In this document: positions 1 through 10,711 of the stretch, one piece after another
How the letters are laid out: the number at the start of each line of letters is the position of its first letter
How positions within the stretch are numbered: the stretch's first letter is position 1
NCBI GenBank assembly: GCA_024638445.1
Contig: JAHEKH010000089.1
Span: 1-10,711 of the forward strand
Length of the DNA: 10,711 bases
DNA from: Gammaproteobacteria bacterium
GTDB taxonomy: Bacteria; Pseudomonadota; Gammaproteobacteria; Steroidobacterales; JABDKV01
Direction: 5' to 3'
Notes under the pieces: model-generated
Told to the model about the DNA's origin: nothing
The model's database searches: none
The model's input: only the letters and a program-made list of their open reading frames with translations
Program-made: the position numbers and the translations under genes

Positions 1-1527
1 GATTGCTGCCACTCCGGCACCATGACCCGCGACGTGTTTGGCGACGCGGTGCGCGCCGCGCCCCCGGACAAACGGTCCGTGACAGCGATGGATCTTCCGG
101 AAACCCCCGCCGATACGCGCGATATCGATTCCGAAAAACTCAGCGAGGCCGGCTGGCTGGAAATCAGCGATTCCTACGTGGTGGTCTCCGGCTGCCGCGA
201 CAACGAGCTGTCGCATGAATTTCCCAAGCAGGATCCGGACAACCGAAACGGCGCGCTGACTCACTTCTTTACCGAAGCCCTGACGCGCGCAACACCCGGT
301 ACCACCTATCGCGACGCCTTCGAATATGCCCGCGGCAGGATCAATGCGAAATGGTCCGACCAGAACCCCCAGATCGACGGCAAGCTGGATCGCGAAATTT
401 TCGGCGTGAAAGACATCGAGCCGATTCGCTATGTCGCAGTGAAATCGGTCGACGGCGACAAAGTCGTGCTCAACGGCGGCAAGGCGCATGGCCTGTATCC
501 CAACTCACAGTGGACCGTCTATCCGCCCGGCACCAAGAGCACCGACGGCGTCGACAGCCTGGCCGTGCTGGAAATCGAAAAAGTCGGGGCCCTGACCTCG
601 AGCGCCGTGGTGCGCGAAACGCATGGCGAGGTCGTGCCGATGTCGCGCTGCGTGGAGACCGCCACGGCGGCCGAAAAATTCCAGCTGGGCATCGACCTCT
701 CCGCACTGCCTGAAGCCCAGCGCACAGCGCTGGCCGGCGGGATCGAGGAATCGAAACTACTGACCAGCGATGCCGTGGACAACGCGCTCCGGGTCTACGT
801 GCTCGAACCCCGCAGCTCGGCCGGTCCCGATGACCCTGTTCCCCAGGTTGAAAAAGTCGATACCCCGACCTTCGCCGTCGTTGACAACGGCGGGCAGCTG
901 ACCATGCCGCTGCACCCGGTGGCCGAGGACGGCATCGCCAAAACGCTGGTCAGCAACTTCGAAACAATCGCCCGCTACCGCAATGCGCTGGCGCTCGACA
1001 ACGCGGACAGCAAGCTCGATGTTGAGTTCAACCTGTACCGCGAGGTCGATGGCAAGTGGGAGCTGGCCAACGGCGGCAACAGCGTTTTCACCGAGGGTGA
1101 GCGGCTGTCTATCGAGGTCATCAACAACGAGAGCAAGCCGATCCATTTCTGCATTCTCGATTTCGAGCTGACCCGGGCAATTTCAGGGTTTTATCCACAG
1201 AGCCTCACCAGCGAGATGCTGGCGGCCGGCAAGAAGCTGGAGCTCGGCCGGGAGGAAAACGTTACTGCCTACATGAATCCGAAAGAGGAATACCCCGAGG
1301 ACCGGGGCGTAGAAACACTCAAGATCTTCGTTACTACCGACGAGTCCGATTTCCGCTGGCTCCAGCAGGGTGCCACCCGCGATGTCGGCCTCAGCGCACT
1401 GCAGAAAGAGTTCATGGCCGCCTATGGCGGTCCGGCGACCCGCGCGGTGAAGATCGAGAAGAAAAAAGCCTCTGATGACTGGAAGTCAATCAACCGTTCG
1501 TTCCATATCAAGAGACGTTTAGTCTGA
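1..1527 (+). CDS. Caspase-like peptidase (C14 / metacaspase-type catalytic domain), 5'-truncated by the window edge, with a ~490-aa C-terminal extension of unknown function
   Basis: Frame 1 is open from nt 1 (D-C-C-H-S-G-T-M...), so the ORF listed as 22..1527 continues upstream. DCCHSG at nt 1-18 matches the metacaspase/paracaspase catalytic-Cys signature D[AS]CHSG. The downstream motif VSGCRDNELSHE (about nt 187-219) resembles the metacaspase SGC(Q/K)DDQTS(A/Q)D motif. Stop codon TGA at 1525-1527. The remainder has no recognisable motif. Confidence 0.65.
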   Translation, partial: DCCHSGTMTRDVFGDAVRAAPPDKRSVTAMDLPETPADTRDIDSEKLSEAGWLEISDSYVVVSGCRDNELSHEFPKQDPDNRNGALTHFFTEALTRATPGTTYRDAFEYARGRINAKWSDQNPQIDGKLDREIFGVKDIEPIRYVAVKSVDGDKVVLNGGKAHGLYPNSQWTVYPPGTKSTDGVDSLAVLEIEKVGALTSSAVVRETHGEVVPMSRCVETATAAEKFQLGIDLSALPEAQRTALAGGIEESKLLTSDAVDNALRVYVLEPRSSAGPDDPVPQVEKVDTPTFAVVDNGGQLTMPLHPVAEDGIAKTLVSNFETIARYRNALALDNADSKLDVEFNLYREVDGKWELANGGNSVFTEGERLSIEVINNESKPIHFCILDFELTRAISGFYPQSLTSEMLAAGKKLELGREENVTAYMNPKEEYPEDRGVETLKIFVTTDESDFRWLQQGATRDVGLSALQKEFMAAYGGPATRAVKIEKKKASDDWKSINRSFHIKRRLV

Positions 1528-1537
1528 AAGGCCCGTC

Positions 1538-3763
1538 ATGAAGTACCAGGACTTCCGTATTCGTATCGAGTCGAAGACCGATACCGGATTTAACGTGAGT
1601 GTCGAATCCCCGGCTGGCAACGCCGATGAACATATCGTCCTGCCGTTCGATATCGATGAGGCAATGAAACAGTTTCACCAGATGGGGCTGGTTGTGCGTG
1701 GCGCCGCCAGCCGCAAGGTAGAAATCGACGGCCCGGAGCCAATGAAACCCTCCGAGTTCGGCGACCAGCTGTTTCGCGCGTTGTTTACCGGCCGTGTCGG
1801 CAAGATGTACAACGCCATGTGCCGTGATCTGCAGGATCCTGAGATGGGGCTGCGCATAAACCTTCACCTGAACCTGAACGACGCCGGTGTCGGCGCGTTG
1901 GCCGGCGTTCCATGGGAGTTCGTCTACGACGCCGACACAATGGATTATCTGAACCTGAGCCGCCAGACGCCCGTCATTCGTTATCTTGACGTGCAGCGGC
2001 CAAACACGGTCCAGCCGCTAACCGGCAAGCTCAAGGTGCTGGTCGTGATGTCCAGCCCGAAAGGTGAGCACGCCCTGGACCTCGACAAGGAACGCAAGCT
2101 CATCGAGTCGATCTGGTCGGGCGACGATAACGTCGAGCTGACCATCAAGGAAAACCCCACACCGAACAAGCTGCGTTCCTGGCTGACCAACGACAATTAC
2201 CACGTGCTGCACTACATGGGGCACGGCGCCCATGACGACAAGACCGGGGTAGGCGCCCTGGTCCTGGAGGACGATGACGGCAATGCCAACCTGCTCGACG
2301 CTGAAACGCTGGGCACATTCCTGCGTAACGCGCCGACCATCCGCCTGGCGTTCCTCAACGCGTGTGACCTGGCCAAGACCGGTGAAGACACGCCGTTTTC
2401 CGGCGTTGCCAACCGGCTGGTGATGGCCGGTCTGCCGGCGGTCGTAGCGATGCAGTTCCCGATTTCAGACGATGCCGCCATCGCTTTCGCGCGCACCTTT
2501 TATACGCGGCTGGAGAAAGGCCAGCCGGTCGACGAGGCGGTAGCCCATGGCCGGACCGCTATCCTGGCCGACAAGCCGGGCTCCATGGAATGGGGCACGC
2601 CGGTGCTGTACATGCGCACGCCGGACGGCCGTCTCTTCGAGCGCCCGGGCGTTGAACCACCGGCAGCGGACCCGGCCGCGGCGGCGGAAACCGCTCCGGC
2701 CCCGCCAGCGCCTGACGGCTCGGTTTCGGTGCCGAAAAAAGGCATCGGCGCGGCGGCCGGCATCCTGGTGCTGCTGGCAGCCATTGCGGCCGGCGCGTTC
2801 TTCATGCTCGGCGGCAAGAAGGTGCCGCTGGATTTCGAGAGCGAGGAAATCCAGGCCTACATCGATGAACCGGTCGAAGTGAAGTTCATCGCGACCAACA
2901 ACCCGGAAGGCACGGCCCACCTGGACCAGTACAACGTGTCGGTGGCCGCACCCAACGCTACCGGCCTCGAAGTTTCCGACACCGACGAGATCAACGGTTA
3001 CTGGCGCACGATGATTACGCCGCGGGAGACCGGTGATTACGAGATCATTGCCACCCCGGTAGACGTCAACAAGCCTGATGCCGAGCCCCGCAAGAAATCA
3101 GCAAAACTGGTGGTCAGCATCAATCCGGAAGTACAGGCGGCTTACGAGACGGCTATGGCCAGCGTCAGTACCCCGGCTGTGGCCACCGAAGACCTGATAG
3201 AGACATTGACGGGTCTCGAAGCCCGCGGTCTGAGCGCTGAAATGCGGTCGGAAATCGAGAAAACCCGGGCGGCGCTCGAAGAAGTGGTCGCCACGAAGAC
3301 ACTTGCGCGCAGCGGGTTTGCCAGCGACTCGAGCACCCTGGCCGAAAAAATTGCGGCGTACGTAGACTGGAAGACCCAGGTGCAGGCGACCCGCGATTTC
3401 GAACCCACCGCCAGCGCCTACCCGGAGGTCATGCAGGAACTCGAGACCCTGGCCGGGCGCATGGATGTCGCCGGGATGACGCTGTGCACGAAGGCACCGC
3501 CGTGCAGCGATGTATCGCGCGTGGCTTCGGGTGGCCGGGTCTACACGGTAATCGAGTACACACCGGCCGAAAAGGGCTCGAAGGTTGCGGTGCTGTATCA
3601 CGCGATGCCGGACAACGAGGTCAGGAAGACCCGCCAGATGACCCTGGCCGGCAATACCACTCACGCCGACTGGTCGACCGCGCCCGCGCGTGGCAGCTAC
3701 GAGGTGAGACTGTACAACGATGCCGGCGACCTGCTGGTCTCGAAGCCCCTCGAAATCTACTGA
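1538..3763 (+). CDS. CHAT-domain (caspase HetF-associated) protease-like protein with a single predicted transmembrane helix and a ~320-aa C-terminal domain
   Basis: ATG at 1538 lies 10 nt after the upstream stop and is preceded by AAAGG. The CHAT His motif LHYMGHG has its His codon at 2222-2224. The Cys motif LAFLNACDLAK has its Cys codon at 2363-2365. A Pro/Ala-rich linker (PPAADPAAAAETAPAPPAP) is followed by KKGIGAAAGILVLLAAIAAGAFFMLGGKK, a hydrophobic helix flanked by Lys on both sides at about nt 2741-2815. The C-terminal ~320 aa has alternating beta-like and helical stretches with no known motif. Confidence 0.7.
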   Translation: MKYQDFRIRIESKTDTGFNVSVESPAGNADEHIVLPFDIDEAMKQFHQMGLVVRGAASRKVEIDGPEPMKPSEFGDQLFRALFTGRVGKMYNAMCRDLQDPEMGLRINLHLNLNDAGVGALAGVPWEFVYDADTMDYLNLSRQTPVIRYLDVQRPNTVQPLTGKLKVLVVMSSPKGEHALDLDKERKLIESIWSGDDNVELTIKENPTPNKLRSWLTNDNYHVLHYMGHGAHDDKTGVGALVLEDDDGNANLLDAETLGTFLRNAPTIRLAFLNACDLAKTGEDTPFSGVANRLVMAGLPAVVAMQFPISDDAAIAFARTFYTRLEKGQPVDEAVAHGRTAILADKPGSMEWGTPVLYMRTPDGRLFERPGVEPPAADPAAAAETAPAPPAPDGSVSVPKKGIGAAAGILVLLAAIAAGAFFMLGGKKVPLDFESEEIQAYIDEPVEVKFIATNNPEGTAHLDQYNVSVAAPNATGLEVSDTDEINGYWRTMITPRETGDYEIIATPVDVNKPDAEPRKKSAKLVVSINPEVQAAYETAMASVSTPAVATEDLIETLTGLEARGLSAEMRSEIEKTRAALEEVVATKTLARSGFASDSSTLAEKIAAYVDWKTQVQATRDFEPTASAYPEVMQELETLAGRMDVAGMTLCTKAPPCSDVSRVASGGRVYTVIEYTPAEKGSKVAVLYHAMPDNEVRKTRQMTLAGNTTHADWSTAPARGSYEVRLYNDAGDLLVSKPLEIY

Positions 3764-3772
3764 AAAAACGGG

Positions 3773-3794
3773 GCCCGGCGATCGGTCGCCGGGC
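3773..3794. terminator. GC-rich hairpin (gcccggcga-tcgg-tcgccgggc) directly after the CHAT gene stop
   Basis: 9-bp perfect stem with a 4-nt loop. An A6 tract lies upstream and there is no T tract downstream on the + strand. A second hairpin ccgggc-gcaaa-gcccgg follows at about 3808-3824. The geometry would be a classic terminator only for the minus strand. Confidence 0.3.
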
Positions 3795-3913
3795 TCCGGC
3801 AAATCAACCGGGCGCAAAGCCCGGGCGGACCCGCGCCGCGTGCCGGGTGCCGGGTAGTAAACTAGCCAGTGCGTTTCCATTCGACGCAATAACCGGACGA
3901 CAGGACGACAGCC

Positions 3914-4387
3914 ATGCCCCGATCGATCGTTTATTCGACGCCCACTGTTGCAATGCCCGGCGACACCCGCGGCGTGCCCAGCGGCGACTACAAGGCGCCC
4001 CCGCAGGCGCCTCCGCCGGACGACTACGCCGACAAGCTCGTCAAGCTGATCCCGGTCGAAGTCATCGGCGTTTATGTCTCGATGCAGGCCATTCTCGAAG
4101 GCGCAAAGCTGGTGCATCCGCCGGTGCCCTGGCTGGTCTACGGTTTCGGAATCTTCGCCACCTGGTTTTTCCTGCGGTTCTCGCTGAAAGTCAGCGACCG
4201 CTGGCACCTGCTCCTGGCCATGCTGGCCTTCGCGATCTGGGCGTTCAGCCTGGGCGGACCGTTCGAGCAGTTCCAGTGGTACGTCGACGCCGGCAGCACC
4301 TATGCGGGCCTGCTCGTGGCCGGCTACACGTTTATAGCGCCCTTGTTGTTGCCGGAAATCTCCTTCGAGGATGAAAAGAAGCCCTGA
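3914..4387 (+). CDS. Small integral membrane protein (3 predicted TM helices), hypothetical
   Basis: 157-aa ORF with AGGA 10 nt upstream. Three hydrophobic segments: WLVYGFGIFATWFFLRF, WHLLLAMLAFAIWAFSLGG and YAGLLVAGYTFIAPLLL. Its 3' end overlaps the next ORF by 17 nt, which suggests translational coupling. Confidence 0.5.
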   Translation: MPRSIVYSTPTVAMPGDTRGVPSGDYKAPPQAPPPDDYADKLVKLIPVEVIGVYVSMQAILEGAKLVHPPVPWLVYGFGIFATWFFLRFSLKVSDRWHLLLAMLAFAIWAFSLGGPFEQFQWYVDAGSTYAGLLVAGYTFIAPLLLPEISFEDEKKP

Positions 4388-4868
4388 CGCCATGGACCCT
4401 CGCCTGATGCTTGCCCTGGTCGTTCTGGCCCTGCCGGTGTCCGGTGTTTGTGGAGACAACGAGGAGCTCCTGACCGAACCGGTCCAGGTCGAGCCGGTGG
4501 TGGCGCCACCGCGCCCGGTCGTCTTTGCGCGGCGAATCACTGAACACGAGAAGACCTGCCAGCATGAGGCGCTTCCTTACCTGGGAATGACGCTGTCGAT
4601 CAGCCCGCAGGGTCATGTGGTCGGCGTGACCCACCGCGTGGTGGGAGACTTCGGCGCAAAGCGCATCGAAGCCATCATTGCCGACGTCCTGACGTATCGA
4701 TTCAAACCCTTCCTGGTCGACGGCCGGCTGTTGGCGCTGAGCCTGCCGCACCACGTCGTCATTGCCGACAACGAGGTCGTTCACTGTTACGAGGCGCCGC
4801 TGTTCCGCGAGCGCCGGATCGATCACCTGGATCTGGGGGAGTTTCCCGCCGGGACCGACGGGCAATAG
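4371..4868 (+). CDS. Secreted/periplasmic protein with a TonB-C-terminal-like domain (weak motif match); the start may instead be ATG 4392
   Basis: N-terminal signal-like segment (R/K then LMLALVVLALPVSGVCG). The C-terminal stretch GHVVGVTHRVVGDFGAKRIEAIIADVLTYRFKPFLVDGR resembles the TonB_C pattern G.V.V...s.G...LD.AA..Av..w.F.P. Overlaps the upstream gene by 17 nt if it starts at 4371. Confidence 0.45.
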   Translation: MKRSPDAMDPRLMLALVVLALPVSGVCGDNEELLTEPVQVEPVVAPPRPVVFARRITEHEKTCQHEALPYLGMTLSISPQGHVVGVTHRVVGDFGAKRIEAIIADVLTYRFKPFLVDGRLLALSLPHHVVIADNEVVHCYEAPLFRERRIDHLDLGEFPAGTDGQ

Positions 4869-4878
4869 GGAAAAAAGA

Positions 4879-4901
4879 ACCGGCGGCATTGCGCCGCCGG
4901 T
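4879..4901. terminator. Bidirectional Rho-independent terminator between convergent genes
   Basis: Stem accggcggc / gccgccggt (9 bp) with loop attgc. On the minus strand it is followed immediately by TTCTTTTTTCCC, a classic terminator for the SPFH gene. On the + strand an A tract precedes it and a T5 run follows about 17 nt later. Confidence 0.6.
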
Positions 4902-4947
4902 CAATCGTGCTGCGGTTGTTTTTCTTTGAGATCGTTGCCGGGCGACA

Positions 4948-6099
4948 TCAGGCGTCACCGTTGACGTTGATCTTGACGGTGTCCTGCAGCACGCCGTCCA
5001 GACCGCCGAAGACGGTCAGCTTGTCCACCTTCTCTGTCACCTTCTCGAGCGTCTCCAGCTCCTTCAGGCGCAGCAGTGCGGGGTGCTCACTCATCAGGCG
5101 GGCGGTGTTCAGCAGCGCACGGGTCGCTGCCGTCTCCTCACGGCGCTTGATGACGTTCGCCTGCGCGGCCTTCTCGGCCTCGACCACCTGGTTCAGAATT
5201 TCCTTCATGTCACCAGGCAGGATGACGTCCTTGACGCCGACGTTAGTCACCTCGATACCGTGTTCGCCCACCGCGGGCGCAACCGCCTCGTAGATCACGC
5301 GATCCAGCTCACCCTTGTTCGCCAGCAGCGTGTCCAGGGTGCGGGTACCGATGGCAGTACGCAGGGCGAACTGCAGCTCGCGGTACAGCTGGCCGGTGAC
5401 GTCCACCAGGTCCTTGTGGGCCTTCACCGGGTCGGCGATCTTGTAGGCAGCGGTCAGGTTCACGCGCAGCGTGACCTTGTCCTTCGTCAGGATTTCCTGG
5501 CCGCCCACGTCCATCGCCTGCAGGCGCAGGTCGACATGCGCGATCTTGATGTTGCGGTTGAACTTCCAGTACGCGTGCGTACCCGGCTGCAGTACGGTCT
5601 TGAACTCACCGTCCACGGTCAGCAGGCCGACGTGCTGGTCGGCCACCTCGGTGGCGACGATAAAGTTCGCAACCTGCACCAGGTCACGCGGGCGCGCACG
5701 GCCCAGGACGGCCGCCTTGCCACGGGGAATCTCGAACTCCTTTTCGATGTTCACCGTCTCGACGGCAATCTCCACCGGGCCCTTCCAGTACAGCTGGCGG
5801 GTGCCCGGGGCCAGGACCGTGTGCATCTTGCCGTTCTTGTAGACGAAGGCCACCTCGTAGTCGCCCAGGTCCACAATCTGGAAGTGCTGCTTGCACAGCT
5901 CGTGCTCGTCATCGATCAGGAAGTCGACGATACAGTGCTCGAACTCGGGCACCGTCAGGTCGTTGACCTCGACCGCGACACGCTTGAACGGTGCAATGAC
6001 CCAGCGGACGCCAGGGCGCAGGATCTGCGTGAACATGCCGTTCACGAAGACCAGGCCACGCTCGTGCTGGGCAATTACCTTGCGTGTAATACCAAACAT
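4948..6099 (-). CDS. SPFH / band-7 (stomatin-prohibitin-flotillin-HflK/C) family protein with an extra ~150-aa N-terminal region
   Basis: The C-terminal 230 aa carries the typical band-7 pattern (QEILTKDKVTLRVNLTAAYKI...GIEVTNVGVKDVILPGDMKEILNQVVEAEKAAQANVIKRREETA...) followed by a coiled-coil tail. I place the start at ATG 6099-6097 (MFGITRKV) because GAGGAGAGA lies 5-13 nt upstream. The longer ORF to 6162 has no RBS. Confidence 0.75.
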   Translation of the reverse strand: MFGITRKVIAQHERGLVFVNGMFTQILRPGVRWVIAPFKRVAVEVNDLTVPEFEHCIVDFLIDDEHELCKQHFQIVDLGDYEVAFVYKNGKMHTVLAPGTRQLYWKGPVEIAVETVNIEKEFEIPRGKAAVLGRARPRDLVQVANFIVATEVADQHVGLLTVDGEFKTVLQPGTHAYWKFNRNIKIAHVDLRLQAMDVGGQEILTKDKVTLRVNLTAAYKIADPVKAHKDLVDVTGQLYRELQFALRTAIGTRTLDTLLANKGELDRVIYEAVAPAVGEHGIEVTNVGVKDVILPGDMKEILNQVVEAEKAAQANVIKRREETAATRALLNTARLMSEHPALLRLKELETLEKVTEKVDKLTVFGGLDGVLQDTVKINVNGDA

Positions 6100-6313
6100 G
6101 GTGTCTCTCCTCTTGTTTTGGTTGGATGAAATGCGGCTGATAGCTGCGACCGGCCGCCGCAAAAAACCGGTCGGTCAATGCCCGTGGATCACCTCCTTTG
6201 CTTGCAGAAAATTTGGGCGCTGCAACCCAGGAACCCGTGTCGCGGCTTCGCCGCAGGTTCGCCTTACGTCAGTGCCCCGTGTGGAGCGGCTTCAGCCGCG
6301 CTTCTTTGGGTCT

Positions 6314-6369
6314 GGTTCCGGGATTGCGCGAAAGAGCTGCCGGCAGATCGCTCGCGCAATCCCGGAACC
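6314..6369. repeat. Perfect 17-bp inverted repeat (ggttccgggattgcgcg / cgcgcaatcccggaacc) enclosing an internal palindrome ctgccggcag; a 56-nt composite hairpin
   Basis: Read directly from the sequence. Arms at 6314-6330 and 6353-6369, with the 22-nt spacer itself palindromic. The mirror-image peptides in the + and - ORF tracks (FRDCAKELPADRSRNPGTRP and FRDCASDLPAALSRNPGTRP) are a by-product of this symmetry. Confidence 0.7.
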
Positions 6370-6672
6370 AGGCCAGCCGGAGATTGCGGAAGGGGTTAGC
6401 GGGGTCGGCCCCACACCCGTGCCGCGGGCCTGCCGTGCGATCCGGGAAGCCTGGTAACAGTGACGATGCGCTGCGCCGCACTCCTCCCTGAGTGATCGCA
6501 CGGGCCTTGTGCCCGGGTTGGCGCATCGTGACCGCTACCCGGCGACCCGGCCGGGCGGCCGGCGCAGGCGCACGCGGGTGCTGCGACACTGGCCGAAGGC
6601 CGGGCGTCGCTCGGGGCGTTCCCCTTTGGTTTCCAAATAACGGTTAACAGCCGTTGGCTTTTCGCCAGTAGA

Positions 6673-6745
6673 GTGGAAAAGGAGGATTCGAACCTCCGAC
6701 CCACGACGTTCAGGTCGTTGCTCTACCCATCTGAGCTATATTCCC
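6673..6745 (-). tRNA. Degenerate tRNA-like gene or pseudo-tRNA (anticodon region GAA, Phe-like) at the distal end of the array
   Basis: On the minus strand: GGGAATA TA GCTC AGATGGGTA GAGC A ACGAC CTGAAC GTCGT GGGTC GGAGG TTCGAAT CCTCC TTTTCCA C. The D-arm and T-arm are good. The anticodon loop is only 6 nt. There are two acceptor mismatches (G1:A72, T6:T67) and no encoded CCA. Confidence 0.4.
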
Positions 6746-6897
6746 GATTGGCGCTCTTCGCCGGACGCTCGCTCGGTATACGCCGTGCAACACACGCGTT
6801 GGCGCACCGGACCGGGTTCTCAGAACCGGAACCGCTGAACGATTGCCGTAGCAGAAAGAACTCTGTGTGGCCCGCCGCAGGAATCGGCACGCCGAAT

Positions 6898-6978
6898 TGG
6901 TAGCCGCCCCCGGATTCGAACCGGGAATCACCCGGGTCTGAGCCGGGCAGGTATACCCGAGGTTCCCTTCAGGCGGCC
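6898..6978 (-). tRNA. Aberrant tRNA-like gene, 81 nt, anticodon loop CUCAGAC (CAG, Leu-reading) but no long variable arm and a non-standard D-region
   Basis: Acceptor GGCCGCC / GGCGGCT (7 bp, one G:U), discriminator A, CCA encoded. T-arm CCCGG TTCGAAT CCGGG. Anticodon arm CCCGG CTCAGAC CCGGG. Between the acceptor and the anticodon stem lie 24 nt (TGAAGGGAACCTCGGGTATACCTG) that do not fold as a canonical D-arm. Confidence 0.45.
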
Positions 6979-6990
6979 AAAGAAATTAAC

Positions 6991-7066
6991 TGGATCACCG
7001 CCGAGGACTCGAACCCCGACCCCGGGGTTCAGGGCCCCGTGTCCTGCCCGGTTAGACGAGCGGTGA
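6991..7066 (-). tRNA. tRNA-Gln (anticodon CUG), 76 nt, CCA encoded, C33 instead of U33
   Basis: TCACCGC TC GTCT AACCGGGCA GGAC A CGGGG CCCTGAA CCCCG GGGT CGGGG TTCGAGT CCTCG GCGGTGA T CCA. All four stems pair. The anticodon loop CCCTGAA gives CUG at positions 34-36 but lacks the universal U33. Confidence 0.65.
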
Positions 7067-7071
7067 CTATC

Positions 7072-7146
7072 TGGAGCGGCCCGGGGGACTTGAACCCCCA
7101 CCCTCAACCTTCGCACGGTTGTGCTCTGCCCTTGAGCTTGAGCCGC
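7072..7146 (-). tRNA. tRNA-Arg (anticodon GCG), 75 nt, CCA encoded
   Basis: GCGGCTC AA GCTC AAGGGCA GAGC A CAACC GTGCGAA GGTTG AGGGT GGGGG TTCAAGT CCCCC GGGCCGC T CCA. Clean cloverleaf. Position 32 is G, which is unusual. Anticodon GCG rather than the ACG usual in bacteria. Confidence 0.65.
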
Positions 7147-7151
7147 ATGAG

Positions 7152-7229
7152 TGGTTGCCCGCGGTGGAATCGAACCACTGTGCGTTCCGCCTTGTAAGGG
7201 CGGTGTCCGGCCACCGGACCACGCGGGCT
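7152..7229 (-). tRNA. tRNA-Val (anticodon UAC)-like, 78 nt, CCA encoded, irregular
   Basis: AGCCCGC GTG GTCC GGTGGCC GGAC A CCGCC CTTACAA GGCGG AACGCAC AGTGG TTCGATT CCACC GCGGGCA A CCA. Irregularities: A1:A72 mismatch, 3 nt between the acceptor and D-stem, a 7-nt variable loop and an A49:C65 mismatch. Confidence 0.55.
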
Positions 7230-7277
7230 TTTCGGCTGTGCTCCTCACCGGTAGCGCATGCTAGAGTTTCTGCGCCG

Positions 7278-8765
7278 ATGAACAACGAACACGACCTCGA
7301 GCTGATCCTCAATTCCCAGGTGCCCCTGATCGTGGTGGAAACCCACGACGAACCACCGATGCTCGAGCTGCTCAAGCGCGTTTCGCTGAGCCGCAACGCC
7401 GCCGACTACCAGCCGGTTTTCCGCTGGACGATTACCGACGGGCTGCAACGCATGGAGCTGGCGCTGCAGGACGACACCGAGGAACTCGACCCCGAGCAGG
7501 TGTTGCGGCATATCCGCAGGACCCAGCAGACCGGCATCTACGTGCTGCTGGATTTCCACCCGTACCTGAAAGACCCGGTCAATATCCGGTTGCTGAAAGA
7601 CATCTGCATCGATTTTCCGCAGGCGAAGCGTCATGTGGTTTTGCTGAGTCACCAGCTGGAGCTGCCGCCTGAACTGGAGGCCTTTGGCGCGCGTTTCCAT
7701 ATCGCCCTGCCCAACGAGCGGCAGCGCAACGAGATCATTCGCGAAGTCGCCTCCGAATGGCGCGAGGCCAAAGGCAAGACCGTGTCGGCCGATCCCCGCG
7801 CGCTGGAGCTGCTGGTCACGAACCTCGCCGGCCTGACCGAATCCGATACCCGCCGGCTGGCGCGTAACGCCATTTTCAATGACGGCGCAATTACCCGCAG
7901 TGATCTCGAAGGCGTGATGGCGGCCAAGTACGAGCTACTCAACCGCGGCGGCGTGCTCGGCTTTGAATACGAAACCCACCGGTTCTCCGACGTGGCCGGG
8001 CTGAGCCGGCTGAAGGCCTGGCTGGAGCAACGCAAGCCGGCTTTTCTCGGCGAGGCGCAGGCCGCCGGGCTGGACGTGCCTCGCGGGGTGCTGCTGATCG
8101 GCGTGCAGGGCTGCGGCAAAAGCCTGACCGCGAAAGCAACTGCCGGTGTTTACGGCGTGCCGCTGCTGCGGCTGGACTTCGGCACGCTGTACAACAAGTA
8201 TCACGGCGAGAGCGAGCGCAACCTGCGCGAGTCCCTGAAAACCGCTGAAGTAATGGCGCCGTGCGTGCTGTGGATCGACGAGATCGAAAAGGGGTTGTCG
8301 ACCGGGCACGATTCCACCGGCACGACCCGGCGGGTGCTGGGCACTTTCCTGACCTGGCTGGCGGAAAAAAACTCGCCGGTGTTTGTCGTCGCGACCGCCA
8401 ACGACATCTCGGCGCTGCCACCCGAACTGGTGCGCAAGGGCCGTTTCGACGAGCTGTTCTTCGTCGATCTTCCCGATTCGGATGTCCGTATGGCCATTTT
8501 CGAGGTGCACCTGCGTTTTCGAGGGCACGACCCGGCGGCGTTCGACCTCGCAAGGCTCGAGGCTGCGGCGGACGGTTTTTCCGGCGCCGAAATCGAGCAG
8601 GGCATCGTATCCGCGCTCTATGCCGCGCATGCCAAGCGCGAACCTTTATCGACCGCACACATCCTGCGCGAACTGGAACGGACCCAGCCGTTATCGGTCG
8701 TTATGGCCGAGACCGTGCACGCACTGCGAAGCTGGGCCGACGGCCGTACGGTGCCGGGACACTGA
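7278..8765 (+). CDS. Classical-clade AAA+ ATPase (FtsH/Cdc48/Vps4-type module) with a ~270-aa N-terminal domain of unknown function
   Basis: Walker [14 protein letters not shown], Walker [11 protein letters not shown] and the second region of homology [29 protein letters not shown], followed by a helical lid. Start placed at ATG 7278, the first ATG clear of the tRNA genes. No clear SD (only 48 nt after tRNA-Val). The longer ORF from 7119 would overlap two tRNA genes. Confidence 0.75.
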
Positions 8766-8797
8766 GTCGCATCGCGGCCGGGCAGAACCTCCCTGCC

Positions 8798-8872
8798 TGG
8801 TGCGGACAGCGGGAGCTGAACCCGCGGCTCTGCACCGGCAACGCATTGCTCTCCCCTTAAGCGGACATCCGC
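8798..8872 (-). tRNA. tRNA-Gly (anticodon GCC)-like, 75 nt, CCA encoded, non-canonical
   Basis: GCGGATG TCC GCTT AAGGGGA GAGC A ATGCG TTGCCGG TGCAG AGCC GCGGG TTCAGCT CCCGC TGTCCGC A CCA. The acceptor and T-stem pair. The T-loop TTCAGCT is atypical. The anticodon stem is weak (A27:G43), and there is an extra nt at positions 8-9. Confidence 0.5.
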
Positions 8873-8881
8873 AGGTCTTGT

Positions 8882-8956
8882 TGGTGGACCGTGAAGGACT
8901 TCAACCCTCATCTCGCCGGGTAAGAACCGGGTGCTCTGGCATTGAGCTAACGATCC
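8882..8956 (-). tRNA. tRNA-Lys (anticodon CUU), 75 nt, CCA encoded
   Basis: GGATCGT TA GCTC AATGCCA GAGC A CCCGG TTCTTAC CCGGC GAGAT GAGGG TTGAAGT CCTTC ACGGTCC A CCA. The D-loop lacks G18G19. The T-loop has G56 instead of C56. C27:C43 mismatch. Confidence 0.6.
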
Positions 8957-8961
8957 GTATC

Positions 8962-9036
8962 TGGGGTGGCCGGCCGGGTTTGCACCGGCATCGTCCGGGT
9001 TCACGGCCCGGGGCTTTGCCTTTAAGCGACAGCCAC
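8962..9036 (-). tRNA. tRNA-His (anticodon GUG)-like, 75 nt, discriminator C, CCA encoded
   Basis: GTGGCTG TC GCTT AAAGGCA AAGC C CCGGG CCGTGAA CCCGG ACGAT GCCGG TGCAAAC CCGGC CGGCCAC C CCA. C33 replaces U33. T-loop TGCAAAC. There is no encoded G-1: the upstream base is T. Confidence 0.55.
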
Positions 9037-9041
9037 AGAGC

Positions 9042-9116
9042 TGGTCGGGGAAAAAGGAATCGAACCTTCTGTCACGCGGGCCCAAACCGCGAGCTTTGCC
9101 ACTAAGCTATTCCCCG
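9042..9116 (-). tRNA. tRNA-Pro (anticodon UGG), 75 nt, CCA encoded, near-canonical
   Basis: CGGGGAA TA GCTT AGTGGCA AAGC T CGCGG TTTGGGC CCGCG TGACA GAAGG TTCGATT CCTTT TTCCCCG A CCA. C1:G72 and G37 are as expected for Pro. Confidence 0.8.
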
Positions 9117-9123
9117 GGGAAAC

Positions 9124-9197
9124 TGGTTGCGCGAGCCGGAATCGAACCAGCGTCTCGCCCTTATCAGGGGCGTGCTCTTTCATTGAGCTATCGCGCT
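9124..9197 (-). tRNA. tRNA-Ile (anticodon GAU), 74 nt, CCA encoded
   Basis: AGCGCGA TA GCTC AATGAAA GAGC A CGCCC CTGATAA GGGCG AGAC GCTGG TTCGATT CCGGC TCGCGCA A CCA. The anticodon arm is nearly identical to enterobacterial tRNA-Ile(GAU). A1:A72 mismatch. The D-loop lacks GG. Confidence 0.65.
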
Positions 9198-9204
9198 CGA
9201 GATC

Positions 9205-9280
9205 TGGAGAACCGGACGGGACCCGAACCTGCAATCGCCAGGTTGAGAGCCTGGCCGCTTATCGGTTTGCGTACCGGTTC
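9205..9280 (-). tRNA. tRNA-Glu (anticodon CUC)-like, 76 nt, CCA encoded
   Basis: GAACCGG TA CGCA AACCGATA AGCG G CCAGG CTCTCAA CCTGG CGATT GCAGG TTCGGGT CCCGT CCGGTTC T CCA. 3-bp D-stem with no GG in the D-loop. The T-loop has G58. A51:C63 mismatch. Confidence 0.55.
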
Positions 9281-9286
9281 AGTGTT

Positions 9287-9361
9287 TGGCGCCCCGTGCG
9301 AGATTCGAACTCGCGTCTGGCGGATCGACAGTCCGCTGCTTTACGCTCAAGCTAACGAGGC
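9287..9361 (-). tRNA. tRNA-Asp (anticodon GUC), 75 nt, discriminator G, CCA encoded
   Basis: GCCTCGT TA GCTT GAGCGTA AAGC A GCGGA CTGTCGA TCCGC CAGAC GCGAG TTCGAAT CTCGC ACGGGGC G CCA. All stems pair, but the D-loop lacks GG. Confidence 0.7.
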
Positions 9362-9399
9362 GGGTTGATATCAGGCCGTTCTCCGCTCTGCTCGTGTCT

Positions 9400-9417
9400 C
9401 CGGTAAAATGATACCGG
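9400..9417. promoter_or_regulatory. Palindrome ccggta-aaatga-taccgg in the divergent region between the tRNA array (minus) and the transporter gene (plus)
   Basis: Perfect 6-bp arms read directly from the sequence. It sits 46 nt upstream of the EamA start and 39 nt upstream of the first tRNA 5' end. No convincing -35/-10 hexamers could be assigned. Confidence 0.3.
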
Positions 9418-9462
9418 TTTCAATCGCCCGGCCCGGTTCCCCGAACCAGCGGAGTGTTTCCA

Positions 9463-10335
9463 ATGTTCGCCAGAATCGATGCGCGTGTCCTGGTCGTGCT
9501 CGGCGCCGTGTTGTTTTCCACCGGTGGTGCCGCTATCAAGGGCACGACACTCACCGGTTGGCAGGTCGCCGCGTTCCGGTCCGGTGTAGCCTGCATCGCG
9601 CTCCTGGTCATGATTCCGTCGGTGCGCCGAGAGCTGTCCTGGCGGGTGCTGCCGGTGTCGGTCGTGTATGCGACGACGCTGGCGTTGTATGTGCTGGCCA
9701 ATAAGCTCACGACGGCCGCCAACACCATTTTTCTGCAGTCCACGGCGCCACTGTATCTGTTGTTTCTCGGGCCGTTGCTGCTGCGCGAGCATACGCAAAA
9801 ACGCGACTGGTGGTTCATCGTTGCCCTGGCAGGCGGACTGGCGCTGTTTTTTGTGTCGATCGACGCACCAACCGAAACCGCACCGGCACCGCTCGCGGGC
9901 AACCTGCTCGGCGGACTCGCGGGCTTTAGCTGGGCGCTGACACTGCTCGGGCTGCGCTGGCTGGCCATCAGTGCCGGACCCGGATCAGCCGCCGCGGCGG
10001 CCGCAACCGGGAATCTGCTGACCTTCCTCGTTTGTGCTTACTGGGCGTTTCCGGTCGTCGACAGCGCACCGCGCGACTGGCTGTTGATCGCTTACCTGGG
10101 TGTGTTCCAGATCGGGGTTGCGTACGTGCTGGTTACCGCCGCGATGCACCGGGTATCCGCCCTGGAGGCGTCGCTACTGATCCTGATCGAGCCGGTGCTG
10201 AATCCCGTCTGGGCGTGGTTGTTTCTCGATGAGACCCCCGGCCGGCTCGCGCTGCTCGCGGGATCTCTCATCCTGGTGAGTATTACCGTGAGGACGCTGC
10301 AGCAACGCCGGTTGCCGAACTCTGGCGAACCCTGA
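9463..10335 (+). CDS. EamA / DMT-superfamily (drug-metabolite transporter) membrane protein, ~10 TM helices
   Basis: 290 aa and almost entirely hydrophobic, with two EamA-like halves (LANKLTTAANTIFLQSTAPLYLLFLGPLLLRE and LVTAAMHRVSALEASLLILIEPVLNPVWAWLFLDE). GGAG lies 8 nt upstream of ATG 9463. The GTG at 9454 from the ORF track lacks spacing to that SD. Confidence 0.7.
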   Translation: MFARIDARVLVVLGAVLFSTGGAAIKGTTLTGWQVAAFRSGVACIALLVMIPSVRRELSWRVLPVSVVYATTLALYVLANKLTTAANTIFLQSTAPLYLLFLGPLLLREHTQKRDWWFIVALAGGLALFFVSIDAPTETAPAPLAGNLLGGLAGFSWALTLLGLRWLAISAGPGSAAAAAATGNLLTFLVCAYWAFPVVDSAPRDWLLIAYLGVFQIGVAYVLVTAAMHRVSALEASLLILIEPVLNPVWAWLFLDETPGRLALLAGSLILVSITVRTLQQRRLPNSGEP

Positions 10336-10443
10336 CCCGTTTCGGCGCAGGGCATCGCGCGCCGGCCGGACGCAGCGATTCAGTCGCAACTACGCCGTTG
10401 AATTGCCGGCCTTGTGGCGCAGCCCGGGCCCGGCTCCCGGCGG

Positions 10444-10711
10444 CTACTGATTCCTGAGAATCTGCTCGAACTCCAGGTTGTCGTTAACGATGTAAACATC
10501 GTGGTAACGAACGGAGCCGAGCGCGTAAGTGAAACGGACCCGGTACATGCCGGTCTCGGGACCGTGATAGTAGAATTTGCTGCCGTCCGCTGCGACGAAA
10601 TCCGGTTCGTCAGGCCTGCGCCACGTGTGGTTCACGGAACACGACCGGTACGCATCGGGACTACCCGGATACGTGGTCTTGCAGCCGAAGAATCCATCCA
10701 GCACCTCGCCA
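10444..10711 (-). CDS. Hypothetical protein, C-terminal fragment (gene continues past the window end)
   Basis: Minus-strand ORF with stop TAG at 10446-10444, open to the window edge. Cys/Tyr/His-rich composition (FFGCKTTYPGSPDAYRSCSVNHTW...YYHGPETGMYRVRF) with no motif I recognise. Confidence 0.35.
   Translation of the reverse strand, partial: GEVLDGFFGCKTTYPGSPDAYRSCSVNHTWRRPDEPDFVAADGSKFYYHGPETGMYRVRFTYALGSVRYHDVYIVNDNLEFEQILRNQ

Follow-up and report, generated by a model that had tools for sequence, protein, structure and literature searches.

Of a conserved multi-protease module associated with the cell envelope, the downstream two-thirds lie in the 10,711-nt stretch of DNA analysed here (the window). 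A metacaspase gene, cut short by the contig end, is followed by a gene for a transmembrane CHAT protease and by one for a small membrane protein, ORF3 (Table 1). The layout resembles a bacterial protease cascade of the initiator/executioner kind that is linked to the envelope. The module is described below by its domain identities, catalytic residues, folds, predicted topology and conserved gene linkage. As to who cleaves whom, what the trigger is and what results, a sensor-coupled cascade running from the CHAT protease to the metacaspase, and from there to ORF3 and other targets, is the best account, although a tentative one.

Table 1. Features of the module and its immediate surroundings in the window.
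Feature	Position (nt)	Strand	Basis or remark
3' part of metacaspase gene, 508 codons	1..1527	+	Translation; full protein ~655 aa, with DUF4384-type C-terminal region
DCCHSG catalytic-Cys motif	1..18	+	Second Cys (nt 7-9) is catalytic; nt 1-3 encode Asp
Flexible linker right after catalytic Cys	19..174	+	Position of caspase L2/intersubunit linker
Stretch aligned with DUF4384 (PF14326) beta-sandwich of homologues	1093..1341	+	Alignment mapping
Intergenic spacer, 10 nt	1528..1537	+	Sequence; AAGG at 1528-1531 adjoins the stop codon
CHAT protease of HetF layout, transmembrane, 741 aa	1538..3763	+	Pfam CHAT, 4.5e-31
Disordered loop, aa 54-64, in N-terminal domain of CHAT protein	1697..1729	+	pLDDT <50 at 54-64
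CHAT catalytic domain, aa 119-347	1892..2578	+	His229 at nt 2222-2224, Cys276 at nt 2363-2365
Predicted single transmembrane helix, aa ~400-429	2735..2824	+	Hydropathy peak 2.51
Predicted periplasmic domain: Ig-like sandwich, helical bundle, Ig-like sandwich	2825..3760	+	Model, pLDDT >90
GC-rich hairpin in 150-nt CHAT-ORF3 spacer	3769..3798	.	T run follows on minus strand
ORF3, 157-aa membrane protein, 4 predicted TM helices, cytoplasmic N-terminal tail	3914..4387	+	Hydropathy
ORF4, 165 aa, N-terminal hydrophobic segment	4371..4868	+	Overlaps ORF3 by 17 nt

The two protease genes

The sequence-only reading took the window to open on the catalytic-Cys motif of a C14 peptidase, and this holds. 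Frame 1 starts with DCCHSG at nt 1-18 and stays open until the TGA at 1525-1527. About 147 codons at the 5' end, including that of the catalytic His, are missing, the contig end falling just before DCCHSG. The His half of the domain is missing from the window, which explains why the fragment reaches only 17.9 bits (E 0.0026) against Pfam Peptidase_C14, under the 21.4-bit cutoff. The full-length homologues P0121 and P0122 (654-656 aa, 54% identity) score 95 bits and contain both motifs, FHFSGHG and FDCCHSG. In all, 150 homologues were found, the best of them 54% identical and carrying Peptidase_C14 and DUF4384 in Pfam. Two residues, D145 and C147 in P0122, do not vary among 30 sequences and map onto the DCCHSG of the window by alignment. 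The Asp of this motif is taken here to be the S1-pocket Asp of metacaspases, as in TbMCA2.

The metacaspase is predicted to be cytoplasmic. Its linker contains three invariant Arg codons (28-30, 52-54 and 73-75, equivalent to R154, R162 and R169 of P0122), which are candidate activation-cleavage sites. In the structure model of P0122 (pLDDT 83.8), confidence drops under 50 for residues 149-158 and remains low until about 200. The best PDB matches of this model are the metacaspases AtMC4 and AtMC9, GSU0716 and MALT1. Residues 513-594 of P0122 match PF14326 at 28.9 bits (cutoff 27), whereas Pfam gives no DUF4384 match in the window protein itself at E<=0.01. By sequence as well as by fold, the protein is matched best by type II metacaspases (AtMC4, AtMC9) and the bacterial orthocaspase GSU0716, with which it shares a His-Cys dyad, a DxCHSG motif and a long flexible linker after the catalytic Cys. 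Unlike them, it has a beta-rich C-terminal extension of ~370 aa with the DUF4384 region, and its gene lies in an operon with CHAT and membrane proteins.

As had been noted, a CHAT gene starts 10 nt after the metacaspase stop, with its ATG at 1538. The corresponding gap is 4-50 nt in related loci, and coupled translation of the two genes is plausible. The encoded protein matches Pfam CHAT over aa 119-347 (4.5e-31, 108.8 bits) and has 952 homologues. In its structure model (pLDDT 82.2), the CHAT domain finds SAVED-CHAT (8tl0, E 6.6e-12) as its best PDB match, then separase and DdvA; the PADLOC profiles SAVED_CHAT and caspase were both matched. In profile as well as fold searches, both proteins fall into the clades to which they had been assigned, metacaspase (C14) and CHAT respectively. 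The HG motif of the CHAT dyad lies at 2222-2227 as first read, but NAC occupies 2357-2365, the range 2360-2365 given earlier covering Ala-Cys only. His229 and Cys276 are invariant in 29/29 homologues. Arg54 and Arg59, in the disordered loop of the N-terminal domain, are invariant alignment columns, and this loop is a candidate cleavage site.

The predicted topology consists of a cytoplasmic CHAT domain, one membrane helix and a periplasmic Ig-like/helical domain; no signal peptide is predicted. A Pro/Ala-rich linker precedes the helix (model residues 373-425 are of low confidence, with a helix at 410-423). The periplasmic domain gives Ig-like fold matches in structure searches and contains an invariant Cys pair, Cys650 (3485-3487) and Cys656 (3503-3505). 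Mean pairwise identity in the family is 63% over aa 101-370 versus 23% in the periplasmic domain, which diverges very fast. The sequence-only reading has to be extended in this respect: with its HetF-like layout, the CHAT protease is a membrane protein too.

HetF from Anabaena sp. PCC 7120 likewise has a cytoplasmic N-terminal CHAT domain, a single TM helix and a periplasmic C-terminal domain, and the HetF model matches the CHAT region. The main rival to a cascade is a HetF-like regulatory role. The transmembrane CHAT protein and the metacaspase would then be housekeeping or developmental regulators, not a suicide or immune device. They would remove specific inhibitors, as HetF removes PatU3, and so tune division, envelope biogenesis or stress adaptation. 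The common layout agrees with such a role, and the NCBIfam HetF model is the only NCBIfam match. Its score, however, falls far short of the equivalog cutoff (79.6 bits; cutoff 1200), and HetF orthology was rejected. Unlike in HetF, the C-terminal domain is Ig-like/helical and not TPR, the TPR repeats of the module belonging to a separate membrane protein, and there is no PatU3 or divisome context. No adjacent metacaspase appears in the published HetF descriptions examined. HetF-type CHAT cuts after Arg (PMC9457339).

Gene neighbourhood and downstream partners

Homologues of the two genes are repeatedly adjacent in other genomes, in keeping with the pairing first proposed. A CHAT gene lies immediately downstream of the metacaspase gene in 33 of 80 species-level loci and within 6 kb in 16 further ones (49/80 in total), an adjacency far above chance. 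Thirteen species-level genomes of Gammaproteobacteria, as well as additional metagenome contigs, show the order caspase-CHAT(-ORF3) with gaps of 4-50 nt. Within the set of 80, a second caspase-fold protease is present in 62 of the 70 metacaspase loci with enough flank. This second protease varies but always bears a sensor-type module: TM plus Ig-like, PASTA, TPR, nSTAND1-WD40 or BACON-FGE-sulfatase.

The metacaspase is constant across loci, and a TM-TPR partner is constant in Gammaproteobacteria. The sequence-only reading recognised no TPR context, which has to be amended for the region outside the window: in most gammaproteobacterial relatives (33 loci), a 3-TM TPR protein with a TolB_N-like region is encoded just upstream of the metacaspase. 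To judge from these relatives, the same gene would here lie beyond the window edge, off the contig.

CHAT is absent from about a third of metacaspase loci. Since ORF3 follows the metacaspase directly there, CHAT is dispensable for the core. The two enzymes might be independent proteases that share an operon and act in parallel on different or common substrates (e.g. membrane or periplasm-destined proteins), with no cascade. The occurrence of metacaspase and ORF3 without CHAT in many genomes fits this, as do close CHAT-domain relatives with no caspase nearby, such as P0078. Parallel action is nevertheless quite improbable given the regular pairing of the metacaspase with a second caspase-fold protease, the tight spacing and conserved gene order, and the recurrence of the same component set, shuffled, in locus L089.

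Among the downstream genes, ORF3 accompanies the metacaspase most constantly, and it adjoins it with or without CHAT. Its Arg3 (3920-3922) and Arg19-Gly20 (3968-3973) are invariant in family alignments, and the wider family has 2100 representatives. It has no match in Pfam, NCBIfam or PADLOC and matches no known effector family. The CHAT-ORF3 gap is 150 nt in the window but only about 4-46 nt in related loci. Of the membrane and secreted partners reported downstream at first, the membrane protein ORF3 is conserved, whereas the "secreted" ORF4 has no homologue in 88 related loci and no Pfam match. With coding-like GC1/2/3 of 0.73/0.39/0.78, ORF4 is probably a real gene, but outside the conserved module.

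Partners of the metacaspase family in related loci include caspase-nSTAND1-WD40, TPR-CHAT, a secreted trypsin-like protease, clostripain, Pkinase-TPR and caspase-BACON-FGE-sulfatase. Typical marks of predicted conflict systems are caspases with nSTAND1-WD40, sensors of the FGE-sulfatase type and additional proteases (Kaur et al.). The repeated linkage of the family to such proteins counts against a HetF-like role. So do its patchy distribution (Gammaproteobacteria, Acidobacteriota, Gemmatimonadota, Chloroflexota, cyanobacteria and one archaeon) and the rapid divergence of the outer CHAT-protein domain. In favour of that role, the genes flanking window-type loci are mostly housekeeping and chromosomal, no full-length family protein occurs among 2.9 million viral contigs, and the periplasmic TolB_N-like/TPR membrane partner is of a kind common in envelope-linked regulators. 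No consistent defence-island signature surrounds these loci, and the window-type operon contains no NTPase, nuclease or known pore-former. On balance a HetF-like role is unlikely, though it deserves serious weight. The earlier claim of a conflict or regulated-cell-death function, as opposed to housekeeping, draws its support from association with partner genes of the metacaspase family. It can be put only tentatively because HetF, the counterexample, shows that the same CHAT layout can serve developmental regulation.

A possible sensor-coupled cascade

The full gene order would be a 3-TM TolB_N-like/TPR protein, a cytoplasmic metacaspase ending in a DUF4384-type region, a HetF-layout CHAT protease and the 4-TM ORF3. 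In the proposed cascade, the transmembrane CHAT protein would be the sensor-coupled initiator. Its fast-evolving outer domain, possibly jointly with the periplasmic TPR partner, would read a periplasmic or envelope cue and switch on the cytoplasmic CHAT domain. This would cut the metacaspase at a conserved Arg of the flexible linker after the catalytic Cys, the site at which activation of caspases takes place. The activated metacaspase, Arg/Lys-specific, would cleave downstream targets, one likely target being the cytoplasmic tail of ORF3 with its conserved Arg. The result might be damage to the membrane, arrested growth or cell death.

If exchangeable initiators fed a single executioner, one would expect a constant metacaspase combined with a variable, sensor-bearing second protease, as is seen here. 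Invariant Arg residues occur in low-confidence loops of the metacaspase, the CHAT protein and ORF3, and are candidate cleavage sites in all three. Those of the metacaspase linker are invariant also in loci without CHAT, which counts against the cascade; the metacaspase may process itself there, as type II metacaspases do. The dispensability of CHAT for the core, the housekeeping flanks, the lack of a defence-island signature around the loci, of an NTPase, nuclease or known pore-former in the operon and of a known effector family for ORF3 also speak against a cascade. By analogy, so does HetF, the sole studied protein of this CHAT layout, a developmental and cell-division regulator and not a death or immunity factor.

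The order of the two enzymes may also be reversed. The metacaspase, self-activated (e.g. by Ca2+ or stress, as type II metacaspases are), would then cut the CHAT protein at the Arg54/Arg59 loop, and CHAT would be a membrane-tethered executioner or signal emitter. The invariance of both arginines in a disordered loop suits this order, and both S1 Asp positions are kept in the metacaspase alignment, so that the enzyme should cut after Arg/Lys, as TbMCA2 does. In addition, the metacaspase gene comes first in the operon, and its product resembles self-processing type II metacaspases in fold and long linker. The sensor-type module, however, sits on CHAT or the variable second protease and not on the metacaspase, ORF3 tracks the metacaspase and not CHAT, and CHAT acts upstream in the only characterised CHAT-plus-caspase pair. 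The reversed order is accordingly improbable.

Likeness to known systems

That characterised pair, a precedent in favour of the cascade, is found in Haliangium ochraceum, where SAVED-CHAT, linked to type III-B CRISPR/CBASS, cuts the PCaspase encoded nearby and thereby switches it on; PCaspase in turn breaks down many proteins (Steens et al., 10.1101/2023.06.23.546230). As in the window, a CHAT protease and a C14 caspase-like protease share one gene cluster. The sensor sits on the CHAT enzyme, the best structure match (8tl0) of the window CHAT domain, and the caspase is activated by cleavage. Unlike that system, the window module has no SAVED domain, cyclic-oligonucleotide source, CRISPR/CBASS genes, sigma factor, kinase or PCi inhibitor, and its sensor part is a TM helix with a periplasmic Ig-like domain. 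Its caspase differs from PCaspase by the long C-terminal extension with the DUF4384 region, its two protease genes are directly adjacent, and 4-TM and TM-TPR proteins are added.

EACC1-caspase is a two-gene membrane-associated conflict system for which proteolytic effector release has been predicted (Kaur, Burroughs, Iyer, Aravind 2020). It too combines a small membrane protein with a caspase-superfamily peptidase, and some versions have nSTAND1 NTPases. The gene for EACC1, a protein with a single TM helix, lies 5' of the caspase gene, whereas ORF3 has four such helices and lies 3'. The NCBIfam model "caspase, EACC1-associated type" gives 39 bits against a cutoff of 140.

Bacterial gasdermin systems follow a similar logic, in which the gene of a caspase-like or CHAT protease adjoins that of a membrane-acting protein, and cleavage activates the latter. 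ORF3, by contrast, is a 157-aa integral membrane protein with four TM helices and shows no gasdermin similarity.

CHAT proteases also serve as switchable signalling enzymes in DdvA and in Craspase (Cas7-11 with the TPR-CHAT protein Csx29 and its substrate Csx30). DdvA, a membrane-spanning anti-sigma factor with a CHAT-type domain (8rot, 8rw5), is among the fold matches. Unlike in these two, there is no CRISPR effector and no sigma/anti-sigma pair here. The CHAT-type domain of DdvA is reportedly periplasmic, in contrast to the predicted cytoplasmic one of the window. As a lead pointing to the cascade, some Csx30 proteins, the substrates of the CHAT protease Csx29, reportedly end in DUF4384.

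A metacaspase and a CHAT protein encoded in tandem

Translated in frame 1, the first gene begins with the motif DCCHSG (nt 1-18) and stays open until a TGA at 1525-1527. This gene, for a metacaspase, is truncated 5' by the contig end, and in this genome its His block lies beyond the contig edge. An exact-sequence look-up of the CHAT protein recovered no DNA upstream of nt 1, and homologous loci were used in its place. Because it is truncated, the encoded fragment scores below the Pfam cutoff for Peptidase_C14 (17.9 bits, E 0.0026; cutoff 21.4 bits).

Searches detected 150 metacaspase homologues of 640-690 aa. The closest two, P0121 and P0122, are full-length and about 54-55% identical. Both reach 95 bits on Peptidase_C14, pass the Pfam threshold for DUF4384, and carry the motifs FHFSGHG and FDCCHSG. 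Among 29 full-length homologues the catalytic Cys of DCCHSG is invariant and His87 is at least 90% conserved. Judged by the profile score of P0122, the metacaspase is a Peptidase C14 member by domain. Its nearest solved relatives by sequence are Yca1, AtMC4, and TbMCA2 (phmmer, 1e-15 to 1e-10). An AlphaFold model of P0122 (pLDDT 83.8) matches the type II metacaspases AtMC4 and AtMC9, the bacterial orthocaspase GSU0716, and MALT1 with E values of 1e-13 to 1e-9; according to this model, the family has the caspase/hemoglobinase fold.

Two acidic residues, D31 (GCVND) and D145 (DCCHSG) in P0122 numbering, are conserved in the family. We take them to be a putative acidic S1 pocket with Arg/Lys specificity, as in TbMCA2. 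Directly 3' of the catalytic Cys comes a linker of ~50 residues, modeled with low confidence, in which three Arg are invariant (window codons 28-30, 52-54, and 73-75). Its position is presumably that of the L2/intersubunit linker, the activation-cleavage site of caspases. The C-terminal ~370 residues, among them the DUF4384 region, form beta-rich domains. Since the catalytic domains dominated whole-chain fold searches of P0122, the fold of that region is described no more finely than as beta-sandwich-like.

The CHAT gene starts 10 nt after the metacaspase stop, with AAGG at 1528-1531. Its product matches Pfam CHAT (PF12770) at 4.5e-31 (108.8 bits; cutoff 24), and the only other Pfam hit is a weak C25 match. 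The dyad His229 and Cys276 is invariant in 29 full-length homologues. The His229-Gly230 codons stand at 2222-2227, where the sequence-only reading had placed an HG motif. The NAC motif it named is also present, shifted by 3 nt: Asn-Ala-Cys276 spans 2357-2365 rather than 2360-2365. By profile and dyad, the protein is a CHAT family member by domain.

A structure model of the CHAT protein (pLDDT 82.2) has four parts. Foldseek matches are SAVED-CHAT (8tl0, E 6.6e-12), separase (~1e-7), and the transmembrane anti-sigma factor DdvA (~2e-7), so the modeled fold is of the CHAT/separase type. The profile searches and structure prediction proposed earlier for the two proteins assign them to the metacaspase (C14) and CHAT clades. 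The protein has no signal peptide, and two Cys of its C-terminal region, C650 and C656, are invariant. For these reasons the CHAT domain is predicted to be cytoplasmic and aa 430-741 periplasmic, with a predicted disulfide bond. Mean pairwise identity is 63% in the CHAT domain and 23% in the predicted outer domain. In the wider family of proteins with an N-terminal CHAT domain, the C-terminal parts are PASTA, TPR/BamD-like, FGE-sulfatase, SH3, or Big_2, mostly extracytoplasmic binding modules.

Features of the contig and of the CHAT protein
Feature	Position	Strand	Basis or remark
Metacaspase gene, 3' part	1-1527	+
CHAT protein gene, 741 aa	1538-3763	+
CHAT N-terminal beta/alpha domain with disordered loop (invariant Arg54, Arg59)	loop aa 54-64		model and alignment
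CHAT catalytic domain	aa 119-347		Pfam and model
Pro/Ala-rich linker of CHAT protein, then a single strongly hydrophobic helix	helix aa ~400-429		model and hydropathy
CHAT C-terminal region: two Ig-like sandwiches flanking a helical bundle			model, confident
ORF3	3914-4387
ORF4	4371-4868
SPFH/Band 7 (HflK/C-like) gene	4948-6162	-	convergent with ORF4
Two tight tRNA arrays, 11-12 genes in all	6673-7228, 8801-9361	-	ARAGORN and Rfam
AAA+ ATPase, 495 aa	7278-8765	+	between tRNA arrays
EamA-family transporter gene	9454-10335	+	adjoins tRNA array; unlinked to module
86-aa ORF, no family match	10444-10704	-	near right contig end; unlinked to module

Linkage and variants of the module

A genome scan with one genome per species gave 259 metacaspase relatives confirmed by tblastn, of which the best 80 loci were analyzed. 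These 80 span at least six phyla, their hosts being Gammaproteobacteria, Acidobacteriota, Gemmatimonadota, Chloroflexota, Rhodothermales, Calditrichia, cyanobacteria, and one Methanoperedenaceae archaeon. Neighbors were counted with iterated profile searches; most of the divergent neighbors of CHAT or caspase-STAND type escaped phmmer run with single sequences.

The adjacency of two caspase-clade proteases, first noticed in this contig alone, recurs elsewhere. A CHAT gene lies directly downstream of the metacaspase gene in 33 of the 80 loci and elsewhere within 6 kb in another 16. The gap from metacaspase stop to CHAT start is 4-50 nt in related loci. On the contigs of three homologous CHAT proteins the order is metacaspase, CHAT, and usually then a gene of 150-157 aa. 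Some second caspase-fold protease, CHAT or C14, is found in 62 loci. The flank is too short for a judgment in 10, and eight are without such a protease, one of them having a clostripain gene instead. Pairing thus holds in 62 of the 70 loci with sufficient flank, a frequency that speaks against the two proteases acting independently; we regard independent action as very unlikely.

Neighbors of the module were clustered and then scanned against Pfam. The constant part is the metacaspase and, in Gammaproteobacteria, also a membrane TPR protein of ~660 aa, in which three TM helices at the N-terminus are combined with a TolB_N-like region and TPR repeats. Its gene, present in 33 of 80 loci, is usually divergently transcribed just upstream of the metacaspase gene. 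The three TM helices and the positively charged N-terminus indicate that the TPR part should be periplasmic.

The rest of the module varies. In the arrangement of the window (variant A), the second protease is a CHAT protein of HetF layout, followed by ORF3. In variant B, ORF3 is directly 3' of the metacaspase gene and a caspase-nSTAND1-WD40 protein of 1000-1550 aa is added. Variant C combines a divergent CHAT-like membrane protein of 815 aa with a trypsin-like protease that has a signal peptide and with a second membrane TPR protein. In variant D (Acidobacteriota and others), a TPR-CHAT gene lies upstream and another CHAT gene downstream. Further partners are Pkinase-TPR and clostripain proteins, a caspase-BACON-FGE-sulfatase protein in the archaeon, and a metacaspase-DUF7379 fusion. 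One contig (L089) carries metacaspase, caspase-nSTAND1-WD40, membrane TPR, and CHAT-PASTA genes in a different order.

Some variants have features of their own. In variant C (locus L034, 9998-14380, and 15 similar loci), the ~815-aa protein has a degenerate N-terminal CHAT domain (Pfam E 0.001) that keeps HYGGH and FLNGC; it also has a pair of TM helices around aa 530-582. The gene after it encodes a Trypsin_2 protease of ~640 aa with a signal peptide. This would be a membrane-spanning three-protease version. Fusion of CHAT with ORF3 was considered for the 815-aa proteins and rejected: the ORF3 profile matched no protein above 230 aa in the loci. Metacaspases of ~1140-1230 aa occur in Gemmatimonadota and Rhodothermales (L056, L069, L071, L074, L076, L079, L080, L084, and L087). 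The one long form compared with Pfam is that of L056 (7974-11549), where DUF7379 (PF24096, 177 bits) makes up the added C-terminal part and may be a fused effector. The archaeal locus (L061, 7986-15306, Candidatus Methanoperedenaceae) encodes a 1264-aa metacaspase-family member, a metallo-beta-lactamase-fold protein, and the caspase-BACON-FGE-sulfatase protein, which points to a transfer of the logic of the module between domains. A phage origin was also rejected. The caspase domains on viral contigs were all distant (at most 37% identity, over residues 1 to ~290), and none had the DUF4384 extension.

As a neighbor of the metacaspase, ORF3 is more conserved than CHAT. It has four predicted TM helices and an N-terminal tail with an invariant M-x-R-x-I start and Arg19-Gly20. 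The positive TM2-TM3 loop argues for a cytoplasmic tail, as do the N-terminal extensions of 100-200 aa without signal peptide in distant relatives. A profile search (E<=1e-3) found 2100 representatives of the four-TM module at 50% identity. The family has no entry in Pfam (22 members were also tried at E<=1), NCBIfam, or PADLOC. Some members have additions, such as a GIY-YIG nuclease N-terminal extension (P0340) or PG_binding_1 (P0350), and these fusions of distant ORF3-like proteins give no coherent hint at function. Others are tandem copies (P0324, P0382), and an M-x-R-x-I/V N-terminus is common to P0303 and P0399.

In the window, CHAT and ORF3 are separated by 150 nt with a GC-rich hairpin inside, compared with about 4-46 nt in relatives. 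ORF4 is probably a real gene, and among the related loci searched it is private to this contig. Of the membrane and secreted partners proposed downstream, therefore, the membrane protein is a conserved partner and ORF4 is not.

Relation to known systems and order of action

The closest comparison is a CRISPR-linked system in which cA3-bound SAVED-CHAT cleaves and activates PCaspase, after which many proteins are degraded and infection is aborted (Steens et al., 10.1101/2023.06.23.546230). Common to both is a gene cluster that encodes a CHAT protein together with a C14 caspase. The window CHAT protein, however, has no SAVED domain in Pfam, and the PADLOC SAVED_CHAT profile aligned at 103-277 of 498 only. 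Neither the window nor the related loci show cyclase, CRISPR type III, or CBASS genes among their called genes and Pfam labels. With no SAVED domain, cyclase, or CRISPR, the window proteins fall outside that system.

Two other systems can be set aside. The NCBIfam model caspase_w_EACC1 gives 39 bits, where its cutoff is 140. EACC1 has a single TM helix and is encoded 5' of its caspase, whereas ORF3 has four and is 3'; score, partner topology, and gene order all place the module outside this type. It is not a gasdermin system either, neither ORF3 nor ORF4 having any match in Pfam or PADLOC. No published description of the module was found in the open-access literature searched, where metacaspase surveys leave CHAT neighbors unmentioned. 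The caspase-containing systems of Kaur et al. 2020 are different ones, and the term CHAT does not occur there. The module would be a further variety of multi-protease caspase-fold conflict or signaling systems, widespread and with a testable model.

A regulatory role must also be weighed. HetF has a cytoplasmic CHAT domain, a TM helix, and a periplasmic domain, and cuts PatU3 after Arg117 (PMC9457339). The window CHAT protein has the same order of CHAT and then TM, but its C-terminal domain is Ig-like and helical instead of TPR; in relatives, TPR is on a separate protein. Its only NCBIfam match is the HetF model NF045509, at 79.6 bits against an equivalog cutoff of 1200 with the CHAT region alone aligning, and by this score it is not a HetF equivalog. 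Regulatory proteolysis by a HetF-like module would suit the protein layout, the housekeeping genes that flank window-type loci, and the absence from viral contigs. The company of STAND/WD40, FGE-sulfatase, and multiple proteases and the patchy phyletic spread agree poorly with it, and we rate it rather unlikely.

A constant metacaspase with an exchangeable second protease, always with a sensor-type module, would look like an executioner fed by alternative initiators. For this reason, and by the SAVED-CHAT precedent, we tentatively favor, at a little under even chances, an order in which the CHAT protein is the initiator, gated from the periplasm. The metacaspase would be the executioner downstream of it, ORF3 and others would be targets, and conserved Arg in flexible loops are candidate cleavage sites. 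DUF4384 may dock onto CHAT enzymes, a lead taken from the CHAT protease Csx29, some of whose Csx30 substrates are reported to end in DUF4384. The metacaspase could instead act upstream of CHAT. The Arg54/Arg59 loop of the CHAT protein and the self-processing habit of type II metacaspases would suit that reversed order, which we nonetheless consider decidedly unlikely.

The order from CHAT to metacaspase to ORF3 can be extended to a gasdermin-independent, trans-envelope initiator/executioner pathway, which as a joint reading is unlikely. Here the receptor-like CHAT protein would respond to danger signals in the periplasm, for example a toxin, damage to the cell wall, or phage attachment or ejection, by cutting the L2-type linker of the metacaspase at a conserved Arg, and would so activate a cytoplasmic executioner. 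The metacaspase would then clip the conserved N-terminal tail of ORF3, a member of a very widespread and hitherto unrecognized family, and make it a membrane-permeabilizing effector. Cytoplasmic STAND-WD40 or lectin-type sensors would replace the receptor protease in other genomes and feed the same executioner.

Caspase cascades, in which one caspase-fold protease activates another, were long held to be an animal invention. To our knowledge, bacteria have so far provided one demonstrated case, a system linked to CRISPR. If the cascade is true, the module would be a second and much more widespread bacterial version, and the first with input from outside the cytoplasm, via a receptor-like membrane protease. 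Because of this input, it would be a simple system for studying how envelope signals lead to regulated proteolysis or cell death. It would also offer a testable role for two large unannotated families, the DUF4384-type metacaspases and the ORF3-like four-TM proteins. Should the module be a HetF-like regulator instead, cyanobacterial developmental protease logic would extend to marine and soil Gammaproteobacteria.

Remainder of the contig

A sigma-70 promoter scan of 1-7300 found none. The SPFH, AAA ATPase, and EamA genes were rejected as module partners, none being conserved beside the module in related loci; nor are tRNA arrays part of it, with none beside the module in 21 related loci.

The AAA+ ATPase matches Pfam AAA, PADLOC IetA (6e-22), and FtsH/CDC48-type models; its match to the NCBIfam model 'anti-phage ATPase IteA' (4e-19) is far below cutoff. 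No partner protease gene for it is visible in the window. Its likely start is the ATG at 7278, as the listed start at 7119 overlaps tRNA genes. ARAGORN orders the tRNAs as one unassignable gene (2-base anticodon), then Gln-CTG, Arg-GCG, Val-TAC, Lys-CTT, Pro-TGG, Ile-GAT, Glu-CTC, and Asp-GTC. Two more tRNAs, at 8801-8872 and 8965-9036, come from Rfam, whose calls lack the Gln gene (6991-7066). Spacers in the second array are ~6-10 nt.

The SPFH gene and ORF4 share a bidirectional terminator-like hairpin at 4878-4902. The listed start of the SPFH ORF is 6162, and an internal ATG near 6099 is likely. At 6185-6196 on the minus strand, GGAGGTGATCCA is a perfect complement of the 16S rRNA 3' tail. 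It stands 6 nt 5' of a TTG (6178), the start of an 89-aa ORF whose frame is not that of the SPFH ORF. A leader ORF, a frameshift, or coincidence could explain this. The ~500-nt non-coding stretch from the SPFH gene to the first tRNA contains a 66-nt near-perfect palindrome (6309-6374; 33-nt arms, 88% complementary, no spacer). A second inverted repeat, of 30 nt, is found at 6442-6471 and 6521-6550.

Follow-up and report, generated by a model that had tools for sequence, protein, structure and literature searches.

Does a bacterial caspase-like protease that is anchored in the membrane respond to events on the other side of it? This is the question raised by a gene of a gammaproteobacterial metagenome-assembled genome (MAG) that lies in the window analysed here, the whole of a 10,711-nucleotide stretch of contig JAHEKH010000089.1. 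A preliminary description had read its product as a CHAT protease with a single-pass membrane anchor and a large, extracytoplasmic-looking C-terminal domain, and hence as a possible transmembrane signalling protease. The answer that we favour, with a probability of roughly 0.55, is a HetF-type bitopic membrane protease with a signal-responsive outer domain, encoded in the middle of a cassette between a C14 peptidase gene and a gene for a small protein with four transmembrane (TM) segments.

Organization of the gene

The protease domain, the linker, the hydrophobic helix and the C-terminal region that had been described are all found where they had been placed, and the domain make-up of the protein can be read directly (Table 1). 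The open reading frame starts only 10 nt past the stop codon of the upstream C14 gene.

Table 1. Features of the cassette in the window (nucleotide positions of the window; residue numbers of the protein named)
Feature	Position (nt)	Strand	Remarks
Upstream soluble Peptidase_C14 (orthocaspase) gene, 3' part	1..1527	+	508 codons; C-terminal extension with DUF4384
CHAT-TM-ectodomain gene	1538..3763	+	741 aa, ATG start
N-terminal region	1538..1843	+	aa 1-102; three strands and three helices; constant part of the CHAT clade
CHAT caspase-like protease domain	1844..2629	+	aa 103-364; Pfam PF12770
Catalytic His229	2222-2224	+	
Catalytic Cys276	2363-2365	+	
Pro/Ala-rich linker	2630..2740	+	aa 365-401, predicted disordered
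Single transmembrane helix	2741..2815	+	aa 402-426, KK at either end
First Ig-like beta-sandwich, very probably extracytoplasmic	2822..3118	+	aa 429-527
Five-helix bundle	3125..3457	+	aa 530-640; AlphaFold2 fragment positions 102-211
Second beta-sandwich, distant DUF2914 kin	3470..3760	+	aa 645-741; AlphaFold2
Invariant Cys650	3485-3487	+	probable disulfide loop with Cys656
Invariant Cys656	3503-3505	+	probable disulfide loop with Cys650
Two GC-rich hairpins	3773-3794 and 3808-3824		in the 150-nt gap past the CHAT stop codon
Small membrane protein, third cassette gene	3914..4387	+	157 aa

The protease and the region ahead of it

The CHAT family belongs to clan CD and has the caspase-hemoglobinase fold. 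Within the protease region, the Pfam CHAT match spans aa 119-347 with 108.8 bits against a cut-off of 24 (E 4.5e-31). The catalytic residues are equally plain: the dyad of H229 (in HYMGHG) and C276 (in LNAC) is invariant in an alignment of 29 orthologues. The nearest solved CHAT protein by sequence is the SAVED-CHAT filament 8tl0 (E 1e-11), and a Foldseek comparison of the full-length model with solved folds likewise matches 8tl0 (E 1e-11), along with separase (7nj0/5fc2, E 3e-8), DdvA (E 3e-7) and MALT1. Identity in this domain averages 64% among the orthologues and reaches 86-91% in the nearest three. To judge from its sequence, the gene probably encodes an active CHAT cysteine protease of the caspase fold.

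The hundred or so residues ahead of the protease had been regarded as an unassigned small domain. They do appear folded in the AlphaFold2 model (strands 2-33, helices 39-97 and a low-confidence loop at 54-64), and they have no Pfam match, the 118-aa query on its own returning nothing beyond a chance-level match. They do not, however, form a free-standing accessory domain: the alignment of the query with relatives whose C-termini are unrelated begins at residue 1 and extends to about 368, at 38-48% identity, and distant CHAT-TM proteins (P0134, P0141 and P0143) begin with the same N-terminal motif. The mean identity of this region among orthologues is 47%.

The membrane segment and its orientation

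The protease is followed by the Pro/Ala linker RLFERPGVEPPAADPAAAAETAPAPPAPDGSVSVPKK, which varies in length and sequence among the orthologues, pLDDT falling below 50 at 373-413, and then by the hydrophobic segment GIGAAAGILVLLAAIAAGAFFMLGG, 25 uncharged residues with KK before and after. Both had been proposed, and the coordinates estimated for the helix proved exact. The Kyte-Doolittle 19-residue maximum of the protein, 2.51, lies at this segment and is the sole peak above 1.6, while the best 19-mer gives -2.2 kcal/mol as an unweighted Hessa-scale sum, a crude measure without position weighting. All 29 full-length homologues have a hydrophobic segment at the same alignment position, although it is only 12-56% identical to that of the window; since it is kept in place despite such divergence, it is not a chance stretch. 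In the AlphaFold2 model DSSP assigns a helix to 410-423, with a pLDDT of 33-57; low values are usual for an isolated TM helix.

As to the orientation of the protein, the N flank has a net charge of +1.2 and the C flank one of -2.4, and the N flank is the more positive in 28 of the 29 orthologues (70 against 8 in the wider family). No signal peptide was found ahead of the 400-aa N-terminal enzyme. The C-terminal part has two or four cysteines in every orthologue, including the invariant pair C650/C656, and the N-terminal part usually has the catalytic cysteine alone. The positive-inside charge, the absence of a signal peptide and the cysteine pattern are indirect signs that the C-terminal domain lies outside, and three further observations point the same way: its sandwich folds resemble those of mostly extracellular proteins, a TM helix precedes its distal module in TIR, nSTAND1 and kinase proteins, and the domains found at this position in paralogous CHAT proteins are PASTA, FGE-sulfatase, SH3b or Big_2. 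The evidence thus supports a bitopic protein whose CHAT protease and large folded domain lie on opposite sides of the membrane. Hydropathy, flank charge, cysteine pattern and domain context together indicate that the protease is very probably cytoplasmic and the C-terminal domain outside the cytoplasm, in keeping with the single-pass anchor and extracytoplasmic C-terminus first proposed.

The premise that CHAT proteins are normally soluble is mistaken. HetF, after which the family is named, has the same order of protease, TM segment and periplasmic domain, and among the best 120 homologues of the window protein a hydrophobic segment follows the CHAT domain in 94, so that the arrangement is not in itself unusual. 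The domains that come after that segment vary and include PASTA, FGE-sulfatase, SH3 (SH3b) and Big_2.

A rare outer domain

The fold of the outer domain is well established. A cytoplasmic and disordered C-terminal region had been named among the findings that would speak against such a domain, but AlphaFold2 folds the C-terminal 313 residues with a pLDDT of 93.6 and a pTM of 0.80, and the model bears out the two beta-rich segments round a helical core that had been suggested from the translation (in fragment numbering, strands 3-99, five helices 102-211 and strands 218-312). R619 in the helical bundle is nearly invariant, and C650, C656 and N727 in the last sandwich are invariant. Its fold matches are only generic Ig/FN3/MG-type domains of mostly extracellular proteins, and no recognisable ligand-binding site was seen in the outer domain. 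In the nearest relatives the three outer sub-domains are 37-51% identical, as against 86-91% for the protease, and this difference suggests that the outer domain is evolving fast, much as a receptor might.

The outer domain is rare. An exhaustive HMMER profile search with the C-terminal alignment (A2) retrieved 99 clusters among 1.84 billion; that a word-indexed homologue search with A2 gave 0 matches reflects a limit of the tool and not an absence of relatives. Its two distal parts are nevertheless clearly reused: in TIR_2, nSTAND1, Pkinase, EAD11 and other CHAT proteins, the bundle and last sandwich come after a TM segment, on its C-terminal side. Some of the relatives found with the A2 profile (P0133, P0139, P0143, P0153 and P0165) match DUF2914 (PF11141) in the C-terminal stretch that corresponds to it. 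A direct match, at E up to 0.1, was found for none of the 21 orthologous C-terminal domains, nor does the window protein have one; the relation of the last sandwich to DUF2914 is an indirect one, by way of these relatives that match both. The locus therefore defines a rare outer module, a helical bundle with a DUF2914-like sandwich, that is common to TM-anchored TIR, nSTAND1, kinase and CHAT proteins.

A conserved three-gene cassette

The CHAT-TM gene belongs to a conserved and previously undescribed cassette that runs from a soluble C14 orthocaspase through the CHAT-TM protein to the small 4-TM protein. The window opens at the C14 catalytic-Cys motif DCCHSGT, so that the frame-1 translation runs off its 5' end; the part present is 54% and 49% identical to the 655- and 656-aa C14 proteins of two related loci (L001 and L004, respectively). 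These two proteins have Pfam Peptidase_C14 at 4-270 (E 8e-28) and DUF4384 at 509-592, and no hydrophobic segment was found in them. The window's C14 gene matches the PADLOC 'caspase' model (E 3e-25).

The conservation of the cassette was observed in 16 loci, in which the identity of the CHAT protein to that of the window goes down to 32-34%. They come from MAGs labelled Gammaproteobacteria, Pseudomonadota, Pseudomonadales, Pseudomonadaceae and Woeseiaceae, with the exception of L006, a metagenome contig. A C14 homologue lies directly upstream of the CHAT gene in all 16, and a homologue of the 157-aa protein directly downstream in 11, being absent from the other 5. The latter protein has an N-terminal tail of about 40 aa, with invariant R3, I5 and R19-G20, followed by four hydrophobic segments (hydropathy peaks at 45, 71, 99 and 130). 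It has no Pfam, NCBIfam or PADLOC match, its family has no name, and a search of 5.8 billion proteins found only 10 clusters. The gap that precedes it is 150 nt in the window as against 5-50 nt in the relatives.

In 8 of these 16 related loci (the window itself begins inside the C14 gene), the cassette is adjoined by a TIR-, 3-TM- or wHTH-bearing membrane protein with a periplasmic TPR domain. The possibility that these neighbours cluster together merely as a repeat artefact was rejected: they are 31-33% identical over 460-550 aa, and the similarity is real because this span reaches beyond the TPR into a non-TPR 'IAVLPF' region.

The other genes that flank the related loci are ordinary (metabolic) and variable. 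No viral relative was found in 2.9 million viral contigs, which leaves the cassette without a phage link, and with such flanking genes a role in defence has no direct support. PADLOC recognised no complete system, only partial single-model matches (SAVED_CHAT, BovA and caspase). A protease-activated gasdermin system was also considered and rejected, as neither Pfam nor PADLOC found a gasdermin gene among the window proteins scanned and the neighbour is instead the 157-aa 4-TM protein. We found no description of the cassette in the literature on DUF2914 or on CHAT with PASTA, transmembrane or anti-phage; papers from the Aravind group treat kindred themes and do not describe this architecture.

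Signal-responsive protease or tether?

For the signal-responsive protease that we prefer, the signal dependence, the substrates and the physiological outcome are what we infer. The fast-evolving outer domain would bind a ligand in the envelope or periplasm, or would cluster in response to one, and this event would bring the cytoplasmic CHAT domains together and switch them on. The protease might then, by analogy with the action of SAVED-CHAT on PCaspase, cleave the co-encoded C14 caspase; it might also, or instead, cleave the conserved Arg19-Gly20 in what would be the cytoplasmic tail of the 4-TM protein. Both substrates are conjectural. The outcome would be a response in the cytoplasm or in the membrane. 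Receptor-type signalling of this kind is plausible.

The most serious competitor, though appreciably less probable, is that the TM helix and outer domain only position a constitutively regulated protease at one site of the envelope (the septum, the peptidoglycan or a periplasmic partner, for example), with no signal crossing the membrane. The role would then be a housekeeping one, in cell division or envelope biogenesis, as has been proposed for HetF at the divisome. HetF localises to midcell, interacts with FtsI and becomes cytoplasmic when its TM segment is deleted, and the mutant was complemented by the soluble CHAT domain on its own (PMC8406250, PMC9457339); since the soluble domain suffices to restore function there, anchoring without switching has to be taken as a real alternative. 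The peptidoglycan-binding and cell-wall domains (PASTA, SH3b) that paralogues bear at the outer position would suit a tether, as would the ordinary metabolic genes around the related loci. However, the contrast in conservation between the outer domain (37-51%) and the protease (86-91%) would be unusual if the outer domain only tied the protease to some conserved structure of the envelope, and the outer module also occurs on TIR, nSTAND1 and EAD11 proteins, which are typical of conflict systems. The tight linkage to a second caspase-like protease likewise speaks for more than anchoring, and the window protein is in any case not a HetF orthologue (79.6 bits against 1200).

The signal-responsive reading could also be carried considerably further, to a point that we think rather unlikely, by regarding the whole cassette as an envelope-surveillance pathway resembling that of a death receptor. 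The fast-diversifying periplasmic domain would sense some part of a phage, a molecule from a competitor or damage to the envelope, perhaps with the TIR/3-TM/wHTH membrane protein and its periplasmic TPR domain as a co-receptor; the CHAT protease would cluster and set off a two-step cascade through the C14 caspase, and this would end in a cut at the invariant R19-G20, after which the 4-TM protein would permeabilise or remodel the membrane.

It seems improbable that the protease instead acts on itself, by a cut in the Pro/Ala linker, made in cis or in trans, that would free it from the membrane or shed the outer domain, with the tether serving to keep it latent. A disordered linker of 37 residues does separate the CHAT domain from the TM helix, and cleavage of a linker in trans has been proposed for DdvA (PMC11506125), but that precedent is itself unproven. 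Moreover, no Arg/Lys site is conserved in the linker, which differs freely in sequence and length from one orthologue to the next and whose sole basic residues are next to the membrane, where the positive-inside rule would lead one to expect them. Finally, the opposite topology, with CHAT in the periplasm where that of DdvA works, or a hydrophobic stretch buried in a soluble protein, for which the helix pLDDT of 33-57 might be cited, is very improbable: with no signal peptide, a stretch of 400 residues would need to cross the membrane N-terminus first; in 28 of 29 orthologues the flank charges speak for N-in; the single cysteine is usual on the N-terminal side and the paired ones lie on the C-terminal side; and 25 uncharged residues with a Kyte-Doolittle value of 2.51, set between a disordered linker and a separate fold, do not make a buried core strand.

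To our knowledge, the bacterial caspase-like proteases of immunity and development respond to triggers within the cell, namely RNA-guided complexes, cyclic nucleotides or TIR products, and HetF is the sole CHAT protease with a periplasmic domain to have been studied. What is new here is the rare outer domain, the conserved C14/CHAT-TM/4-TM cassette and the fact that the nearest solved CHAT protein is the caspase-activating SAVED-CHAT. The locus is a compact, conserved system of two proteases and a small membrane protein, of which the sensor-like part very probably lies outside the membrane and appears to evolve fast, and it could be used to ask whether bacteria link extracytoplasmic recognition to a cytoplasmic caspase cascade. 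If they do so here, it would be a prokaryotic counterpart of receptor-initiated caspase activation; if the outer domain is a tether only, the protein would be one more HetF-like membrane protease.

Comparison with known systems

In DdvA of Myxococcus (PDB 8rot), a transmembrane anti-sigma factor with a periplasmic TPR-CHAT part and a cytoplasmic zinc anti-sigma domain, autoproteolysis in trans at the flexible linker beside the TM helix has been proposed without being proven (PMC11506125). The two proteins resemble each other in their single TM pass, in the long flexible linker between CHAT and the membrane, in the proposed role as transducer of an envelope signal and in the Foldseek match (E 3e-7). 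The topology is opposite, however, CHAT being periplasmic in DdvA but N-terminal and very probably on the cytoplasmic side here, and the seven window proteins scanned gave no match to ZASD, TPR or sigma-factor models; membership of a DdvA-type anti-sigma system was rejected, as the window has no ZASD, no TPR and no ECF sigma partner. With Borvo (BovA), a single-gene CHAT anti-phage system in PADLOC, the CHAT domain is shared (E 2e-10). As the 155 residues aa 188-342 match only positions 513-666 of the 711 in the model, this similarity is one of domain and not of architecture, and with no full-length match the protein was rejected as a Borvo member.

There is a broader likeness to the modular conflict-system and putative antigen-sensor proteins (Kaur et al. 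2020, PMC7159879; Dore et al. 2023, bioRxiv 10.1101/2023.09.22.558884). These join variable sensors to CHAT, TIR, nSTAND or kinase domains, and TM segments bring some of the sensors into the periplasm. CHAT family members with FGE-sulfatase C-termini extend this likeness, whereas the outer domain here is not of the C-type lectin/FGS kind. Neither the window nor those related loci that were examined showed any MoxR-vWA, STAND or DGR components, and text searches of these two papers turned up no reference to the cassette.

The SAVED-CHAT/PCaspase system of the Haliangium type III-B CRISPR-CBASS (8tl0) is likened to the present one by its CHAT domain, the nearest solved, and by an adjacent C14-type caspase. 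Once oligomerised, SAVED-CHAT activates PCaspase by cleavage (bioRxiv 10.1101/2023.06.23.546230). The SAVED domain, a sensor of cyclic oligonucleotides, is absent here, the PADLOC SAVED_CHAT model covering only aa 165-376, that is, the CHAT part, and membership was rejected on this ground. Neither the window nor the related loci examined contain genes for a cyclic-oligonucleotide synthase or CRISPR; the sensor-like part is instead the TM helix with the outer domain.

The closest parallel in layout is HetF of Anabaena/Nostoc PCC 7120, the founding CHAT protein (NF045509), with its cytoplasmic CHAT domain, one TM segment and periplasmic TPR domain (PMC8406250, PMC9457339). It cleaves PatU3 after Arg, with C295 as the catalytic cysteine (PMC9457339). 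The window protein reaches 79.6 bits with the HetF model, aa 73-365 aligning to 72-382 of 836, and at a cut-off of 1200 orthology was rejected. The C-terminal part is TPR in HetF but sandwich, helical bundle and sandwich here, with no TPR in Pfam, and the host is a cyanobacterium there and belongs to the Gammaproteobacteria here. The linkage to a C14 caspase and a 4-TM protein is found here, and neither is reported for hetF in PMC8406250 or PMC9457339. Nevertheless, both proteins have an N-terminal His-Cys CHAT protease, one TM segment and a C-terminal domain that is periplasmic in HetF and very probably so here.

Anatomy and conservation of the CHAT-TM protein

The CHAT-TM gene starts with an ATG 10 nt after the stop codon of the preceding gene, and its product carries a Pfam CHAT domain at aa 119-347 (E 4.5e-31); the PADLOC SAVED_CHAT and BovA models match it at the domain level only. 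The sequence and its hydropathy agree exactly with the coordinates and features that the preliminary description had given for a transmembrane (TM) helix flanked by KK on both sides and for a Pro/Ala-rich linker; the helix is a single segment and the sole outstanding hydropathy peak of the protein (19-residue Kyte-Doolittle mean 2.51). Nor does the region beyond it look cytoplasmic and disordered: an AlphaFold2 model of aa 429-741, the outer domain, made with 21 orthologous sequences as input (pLDDT 93.6, pTM 0.80), folds as two beta-sandwiches with a five-helix bundle between them. In the full-length model (pLDDT 82) three strands and three helices make up the first ~100 aa and run into the CHAT core, aa 373-413 are disordered and aa 410-423 are helical.

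A search of 5.8 billion proteins yielded ~30 full-length homologues (~730-760 aa, 32-66% identity), with source labels of MAGs of Gammaproteobacteria, Pseudomonadota and Woeseiaceae. In an alignment of 29 homologues the catalytic dyad, His229 (HYMGHG) and Cys276 (LNAC), is invariant, as are Cys650, Cys656 and Asn727 of the C-terminal domain, where W489 and R619 are nearly invariant. The hydrophobic segment occupies the same alignment position in all 29, at only 12-56% identity to that of the window.

Features of the window and of related loci (L numbers, on other genomes or contigs)
Sequence	Feature	Position	Strand	Remarks
Window	C14 orthocaspase gene, 3' part	1-1527	+	window opens at catalytic Cys motif DCCHSGT
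Window	CHAT-TM gene	1538-3763	+	741 aa
Window	Pro/Ala-rich stretch	aa 365-401	+	directly N-terminal to TM segment
Window	TM segment	2741-2815 (aa 402-426)	+	GIGAAAGILVLLAAIAAGAFFMLGG, flanked by KK on each side
Window	Gap after CHAT stop codon	3764-3913		150 nt
Window	Two GC-rich hairpins	3773-3794, 3808-3824		within the gap
Window	Small 4-TM protein gene	3914-4387	+	157 aa, four hydrophobic segments
Window	165-aa ORF	4371-4868	+	signal-peptide-like N-terminus
Window	SPFH/Band 7 protein	4948-6162	-	404 aa, SPFH domain aa 173-343 only
Window	tRNA genes, two blocks	6673-7228, 8801-9361	-	eleven genes
Window	AAA+ ATPase gene	7278-8765	+	between the tRNA blocks
L001	Full-length C14 gene	8024-9991
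L004	Full-length C14 gene	8002-9972
L017, L020, L021	'IAVLPF'-TPR protein, TIR_2 head	1498-3744, 1506-3740, 1303-3558	+
L004, L011, L016, L018	'IAVLPF'-TPR protein, three-TM head	5550-7574, 1680-3680, 1467-3473, 1559-3922	-
L006	'IAVLPF'-TPR protein, wHTH Trans_reg_C head	3684-4985	-

A large clade of membrane-anchored CHAT proteins

HetF of Anabaena, which gave the CHAT family its name, has an N-terminal CHAT domain, a single TM segment and a periplasmic TPR domain; deprived of the TM segment it is cytoplasmic, and its CHAT domain cuts PatU3 after Arg117 (PMC8406250, PMC9457339). The premise that CHAT proteins are normally soluble was therefore wrong, all the more so because a strongly hydrophobic segment follows the CHAT domain in 94 of our best 120 matches. 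Relatives were found at 470 loci in a scan of 185,579 species (one genome each), the 80 loci examined falling in Gammaproteobacteria, Gemmatimonadota, Chloroflexota, Acidobacteriota and Bacteroidota. Given the layout of HetF, these matches and these loci, CHAT proteases that combine one membrane-spanning anchor with an outer domain are a large clade on which few experiments exist.

Over aa 1 to ~368 the protein shares 38-48% identity with hundreds of others that have different C-terminal parts, among them PASTA, FGE-sulfatase, SH3b, Big_2, LamG, DUF1080, TPR and polytopic membrane domains. The N-terminal ~110 aa, previously set apart as a small unassigned domain, do have modelled structure, but on this alignment evidence the first ~100 aa belong to the constant part of the clade and are not an accessory domain. 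Some close paralogues (P0025, P0027-P0030; CHAT half 48-55% identical) have a polytopic domain of ~6-8 hydrophobic segments in place of the single TM segment and outer domain. One MAG can hold two family members (L012 and L066 in CAZXCL01; L011 and L019 in JBCCMA01).

Orientation and evolution of the outer domain

Net charge averages +1.2 over the 15 residues before the TM segment and -2.4 over the 15 after it. The N flank exceeds the C flank in positive charge in 28 of the 29 orthologues and, in the wider family, in 70 cases against 8. A 400-residue N-terminal enzyme without a signal peptide is expected to remain in the cytoplasm, and since no N-terminal signal peptide was found in the CHAT-TM protein, its protease should do so. 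Orthologues typically have one cysteine, the catalytic one, in the N-terminal part, and every one has 2 or 4 in the C-terminal part, as would be expected of disulfide-bonded periplasmic domains. On flank charge, lack of a signal peptide and cysteine pattern combined, the orientation is very likely N-in/C-out.

The outer domain is rare: its profile gave 99 matches in an exhaustive search of 1.84 billion cluster representatives. The 13 strongest are all ~740-760 aa long and matched at about residues 420-763, and 12 of them, also present in the first homologue search, have a CHAT domain. Its helical bundle and last sandwich, as a distal sub-module, recur C-terminally in other proteins, where a hydrophobic segment always precedes them and the N-terminus bears TIR_2 (P0125, P0135, P0151), nSTAND1 (P0153, P0174, P0184), protein kinase (P0172), EAD11 (P0168) or other CHAT domains. 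Pfam DUF2914 matches the extreme C-terminus of several such relatives; it has no direct match in the window protein or its orthologues. The outer domain evolves far faster than the protease, with mean identities over 28 homologues of 20-25% for its sub-domains versus 64% for the CHAT domain (37-51% versus 86-91% in the three closest relatives).

The cassette and its surroundings

The CHAT-TM gene sits in the middle of a conserved cassette. A C14 homologue lies directly 5' of it in 16 of 16 cassette loci, defined as those with both this outer-domain type and a C14 neighbour; L066 and L028 match well past the TM segment in the genome scan (to residues 624 and 645) but lack that neighbour; L066 is the second copy of its MAG, which has a full cassette too. 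Full-length orthologues of the upstream gene (655 aa) have Peptidase_C14 at aa 4-270, DUF4384 at aa 509-592 and no hydrophobic segment; the C14 partner is a soluble protein. Full-length C14 homologues also occur 1.5-1.6 kb upstream of CHAT genes with other C-termini (L056, L076, L085) and, at L031, ~4.6 kb downstream of such a CHAT region.

Directly 3' of the CHAT gene, 11 of the 16 loci encode a protein of 150-178 aa that has four hydrophobic segments. This family has only ~10 clusters among 5.8 billion proteins and no match in any profile library searched. Its N-terminal tail is variable apart from invariant R3, I5 and R19-G20, the last followed by D-x-Y-x-D-[KR]-L-x-K-L-I-P; the small protein is possibly a substrate or effector of the proteases. 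The gap before it is 5-50 nt in relatives, and on the + strand the first hairpin of the window's gap has an A-run before it and no T-run after it. The 165-aa ORF shares its first 17 nt with the end of the 157-aa gene, has no family match and is not conserved in related cassette loci.

At eight of these 16 loci, C14 is preceded by the gene for a membrane protein in which a periplasmic 'IAVLPF'-plus-TPR region, homologous across all eight, is joined to swapped cytoplasmic heads; it may be a fourth cassette component. The window starts inside the C14 gene, so the corresponding position lies beyond it.

Further downstream, the SPFH/Band 7 protein has an unassigned ~170-aa N-terminal extension outside its SPFH domain. 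The tRNA count is the union of 9 ARAGORN and 10 Rfam predictions, and ARAGORN gives the tRNA at 6673-6746 an irregular anticodon loop. The AAA+ ATPase probably starts at the ATG at 7278, because the listed start, 7119, would overlap tRNA genes; its resemblance to anti-phage IetA/IteA is weak and sub-threshold (PADLOC E 6e-22; NCBIfam 68.5 bits against a cut-off of 510).

A model for CHAT-TM function

Among solved structures, the SAVED-CHAT filament 8tl0 is nearest to the CHAT domain in sequence as well as in fold. There, a ligand makes CHAT oligomerise and thereby activates it, and CHAT next cuts and activates PCaspase, a caspase encoded alongside it (bioRxiv 10.1101/2023.06.23.546230). By analogy, we infer that the outer domain would bind an envelope cue or cluster on it, that the cytoplasmic CHAT domains would thereby be drawn together and activated, and that their targets would then be the neighbouring C14 protease, the Arg-Gly site in the tail of the 4-TM protein, or both, much as HetF cuts after Arg. 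The anatomy and the gene linkage are the established part of this model; the activating cue, the substrates and the outcome are its conjectural part.

The main rival gives anchor and outer domain a purely positional role, that of localising the protease. HetF may be such a case, since its mutant is complemented by the soluble CHAT domain (PMC9457339). Autoproteolytic release through the linker seems less likely, the linker having no conserved site in the 29-homologue alignment. An inverted or non-membrane topology, also less likely, is contradicted by hydropathy, the full-length model, flank charges and cysteines. As for what signalling by an envelope-activated protease would serve, the TIR, nSTAND1 and EAD11 partners of the outer module suggest defence; no full PADLOC system match and, at related loci, no defence-island context were found, and viral contigs gave this role no support.

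Comparison with known systems

The CHAT-TM protein belongs to the CHAT family and shares its architecture with HetF. It is not a HetF orthologue (partial NCBIfam HetF match of 79.6 bits against a cut-off of 1200, and no TPR), and DdvA has the opposite topology. Membership of Borvo, whose BovA matches at the domain level only, and a role as a gasdermin-linked protease were likewise rejected. Keyword searches of open-access text found no description of either the C14/CHAT-TM/4-TM cassette or this outer module. SAVED-CHAT/PCaspase likewise has two adjacent caspase-like proteases; unlike it, the CHAT-TM cassette has neither SAVED nor a nucleotide-signal generator. A membrane-anchored CHAT protease by itself would hardly surprise specialists; the conserved two-protease cassette, with its fast-evolving and probably periplasmic module, is a lead that can be tested and deserves to be.

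Follow-up and report, generated by a model that had tools for sequence, protein, structure and literature searches.

A 10,711-nt stretch of DNA (the window) from an uncultured, GC-rich gammaproteobacterium carries a compact array of tRNA genes with twelve different identities. The locus raises the question of whether such a set is the cargo of a mobile element or phage, as the original prediction held, part of the core tRNA complement of the organism, a relic in decay, or a supplementary set anchored in the chromosome. The features of the locus, with the evidence for each, are as follows.

9362-9462, no strand: divergent intergenic region between tRNA-Asp and EamA, presumed promoter region of block 2
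8798-9361, minus strand: block 2, seven genes (Asp-Glu-Ile-Pro-His-Lys-Gly)
9287-9361, minus strand: tRNA-Asp(GUC), first gene of block 2; ARAGORN, RF00005 59 bits, clean cloverleaf MFE, CCA encoded
9205-9280, minus strand: tRNA-Glu(CUC); ARAGORN, RF00005 47.7 bits with alignment, CCA encoded
9124-9197, minus strand: tRNA-Ile(GAU); ARAGORN, RF00005 60.3 bits, CCA encoded
9042-9116, minus strand: tRNA-Pro(UGG); ARAGORN, RF00005 62 bits, CCA encoded
8962-9036, minus strand: tRNA-His(GUG); RF00005 50.9 bits, ARAGORN only at -ps90
8882-8956, minus strand: tRNA-Lys(CUU); ARAGORN, RF00005 51.3 bits, CCA encoded
8798-8872, minus strand: tRNA-Gly(GCC), last gene of block 2; RF00005 34.5 bits, ARAGORN only at -ps90
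7278-8765, plus strand: AAA+ ATPase gene (Ycf46/SpoVK-like, 495 aa, intact); Pfam AAA, E = 9e-30
6673-7228, minus strand: block 1 (Val-Arg-Gln, Leu-like gene, structured spacer element, terminal tRNA)
7152-7228, minus strand: tRNA-Val(UAC), first gene of block 1; ARAGORN, RF00005 47.8 bits
7072-7146, minus strand: tRNA-Arg(GCG); ARAGORN, RF00005 56.4 bits, CCA encoded
6991-7066, minus strand: tRNA-Gln(CUG); ARAGORN, RF00005 44.7 bits, CCA encoded
6898-6978, minus strand: Leu-like tRNA-like gene; ARAGORN at -ps90 only
6767-6844, minus strand: Y-shaped structured element of ~78 nt between the Leu-like gene and the terminal tRNA
6673-6746, minus strand: terminal tRNA; RF00005 47.6 bits, ARAGORN 'anticodon (ga)'

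ARAGORN at default settings reports nine tRNAs in the 10.7-kb window, RF00005 (Rfam tRNA) ten at its gathering score and a finer Rfam scan eleven. Membership of RF00005 is defined by a covariance-model score of at least 29 bits, the gathering score, and eleven minus-strand genes exceed it with 34.5-62 bits. In the same test the array tRNAs of a reference phage and plasmid score 37-71.5 bits, with a median of ~60 bits in the reference arrays versus ~51 bits here. The eleven array genes are genuine tRNA genes. The Leu-like gene falls short of the model and is filed as tRNA-like only; both programs miss it at their defaults, and of the relaxed searches, ARAGORN at -ps90 recovers it, whereas Rfam misses it even at E ≤ 10. 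Gene lengths across the array are 74-81 nt. The mean pairwise identity among members is 0.595, similar to that of the reference arrays, so they are not recent duplicates.

Both programs thus confirm a genuine, compact, two-block array, all of it on the minus strand and with limits (6673 and 9361) exactly as first given, as well as one tRNA per identity. CCA ends are encoded in 11 of the 12 genes, the terminal tRNA being the exception. The predicted spacing of 5-9 nt holds for most neighbors but not for three intervals: 12 nt separate Gln from the Leu-like gene, 151 nt separate the latter from the terminal tRNA, and the 1569-nt gap between the blocks is occupied by the plus-strand AAA+ ATPase gene. 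The expectation that the array continues proved wrong, as ARAGORN and RF00005 find no tRNA in the window beyond these 12 and protein-coding genes, slipin (4948-6099) and EamA, flank it on both sides. All members of the array are located upstream of slipin. CHAT and caspase-like genes also neighbor the array and resemble defense-island content. All proteins of the window are singletons.

We compared each gene with a canonical core consisting of U8, A14, G18, G19, U33, T54-Psi55-C56, A58, a paired 1-72 and, for His, G-1. Only tRNA-Pro passes fully and is the sole fully canonical member of the array. In block 2, the D-loop of Asp (GAGCGTA) contains G14 and has C18 in place of G18. tRNA-Glu lacks the GG of the D-loop, carries G58 in its T-loop (TTCGGGT) and has a single A.C mismatch in the T stem, and tRNA-Ile combines an A1.A72 mismatch with A19 in its D-loop (AATGAAA). 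In tRNA-Lys, the elbow pair is swapped to C19:G56 (D-loop AATGCCA, T-loop TTGAAGT). tRNA-His possesses C73 and CCA, has T at position -1 instead of G-1, and contains G55 in its T-loop (TGCAAAC) and C33 in its anticodon loop. The weakest member is tRNA-Gly, with a poor D stem, G58 in its T-loop (TTCAGCT) and an MFE fold that is not a cloverleaf. In block 1, tRNA-Val has a 4-bp T stem in the ARAGORN drawing and an extra A in its sequence between the discriminator and CCA (…GGGC-A-A-CCA), tRNA-Arg has A8 and G32, and tRNA-Gln has C33 in its anticodon loop and T73.

The Leu-like gene has a perfect acceptor stem, a T arm, A73 and CCA, but its center is ambiguous: one fold presents a CAG anticodon in a 7-nt loop with a short, class-I variable loop, whereas in the other an upstream hairpin competes, the former being better by 1.5-2.2 kcal/mol. 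The structured element that follows has no Rfam match and is not recognizable as a tRNA. In the terminal tRNA, the D- and T-loops are canonical, G1 and A72 are mismatched, the acceptor stem contains a T.T mismatch and the anticodon loop (CTGAAC) is 6 nt long. Among database sequences it matches E. coli tRNA-Arg(UCU) best, at 86% identity over 56 nt. The label 'Phe-like' first given to it is unsupported, since the loop has 6 nt and its orthologues carry CGG or CUU. From its shortened loop and T.T mismatch, the terminal tRNA is probably defective in the source genome, and Gly and His, the latter without G-1, also look defective here.

Orthologous arrays are found on short metagenomic contigs of related bacteria (L092, L093 and L095, two or three lineages), whose slipin proteins are 77-78% identical to that of the window. 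In L092, His-GUG, Lys-CUU, Arg-GCG, the Leu-like gene, the spacer element and the terminal tRNA lie upstream of a same-strand slipin gene (77% identical). L093 retains Arg-GCG, a 5′-truncated Leu-like gene, the spacer element and the terminal tRNA, whereas L095 retains only the last two. Gly, the AAA+ gene, Val and Gln are missing from the arrays of the relatives, the His gene there is not preceded by Asp-Glu-Ile-Pro, and the upstream half has no orthologue among the contigs compared. EamA-side relatives have no tRNAs beside EamA. Array content turns over between lineages, with [Gly - AAA ATPase - Val], Gln and Asp-Glu-Ile-Pro present here and absent in a relative. Because the Leu-like gene is truncated in L093 and several genes are missing in L092, members appear dispensable at the locus.

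What is shared is well conserved. Orthologous tRNAs are 82-99% identical, as against 63% at slipin four-fold sites, and Lys matches its L092 orthologue at 74 of 75 nt, C19:G56 swap included. The Arg orthologues in L092 and L093 differ by two compensatory double changes in stems and one G.U, keeping A8 and G32; the L092 His orthologue differs by two compensatory double changes in the T stem and one G.U, keeping G55, whereas C33 is specific to the present genome. Every stem substitution in these Arg and His orthologues preserves pairing, and no stem pair is disrupted in Arg, His or Lys. The Leu-like gene is kept in L092, where a C→T change is accompanied by G→A in each of the two partner strands. 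The spacer element is conserved in an alignment of the window, L092, L093 and L095; RNAalifold gives three helices with 96.7% of cells paired and both-side changes at four pairs. In the terminal tRNA, eight stem pairs covary with both sides changed, and the anticodon is CGG in L092 and L093 and CUU in L095. At the level of these alignments, the pairing-preserving changes and the identity above that of four-fold sites show purifying selection on the stems of the slipin-proximal part (His, Lys, Arg-GCG, the Leu-like gene, the spacer element and the terminal tRNA).

The array also matches its surroundings. GC is 0.60-0.66 throughout, and the array and AAA+ gene equal their flanks in GC and GC3, leaving no compositional or codon-usage mismatch with the host. 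Ten of the 12 anticodons are Watson-Crick cognates of the codon that the window genes (GC3 0.80) use most for the amino acid concerned, including all six informative cases; the remaining two are U34 family-box readers. The sequence looks native and the tRNA set adapted to host codon usage. Glu, Lys and Gln are present as C34 isoacceptors only; these are unable to decode GAA, AAA and CAA, which neighboring genes use. Bacterial HisRS needs G-1, which tRNA-His lacks here, and a GCG anticodon on Arg is unusual in bacteria. Together these features make it unlikely that the array is the only tRNA set of the cell.

The AAA+ ATPase was considered as a conserved partner of the array and rejected. Its full-length homologues, 49-67% identical, occur in Woeseiaceae and other Gammaproteobacteria, yet none of 80 orthologue loci in other genomes adjoins a tRNA array. 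Full-length phage homologues exist (phrog_8638, E = 3e-112) and have no tRNAs next to them, and the gene is absent between Lys and Arg in the L092 array. Judged by these comparisons, it is a passenger or insertion and not a functional partner of the tRNAs. No consensus-matching promoter or terminator was found for either block. Region 9362-9462, the putative promoter region of block 2, contains no consensus sigma-70 site; it does contain an inverted repeat, CCGGTA-N6-TACCGG at 9400-9417, evident in sequence and fold.

We favor, at somewhat better than even odds, a chromosomally anchored, fluid, lineage-specific pair of supplementary tRNA operons. The originally predicted alternative, a horizontally acquired array borne on a mobile element or (pro)phage, whose tRNAs would serve the element's own genes or evade host tRNA-targeting defenses, seems to us improbable. 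The tight one-of-each packing stands, as does the probable status of the array as something other than the sole tRNA set; no direct evidence was found for carriage by a mobile element or phage. Packing and the many non-canonical tRNAs recall phage arrays such as that of Mendera, in other genomes no such array adjoins the orthologues of EamA and the AAA+ gene, the AAA+ family extends to phages, and the CHAT and caspase-like neighbors fit a defense island. Against this, Pfam, PHROGs and NCBIfam searches of all ORFs of the window reveal no integrase, transposase, phage or conjugation genes (the sole PHROG matches being the AAA ATPase, slipin and EamA), and no flanking att-like direct repeats occur in it; thus neither linked mobility genes nor att repeats mark a mobile or phage-borne cluster within these 10.7 kb. 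Searches of 72,556 plasmids, 50,697 phages and IMG/VR, together with JGI pattern searches, turned up no similar array. GC and GC3 are unshifted, the anticodons fit local codon usage and the slipin-side location is the same in three related contigs. The encoded CCA is not diagnostic; the lone tRNAs of L033 and L085 fit it too, their ARAGORN calls being 3 nt longer than those of Rfam. Neither observation named in advance as counting against the prediction was made: covariance scores lie above threshold, and in relatives these sequences form an array at this locus instead of being scattered as single genes.

A second alternative is that these are core operons, the organism's only genes for these isoacceptors, clustered by chance. 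Vertical conservation under purifying selection and anticodons matched to major codons would suit such operons, gammaproteobacterial tRNA genes ordinarily encode their CCA, and E. coli tRNA operons reach ~7 tRNA genes. We nonetheless regard this reading as doubtful, as His lacks G-1, several near-universal positions are altered (His and Gln have C33, Arg has A8, Ile has A1.A72 and the Leu-like gene is class I), Ile-GAU is usually located in rRNA operons, and the L092 array is without Gly, Val, Gln and, it appears, Asp-Glu-Ile-Pro, with the truncated L093 Leu-like gene again pointing to dispensable members. A third alternative is a decaying, transcriptionally silent relic, with tRNA pseudogenes in the making. 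The 6-nt loop and acceptor-stem mismatch of the terminal tRNA, the 34.5 bits of Gly, the Leu-like truncation, the genome-specific C33 of His, the lack of a consensus promoter and the lower median score speak for decay, but the compensatory substitutions, the intact Arg, His and Lys stem pairs, conservation far above synonymous sites and the retention of CCA in 11 of 12 genes and of short spacers make a relic unlikely.

Among known systems, the supplementary operon pair invites comparison with the trn-operon class, that is, the PCC 7120 trn operon (Santamaria-Gomez et al. 2021, PMC8421152) and, as an example, the 22-tRNA array of Trichlorobacter lovleyi plasmid pIAE1 (L087). All have many different same-strand tRNA genes with very short spacers in non-periodic order, are probably supernumerary and likely provide extra or conditional decoding capacity. 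The present array, with its 7 + 5 genes, is far smaller, is split by a protein gene on the opposite strand and lacks the HNH endonuclease and RtcB that neighbor L087. Its isoacceptors are of the C34 and G34 kind, suited to GC-rich codons, whereas those of L087 are U34, and it has no sequence or gene-order homology to L087 (E = 7). It is also vertically conserved at one chromosomal locus, unlike the sprinkled, HGT-like distribution of the class. L-arrays are defined by same-strand genes at intergenic distances below a class threshold of ~200-1000 bp, forming a potential single operon, and by spread through HGT, with a sprinkled distribution in which close relatives lack the array (PMC8421152). 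Here, spacers are 5-151 nt within blocks, but 1569 nt and a gene on the opposite strand separate the two blocks; the slipin-proximal part is common to relatives at the same locus, which points to descent, whereas the upstream part and EamA junction are not.

A tRNA array unit comprises at least 20 tRNA genes at a density of at least 2 per kb (Tran et al. 2016, PMC4758250). The present density, 4.1-4.5 per kb (11-12 genes in 2,689 bp), exceeds this, and content varies by insertions and deletions as in the Acidithiobacillus ferrooxidans ICE array, but the window holds too few genes and no ICE context. Stenotrophomonas phage Mendera (L086) has a similar one-of-each cluster with short spacers and some deviant tRNAs. 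Its Ile is 81% identical to Ile-GAU here, but the D-loop of the phage tRNA is canonical, which makes the resemblance one common to Ile-GAU tRNAs in general. None of the remaining tRNAs is specifically similar, and the present locus has no phage genes. Ordinary chromosomal multi-tRNA operons and accretive 'A-arrays' (PMC8421152) share a chromosomal location, vertical inheritance, size variation between relatives and, presumably, processing by RNase P and 3′ exonucleases. However, A-arrays are often repetitive, whereas twelve different identities are found here, along with unusually many non-canonical yet conserved features, an embedded structured element that is not a tRNA, and a terminal tRNA that lacks CCA.

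Since relatives retain part of it at the corresponding site, the array looks like a home-grown spare tRNA set, presumably redundant with other tRNA genes of the genome. The tRNA-less EamA-side relatives leave room for horizontal acquisition at an older date, which may have occurred. Each block would be transcribed as a polycistronic precursor, with RNase P cleavage making each 5′ end. By analogy with the standard E. coli pathway, the 5-12 nt spacers would be 3′ trailers, trimmed by 3′ exonucleases to the encoded CCA, and the products would be charged by host synthetases. Members with conserved deviations in the elbow and core may be less efficient or specialized. The array tRNAs would thereby add decoding capacity for the G/C-ending codons in heaviest use.

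The array lies in two minus-strand blocks interrupted by a single plus-strand gene. At default settings, ARAGORN calls nine minus-strand tRNA genes between 6673 and 9361, whereas the Rfam tRNA model RF00005 recovers ten at its gathering score and 11 in a finer scan of 6400-9600 (gathering score, 29 bits; array genes, 34.5-62 bits). The two methods combined give 11 tRNA genes. The twelfth of the 12 genes originally predicted, a Leu-like gene, is undetected by the defaults of both programs and is recovered by ARAGORN only at 90% thresholds (-ps90), a relaxed setting that also makes two obvious false calls in the window. Its 7-bp acceptor stem and T arm (TTCGAAT) are both perfect, and A73 and CCA are present. 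One array member is thus invisible to default tRNA finders, which calls for caution in annotation.

Features of the array region:
9287-9361, minus: tRNA-Asp(GUC), block 2
9205-9280, minus: tRNA-Glu(CUC), block 2
9124-9197, minus: tRNA-Ile(GAU), block 2
9042-9116, minus: tRNA-Pro(UGG), block 2
8962-9036, minus: tRNA-His(GUG), block 2
8882-8956, minus: tRNA-Lys(CUU), block 2
8798-8872, minus: tRNA-Gly(GCC), block 2
7278-8765, plus: AAA+ ATPase, 495 aa, intact (Pfam AAA, E = 9e-30), filling the 1.57-kb gap between blocks
7152-7228, minus: tRNA-Val(UAC), block 1
7072-7146, minus: tRNA-Arg(GCG), block 1
6991-7066, minus: tRNA-Gln(CUG), block 1
6898-6978, minus: Leu-like gene, block 1
6767-6844, minus: Y-shaped element, ~78 nt, three helices across four sequences
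6673-6746, minus: terminal tRNA, block 1

The genes are 74-81 nt long, and CCA is encoded in all but the terminal one, as predicted, with Val carrying one extra A ahead of it. The predicted spacing of 5-9 nt holds for most neighbors but not for Gln/Leu-like (the Leu-like gene starts 12 nt past the Gln CCA), Leu-like/terminal tRNA (151 nt) or the inter-block gap (1569 nt). A thirteenth tRNA in the 151-nt gap was rejected, as ARAGORN calls it only at -ps80, where 27 'tRNAs' appear in the window, 12 of them array members; the gap holds the conserved Y-shaped element instead. Neither ARAGORN nor RF00005 finds further tRNAs in the window, and the array is flanked by protein-coding genes, a slipin/SPFH gene (4948-6099, minus) and an EamA transporter gene (from ~9463, plus). 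The array is therefore complete in the window rather than continuing beyond it, as had been thought probable. On the same RF00005 scale, array tRNAs of Stenotrophomonas phage Mendera and of the long tRNA array (L-array) on Trichlorobacter lovleyi plasmid pIAE1 score 37-71.5 bits; the window tRNAs overlap this range with a somewhat lower median. Pairwise identity among members (mean 0.595, maximum 0.685) is no higher than in these reference arrays, and an origin by recent internal duplication was rejected on this basis.

Relatives of the slipin protein (72-78% identity) reside on short metagenomic contigs, and three contigs carry part of the array.

Array loci beside slipin in relatives:
L092 (ENA contig, 5.6 kb; slipin 77% identical): array upstream of slipin, same strand
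L093 (slipin 78% identical; 97% to L092): Arg-GCG, Leu-like gene truncated at its 5' end, spacer element, terminal tRNA
L095 (slipin 68% identical): spacer element and terminal tRNA, at the contig end

In L092, His-GUG and Lys-CUU come first; a 55-nt spacer separates them from Arg-GCG, which is followed by the Leu-like gene, a conserved spacer element (~100 nt) and a terminal tRNA lacking CCA. Because these slipin-side tRNAs are shared, the locus is orthologous and chromosomal in at least two to three lineages. Membership differs, however: compared with the window, L092 lacks Gly, the AAA gene and Val between Lys and Arg, and Gln between Arg and Leu-like. Its 55-nt Lys-Arg spacer has no significant similarity to the Gly-AAA-Val segment, which may have been gained in the window or lost in L092. 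The 74 nt preceding the L092 His gene are not a tRNA. On the other flank, no tRNAs lie near the EamA relatives (79%, 73% and 68% identity).

Several smaller features accompany these loci. Directly upstream of slipin, L092 (1121-1417) and L093 (839-1135) encode a 98-aa ORF resembling the slipin N terminus (MLGIVRKEVASHESGLVFVNG...); the window has no such ORF. Immediately after the slipin stop codon, L092 2585-2667 gives near-threshold Rfam matches to sroB (42.1 bits; gathering score, 44) and to SdsR/RyeB. Downstream of the terminal tRNA are tRNA-like fragments: an anticodon-arm-like ACGG-CTGTTAA-CCGT at window 6640-6654 (minus), and T-arm-like sequences in L092 (~655-700) and L095 (~240-280), GGTTCGATTCC and GGTTCGACTCC. 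Rfam matches none of them (at E<=10 in the window or E<=1 in the relatives); they may be what is left of array members that were lost.

Compared with the standard cloverleaf, Pro is the sole fully canonical member. In Arg the departures are A8 and G32; Asp carries G14 but no G18; A19 and a mismatched A1.A72 occur in Ile; and Glu combines G58 with a D-loop without GG. G58 also occurs in Gly, whose D stem is poor. In Lys, the D-loop AATGCCA and T-loop TTGAAGT imply that the elbow pair G19:C56 is swapped to C19:G56. His combines the T-loop TGCAAAC (G55) with C33, and has C73 yet no G-1. Gln also has C33, the Val T stem is 4 bp, and in the Leu-like gene a short variable loop accompanies a D region that is oversized and ambiguous. 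Because the anticodon loop of the terminal tRNA is 6 nt long, its earlier label, 'Phe-like', is only a guess; the closest database match is E. coli tRNA-Arg(UCU).

Comparison with the relatives bears on whether these features reflect decay. In the Arg and His stems, all substitutions between the window and relatives preserve pairing, each tRNA showing two double (compensatory) changes and one one-sided change to G.U. Lys has neither, with 74 of 75 nt identical, and the terminal tRNA has eight positions changed on both sides and two on one side. Identity between window and L092 tRNAs is 82-99%, compared with 63% at four-fold sites of slipin, and the orthologues share Arg A8 and G32, Lys C19:G56 and His G55. 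Together, the compensated stems, high identity and shared oddities indicate that selection maintains these RNAs and that decay does not account for most of their peculiarities. Certain members do show signs of local decay, namely the terminal tRNA of the window (6-nt anticodon loop, acceptor mismatch), the window-specific His C33, the truncated Leu-like gene of L093 and the weak Gly. The G1.A72 mismatch of the terminal tRNA is found in three of the four sequences (L092 has G.G), whereas its unpaired 6-67 (T.T) is confined to the window.

In the Leu-like RNA, a middle strand, GCC[C/T]GG, is complementary to two others, which are nearly identical to each other. Pairing downstream yields an anticodon stem whose invariant loop, CTCAGAC, presents the anticodon CAG, and pairing upstream forms a hairpin with the loop ATACCT. 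The C-to-T change in relatives is accompanied by G-to-A in both partner strands, and a second change, T-to-C, likewise occurs in both. The CAG fold is the more stable by 1.5-2.2 kcal/mol in both species (window and L092 371-450). From the two lineages compared, the partner strands could form mutually exclusive helices or be a relic of internal duplication. The Y-shaped element has orthologues at L092 ~468-541, L093 ~196-270 and L095 ~40-125. Across the four sequences, 96.7% of cells are paired (slid controls, 30-40%) and four pairs are changed on both sides. It has no Rfam match and may be derived from a tRNA.

The AAA+ ATPase belongs to a family widespread in Gammaproteobacteria, whose members align with it over their full length (best identity 66-67%, in Woeseiaceae). 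None of 80 orthologous loci, surveyed up to 6 kb on each side, has a tRNA array (two isolated tRNAs only) or any of the window's other genes, and the Woeseiaceae contexts have no adjacent tRNAs, with a distant tmRNA at one locus. Distant full-length homologues of this Ycf46-like family also occur in many siphophages of 70-110 kb (phrog_8638, 377 bits), among them mycobacteriophage cluster O and phages of Rhizobium, Rhodobacter, Pseudomonas and Vibrio. In the two inspected, Rhizobium phage L338C and Pseudomonas phage SM1, no tRNAs lie beside the gene. Since its homologues occur without arrays in all of these contexts, the ATPase was rejected as a functional partner of the array, and the best-supported view is that it is a passenger. 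A mechanical ORF (7119-8765, plus) extends 159 nt beyond the real ATG, over tRNA-Val and into tRNA-Arg on the opposite strand; this spurious ORF across block 1 could lead gene callers to over-extend the protein. One 775-aa protein (P0002, L004 2302-4629) contains two tandem partial ATPase copies and could be a fusion, duplication or assembly artefact; it was rejected as an ORF crossing tRNAs, being a tandem AAA duplication. Three further genes lie farther left in the window, for a small membrane protein, a caspase-like ORF and a CHAT-domain protein. The last two are adjacent (22-3763, plus): one, of 501 aa, has a weak caspase (Peptidase_C14) match, and the CHAT-domain protein, of 741 aa, is predicted to contain a membrane-spanning stretch and has weak PADLOC matches to SAVED_CHAT and BovA. 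They may form a defence or programmed-death protease pair.

The best-supported interpretation is that the locus is a supplementary pair of tRNA operons, anchored in the chromosome, specific to its lineage and turning over in membership. The original prediction favored carriage by a mobile element or phage, from the tight, one-of-each packing. This now seems less likely. Among the window ORFs there are no integrase, transposase, phage structural or conjugation proteins, and no att-like direct repeats bracket the array within the 10.7 kb. GC content is 0.60-0.66 over genes, tRNA blocks and spacers alike, and the AAA gene has the same GC3 (0.80) as its neighbors. Searches with blastn against plasmids and phages returned generic single-tRNA matches only. 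The pIAE1 match (E = 7) is to a true L-array, yet order and sequence are non-homologous, and it was rejected. In IMG/VR, exact and gapped patterns built on the spacer element and on the unusual features of Lys, His, Asp, Ile and Leu-like gave no genuine match, and matches in L088 and L099 are chance ones inside coding sequence. Pattern scans of JGI metagenomes were also negative, although one pattern was too strict by a single T-loop base to detect the L092 orthologue, and these exact-pattern negatives (IMG/VR and JGI) are weak evidence.

That the array is the sole core tRNA set is likewise less likely. Its anticodons do suit local codon usage: in six confident window genes (2,591 codons, GC3 0.80), 10 of 12 are Watson-Crick cognate to the top codon of their amino acid, including all six informative cases (Glu-CUC, Lys-CUU, Gln-CUG, Leu-CAG, Arg-GCG and Gly-GCC), while Pro-UGG and Val-UAC are U34 family-box readers. 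The same genes contain 75 GAA, 34 AAA and 5 CAA codons, however, which C34 tRNAs cannot read; this implies that the genome has further tRNA genes at other sites. A silent relic would fit the local signs of decay, but the maintained stems make it less likely too. No consensus sigma-70 promoter is found in 6300-9700, where terminator-like matches fall within genes, and promoter positions are accordingly only inferred. Within the 573-bp array-slipin intergenic region, 6309-6374 forms a nearly perfect palindrome of 66 bp, whose 33-nt arms are 88% complementary (-50 to -58 kcal/mol), and relatives have different long inverted repeats there; it may be a REP-/MITE-like element or a transcription barrier.

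By analogy with established tRNA maturation in E. coli, each block of the supplementary operon pair would be transcribed as a polycistronic precursor, RNase P would cut every tRNA 5' end, and 3' exonucleases would trim the short spacers down to the encoded CCA. Host synthetases would then charge the products, adding capacity for the major G/C-ending codons. We think it improbable, though worth naming, that the array instead comprises selection-maintained, structurally remodelled RNAs with a specialised job beyond tRNA dosage. The features concerned are Lys C19:G56, His G55, missing G18/G19 in others, Arg A8, C33 in His and Gln, His without G-1, the Leu-like RNA (short variable arm, two exclusive helices, three-way covariation), the tRNA-sized Y RNA and the CCA-less terminal tRNA, whose anticodon differs between lineages. 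Such a job could possibly be that of decoders escaping tRNA-targeting toxins or anticodon nucleases, or of regulatory or non-ribosomal tRNA-like RNAs.

We class the locus as a bacterial tRNA gene cluster/array. It would work like the long tRNA arrays of Santamaria-Gomez et al. (PMC8421152) and the 'tRNA array units' of Tran et al. (PMC4758250), but falls outside the definitions of these classes, with fewer than 20 genes, no single same-strand operon and no evidence of horizontal spread. The pIAE1 L-array (L087; NZ_CP058410.1, 115702-125853) has 22 same-strand tRNAs between HD-domain and RtcB ligase genes, with an embedded HNH endonuclease gene and a HipA toxin module downstream; its tRNAs are absent from the PLSDB gene table. 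The window array, in contrast, lacks HNH endonuclease, RtcB and HD-domain neighbors. In inheritance it is like ordinary chromosomal multi-tRNA operons, from which its 12 identities and many conserved non-canonical features set it apart.

Discussion of tRNA arrays outside Firmicutes usually treats them as L-arrays that move horizontally and whose use is uncertain. The present locus is a smaller counter-example, with a conserved chromosomal position and anticodons tuned to the codons of its host, in which members are gained and lost between related lineages and unusual tRNA architectures are kept under selection. If expressed and charged, its members would be natural test cases for the dispensability of the canonical tRNA core (the swapped 19:56 elbow, C33, A8, His without G-1 and a class-I Leu-like tRNA), and the locus would document the birth-and-death evolution of a tRNA operon.

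Follow-up and report, generated by a model that had tools for sequence, protein, structure and literature searches.

A split array of twelve non-canonical tRNA-like genes in a gammaproteobacterial contig, probably an eroding copy of a selected tRNA family

We refer to the whole 10,711-nt stretch of gammaproteobacterial DNA that was analyzed as "the window". It carries twelve closely packed tRNA-like genes, all on the minus strand and running from 9361 to 6673, which were delimited with Rfam models and ARAGORN (Table 1). The gene order is Asp-Glu-Ile-Pro-His-Lys-Gly and, beyond an AAA+ ATPase gene that fills the Gly-Val gap on the strand opposite to the tRNAs, Val-Arg-Gln-Leu, a spacer and a terminal gene. 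The spacer has no significant fold (z = 0.25) and no Rfam match, and no promoter-like site was found for the array. The window looks like bacterial chromosome and holds defense-like genes (a CHAT protease with SAVED_CHAT/BovA-like matches). A search near the array for tRNA-related protein genes found no transferase, T-box or tRNA-binding gene.

Table 1. Features of the tRNA array region, in array order
Feature	Positions	Strand	Remarks
tRNA-Asp(GTC)	9287..9361	-	First array gene; Rfam 59 bits; ARAGORN
tRNA-Glu(CTC)	9205..9280	-	Rfam 47.7 bits
tRNA-Ile(GAT)	9124..9197	-	Rfam 60.3 bits
tRNA-Pro(TGG)	9042..9116	-	Rfam 62 bits
tRNA-His(GTG)	8962..9036	-	Rfam 50.9 bits
tRNA-Lys(CTT)	8882..8956	-	Rfam 51.3 bits
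tRNA-Gly(GCC)	8798..8872	-	Rfam 34.5 bits, weakest match; ARAGORN at relaxed threshold only
AAA+ ATPase gene, Ycf46/SpoVK type	7278..8765	+	495 aa; Pfam AAA 1e-29
tRNA-Val(TAC)	7152..7229	-	Rfam 47.8 bits, deletions in T stem
tRNA-Arg(GCG)	7072..7146	-	Rfam 56.4 bits
tRNA-Gln(CTG)	6991..7066	-	Rfam 44.7 bits; C33, T73
tRNA-Leu(CAG)-like, class-I-sized	6898..6978	-	81 nt; ARAGORN at relaxed threshold only
Spacer, Leu-like to terminal gene	6747..6897	-	151 nt
Terminal CCA-less tRNA-like gene ("Phe-like")	6673..6746	-	Rfam 47.6 bits, with deletions

An earlier note on this DNA had claimed that universal tRNA features are repeatedly broken in the array, and the counts agree. At least one core deviation was found in 10 of the 12 window genes, 15 deviations in total, compared with 0 of 56 bacterial tRNAs (Fisher p = 2e-10) and 6 of 36 phage or viral tRNAs, with one deviation each (p = 6e-5), when a single parser was applied to all three sets. 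Rfam scores span 34.5-62 bits in the window versus 43-71.5 bits for one phage array, and Pro is the sole fully canonical member. As the note had listed, C33 replaces U33 in the anticodon loops of Gln (CCCTGAA) and His (CCGTGAA), the D-loops of Ile (AATGAAA, with A19), Lys (AATGCCA), Glu (AAACCGATAA) and Asp (GAGCGTA) lack GG, and four T-loops are deviant: His TGCAAAC (G55), Lys TTGAAGT (G56), Gly TTCAGCT (G58) and Glu TTCGGGT (G58). In Lys, G18 is followed by C19, which gives a C19:G56 pair. Asp has G37 and A38 and an encoded CCA, and Arg has G32. Further oddities, absent from the note, are A8 in place of U8 in Arg, the discriminator T73 in Arg, Glu and Gln, an A27.G43 mismatch and a 3-nt junction between the acceptor and D stems of Gly, a C27.C43 mismatch in Lys, G14 in Asp, T rather than G at position -1 of His, and an A.C mismatch in the T-stem of Glu.

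Three of the note's descriptions held in part. The A1:A72 mismatch is present in Ile. In Val, the covariance model and ARAGORN give G1:C72, seven pairs and A73 followed by ACCA; the parse with A1.A72 and A73-CCA is favored by alignment with orthologues, which have T1.G72, A73 and CCA. Under either parse Val is abnormal, with a 6-bp D hairpin closed by a 3-nt loop, a T stem of 4 bp and a variable region of 8 nt (4 nt in the orthologues). The Leu-like gene has the length, the CAG anticodon and the short variable region that had been described, but its supposedly unfoldable D-region contains a 3-bp stem (G12.U30, G13-C29, G14-C28) that is also present in relatives. This gene has no Rfam match even at E<=10, encodes CCA, and has a Leu-type D-loop broken by a private 3-nt insertion. 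The terminal gene does have a 6-nt anticodon loop (CTGAAC) and no CCA, and its 3' acceptor strand is one base short. With two single-base deletions, and an anticodon that is ambiguous in ARAGORN, it is probably a pseudogene. Its "Phe-like" label is doubtful, since the gene at this position in a related array (L055) resembles tRNA-Met(CAT), lacks CCA, has a 7-nt loop and is only 62% identical.

Related arrays came to light when phmmer, queried with an antisense translation of cluster B, matched spurious ORFs that overlie them. Seven metagenomic contigs (L053-L059), short at 0.6-2 kb, carry dense tRNA arrays with a common backbone, Asp-(Glu)-Pro-His-Lys-(Gly)-Val-Arg-Gln-(Trp-Ile)-Leu-terminal tRNA. 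The family gene order is Thr-Tyr-Phe-Asn-(Ala-like)-Asp-Pro-His-Lys-(Gly)-Val-Arg-Gln-Trp-Ile-Leu-...-terminal, and the longest relative carries 17-18 tRNA genes. This shared backbone indicates that the window's two clusters were formerly one array. The window copy appears to be eroding, because Trp and five 5' genes present in relatives are missing from it and the AAA+ ATPase gene splits it; in L059 the Gly-Val interval is just one 73-nt unit. The relatives also show gene loss, and L053 and L054 have a Glu/Arg chimeric gene that matches the window Glu over its 5' two-thirds and is likewise without GG. Identity to the window genes is 91-95% for Lys, 79-84% for Leu (L053 and L055), 74-77% for Asp, 71-75% for His and 74% for Arg; at the Pro position relatives have Pro(CGG), 64-67% identical. 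The L055 spacer at the equivalent place is 162 nt long, and its final ~45 nt align with the window spacer.

The AAA protein shares ~65% identity with a 496-aa family that is widespread in Woeseiaceae and other Gammaproteobacteria and lies in a conserved operon without tRNAs; six contexts of its homologues contained 0 tRNA genes. The closest annotated relatives of single tRNAs are phage or megaplasmid tRNAs. Because of these two observations, the array is best interpreted as an acquired locus.

Comparison with orthologous arrays, which the earlier note had asked for, divides the odd positions into family-conserved and window-private ones. Within the family, C33 occurs in His (6/6), Tyr (3/3), Gln (3/4) and Pro(CGG) (3/5) and is absent from all other isoacceptor groups. 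His C33 is kept in all five orthologues, while anticodon-loop positions 32 and 38 vary. Gln C33 is common to L053 and L054, with T33 in L055; a viral Gln homologue (L050, 77% identical) has T33 and G73. Relatives also share the short-arm Leu(CAG), weak 1:72 pairs, T73 discriminators, GG-less D-loops in Glu and some Asp, the G37A38 of Asp, the CCA-less terminal tRNA and a G19-less Lys. In the Lys family G19 occurs in 0 of 6 copies and 27:43 is unpaired in all six; position 19 switches between A and C and is unpaired in 5/6, with 19:56 paired in the window copy only. Features found only in the window, though not assignable to its own branch as substitutions given the few, interrelated orthologues, are His G55 and the loss of His G-1 (relatives encode G-1 and a canonical base at 55), Glu G58, Arg A8 (T8, with T73, in the L055 orthologue), the indels of Gly, of Val and of the D-loop of Leu, and the defects of the terminal gene. 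For Ile and Gly the relatives offer no true orthologue, which leaves the oddities of these two outside the division: family Ile genes lie at a different array position and are only 58-64% identical, the nearest homologue of Ile being a tRNA-Ile of Stenotrophomonas phage Mendera (81%, with A1:T72 and GG), and the Gly(GCC) at the equivalent position in L059 is canonical and only 56% identical. About half of the oddities in the earlier note would then be old lineage traits, tolerated or selected, and the other half private lesions.

The genes that carry the conserved oddities evolve by compensatory change. In the His helices all 110 of 110 cells are paired and six pairs, including 19:56, have changed on both sides, a result equaled in 0 of 500 shuffles, although shuffle statistics overstate significance here because each gene has only 3-6 distinct orthologues and these are interrelated. 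Asp helices are 99% paired with three pairs changed on both sides, and Leu has two compensatory pairs (6:72 and 29:41 of the anticodon stem). For Lys, 9 of the 10 variable columns are at unpaired positions and the tenth retains its pair. The G19:C56 pair covaries to A:U or C:G in the family: all seven distinct T-loops without C56 go with a complementary D-loop base after G18 (permutation p = 1e-4, uncorrected for phylogeny), with the register of position 19 ambiguous in 8-9-nt D-loops and no single register pairing 19:56 throughout in Asp, where family members have C, T or G at position 56. For example, the L055 Arg orthologue combines a D-loop GA with the T-loop TTTGAAT to form A19:U56, and the His genes of L056 and L057 differ at three bases, two of which are 19 and 56 (G:C versus A:U). 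These patterns suggest that the family genes are maintained by selection as folded cloverleaf tRNAs. Since their helices are compensated, the conserved oddities do not represent decay; of the note's two alternatives, decay or a non-standard role, decay applies to the private lesions.

Each of the twelve anticodons pairs with the codon that window genes use most for that amino acid, including C34 in Lys, Glu and Gln, and the anticodons are conserved among orthologues. The anticodon-codon match suggests that ordinary decoding is the function under selection. We regard it as probable, though well short of assured, that the array belongs to a selected, non-canonical and most likely decoding tRNA family, present here as an eroding copy. 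The region would be a copy, truncated and rearranged, of a compact, CCA-encoding array. The family would most likely be transcribed as a polycistronic precursor and supply one tRNA for each amino acid, as a decoding set adapted to G+C-rich codon usage. Its heritable core departures would comprise C33 in His, Tyr and some Gln and Pro, the G19-less Lys, the short-armed Leu(CAG) and weak 1:72 pairs, with A19:U56 or C19:G56 substituting for G19:C56 in the elbow. These tRNAs are presumably expressed, aminoacylated and employed in translation, and the family presumably sits on a mobile element or phage as a supernumerary tRNA set. The core may deviate because a redundant set is under weak selection, or because deviation lets the tRNAs evade enzymes that target them. 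Of the identity elements established in E. coli, several are absent here (His G-1, Arg A20, and G73 of Gln and Glu), which argues against efficient charging of some members.

Adaptive escape as the main explanation is possible but, in our judgment, rather unlikely. It holds that selection has favored the deviant anticodon loops (C33 and odd bases at 32, 37 and 38) and elbows because nucleases, toxins or modification enzymes that target tRNAs act poorly on them, so that the array serves as a resistant back-up or anti-defense supply. There is precedent in the model and data published for phage tRNAs in such a role (PMC10264068, PMC11464382, PMC11555353), and tRNA array units have been termed putative anti-defense systems (PMC12803027). 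The conservation of C33 in His and Tyr and its recurrence in Gln and Pro, the fixed His position 33 beside variable 32 and 38, the adjoining CHAT protease gene, and the C33 and G56 tRNAs of phage Mendera are all in keeping with it. However, the window contains no nuclease gene, and the A/C switching of Lys position 19, mostly unpaired, resembles relaxed rather than directional selection. Nor do we know of any nuclease that is blocked by U33C; in one anticodon nuclease with published mutagenesis the change was without effect (PMC2275089).

Plain decay, in which every array gene is a horizontally acquired pseudogene under neutral drift and each oddity a random lesion, is improbable. It would account for the broken appearance of Gly and the terminal gene, for the truncated, split and apparently promoterless window copy, for the losses and chimera among relatives and for the missing identity elements. 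Yet the ten better genes have lesions at ~14 of 120 invariant core sites and only 5 of 210 broken helix pairs, where neutral change at the core rate predicts roughly 35 by manual count. Other points against it are that 99-100% of His and Asp helix cells stay paired through two-sided changes, that base 56 changes only alongside its complement at 19, that His C33 is invariant among variable neighbors, and that every anticodon matches the top codon. For His, Asp, Lys and Leu, compensatory changes largely refute it. A non-decoding role, as decoys, regulators, processing signals or amino-acid donors for non-ribosomal transferases, seems very unlikely. Its model is the staphylococcal non-proteinogenic tRNA-Gly, which is without G18G19; among known non-ribosomal tRNAs, use by EF-Tu or the ribosome is reduced by changes such as elbow loss, weak 1:72 pairing and unusual T stems, and by analogy the array's changes may be of this kind. 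Selection on the fold does not in itself prove decoding. Nevertheless, twelve specificities, one each and matched to the commonest codons, are the signature of a decoding set, and with orthologues conserving the anticodons and no tRNA-related protein gene nearby, the note's suggestion of decoys, regulators or a dedicated processing or repair enzyme finds no support. Least credible of all is a sequencing or assembly artifact arising from homopolymer indels and chimeric joins. Short homopolymer runs do contain four of the indels (two in the terminal gene, in its loop and its acceptor strand, plus the surplus C of Gly and the surplus A of Val), but an error rate of that order would frameshift the ~8 kb of coding sequence. 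Assembly error is unlikely because ORFs of 501, 741, 404, 495 and 293 aa are intact and the substitution-type oddities recur in independent NCBI, ENA and Logan assemblies.

Long bacterial arrays or "tRNA array units", such as the trn operon of Anabaena PCC 7120, those of ICEAfe1 of Acidithiobacillus ferrooxidans and those of Mycobacterium, are often cryptic or poorly expressed (PMC8421152, PMC4758250, PMC5966550). Like the window array, they are dense, same-strand, non-periodic runs of isoacceptors with 5-12 nt spacers; further points of likeness are a patchy distribution that suggests horizontal spread, an order of genes common to related arrays and a mixture of working genes and pseudogenes. 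They differ in that the definition requires 20 genes, as against 12 in the window and 17-18 in the longest relative, and in that the window array is broken by an opposite-strand protein gene. Conserved, compensated core departures (C33, 19:56 swaps, short-arm Leu) are not reported in those three papers. The phage clusters compared (the mycobacteriophage C1 cluster, T5, Mendera and Caulobacter phage phiCbK; PMC10264068) share short D-loops and tight packing with the window and family, and individual tRNAs are 72-84% identical. Mendera shows occasional deviations of the window's kind, C33 in Glu and G56 in Trp, and phage anticodon-loop changes have been proposed as nuclease evasion (PMC10264068). 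The phage arrays examined nonetheless deviate far less than the window array, and our searches found no phage or viral contig with the family gene order.

The closest annotated DNA to the family is a tRNA cluster on the Alteromonas mediterranea megaplasmid pAMCP48-600 (NZ_CP018025.1). It differs in having six tRNAs only, a Tyr with canonical U33 and no counterpart of the window genes; over 159 nt its Phe-Tyr-Phe part matches the Thr/Tyr/Phe stretch of the family at 74% identity. The cluster has an integrase as its neighbor on this large extrachromosomal element.

Animal mitochondrial tRNAs offer a comparison of how such molecules may work, with no homology implied. In them G18, G19, T54, Psi55 and C56 are lost or replaced, helices are compensated and decoding is retained, the tertiary core being the first part to erode under weak selection. 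Here, in contrast, the stems are G+C-rich and full-sized, the genes include CCA, and 19:56 has mostly been rebuilt from other bases rather than given up.

The tRNA-like genes of the window, all on the minus strand, fall into two clusters in which the genes run in the same direction, each for a different amino acid and without periodicity, with intra-cluster spacers of 5-12 nt. Gene density is high: twelve genes occupy 2.69 kb, including the 1.5-kb AAA gene, and seven genes occupy 564 nt in cluster B. Eleven of the twelve score 34.5 to 62 bits with the Rfam model RF00005 (gathering threshold, 29 bits), while the Leu(CAG)-like gene fails to reach E ≤ 10. CCA is encoded by every gene except Val, where the reading is ambiguous, and the terminal gene. 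The 151-nt spacer in cluster A was considered as two dead tRNAs, an idea that was dropped as the spacer has neither a fold nor an Rfam signal.

Positions of the tRNA clusters, neighbouring features and comparison units (rc, positions on the reverse complement)
Sequence	Feature	Position	Strand	Content
Window	Caspase-like ORF and CHAT gene	22-3763	+	501-aa ORF with weak caspase-domain match, then 741-aa CHAT protease (PADLOC SAVED_CHAT/BovA-like)
Window	SPFH/Band-7 gene	4332-6162	-	with 208-aa partner
Window	Palindrome	6309-6374		loopless, 33-nt arms, 88% complementary
Window	Inverted repeat	6442-6550		30 nt, 49 nt apart
Window	Direct repeat	6656-6669 and 7226-7239		14 nt, GGCTTTTCG(C/G)C(A/T)GT
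Window	Cluster A	7229->6673	-	Val(TAC), Arg(GCG), Gln(CTG), 81-nt Leu(CAG)-like, 151-nt spacer, terminal tRNA-like gene without CCA
Window	AAA+ ATPase gene	7278-8765	+	between cluster B and cluster A
Window	Cluster B	9361->8798	-	Asp(GTC), Glu(CTC), Ile(GAT), Pro(TGG), His(GTG), Lys(CTT), Gly(GCC)
L053	Glu/Arg chimera	rc 1092-1172
L055	Ala(TGC)-like unit	rc 764-831
L055	Val-like fragment	rc ~1925-1955
L059	73-nt tRNA-like unit	rc 660-732
L050 (IMGVR_UViG_3300049782_000007)	tRNA-Leu(TAG)	6455-6529
L008 (phage Mendera)	tRNA-Glu(TTC)	4610-4684
L008 (phage Mendera)	tRNA-Trp	3031-3106
L065 (Alteromonas mediterranea plasmid pAMCP48-600)	tRNA cluster	5185-6199		Cys, Cys, Trp, Phe, Tyr, Phe

We define a "core deviation" as a break of one of the rules scored by a single parser: U8, A14, G18G19, U33, T54-Psi55-C56, A58 and a 7-nt anticodon loop. 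At least one occurs in 10 of the 12 window genes (15 in total), and Pro alone is fully canonical. The same parser found none among 56 bacterial tRNAs (Fisher p = 2e-10), a baseline that is only rough because the set is rich in rRNA-operon Ile and Ala genes, and found 6 deviant tRNAs among 36 from phages and viruses (p = 6e-5). The sequence bears out nearly all of the irregularities described in the earlier note. Gln and His have C33; the D-loops of Ile, Lys, Glu and Asp have no GG; the T-loops TGCAAAC, TTGAAGT, TTCAGCT and TTCGGGT occur; Ile has the A1.A72 mismatch; the Leu(CAG)-like gene lacks the long arm; and the terminal gene, there called Phe-like, has a 6-nt anticodon loop and no CCA. 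A1.A72 in Val depends on the parse, since homology favours the register of the earlier note whereas in the covariance-model alignment the acceptor stem has seven clean pairs and A-ACCA comes after it. Further oddities were noted: Arg has A8, Asp has G14, and His has T in place of G at position -1; Gly has one more nucleotide ahead of its D stem; 27:43 is mismatched in Gly and Lys; and Val has a D hairpin of 6 bp, a T stem of 4 bp and a variable region of 8 nt. The window's anticodon loops depart from the bacterial norm in having C33, G32 and G37A38. Assembly error is an unlikely source of these features: none of the long ORFs is disrupted, and independent assemblies show the oddities again.

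The query that recovered related arrays was a 140-codon stop-free antisense frame running across Lys to Asp, compared with 1.84 billion representative proteins. It had one match, P0125, 60% identical across the Glu and Asp stretch, and P0125 used as a query led to four further spurious ORFs. The resulting contigs, L053-L059 (NCBI, ENA and Logan), are 0.6-2 kb long, 55-59% G+C, densely filled with tRNA genes, and come from unrelated samples; the underlying records are ERR10503133/30, ERZ23491733, ERZ25074888/91, GCA_044344285.1 and GCA_044240345.1. Spurious ORFs across tRNA arrays thus offer a route to related arrays through protein databases where DNA pattern scans fail. When both clusters were translated in six frames and compared with 5.8 billion proteins, no match reached E ≤ 1. 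Megablast with the complete window as query gave no phage match and a single weak plasmid match, to the SPFH gene, and blastn set for distant similarity, run with the two clusters on phage and plasmid sequences, returned nothing beyond generic phage tRNAs (75-84%). Scans of viral contigs for six patterns (the Ile/Lys D-arm, three ordered anticodon loops, Ile->Pro adjacency, the His arm, the Lys arm and the Lys 5' half) returned chance matches or unrelated tRNAs. A Gln-arm scan led to L050, a viral contig with a 19-tRNA array, whose Gln is 77% identical to that of the window and canonical (U33), and whose other tRNAs are not orthologous to window genes. A metagenome scan for the Lys D-loop plus T-loop pattern matched only a protein-coding gene. 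An Ile(GAT)->Pro(TGG) junction of the window kind is absent from 185,579 species representatives, a set that excludes the source genome, and the scan for this adjacency matched only rRNA-operon Ile genes.

The longest relative, L055, carries 17-18 tRNAs, though its contig spans only 2 kb, in the order Thr-Tyr-Phe-Asn-(Ala-like)-Asp-Pro(CGG)-His-Lys(CTT)-Val(CAC)-Arg(GCG)-Gln(CTG)-Trp-Ile-Leu(CAG, short arm)-162-nt spacer-terminal CCA-less tRNA. The order in L059 is Lys-Gly(GCC)-73 nt-Val(TAC), and in L053 and L054 a Glu/Arg chimera comes after Asp. The backbone common to the window and its relatives is Asp-(Glu)-Pro-His-Lys-(Gly)-Val-Arg-Gln-Leu-spacer-terminal, from which it follows that clusters A and B were formerly a single array, the AAA gene now lying in the Gly-Val gap and the five 5' genes and Trp found in relatives being missing from the window copy. 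Identity to the window is 91-95% for Lys, 79-84% for Leu, 74-77% for Asp, 71-75% for His, 74% for Arg, 63-68% for Val, 64-67% for Pro and 62-66% for Gln; the counterparts of Ile (58-64%) and Gly (56%) are not true orthologues.

In the chimera of L053 and L054, the 5' acceptor and the D and anticodon arms correspond to Glu(CTC) of the window, and the T arm and 3' acceptor to Arg(GCG) of L055; this is evidence that Pro-His-Lys-Val were removed by recombination between members of the array. The Asn-Asp gap of L055 and L053 holds a conserved non-canonical Ala(TGC)-like unit with a 6-nt D-loop (AGAAAG), the T-loop TTTGATC and only 31.7 Rfam bits, in which the two contigs differ by a compensatory 6:67 change. 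At the position corresponding to the window's AAA gene, L059 has a tRNA-like unit of 73 nt. Its acceptor stem pairs perfectly over 7 bp and is followed by ACCA, and its T-loop, TGCAACT, has the same odd "TGCAA" as the window His. On the 3' side of the L055 terminal tRNA there is a fragment like the T arm and 3' acceptor of the window Val, AGTGGTTCGAGTCCACCCGCGGGCGA, which may be what is left of the attachment site of an element that had inserted into a tRNA gene.

The earlier note proposed that orthologous arrays would separate functional oddities, which should be conserved, from decay; the relatives give both answers. C33 is found in all six copies of His, though positions 32 and 38 vary, and also in Tyr (3/3), Gln (3/4) and Pro(CGG) (3/5), with no instance in the remaining isoacceptor groups. 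All six Lys copies lack G19 and leave 27:43 unpaired, and every copy of Asp has G37A38. GG is missing from the D-loops of Asp in L053 and L054 and from that of the Glu portion of the chimera in L053. T73 is shared in Arg, and in Gln with L053 and L054, and a 1:72 mismatch or wobble is shared with relatives in Gln, Leu, Val and Ile. The short-arm Leu(CAG) and the CCA-less terminal gene are likewise common to the window and relatives. Private to the window are G55 and the loss of G-1 in His (all relatives encode G-1), G58 in Glu, A8 in Arg, the extra base in Gly, the insertions in Val, a 3-nt insertion in the Leu D-loop and two deletions in the terminal gene.

Several lines of evidence, drawn from few and mutually related sequences, indicate that pairing has been maintained by selection. 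In the His alignment 110 of 110 helix cells are paired and six pairs have changed on both sides, a result matched in none of 500 shuffles. Asp has 99% of helix cells paired and three pairs changed on both sides, and the Leu(CAG)-like orthologues have two such pairs. Nine of the ten variable columns in Lys are unpaired positions, and the pair of the tenth is intact. By our own count, about 14 of 120 invariant core sites deviate in the ten better window genes vs only 5 broken pairs out of 210 in the helices, a contrast that is far off uniform neutral change.

The same tendency extends to the elbow pair between the D-loop and the T-loop. In all seven distinct T-loops that lack C56, the D-loop base following G18 is complementary to position 56 (permutation p = 1e-4, without correction for relatedness). 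The exchanges are A19/U56 in His, Arg and Asp, and C19/G56 in Asp and the window Lys. Only three bases distinguish the His genes of L056 and L057, positions 19 and 56 among them, and relatives carry intermediates in Lys, with A19 or C19 opposite C56, vs C19:G56 in the window. In these few, mutually related sequences the universal G19:C56 tertiary pair thus behaves like an ordinary helix pair, going from G:C to A:U or C:G, with the qualification that the D-loop register is ambiguous in longer loops and that no one register pairs 19:56 in all copies of Asp.

Broken structure and pairing that is not kept among orthologues are the marks of tRNA pseudogenes, and His, Asp, Lys and Leu do not display them. 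The terminal gene, with its two deletions, has the broken structure, as probably does Gly, at 34.5 bits. We conclude that the window carries a copy, now eroding, of a non-canonical tRNA array family that is selected for structure and whose expression and charging are putative. The irregularities are genuine and amount to more than simple decay. Few nucleotides in biology are as conserved as U33, G18G19 and T54-Psi55-C56, and natural bacterial-type tRNAs that lack them are usually dismissed as pseudogenes; orthologous copies here show that some departures are inherited, long-kept and structurally compensated. Should the tRNAs prove to be charged and used, nature would have provided an experiment on which "invariant" features translation needs; the family would also offer unusual scaffolds for tRNA engineering and a way to test the idea of mobile-element arrays as a tRNA supply resistant to tRNA-targeting defence.

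All twelve window anticodons pair with the most used codon of their amino acid in the window genes, including the C34 anticodons of Lys, Glu and Gln and the GCG anticodon of Arg, and the anticodons of the relatives likewise start with G or C. This match argues against the decoys or regulators suggested in the earlier note; the array appears designed as a decoding set for a G+C-rich genome, with a putative use in translation. The nearest annotated relatives of single genes are the Ile of Stenotrophomonas phage Mendera (81%), with A1:T72 and GG, the U33-bearing Gln of the viral array L050 (77%), tRNAs of phiCbK-type phages (72%), and a small cluster on the 604-kb megaplasmid pAMCP48-600. The last lies about 4.5 kb away from a gene for a site-specific integrase; over Phe-Tyr-Phe it shares 74% identity with the Thr/Tyr/Phe part of the family arrays, and its Tyr has U33. 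The canonical state in these outgroups is consistent with C33 being derived in the family. An origin as a phiCbK-like or Mendera-like phage cluster was dropped, as gene order differs. The viral contig L050 (60% G+C) has a 75-nt tRNA-Leu(TAG) without a long variable arm, showing that class-I-sized Leu tRNAs occur outside the studied family. Mendera itself has a tRNA-Glu(TTC) with C33 (loop TCTTCAC) and a tRNA-Trp with the T-loop TTGAAGT, whose G56 is uncompensated because the D-loop has an ordinary GG.

Two explanations of why the core deviates fit these data. Selection on a redundant set could be weak, allowing the tertiary core to drift while the helices and a 19:56 pair of any type are retained; core drift with retained helices is known from animal mitochondrial tRNAs, and the free flipping of Lys position 19 between A and C favours this explanation. 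Selection could instead be for unlikeness to canonical tRNAs, as an escape from tRNA-targeting enzymes, and here the invariance of C33 in His and Tyr is the favouring evidence. A fuller proposal, which we consider rather unlikely and offer tentatively, is that an array lineage, possibly on mobile elements, consists of working elongator tRNAs with a rebuilt "invariant" core kept by selection (C33 for the U-turn uridine in His, Tyr and some Gln and Pro; A19:U56 or C19:G56; a class-I-sized Leu), and so would provide a partly orthogonal supply that evades host or competitor tRNA-targeting enzymes. We found no report of a nuclease blocked by U33C. For the K. lactis gamma-toxin U33C is without effect (PMC2275089), and the idea of U33C as a known anticodon-nuclease escape was dropped, as mutagenesis with this toxin gives it no support.

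Related systems have been described. Long tRNA arrays are horizontally spread and often cryptic, yet inducible and usable (PMC8421152; PMC4758250), phage tRNAs have anticodon loops that differ from those of the host where a host anticodon nuclease cuts or recognises them, and so escape such nucleases (van den Berg et al. 2023, PMC10264068), and tRNA arrays have been proposed as anti-defence systems (PMC12803027). The tRNA array unit of Tran et al. (2016, PMC4758250) requires at least 20 genes at a density of at least two per kb; the window has that density, but only 12 genes, with protein genes at both borders. Both clusters have the same-direction, operon-close, non-periodic arrangement of the L-array of Santamaria-Gomez et al. 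(2021, PMC8421152), and by that definition the window has two arrays because a gene on the opposite strand separates them. An L-array is also expected to consist of supernumerary genes gained horizontally, patchy in distribution and redundant with the housekeeping set; the observations bearing on this are the occurrence of related arrays in unrelated samples and the lack of tRNAs in six genomic contexts of AAA homologues.

That gene, alone inside the array, encodes an AAA+ ATPase of the Ycf46/SpoVK type with 65% identical homologues in Woeseiaceae and other Gammaproteobacteria. The homologues sit in a conserved operon of two ~227-aa proteins, NlpC/P60, a ~430-aa hypothetical protein, the AAA protein, an FHA protein, small proteins and DUF1232, and no tRNA genes were near them in six genomic contexts. 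The window copy therefore lies outside its usual context, and the gene was abandoned as an anchor for orthologous arrays, as its homologues never adjoin tRNAs. A phage derivation was also rejected: the match to phrog_8638 is full-length, but phage copies are only ~30% identical.

The flanking genes encode a weak caspase-like ORF, a CHAT protease, an SPFH/Band-7 protein and an EamA transporter, none of them tRNA-related, and the neighbourhood of the array is defence-island-like. The 14-nt direct repeat exactly flanks cluster A, one copy directly downstream of the terminal gene and the other overlapping the first 3 nt of Val, and may have been left behind by recombination or insertion. Chance alone would produce a 9-mer repeat within 3.8 kb, but the location at both borders of the cluster is notable. 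Between the array end and the SPFH gene lie the palindrome and the inverted repeat, which could be terminators or a small repeat element.

Follow-up and report, generated by a model that had tools for sequence, protein, structure and literature searches.

A complete Ycf46-like AAA+ ATPase gene reversed within a long tRNA array, probably a lineage-specific accident of position

The window, that is the whole stretch of 10,711 nucleotides that was analysed, carries an array of tRNA genes on its minus strand and, lodged inside it, a protein gene on the plus strand (Table 1). Read in the direction of the tRNAs, the order is Asp-Glu(CTC)-Ile-Pro(TGG)-His-Lys(CTT)-Gly(GCC), an AAA+ ATPase gene in antisense orientation, Val(TAC)-Arg(GCG)-Gln(CTG)-Leu(CAG)-'Y' and an SPFH/slipin gene, which lies downstream of the array and points the same way as the tRNAs. 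Default ARAGORN settings returned nine tRNA genes, all on the minus strand. Rfam added tRNAs at 8801-8872 (34.5 bits) and 8965-9036 (50.9 bits); relaxed ARAGORN settings called Gly(GCC) at 8798-8872, His(GTG) at 8962-9036 and a further gene at 6898-6978 that could be identified as a tRNA-Leu(CAG) homologue by alignment to related arrays. The 12 tRNA genes between 6673 and 9361 have a density of 4.5 per kb, which rises to about 10 per kb if the ATPase gene is left out.

Table 1. Features of the array and of the embedded ATPase gene (positions in the window).
Feature	Position	Strand	Basis or remark
SPFH/slipin gene, 383 aa	4948..6099	-	Pfam Band_7, E = 2e-32; relatives at 78% identity
Downstream tRNA block, 5 genes	6673..7228	-	ARAGORN and Rfam
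Odd tRNA-like 'Y', 6-nt anticodon loop	6673-6746	-	
tRNA-Leu(CAG)-like	6898-6978	-	
tRNA-Gln(CTG)	6991-7066	-	
tRNA-Arg(GCG)	7072-7146	-	
tRNA-Val(TAC)	7156-7228	-	
Divergent spacer, 49 nt, tRNA-Val 5' end to ATPase ATG	7229..7277	.	Sequence
AAA+ ATPase CDS, complete, 495 aa	7278..8765	+	ORF and translation; start backed by homologue alignment
N-terminal domain, residues 1-235	7278..7982	+	Predicted AAA+-like alpha/beta plus lid fold, without Walker A
Classical AAA core, PF00004, residues 271-397	8088..8468	+	Pfam and motifs
Walker A GVQGCGKS	8100-8123	+	Translation; invariant in 34 homologues
Walker B LWIDE (VLWIDE)	8268-8282	+	Translation; invariant in 34 homologues
Convergent spacer, 32 nt, ATPase stop to tRNA-Gly 3' end	8766..8797	.	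Sequence
Upstream tRNA block, 7 genes	8798..9361	-	ARAGORN and Rfam
tRNA-Gly(GCC)	8798-8872	-	
tRNA-Lys(CTT)	8882-8956	-	
tRNA-His(GTG)	8962-9036	-	
tRNA-Pro(TGG)	9042-9116	-	
tRNA-Ile(GAT)	9124-9197	-	
tRNA-Glu(CTC)	9205-9280	-	
tRNA-Asp(GTC)	9287-9361	-	

The ATPase reading frame opens with an ATG at 7278 and its stop codon ends at 8765. In an alignment of 34 sequences the homologues begin at M1, and M1, D6, L7 and E8 are invariant; 7278 is therefore the true start. A longer frame starting with TTG at 7119 was rejected, as it would cross tRNA genes. The protein matches phrog_8638 over its full length (E = 3e-112) and retains all residues that are invariant in the family. No Shine-Dalgarno sequence is present 4-18 nt before the start, as an earlier note on this DNA had claimed, and such a sequence is also missing in 63 of 83 homologues; its absence is a trait of the family. 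With a GC3 of 0.80 and a codon usage nearest to that of the neighbouring CHAT gene, the gene shows no sign of a recent foreign origin in its composition.

The existence of the gene on the strand opposite to the tRNAs and its tight spacing had been described before and were confirmed, with one correction. The stop codon is indeed separated from the 3' end of tRNA-Gly (8798) by 32 nt, but the distance between the 5' end of tRNA-Val (7228) and the ATG is 49 nt and not 48. This 49-nt spacer contains a weak -10-like element (TAGAGT, 7262-7267) and has no significant structure upon folding (z = -1.3). The 32-nt spacer harbors a small hairpin, GGCAG-N7-CTGCC, without a T-run; its fold z-scores are -1.1 and 0.0, and it was not flagged in a terminator scan. 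The geometry bears out the proposal that array transcripts would cross the ATPase gene in antisense, and a scan of both strands between 6400 and 9600 revealed no sigma-70-like promoter. Any promoter of the ATPase gene must sit in the 49-nt spacer or within the tRNA-Val/Arg DNA. Scars of an insertion were not detected either: neither a target duplication nor terminal, direct or inverted repeats bracket the gene, and its 49-nt and 32-nt flanks do not resemble the DNA that borders ATPase homologues.

The protein is predicted to combine a degenerate N-terminal AAA module with an active classical AAA module. Pfam AAA (PF00004) matches residues 271-397 with 104 bits against a cut-off of 21 (E = 9.3e-30), and the sequence matches of this core in the PDB are p97/Cdc48 D1 and D2 (E ~1e-49). 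The pore loop KYHG (K307-Y308-H309-G310), the sensor-1 residue N375 and the arginines R386 and R389 in RKGRFD are present, conserved in the homologue alignment and aligned with their counterparts in p97/Cdc48 D1 and D2. Taken with the Walker A and B motifs, this set of pore loop 1, sensor-1 and arginine fingers in the second region of homology places the protein in the classical AAA clade. The N-terminal domain has no Pfam match, and a PDB profile search produced nothing beyond noise (E >= 0.2). An AlphaFold model of the full-length protein was poor (pLDDT 63); a model of the domain by itself was usable and supports the idea, raised in the earlier note, that the N-terminus may be a degenerate AAA-like fold. 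In this model the sequence ETHDEPP occupies the expected place of the P-loop. A search with the domain alone retrieved 1736 clusters, in which it is always N-terminal in proteins of about 500 aa or in fragments. The domain may thus be described, on the strength of the model, as a family-specific pseudo-ATPase module. A dead AAA module in the N-terminal half would make the ~495-aa proteins of this family minimal tandem AAA+ machines.

Two stacked AAA-fold modules are the hallmark shared with type II AAA+ unfoldases such as p97/Cdc48/VAT, NVL/Rix7, Drg1/AFG2 and Pex1/Pex6. The second module of the window protein, with its Walker A/B motifs, pore loop and arginine fingers, has its best sequence and structure matches in this group. 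Pex1/Pex6 and others have catalytically dead first rings too. Unlike these unfoldases, the window ATPase has no separate N-terminal substrate or adaptor domain, its first module is devoid of any nucleotide-binding motif and unrecognisable by sequence, and at 495 aa it is much shorter. By analogy, the protein would form a hexamer in which the second module uses ATP to exert a pull on a protein substrate or to remodel it, and the dead first module would act as a scaffold or adaptor platform. An unfoldase mechanism like that of p97/Cdc48, FtsH and PAN is most likely, as suggested by motifs and fold only.

The family of the ATPase is large: databases returned more than 8000 homologues, the best of them apart from the protein itself being 496 aa long and 67% identical, and homologues are collinear with the ATPase over residues 1-495. 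In species-representative genomes, 580 of 599 matched stretches were confirmed as relatives, and 78 plasmid records contain a homologue at >=80% coverage. When the exact ATPase sequence was looked up on other contigs, there was no match. The apparent best match, P0002 (775 aa), has a partial duplication and is probably misassembled; its neighbourhood is unrelated and free of tRNAs. Source databases tag close homologues as 'SpoVK/Ycf46/Vps4 family', and a Ycf46-like architecture, with an N-terminal domain of ~235 aa and one C-terminal AAA domain in a total of ~490-510 aa, is observed. Like the window protein, the Ycf46-type ATPases of cyanobacteria and plastids (slr0374, Synpcc7942_0417) are about 500 aa long and have an extended N-terminal region peculiar to the family ahead of a classical AAA domain at the C-terminus. 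AAA ATPases of cyanobacterial plasmids are similar over their full length, although at a low 32-37% identity over 96-99% of the protein. They are encoded in DUF1257(ycf35-like)-DUF2997-ATPase modules, whereas a Pfam scan of window ORFs revealed neither partner among the ORFs scanned; Woeseiaceae homologues also lack them and lie in the order NlpC/P60 - 426 aa - ATPase - FHA. The name Ycf46-like, which draws on the database labels and the plasmid homologues, is loose.

Whether homologues elsewhere accompany tRNA genes can be read from a scan of 5-10 kb on each side of about 100 of them (85 genome or metagenome loci, 11 viral contigs, 2 phages and 3 cyanobacterial plasmids). A tRNA array was encountered at none of these, and at 99 of 100 loci no tRNA adjoins the gene; single tRNA genes occur in the vicinity at two loci only (L033 and L085). 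Viral homologues exist in Corndog-like mycobacteriophages, Rhizobium phages, Aeromonas phages and IMG/VR, and tRNAs were missing near those of the Corndog-like, Rhizobium and Aeromonas phages and at the 11 IMG/VR loci. The possibility that the gene is a common paralogue had been set against its being part of an array element; the family is indeed common and large (~496 aa), and its contexts elsewhere are ordinary.

Relatives of the array were collected with a 22-nt probe taken from the window tRNA-Lys, which led to 80 metagenomic loci, nearly all of them tRNA arrays; one more was found through a relative of the window SPFH gene. The 81 loci comprise 370 kb and 929 tRNAs, show partial collinearity to the window and reach 23-35 tRNA genes per array. 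Many of their contig names point to sediment samples. The locus L102 has tRNAs ~90% identical to those of the window (89.9% for 74-231 against His and Lys, 90.9% for 285-361 against Arg) and an SPFH gene at 78%; in L105, identity to the window is 83-95% for the counterparts of Asp, Glu, His and Lys. SPFH/slipin homologues occur at 26 of the 81 loci, and further recurrent partners are the RNA-repair genes RtcB, HNH and Ro60. The recurrent protein partner of the array family is thus SPFH/slipin and not the ATPase. Neither the EamA gene nor the CHAT genes of the window were found at any of the 81 loci. The SPFH, RtcB, HNH, Ro60 and ABC_membrane_3 genes are on the tRNA strand; off-strand exceptions are unannotated ORFs in one gap of L110 and a doubtful ORF in a short gap of L171. 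Among the annotated genes found, the ATPase gene is the only one running against the tRNAs.

Such loci resemble the L-arrays (Santamaria-Gomez et al. 2021, PMC8421152) and array units (Tran et al. 2016, PMC4758250), in which supernumerary, non-housekeeping-looking tRNA genes with encoded CCA are densely packed, as in the window. Homologous arrays in numerous metagenomes have as many as 35 tRNA genes, genes are often gained and lost, and RtcB and HNH are embedded or linked, as in the relatives of the window array. The 80 loci that share the tRNA-Lys 22-mer and part of the gene order display the patchy sharing, indels and linked RNA-processing genes typical of L-arrays. A tRNA array unit is defined by >=20 tRNA genes at >=2 per kb (Tran et al. 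2016, PMC4758250); the window reaches this density but has only 12 genes, one of them degenerate. It is also split by a reverse protein gene of a kind absent from both studies (PMC8421152, PMC4758250), and the papers on tRNA arrays mention neither an ATPase nor an SPFH gene. Compared with plasmid and phage arrays, the DNA similarity is limited to single tRNAs: compared by blastn with phages and plasmids, the complete array yielded no homologous array, only matches such as a Stenotrophomonas phage tRNA-Ile (81%) and a Klebsiella phage tRNA-Arg (84%), and the Ile-Pro anticodon-arm pattern had 0 matches in viral contigs. Judging only from its non-canonical tRNAs, the window array is presumably supernumerary in its genome.

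The tight embedding had been taken as a hint that the ATPase is part of the array element, and its recurrence at the same position in homologous arrays had been proposed as a check. A tblastn search of the 81 loci (370 kb, E <= 1e-4) had zero matches and retrieved no fragment. The interval from Lys(CTT) to Val/Arg(GCG) is covered by 39 loci, and none has the ATPase gene: the largest tRNA-free gap is <=533 nt in 36 of them, too small for the gene, and the remaining three have a 1229-nt gap with small unrelated ORFs only. In L102, Lys is followed by a 55-nt spacer and Arg(GCG). Gly, Val and Gln are missing from this locus too, and a deletion would in principle be another way to explain its empty state. 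In the closest relatives that have a Gly-Val pair, the slot is occupied by a 76-78-nt tRNA-Met-like remnant, and this conserved element is retained in five spanning loci. Neither arrays with the ATPase nor ATPases with arrays recur. What the earlier note had observed is therefore confirmed; its interpretation is supported in part and mostly fails.

These data argue that the gene encodes an intact Ycf46-like ATPase and that its position is probably a lineage-specific accident, not that of a conserved array component. A long tRNA array that spreads horizontally and is prone to rearrangement would have received, in the slot between tRNA-Gly and tRNA-Val, a single reversed gene with almost no flanking DNA. 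Long arrays are known to contain insertions, deletions and embedded protein genes frequently (PMC8421152). Transcripts that read through from the upstream into the downstream tRNA block would be complementary to the ATPase mRNA, and the ATPase promoter would have to overlap the tRNA-Val region; for both reasons array and ATPase probably interfere rather than cooperate.

A possible functional tie, counter to an accident, is suggested by the TrcR regulon of Anabaena PCC 7120, which includes a long tRNA array, rtcB, the HNH gene all8564, the slipin gene alr0740, the DMT transporter gene alr1538 and all0263 for an 'AAA family ATPase', whose promoter is bound by TrcR (PMC10272220). The ATPase could then be functional cargo of a translational-stress module, recruited like RtcB, Ro60, HNH and slipin: Ycf46-type proteins would act in a spare-tRNA stress response, and the placement would tie ATPase expression to array induction, either positively or through antisense control. 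Array, slipin, EamA/DMT gene and ATPase indeed lie within 5.4 kb of the window, and RtcB and HNH are found in related arrays. In addition, array-embedded protein genes tend to be functionally related to arrays (PMC8421152), and, according to a preprint, the cyanobacterial ycf46 operon is expressed inversely to ribosomal genes and in a (p)ppGpp-dependent manner (bioRxiv 10.1101/2025.07.21.665879). We nevertheless consider recruitment as cargo unlikely, given the absence of the ATPase from all 81 related arrays, of arrays from the 5-10 kb on each side of about 100 homologues and of the window EamA gene from the 81 loci. The ATPase also faces against the tRNAs, unlike the annotated cargo genes, and 'AAA family ATPase' is for All0263 a generic label and not a family assignment. 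Whereas the Anabaena genes are dispersed and joined by a common repressor site, those of the window are joined by position, and no TrcR-like gene or site was identified there. A more elaborate version is rather improbable: long spare-tRNA arrays, RtcB, Ro60, slipins and Ycf46-type ATPases would all serve one response to translational stress and RNA damage, the window would be a rare instance in which gene order records this link and mirrors the TrcR regulon, and the reversal would provide reciprocal antisense control of array and ATPase.

An assembly chimera, in which an ATPase gene from elsewhere was joined into the array, is very unlikely. The window is a single 10.7-kb contig of a metagenome-assembled genome with no close database relative, and tRNA arrays are repeat-like and hard to assemble; however, two independent junctions 49 and 32 nt outside a complete ORF would be needed, they have no repeat in common, and the codon usage fits the neighbouring genes. 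It is highly improbable that the ATPase is ancestral to the array and was lost from the other sampled arrays. Frequent gene loss and gain in arrays and the clear deletion in the nearest relative, L102, are compatible with this, but it requires loss in all 39 informative loci across several array subtypes, with the 76-78-nt element kept in the slot at five of them and an ATPase fragment left nowhere in 370 kb, and collinearity suggests that the window is deep inside clades with intact empty sites. That the ATPase serves an anti-phage defence system, with the array as a back-up against tRNA-cleaving toxins, is scarcely credible: CHAT and caspase-like genes are nearby (22-3763) and IetA/IteA models match weakly, but the CHAT genes are 3.5 kb off, with other genes between, and absent from the 81 related loci, the family has ordinary chromosomal neighbourhoods, and assignment to IetAS/IteA was rejected, as the matches are confined to the generic AAA core (NCBIfam IteA, 69 bits against a cut-off of 510; PADLOC IetA, 77 bits, residues 261-473), the IetS protease partner was not found in the window, the only matches of defence-system models there were generic AAA and CHAT ones, and PADLOC 2.0 has no defence-system ATPase with this N-terminal domain.

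The placement thus represents a single, probably accidental insertion of a common gene into a known kind of array, and the embedding is no evidence of function. If the functional tie were true, the long-uncharacterised Ycf46 family would gain a testable role; should Anabaena all0263 prove to be a family member as well, the window would add a second and independent hint at that role. The array family itself is abundant in metagenomes and travels with SPFH/slipin and RNA-repair genes, which agrees with the cyanobacterial picture, where long tRNA arrays belong to a translational-stress regulon, and extends it to Gammaproteobacteria.

All tRNA genes of the window, which is a complete contig of a metagenome-assembled genome (10,711 bp, 63% G+C), lie on the minus strand. 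ARAGORN predicted nine of them with default settings, Rfam added two and relaxed ARAGORN a further one, a tRNA-Leu(CAG) homologue whose anticodon stem shows a compensatory change in the alignment. The tRNA strand reads Asp, Glu(CTC), Ile, Pro(TGG), His, Lys(CTT), Gly(GCC), the antisense ATPase gene, Val(TAC), Arg(GCG), Gln(CTG), Leu(CAG), the tRNA-like gene Y and the SPFH/slipin gene. Anticodons starting with C are favored here (Glu CTC, Lys CTT, Gln CTG, Leu CAG) and likewise in related arrays. The anticodon of tRNA-Arg(GCG) (7072-7146, minus strand), a gene that holds a fixed place in many related loci, is unusual because bacterial tRNA-Arg normally carries ACG (inosine-modified). Coordinates and strands confirm the claim of the earlier note that the ATPase gene is tightly set between two tRNA blocks on the opposite strand; its spacer of 32 nt toward Gly is correct, and the 48 nt given toward Val measure 49 nt. 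A longer ORF from TTG 7119 was rejected, as it overlaps tRNA genes and 33 homologues align from Met1; with M1, D6, L7 and E8 invariant in this alignment, the start is ATG 7278.

Related arrays were approached in two ways. The SPFH gene has relatives at 78% identity, one of them at locus L102, where a co-oriented upstream array of His, Lys(CTT), a 55-nt spacer, Arg(GCG), a Leu-like gene and Y is 82-99% identical to the window copies. The His-Lys block is contiguous with Arg(GCG) at this locus, which lacks Gly, ATPase and Val. A 22-nt tRNA-Lys probe matched 90 metagenomic stretches, 80 of which were examined. Together with L102 they comprise 369,792 nt and 929 tRNA genes (at least five in 68 and at least ten in 44 of the 81 loci), in orders partly collinear with the window, such as ...Asp Glu(CTC) Ile Pro(TGG) His Gly Met Lys Val(TAC)... 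Arg(GCG) Gln(CTG) Leu(CAG) or ...Lys Ser Gly(GCC) Val(CAC) Arg(GCG) Gln(CTG)... In 39 loci the sequence reaches from Lys(CTT) to the following Val or Arg(GCG); 36 of these have no tRNA-free gap above 533 nt in this interval, and the remaining three have a 1229-nt gap with only small unrelated ORFs. Adjacent Gly(GCC)-Val pairs at five loci enclose a conserved element of 76-78 nt with a 7-bp acceptor-like stem (CGTGAGG/CCTCACG), a 7-nt loop containing CAT and a 3' ACCA, which looks like a degenerate tRNA-Met(CAT)-like gene missed by ARAGORN. The window ATPase fills exactly the slot of this element. A recurrence of the ATPase in homologous arrays is refuted, as tblastn found no match at E <= 1e-4 in any of the 81 related loci.

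Coordinates of features in the window and at compared loci (L-numbers)
Feature	Locus	Position	Strand	Remark
501-aa protein	window	22-1527	+	weak caspase-like match
741-aa CHAT-domain protein	window	1538-3763	+	predicted membrane segment; adjacent to 501-aa gene
SPFH/slipin gene	window	4948-6099	-	
Gene Y	window	6673-6746	-	directly upstream of SPFH gene; 6-nt anticodon loop
Further tRNA gene	window	6898-6978	-	relaxed ARAGORN
ATPase CDS	window	7278 (ATG)-8765 (end of stop codon)	+	495 aa
tRNA genes added by Rfam	window	8801-8872, 8965-9036	-	Gly(GCC), His(GTG) by relaxed ARAGORN
EamA/DMT transporter gene	window	9454-10335	+	divergent from array start
Gly-Val element	L105; L117	1608-1682; 228-300		also in spacers of L153, L165, L168
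Y-homologous slots	L102; L128; L116; L118; L107; L133	561-633; 6962-; 2323-; 1769-; 1604-; 2067-		
SPFH-bearing loci	L102, L107, L111, L115, L116, L118, L119, L123, L127-L129, L133, L135, L138, L143, L146, L152-L154, L160, L163, L164, L167, L168, L177, L183			
Embedded RNA-repair genes (RtcB, HNH, Ro60)	L113; L140; L119; L111; L115; L174	1470-5139;;; 2639-4491; 2185-9142; 2178-4711		oriented coordinates
Cyanobacterial plasmid modules	L195; L196; L197	7046-9623; 5720-9527; 6168-9527		

The ATPase itself belongs to a large family. More than 8000 database proteins match it, the nearest being 67% identical (496 aa), and its nearest relatives reside mostly in Woeseiaceae and other Gammaproteobacteria. 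A survey with a single genome for each species gave 599 matched stretches, of which 580 encode relatives; the best 80 share 49-66% identity and extend from Woeseiaceae to Shewanella, Alcanivorax and Allochromatium. At these 80 loci and five others, scanned up to 6-10 kb per side, there is no tRNA array, and single tRNA genes occur at only two (L033, L085). Arrays are likewise missing near homologues at 11 viral-contig loci, in two phage genomes and on three cyanobacterial plasmids; no tie between ATPase and tRNA arrays was thus seen at the loci scanned. The lack of a Shine-Dalgarno sequence, correctly remarked upon before, is a family habit shared by 63 of 83 homologues. In Woeseiaceae (L002-L005, around 6001-7491) the ATPase gene lies between that of a 426-aa protein without Pfam match, itself preceded by an NlpC/P60 peptidase gene, and that of an FHA/Yop-YscD_cpl protein; these neighbors are conserved and may point to native partners. 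Cyanobacterial plasmids, including pCC7120alpha, carry a conserved module of DUF1257, which is ycf35 (PMC4284462), DUF2997 and a full-length ATPase homologue, in one case adjoined by GrpE and Hsp70 genes. The top-scoring homologue, P0002 (775 aa; L001 2302-4629), contains the ATPase sequence 1.5 times (residues 1-386, then 100-495), as the result of either an assembly artefact or a tandem duplication of part of the gene.

The Pfam AAA match covers residues 271-397 (E = 9.3e-30), and the alignment with the 33 homologues shows no variation in Walker A (GVQGCGKS), Walker B (LWIDE), pore loop KYHG, sensor-1 asparagine or RKGRFD arginines. Among proteins of solved structure, both p97/Cdc48 rings come closest in sequence. 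Residues 1 to ~235 gave no sequence match in Pfam or in a PDB profile search. Used alone, the N-domain retrieved a family that forms 1736 clusters at the 50% identity level, in which it is always N-terminal, in proteins of about 500 aa or fragments. The full-length predicted model aligns with tandem AAA proteins over more than 510 columns, a profile comparison pairs a 23-residue segment of the N half with a 29-residue segment of the C half (E = 0.008), and two weak DNA repeats, ~753-768 nt apart, encode strands matched between the halves. These data bear out the earlier suspicion of a degenerate N-terminal AAA fold and support a minimal tandem AAA+ protein with a dead first module devoid of a P-loop. 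Judging from its motifs, the ATPase would be hexameric and thread or remodel a substrate, by analogy resembling a p97-type machine whose first ring is dead. Architecture and cyanobacterial homologues support its labeling as a further member of the poorly characterized Ycf46-like family. Since the gene is intact, retains every family-invariant residue and resembles neighboring genes in GC3 (0.80) and codon usage, it probably functions in this genome and merely ended up at an unusual site.

Of the 81 loci, 26 have SPFH homologues (35-78% identity), without exception co-directional with the tRNA genes and placed after or inside the array. The tRNA-array papers compared make no mention of this gene; slipin alr0740 is under TrcR control along with the Anabaena array (PMC10272220). 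Y-matching genes occupy the same place in several relatives (79-86% identity) and are called Pro(CGG), Thr(TGT), His(GTG), Leu(GAG) or unassigned, and an Asn(GTT) gene stands in this position at L133, L146 and L177. Because the Y-SPFH pair moves within arrays as one unit, Y may serve as a leader or a signal for processing instead of taking part in decoding. Other genes in the gaps encode RtcB (E = 2e-134), an HNH endonuclease, Ro60 (TROVE and vWA), an ABC_membrane_3 protein and a YgbA_NO protein. By ORF reading, L111 and L115 share the order array, HNH, 352 aa, tRNA-Ile, SPFH, RtcB, nucleotidyltransferase-like and phosphoesterase-like. Readable embedded ORFs follow the tRNA strand; exceptions are ORFs without annotation in one gap of L110 and a questionable one in a short gap of L171. 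The window ATPase runs against its tRNA genes. In content the related arrays agree with published long tRNA arrays, which are horizontally spread, undergo frequent indels and have HNH and RtcB linked or embedded (PMC8421152). The window array is a short relative of these and falls below the 20 genes that Tran et al. require (PMC4758250).

That the ATPase is functional cargo of the array is unlikely. Anabaena TrcR represses a long tRNA array together with rtcB, HNH all8564, slipin alr0740, DMT transporter alr1538 and an 'AAA family ATPase', all0263 (PMC10272220), a preprint describes ycf46 operon expression as dependent on (p)ppGpp and anticorrelated with ribosomal genes (bioRxiv 10.1101/2025.07.21.665879), and the window unites array, slipin, EamA/DMT gene and ATPase. 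However, ATPase and EamA gene recur in none of the 81 related loci, and the label of all0263 is generic and does not specify the family. An assembly chimera is very improbable, as it would require two precise junctions around the whole ORF and the codon usage matches that of the neighbors. Descent from an ancestral array gene lost elsewhere can be given scarcely any weight, given the many independent losses needed and the lack of ATPase remnants in related arrays. Membership in a defense system is least credible of all, since the AAA and CHAT matches are generic, no partner gene was found, PADLOC returned only partial SAVED_CHAT and BovA matches for the caspase-like/CHAT pair, and this pair does not recur near the 81 related arrays.

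The best explanation is that the ATPase gene entered a rearrangement-prone array in this lineage only, by insertion or by replacing the Met-like element. The proposal that it is a component of the tRNA-array element is not upheld, as the gene is absent from the 81 related loci and its family is common elsewhere, the two outcomes that the earlier note had named as refuting it. Neither a repeat search nor comparison with homologue flanks revealed insertion scars around the gene. The placement, though unusual, is a single case. No consensus promoter or terminator was found on either strand between 6400 and 9600, and folding of both ATPase junctions gave no significant structure. From the geometry, transcription of the downstream tRNA block would either cross 1.5 kb antisense to the ATPase or start at a weak internal promoter, and the ATPase promoter would necessarily overlap tRNA-Val DNA. 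If the -10-like TAGAGT at 7262-7267 is used, the ATPase mRNA would be nearly leaderless. Such a layout would make mutual interference between array and ATPase more likely than cooperation. Leads worth following are the linkage of slipin to tRNA arrays and a possible tie of Ycf46-type ATPases to a translational-stress regulon.
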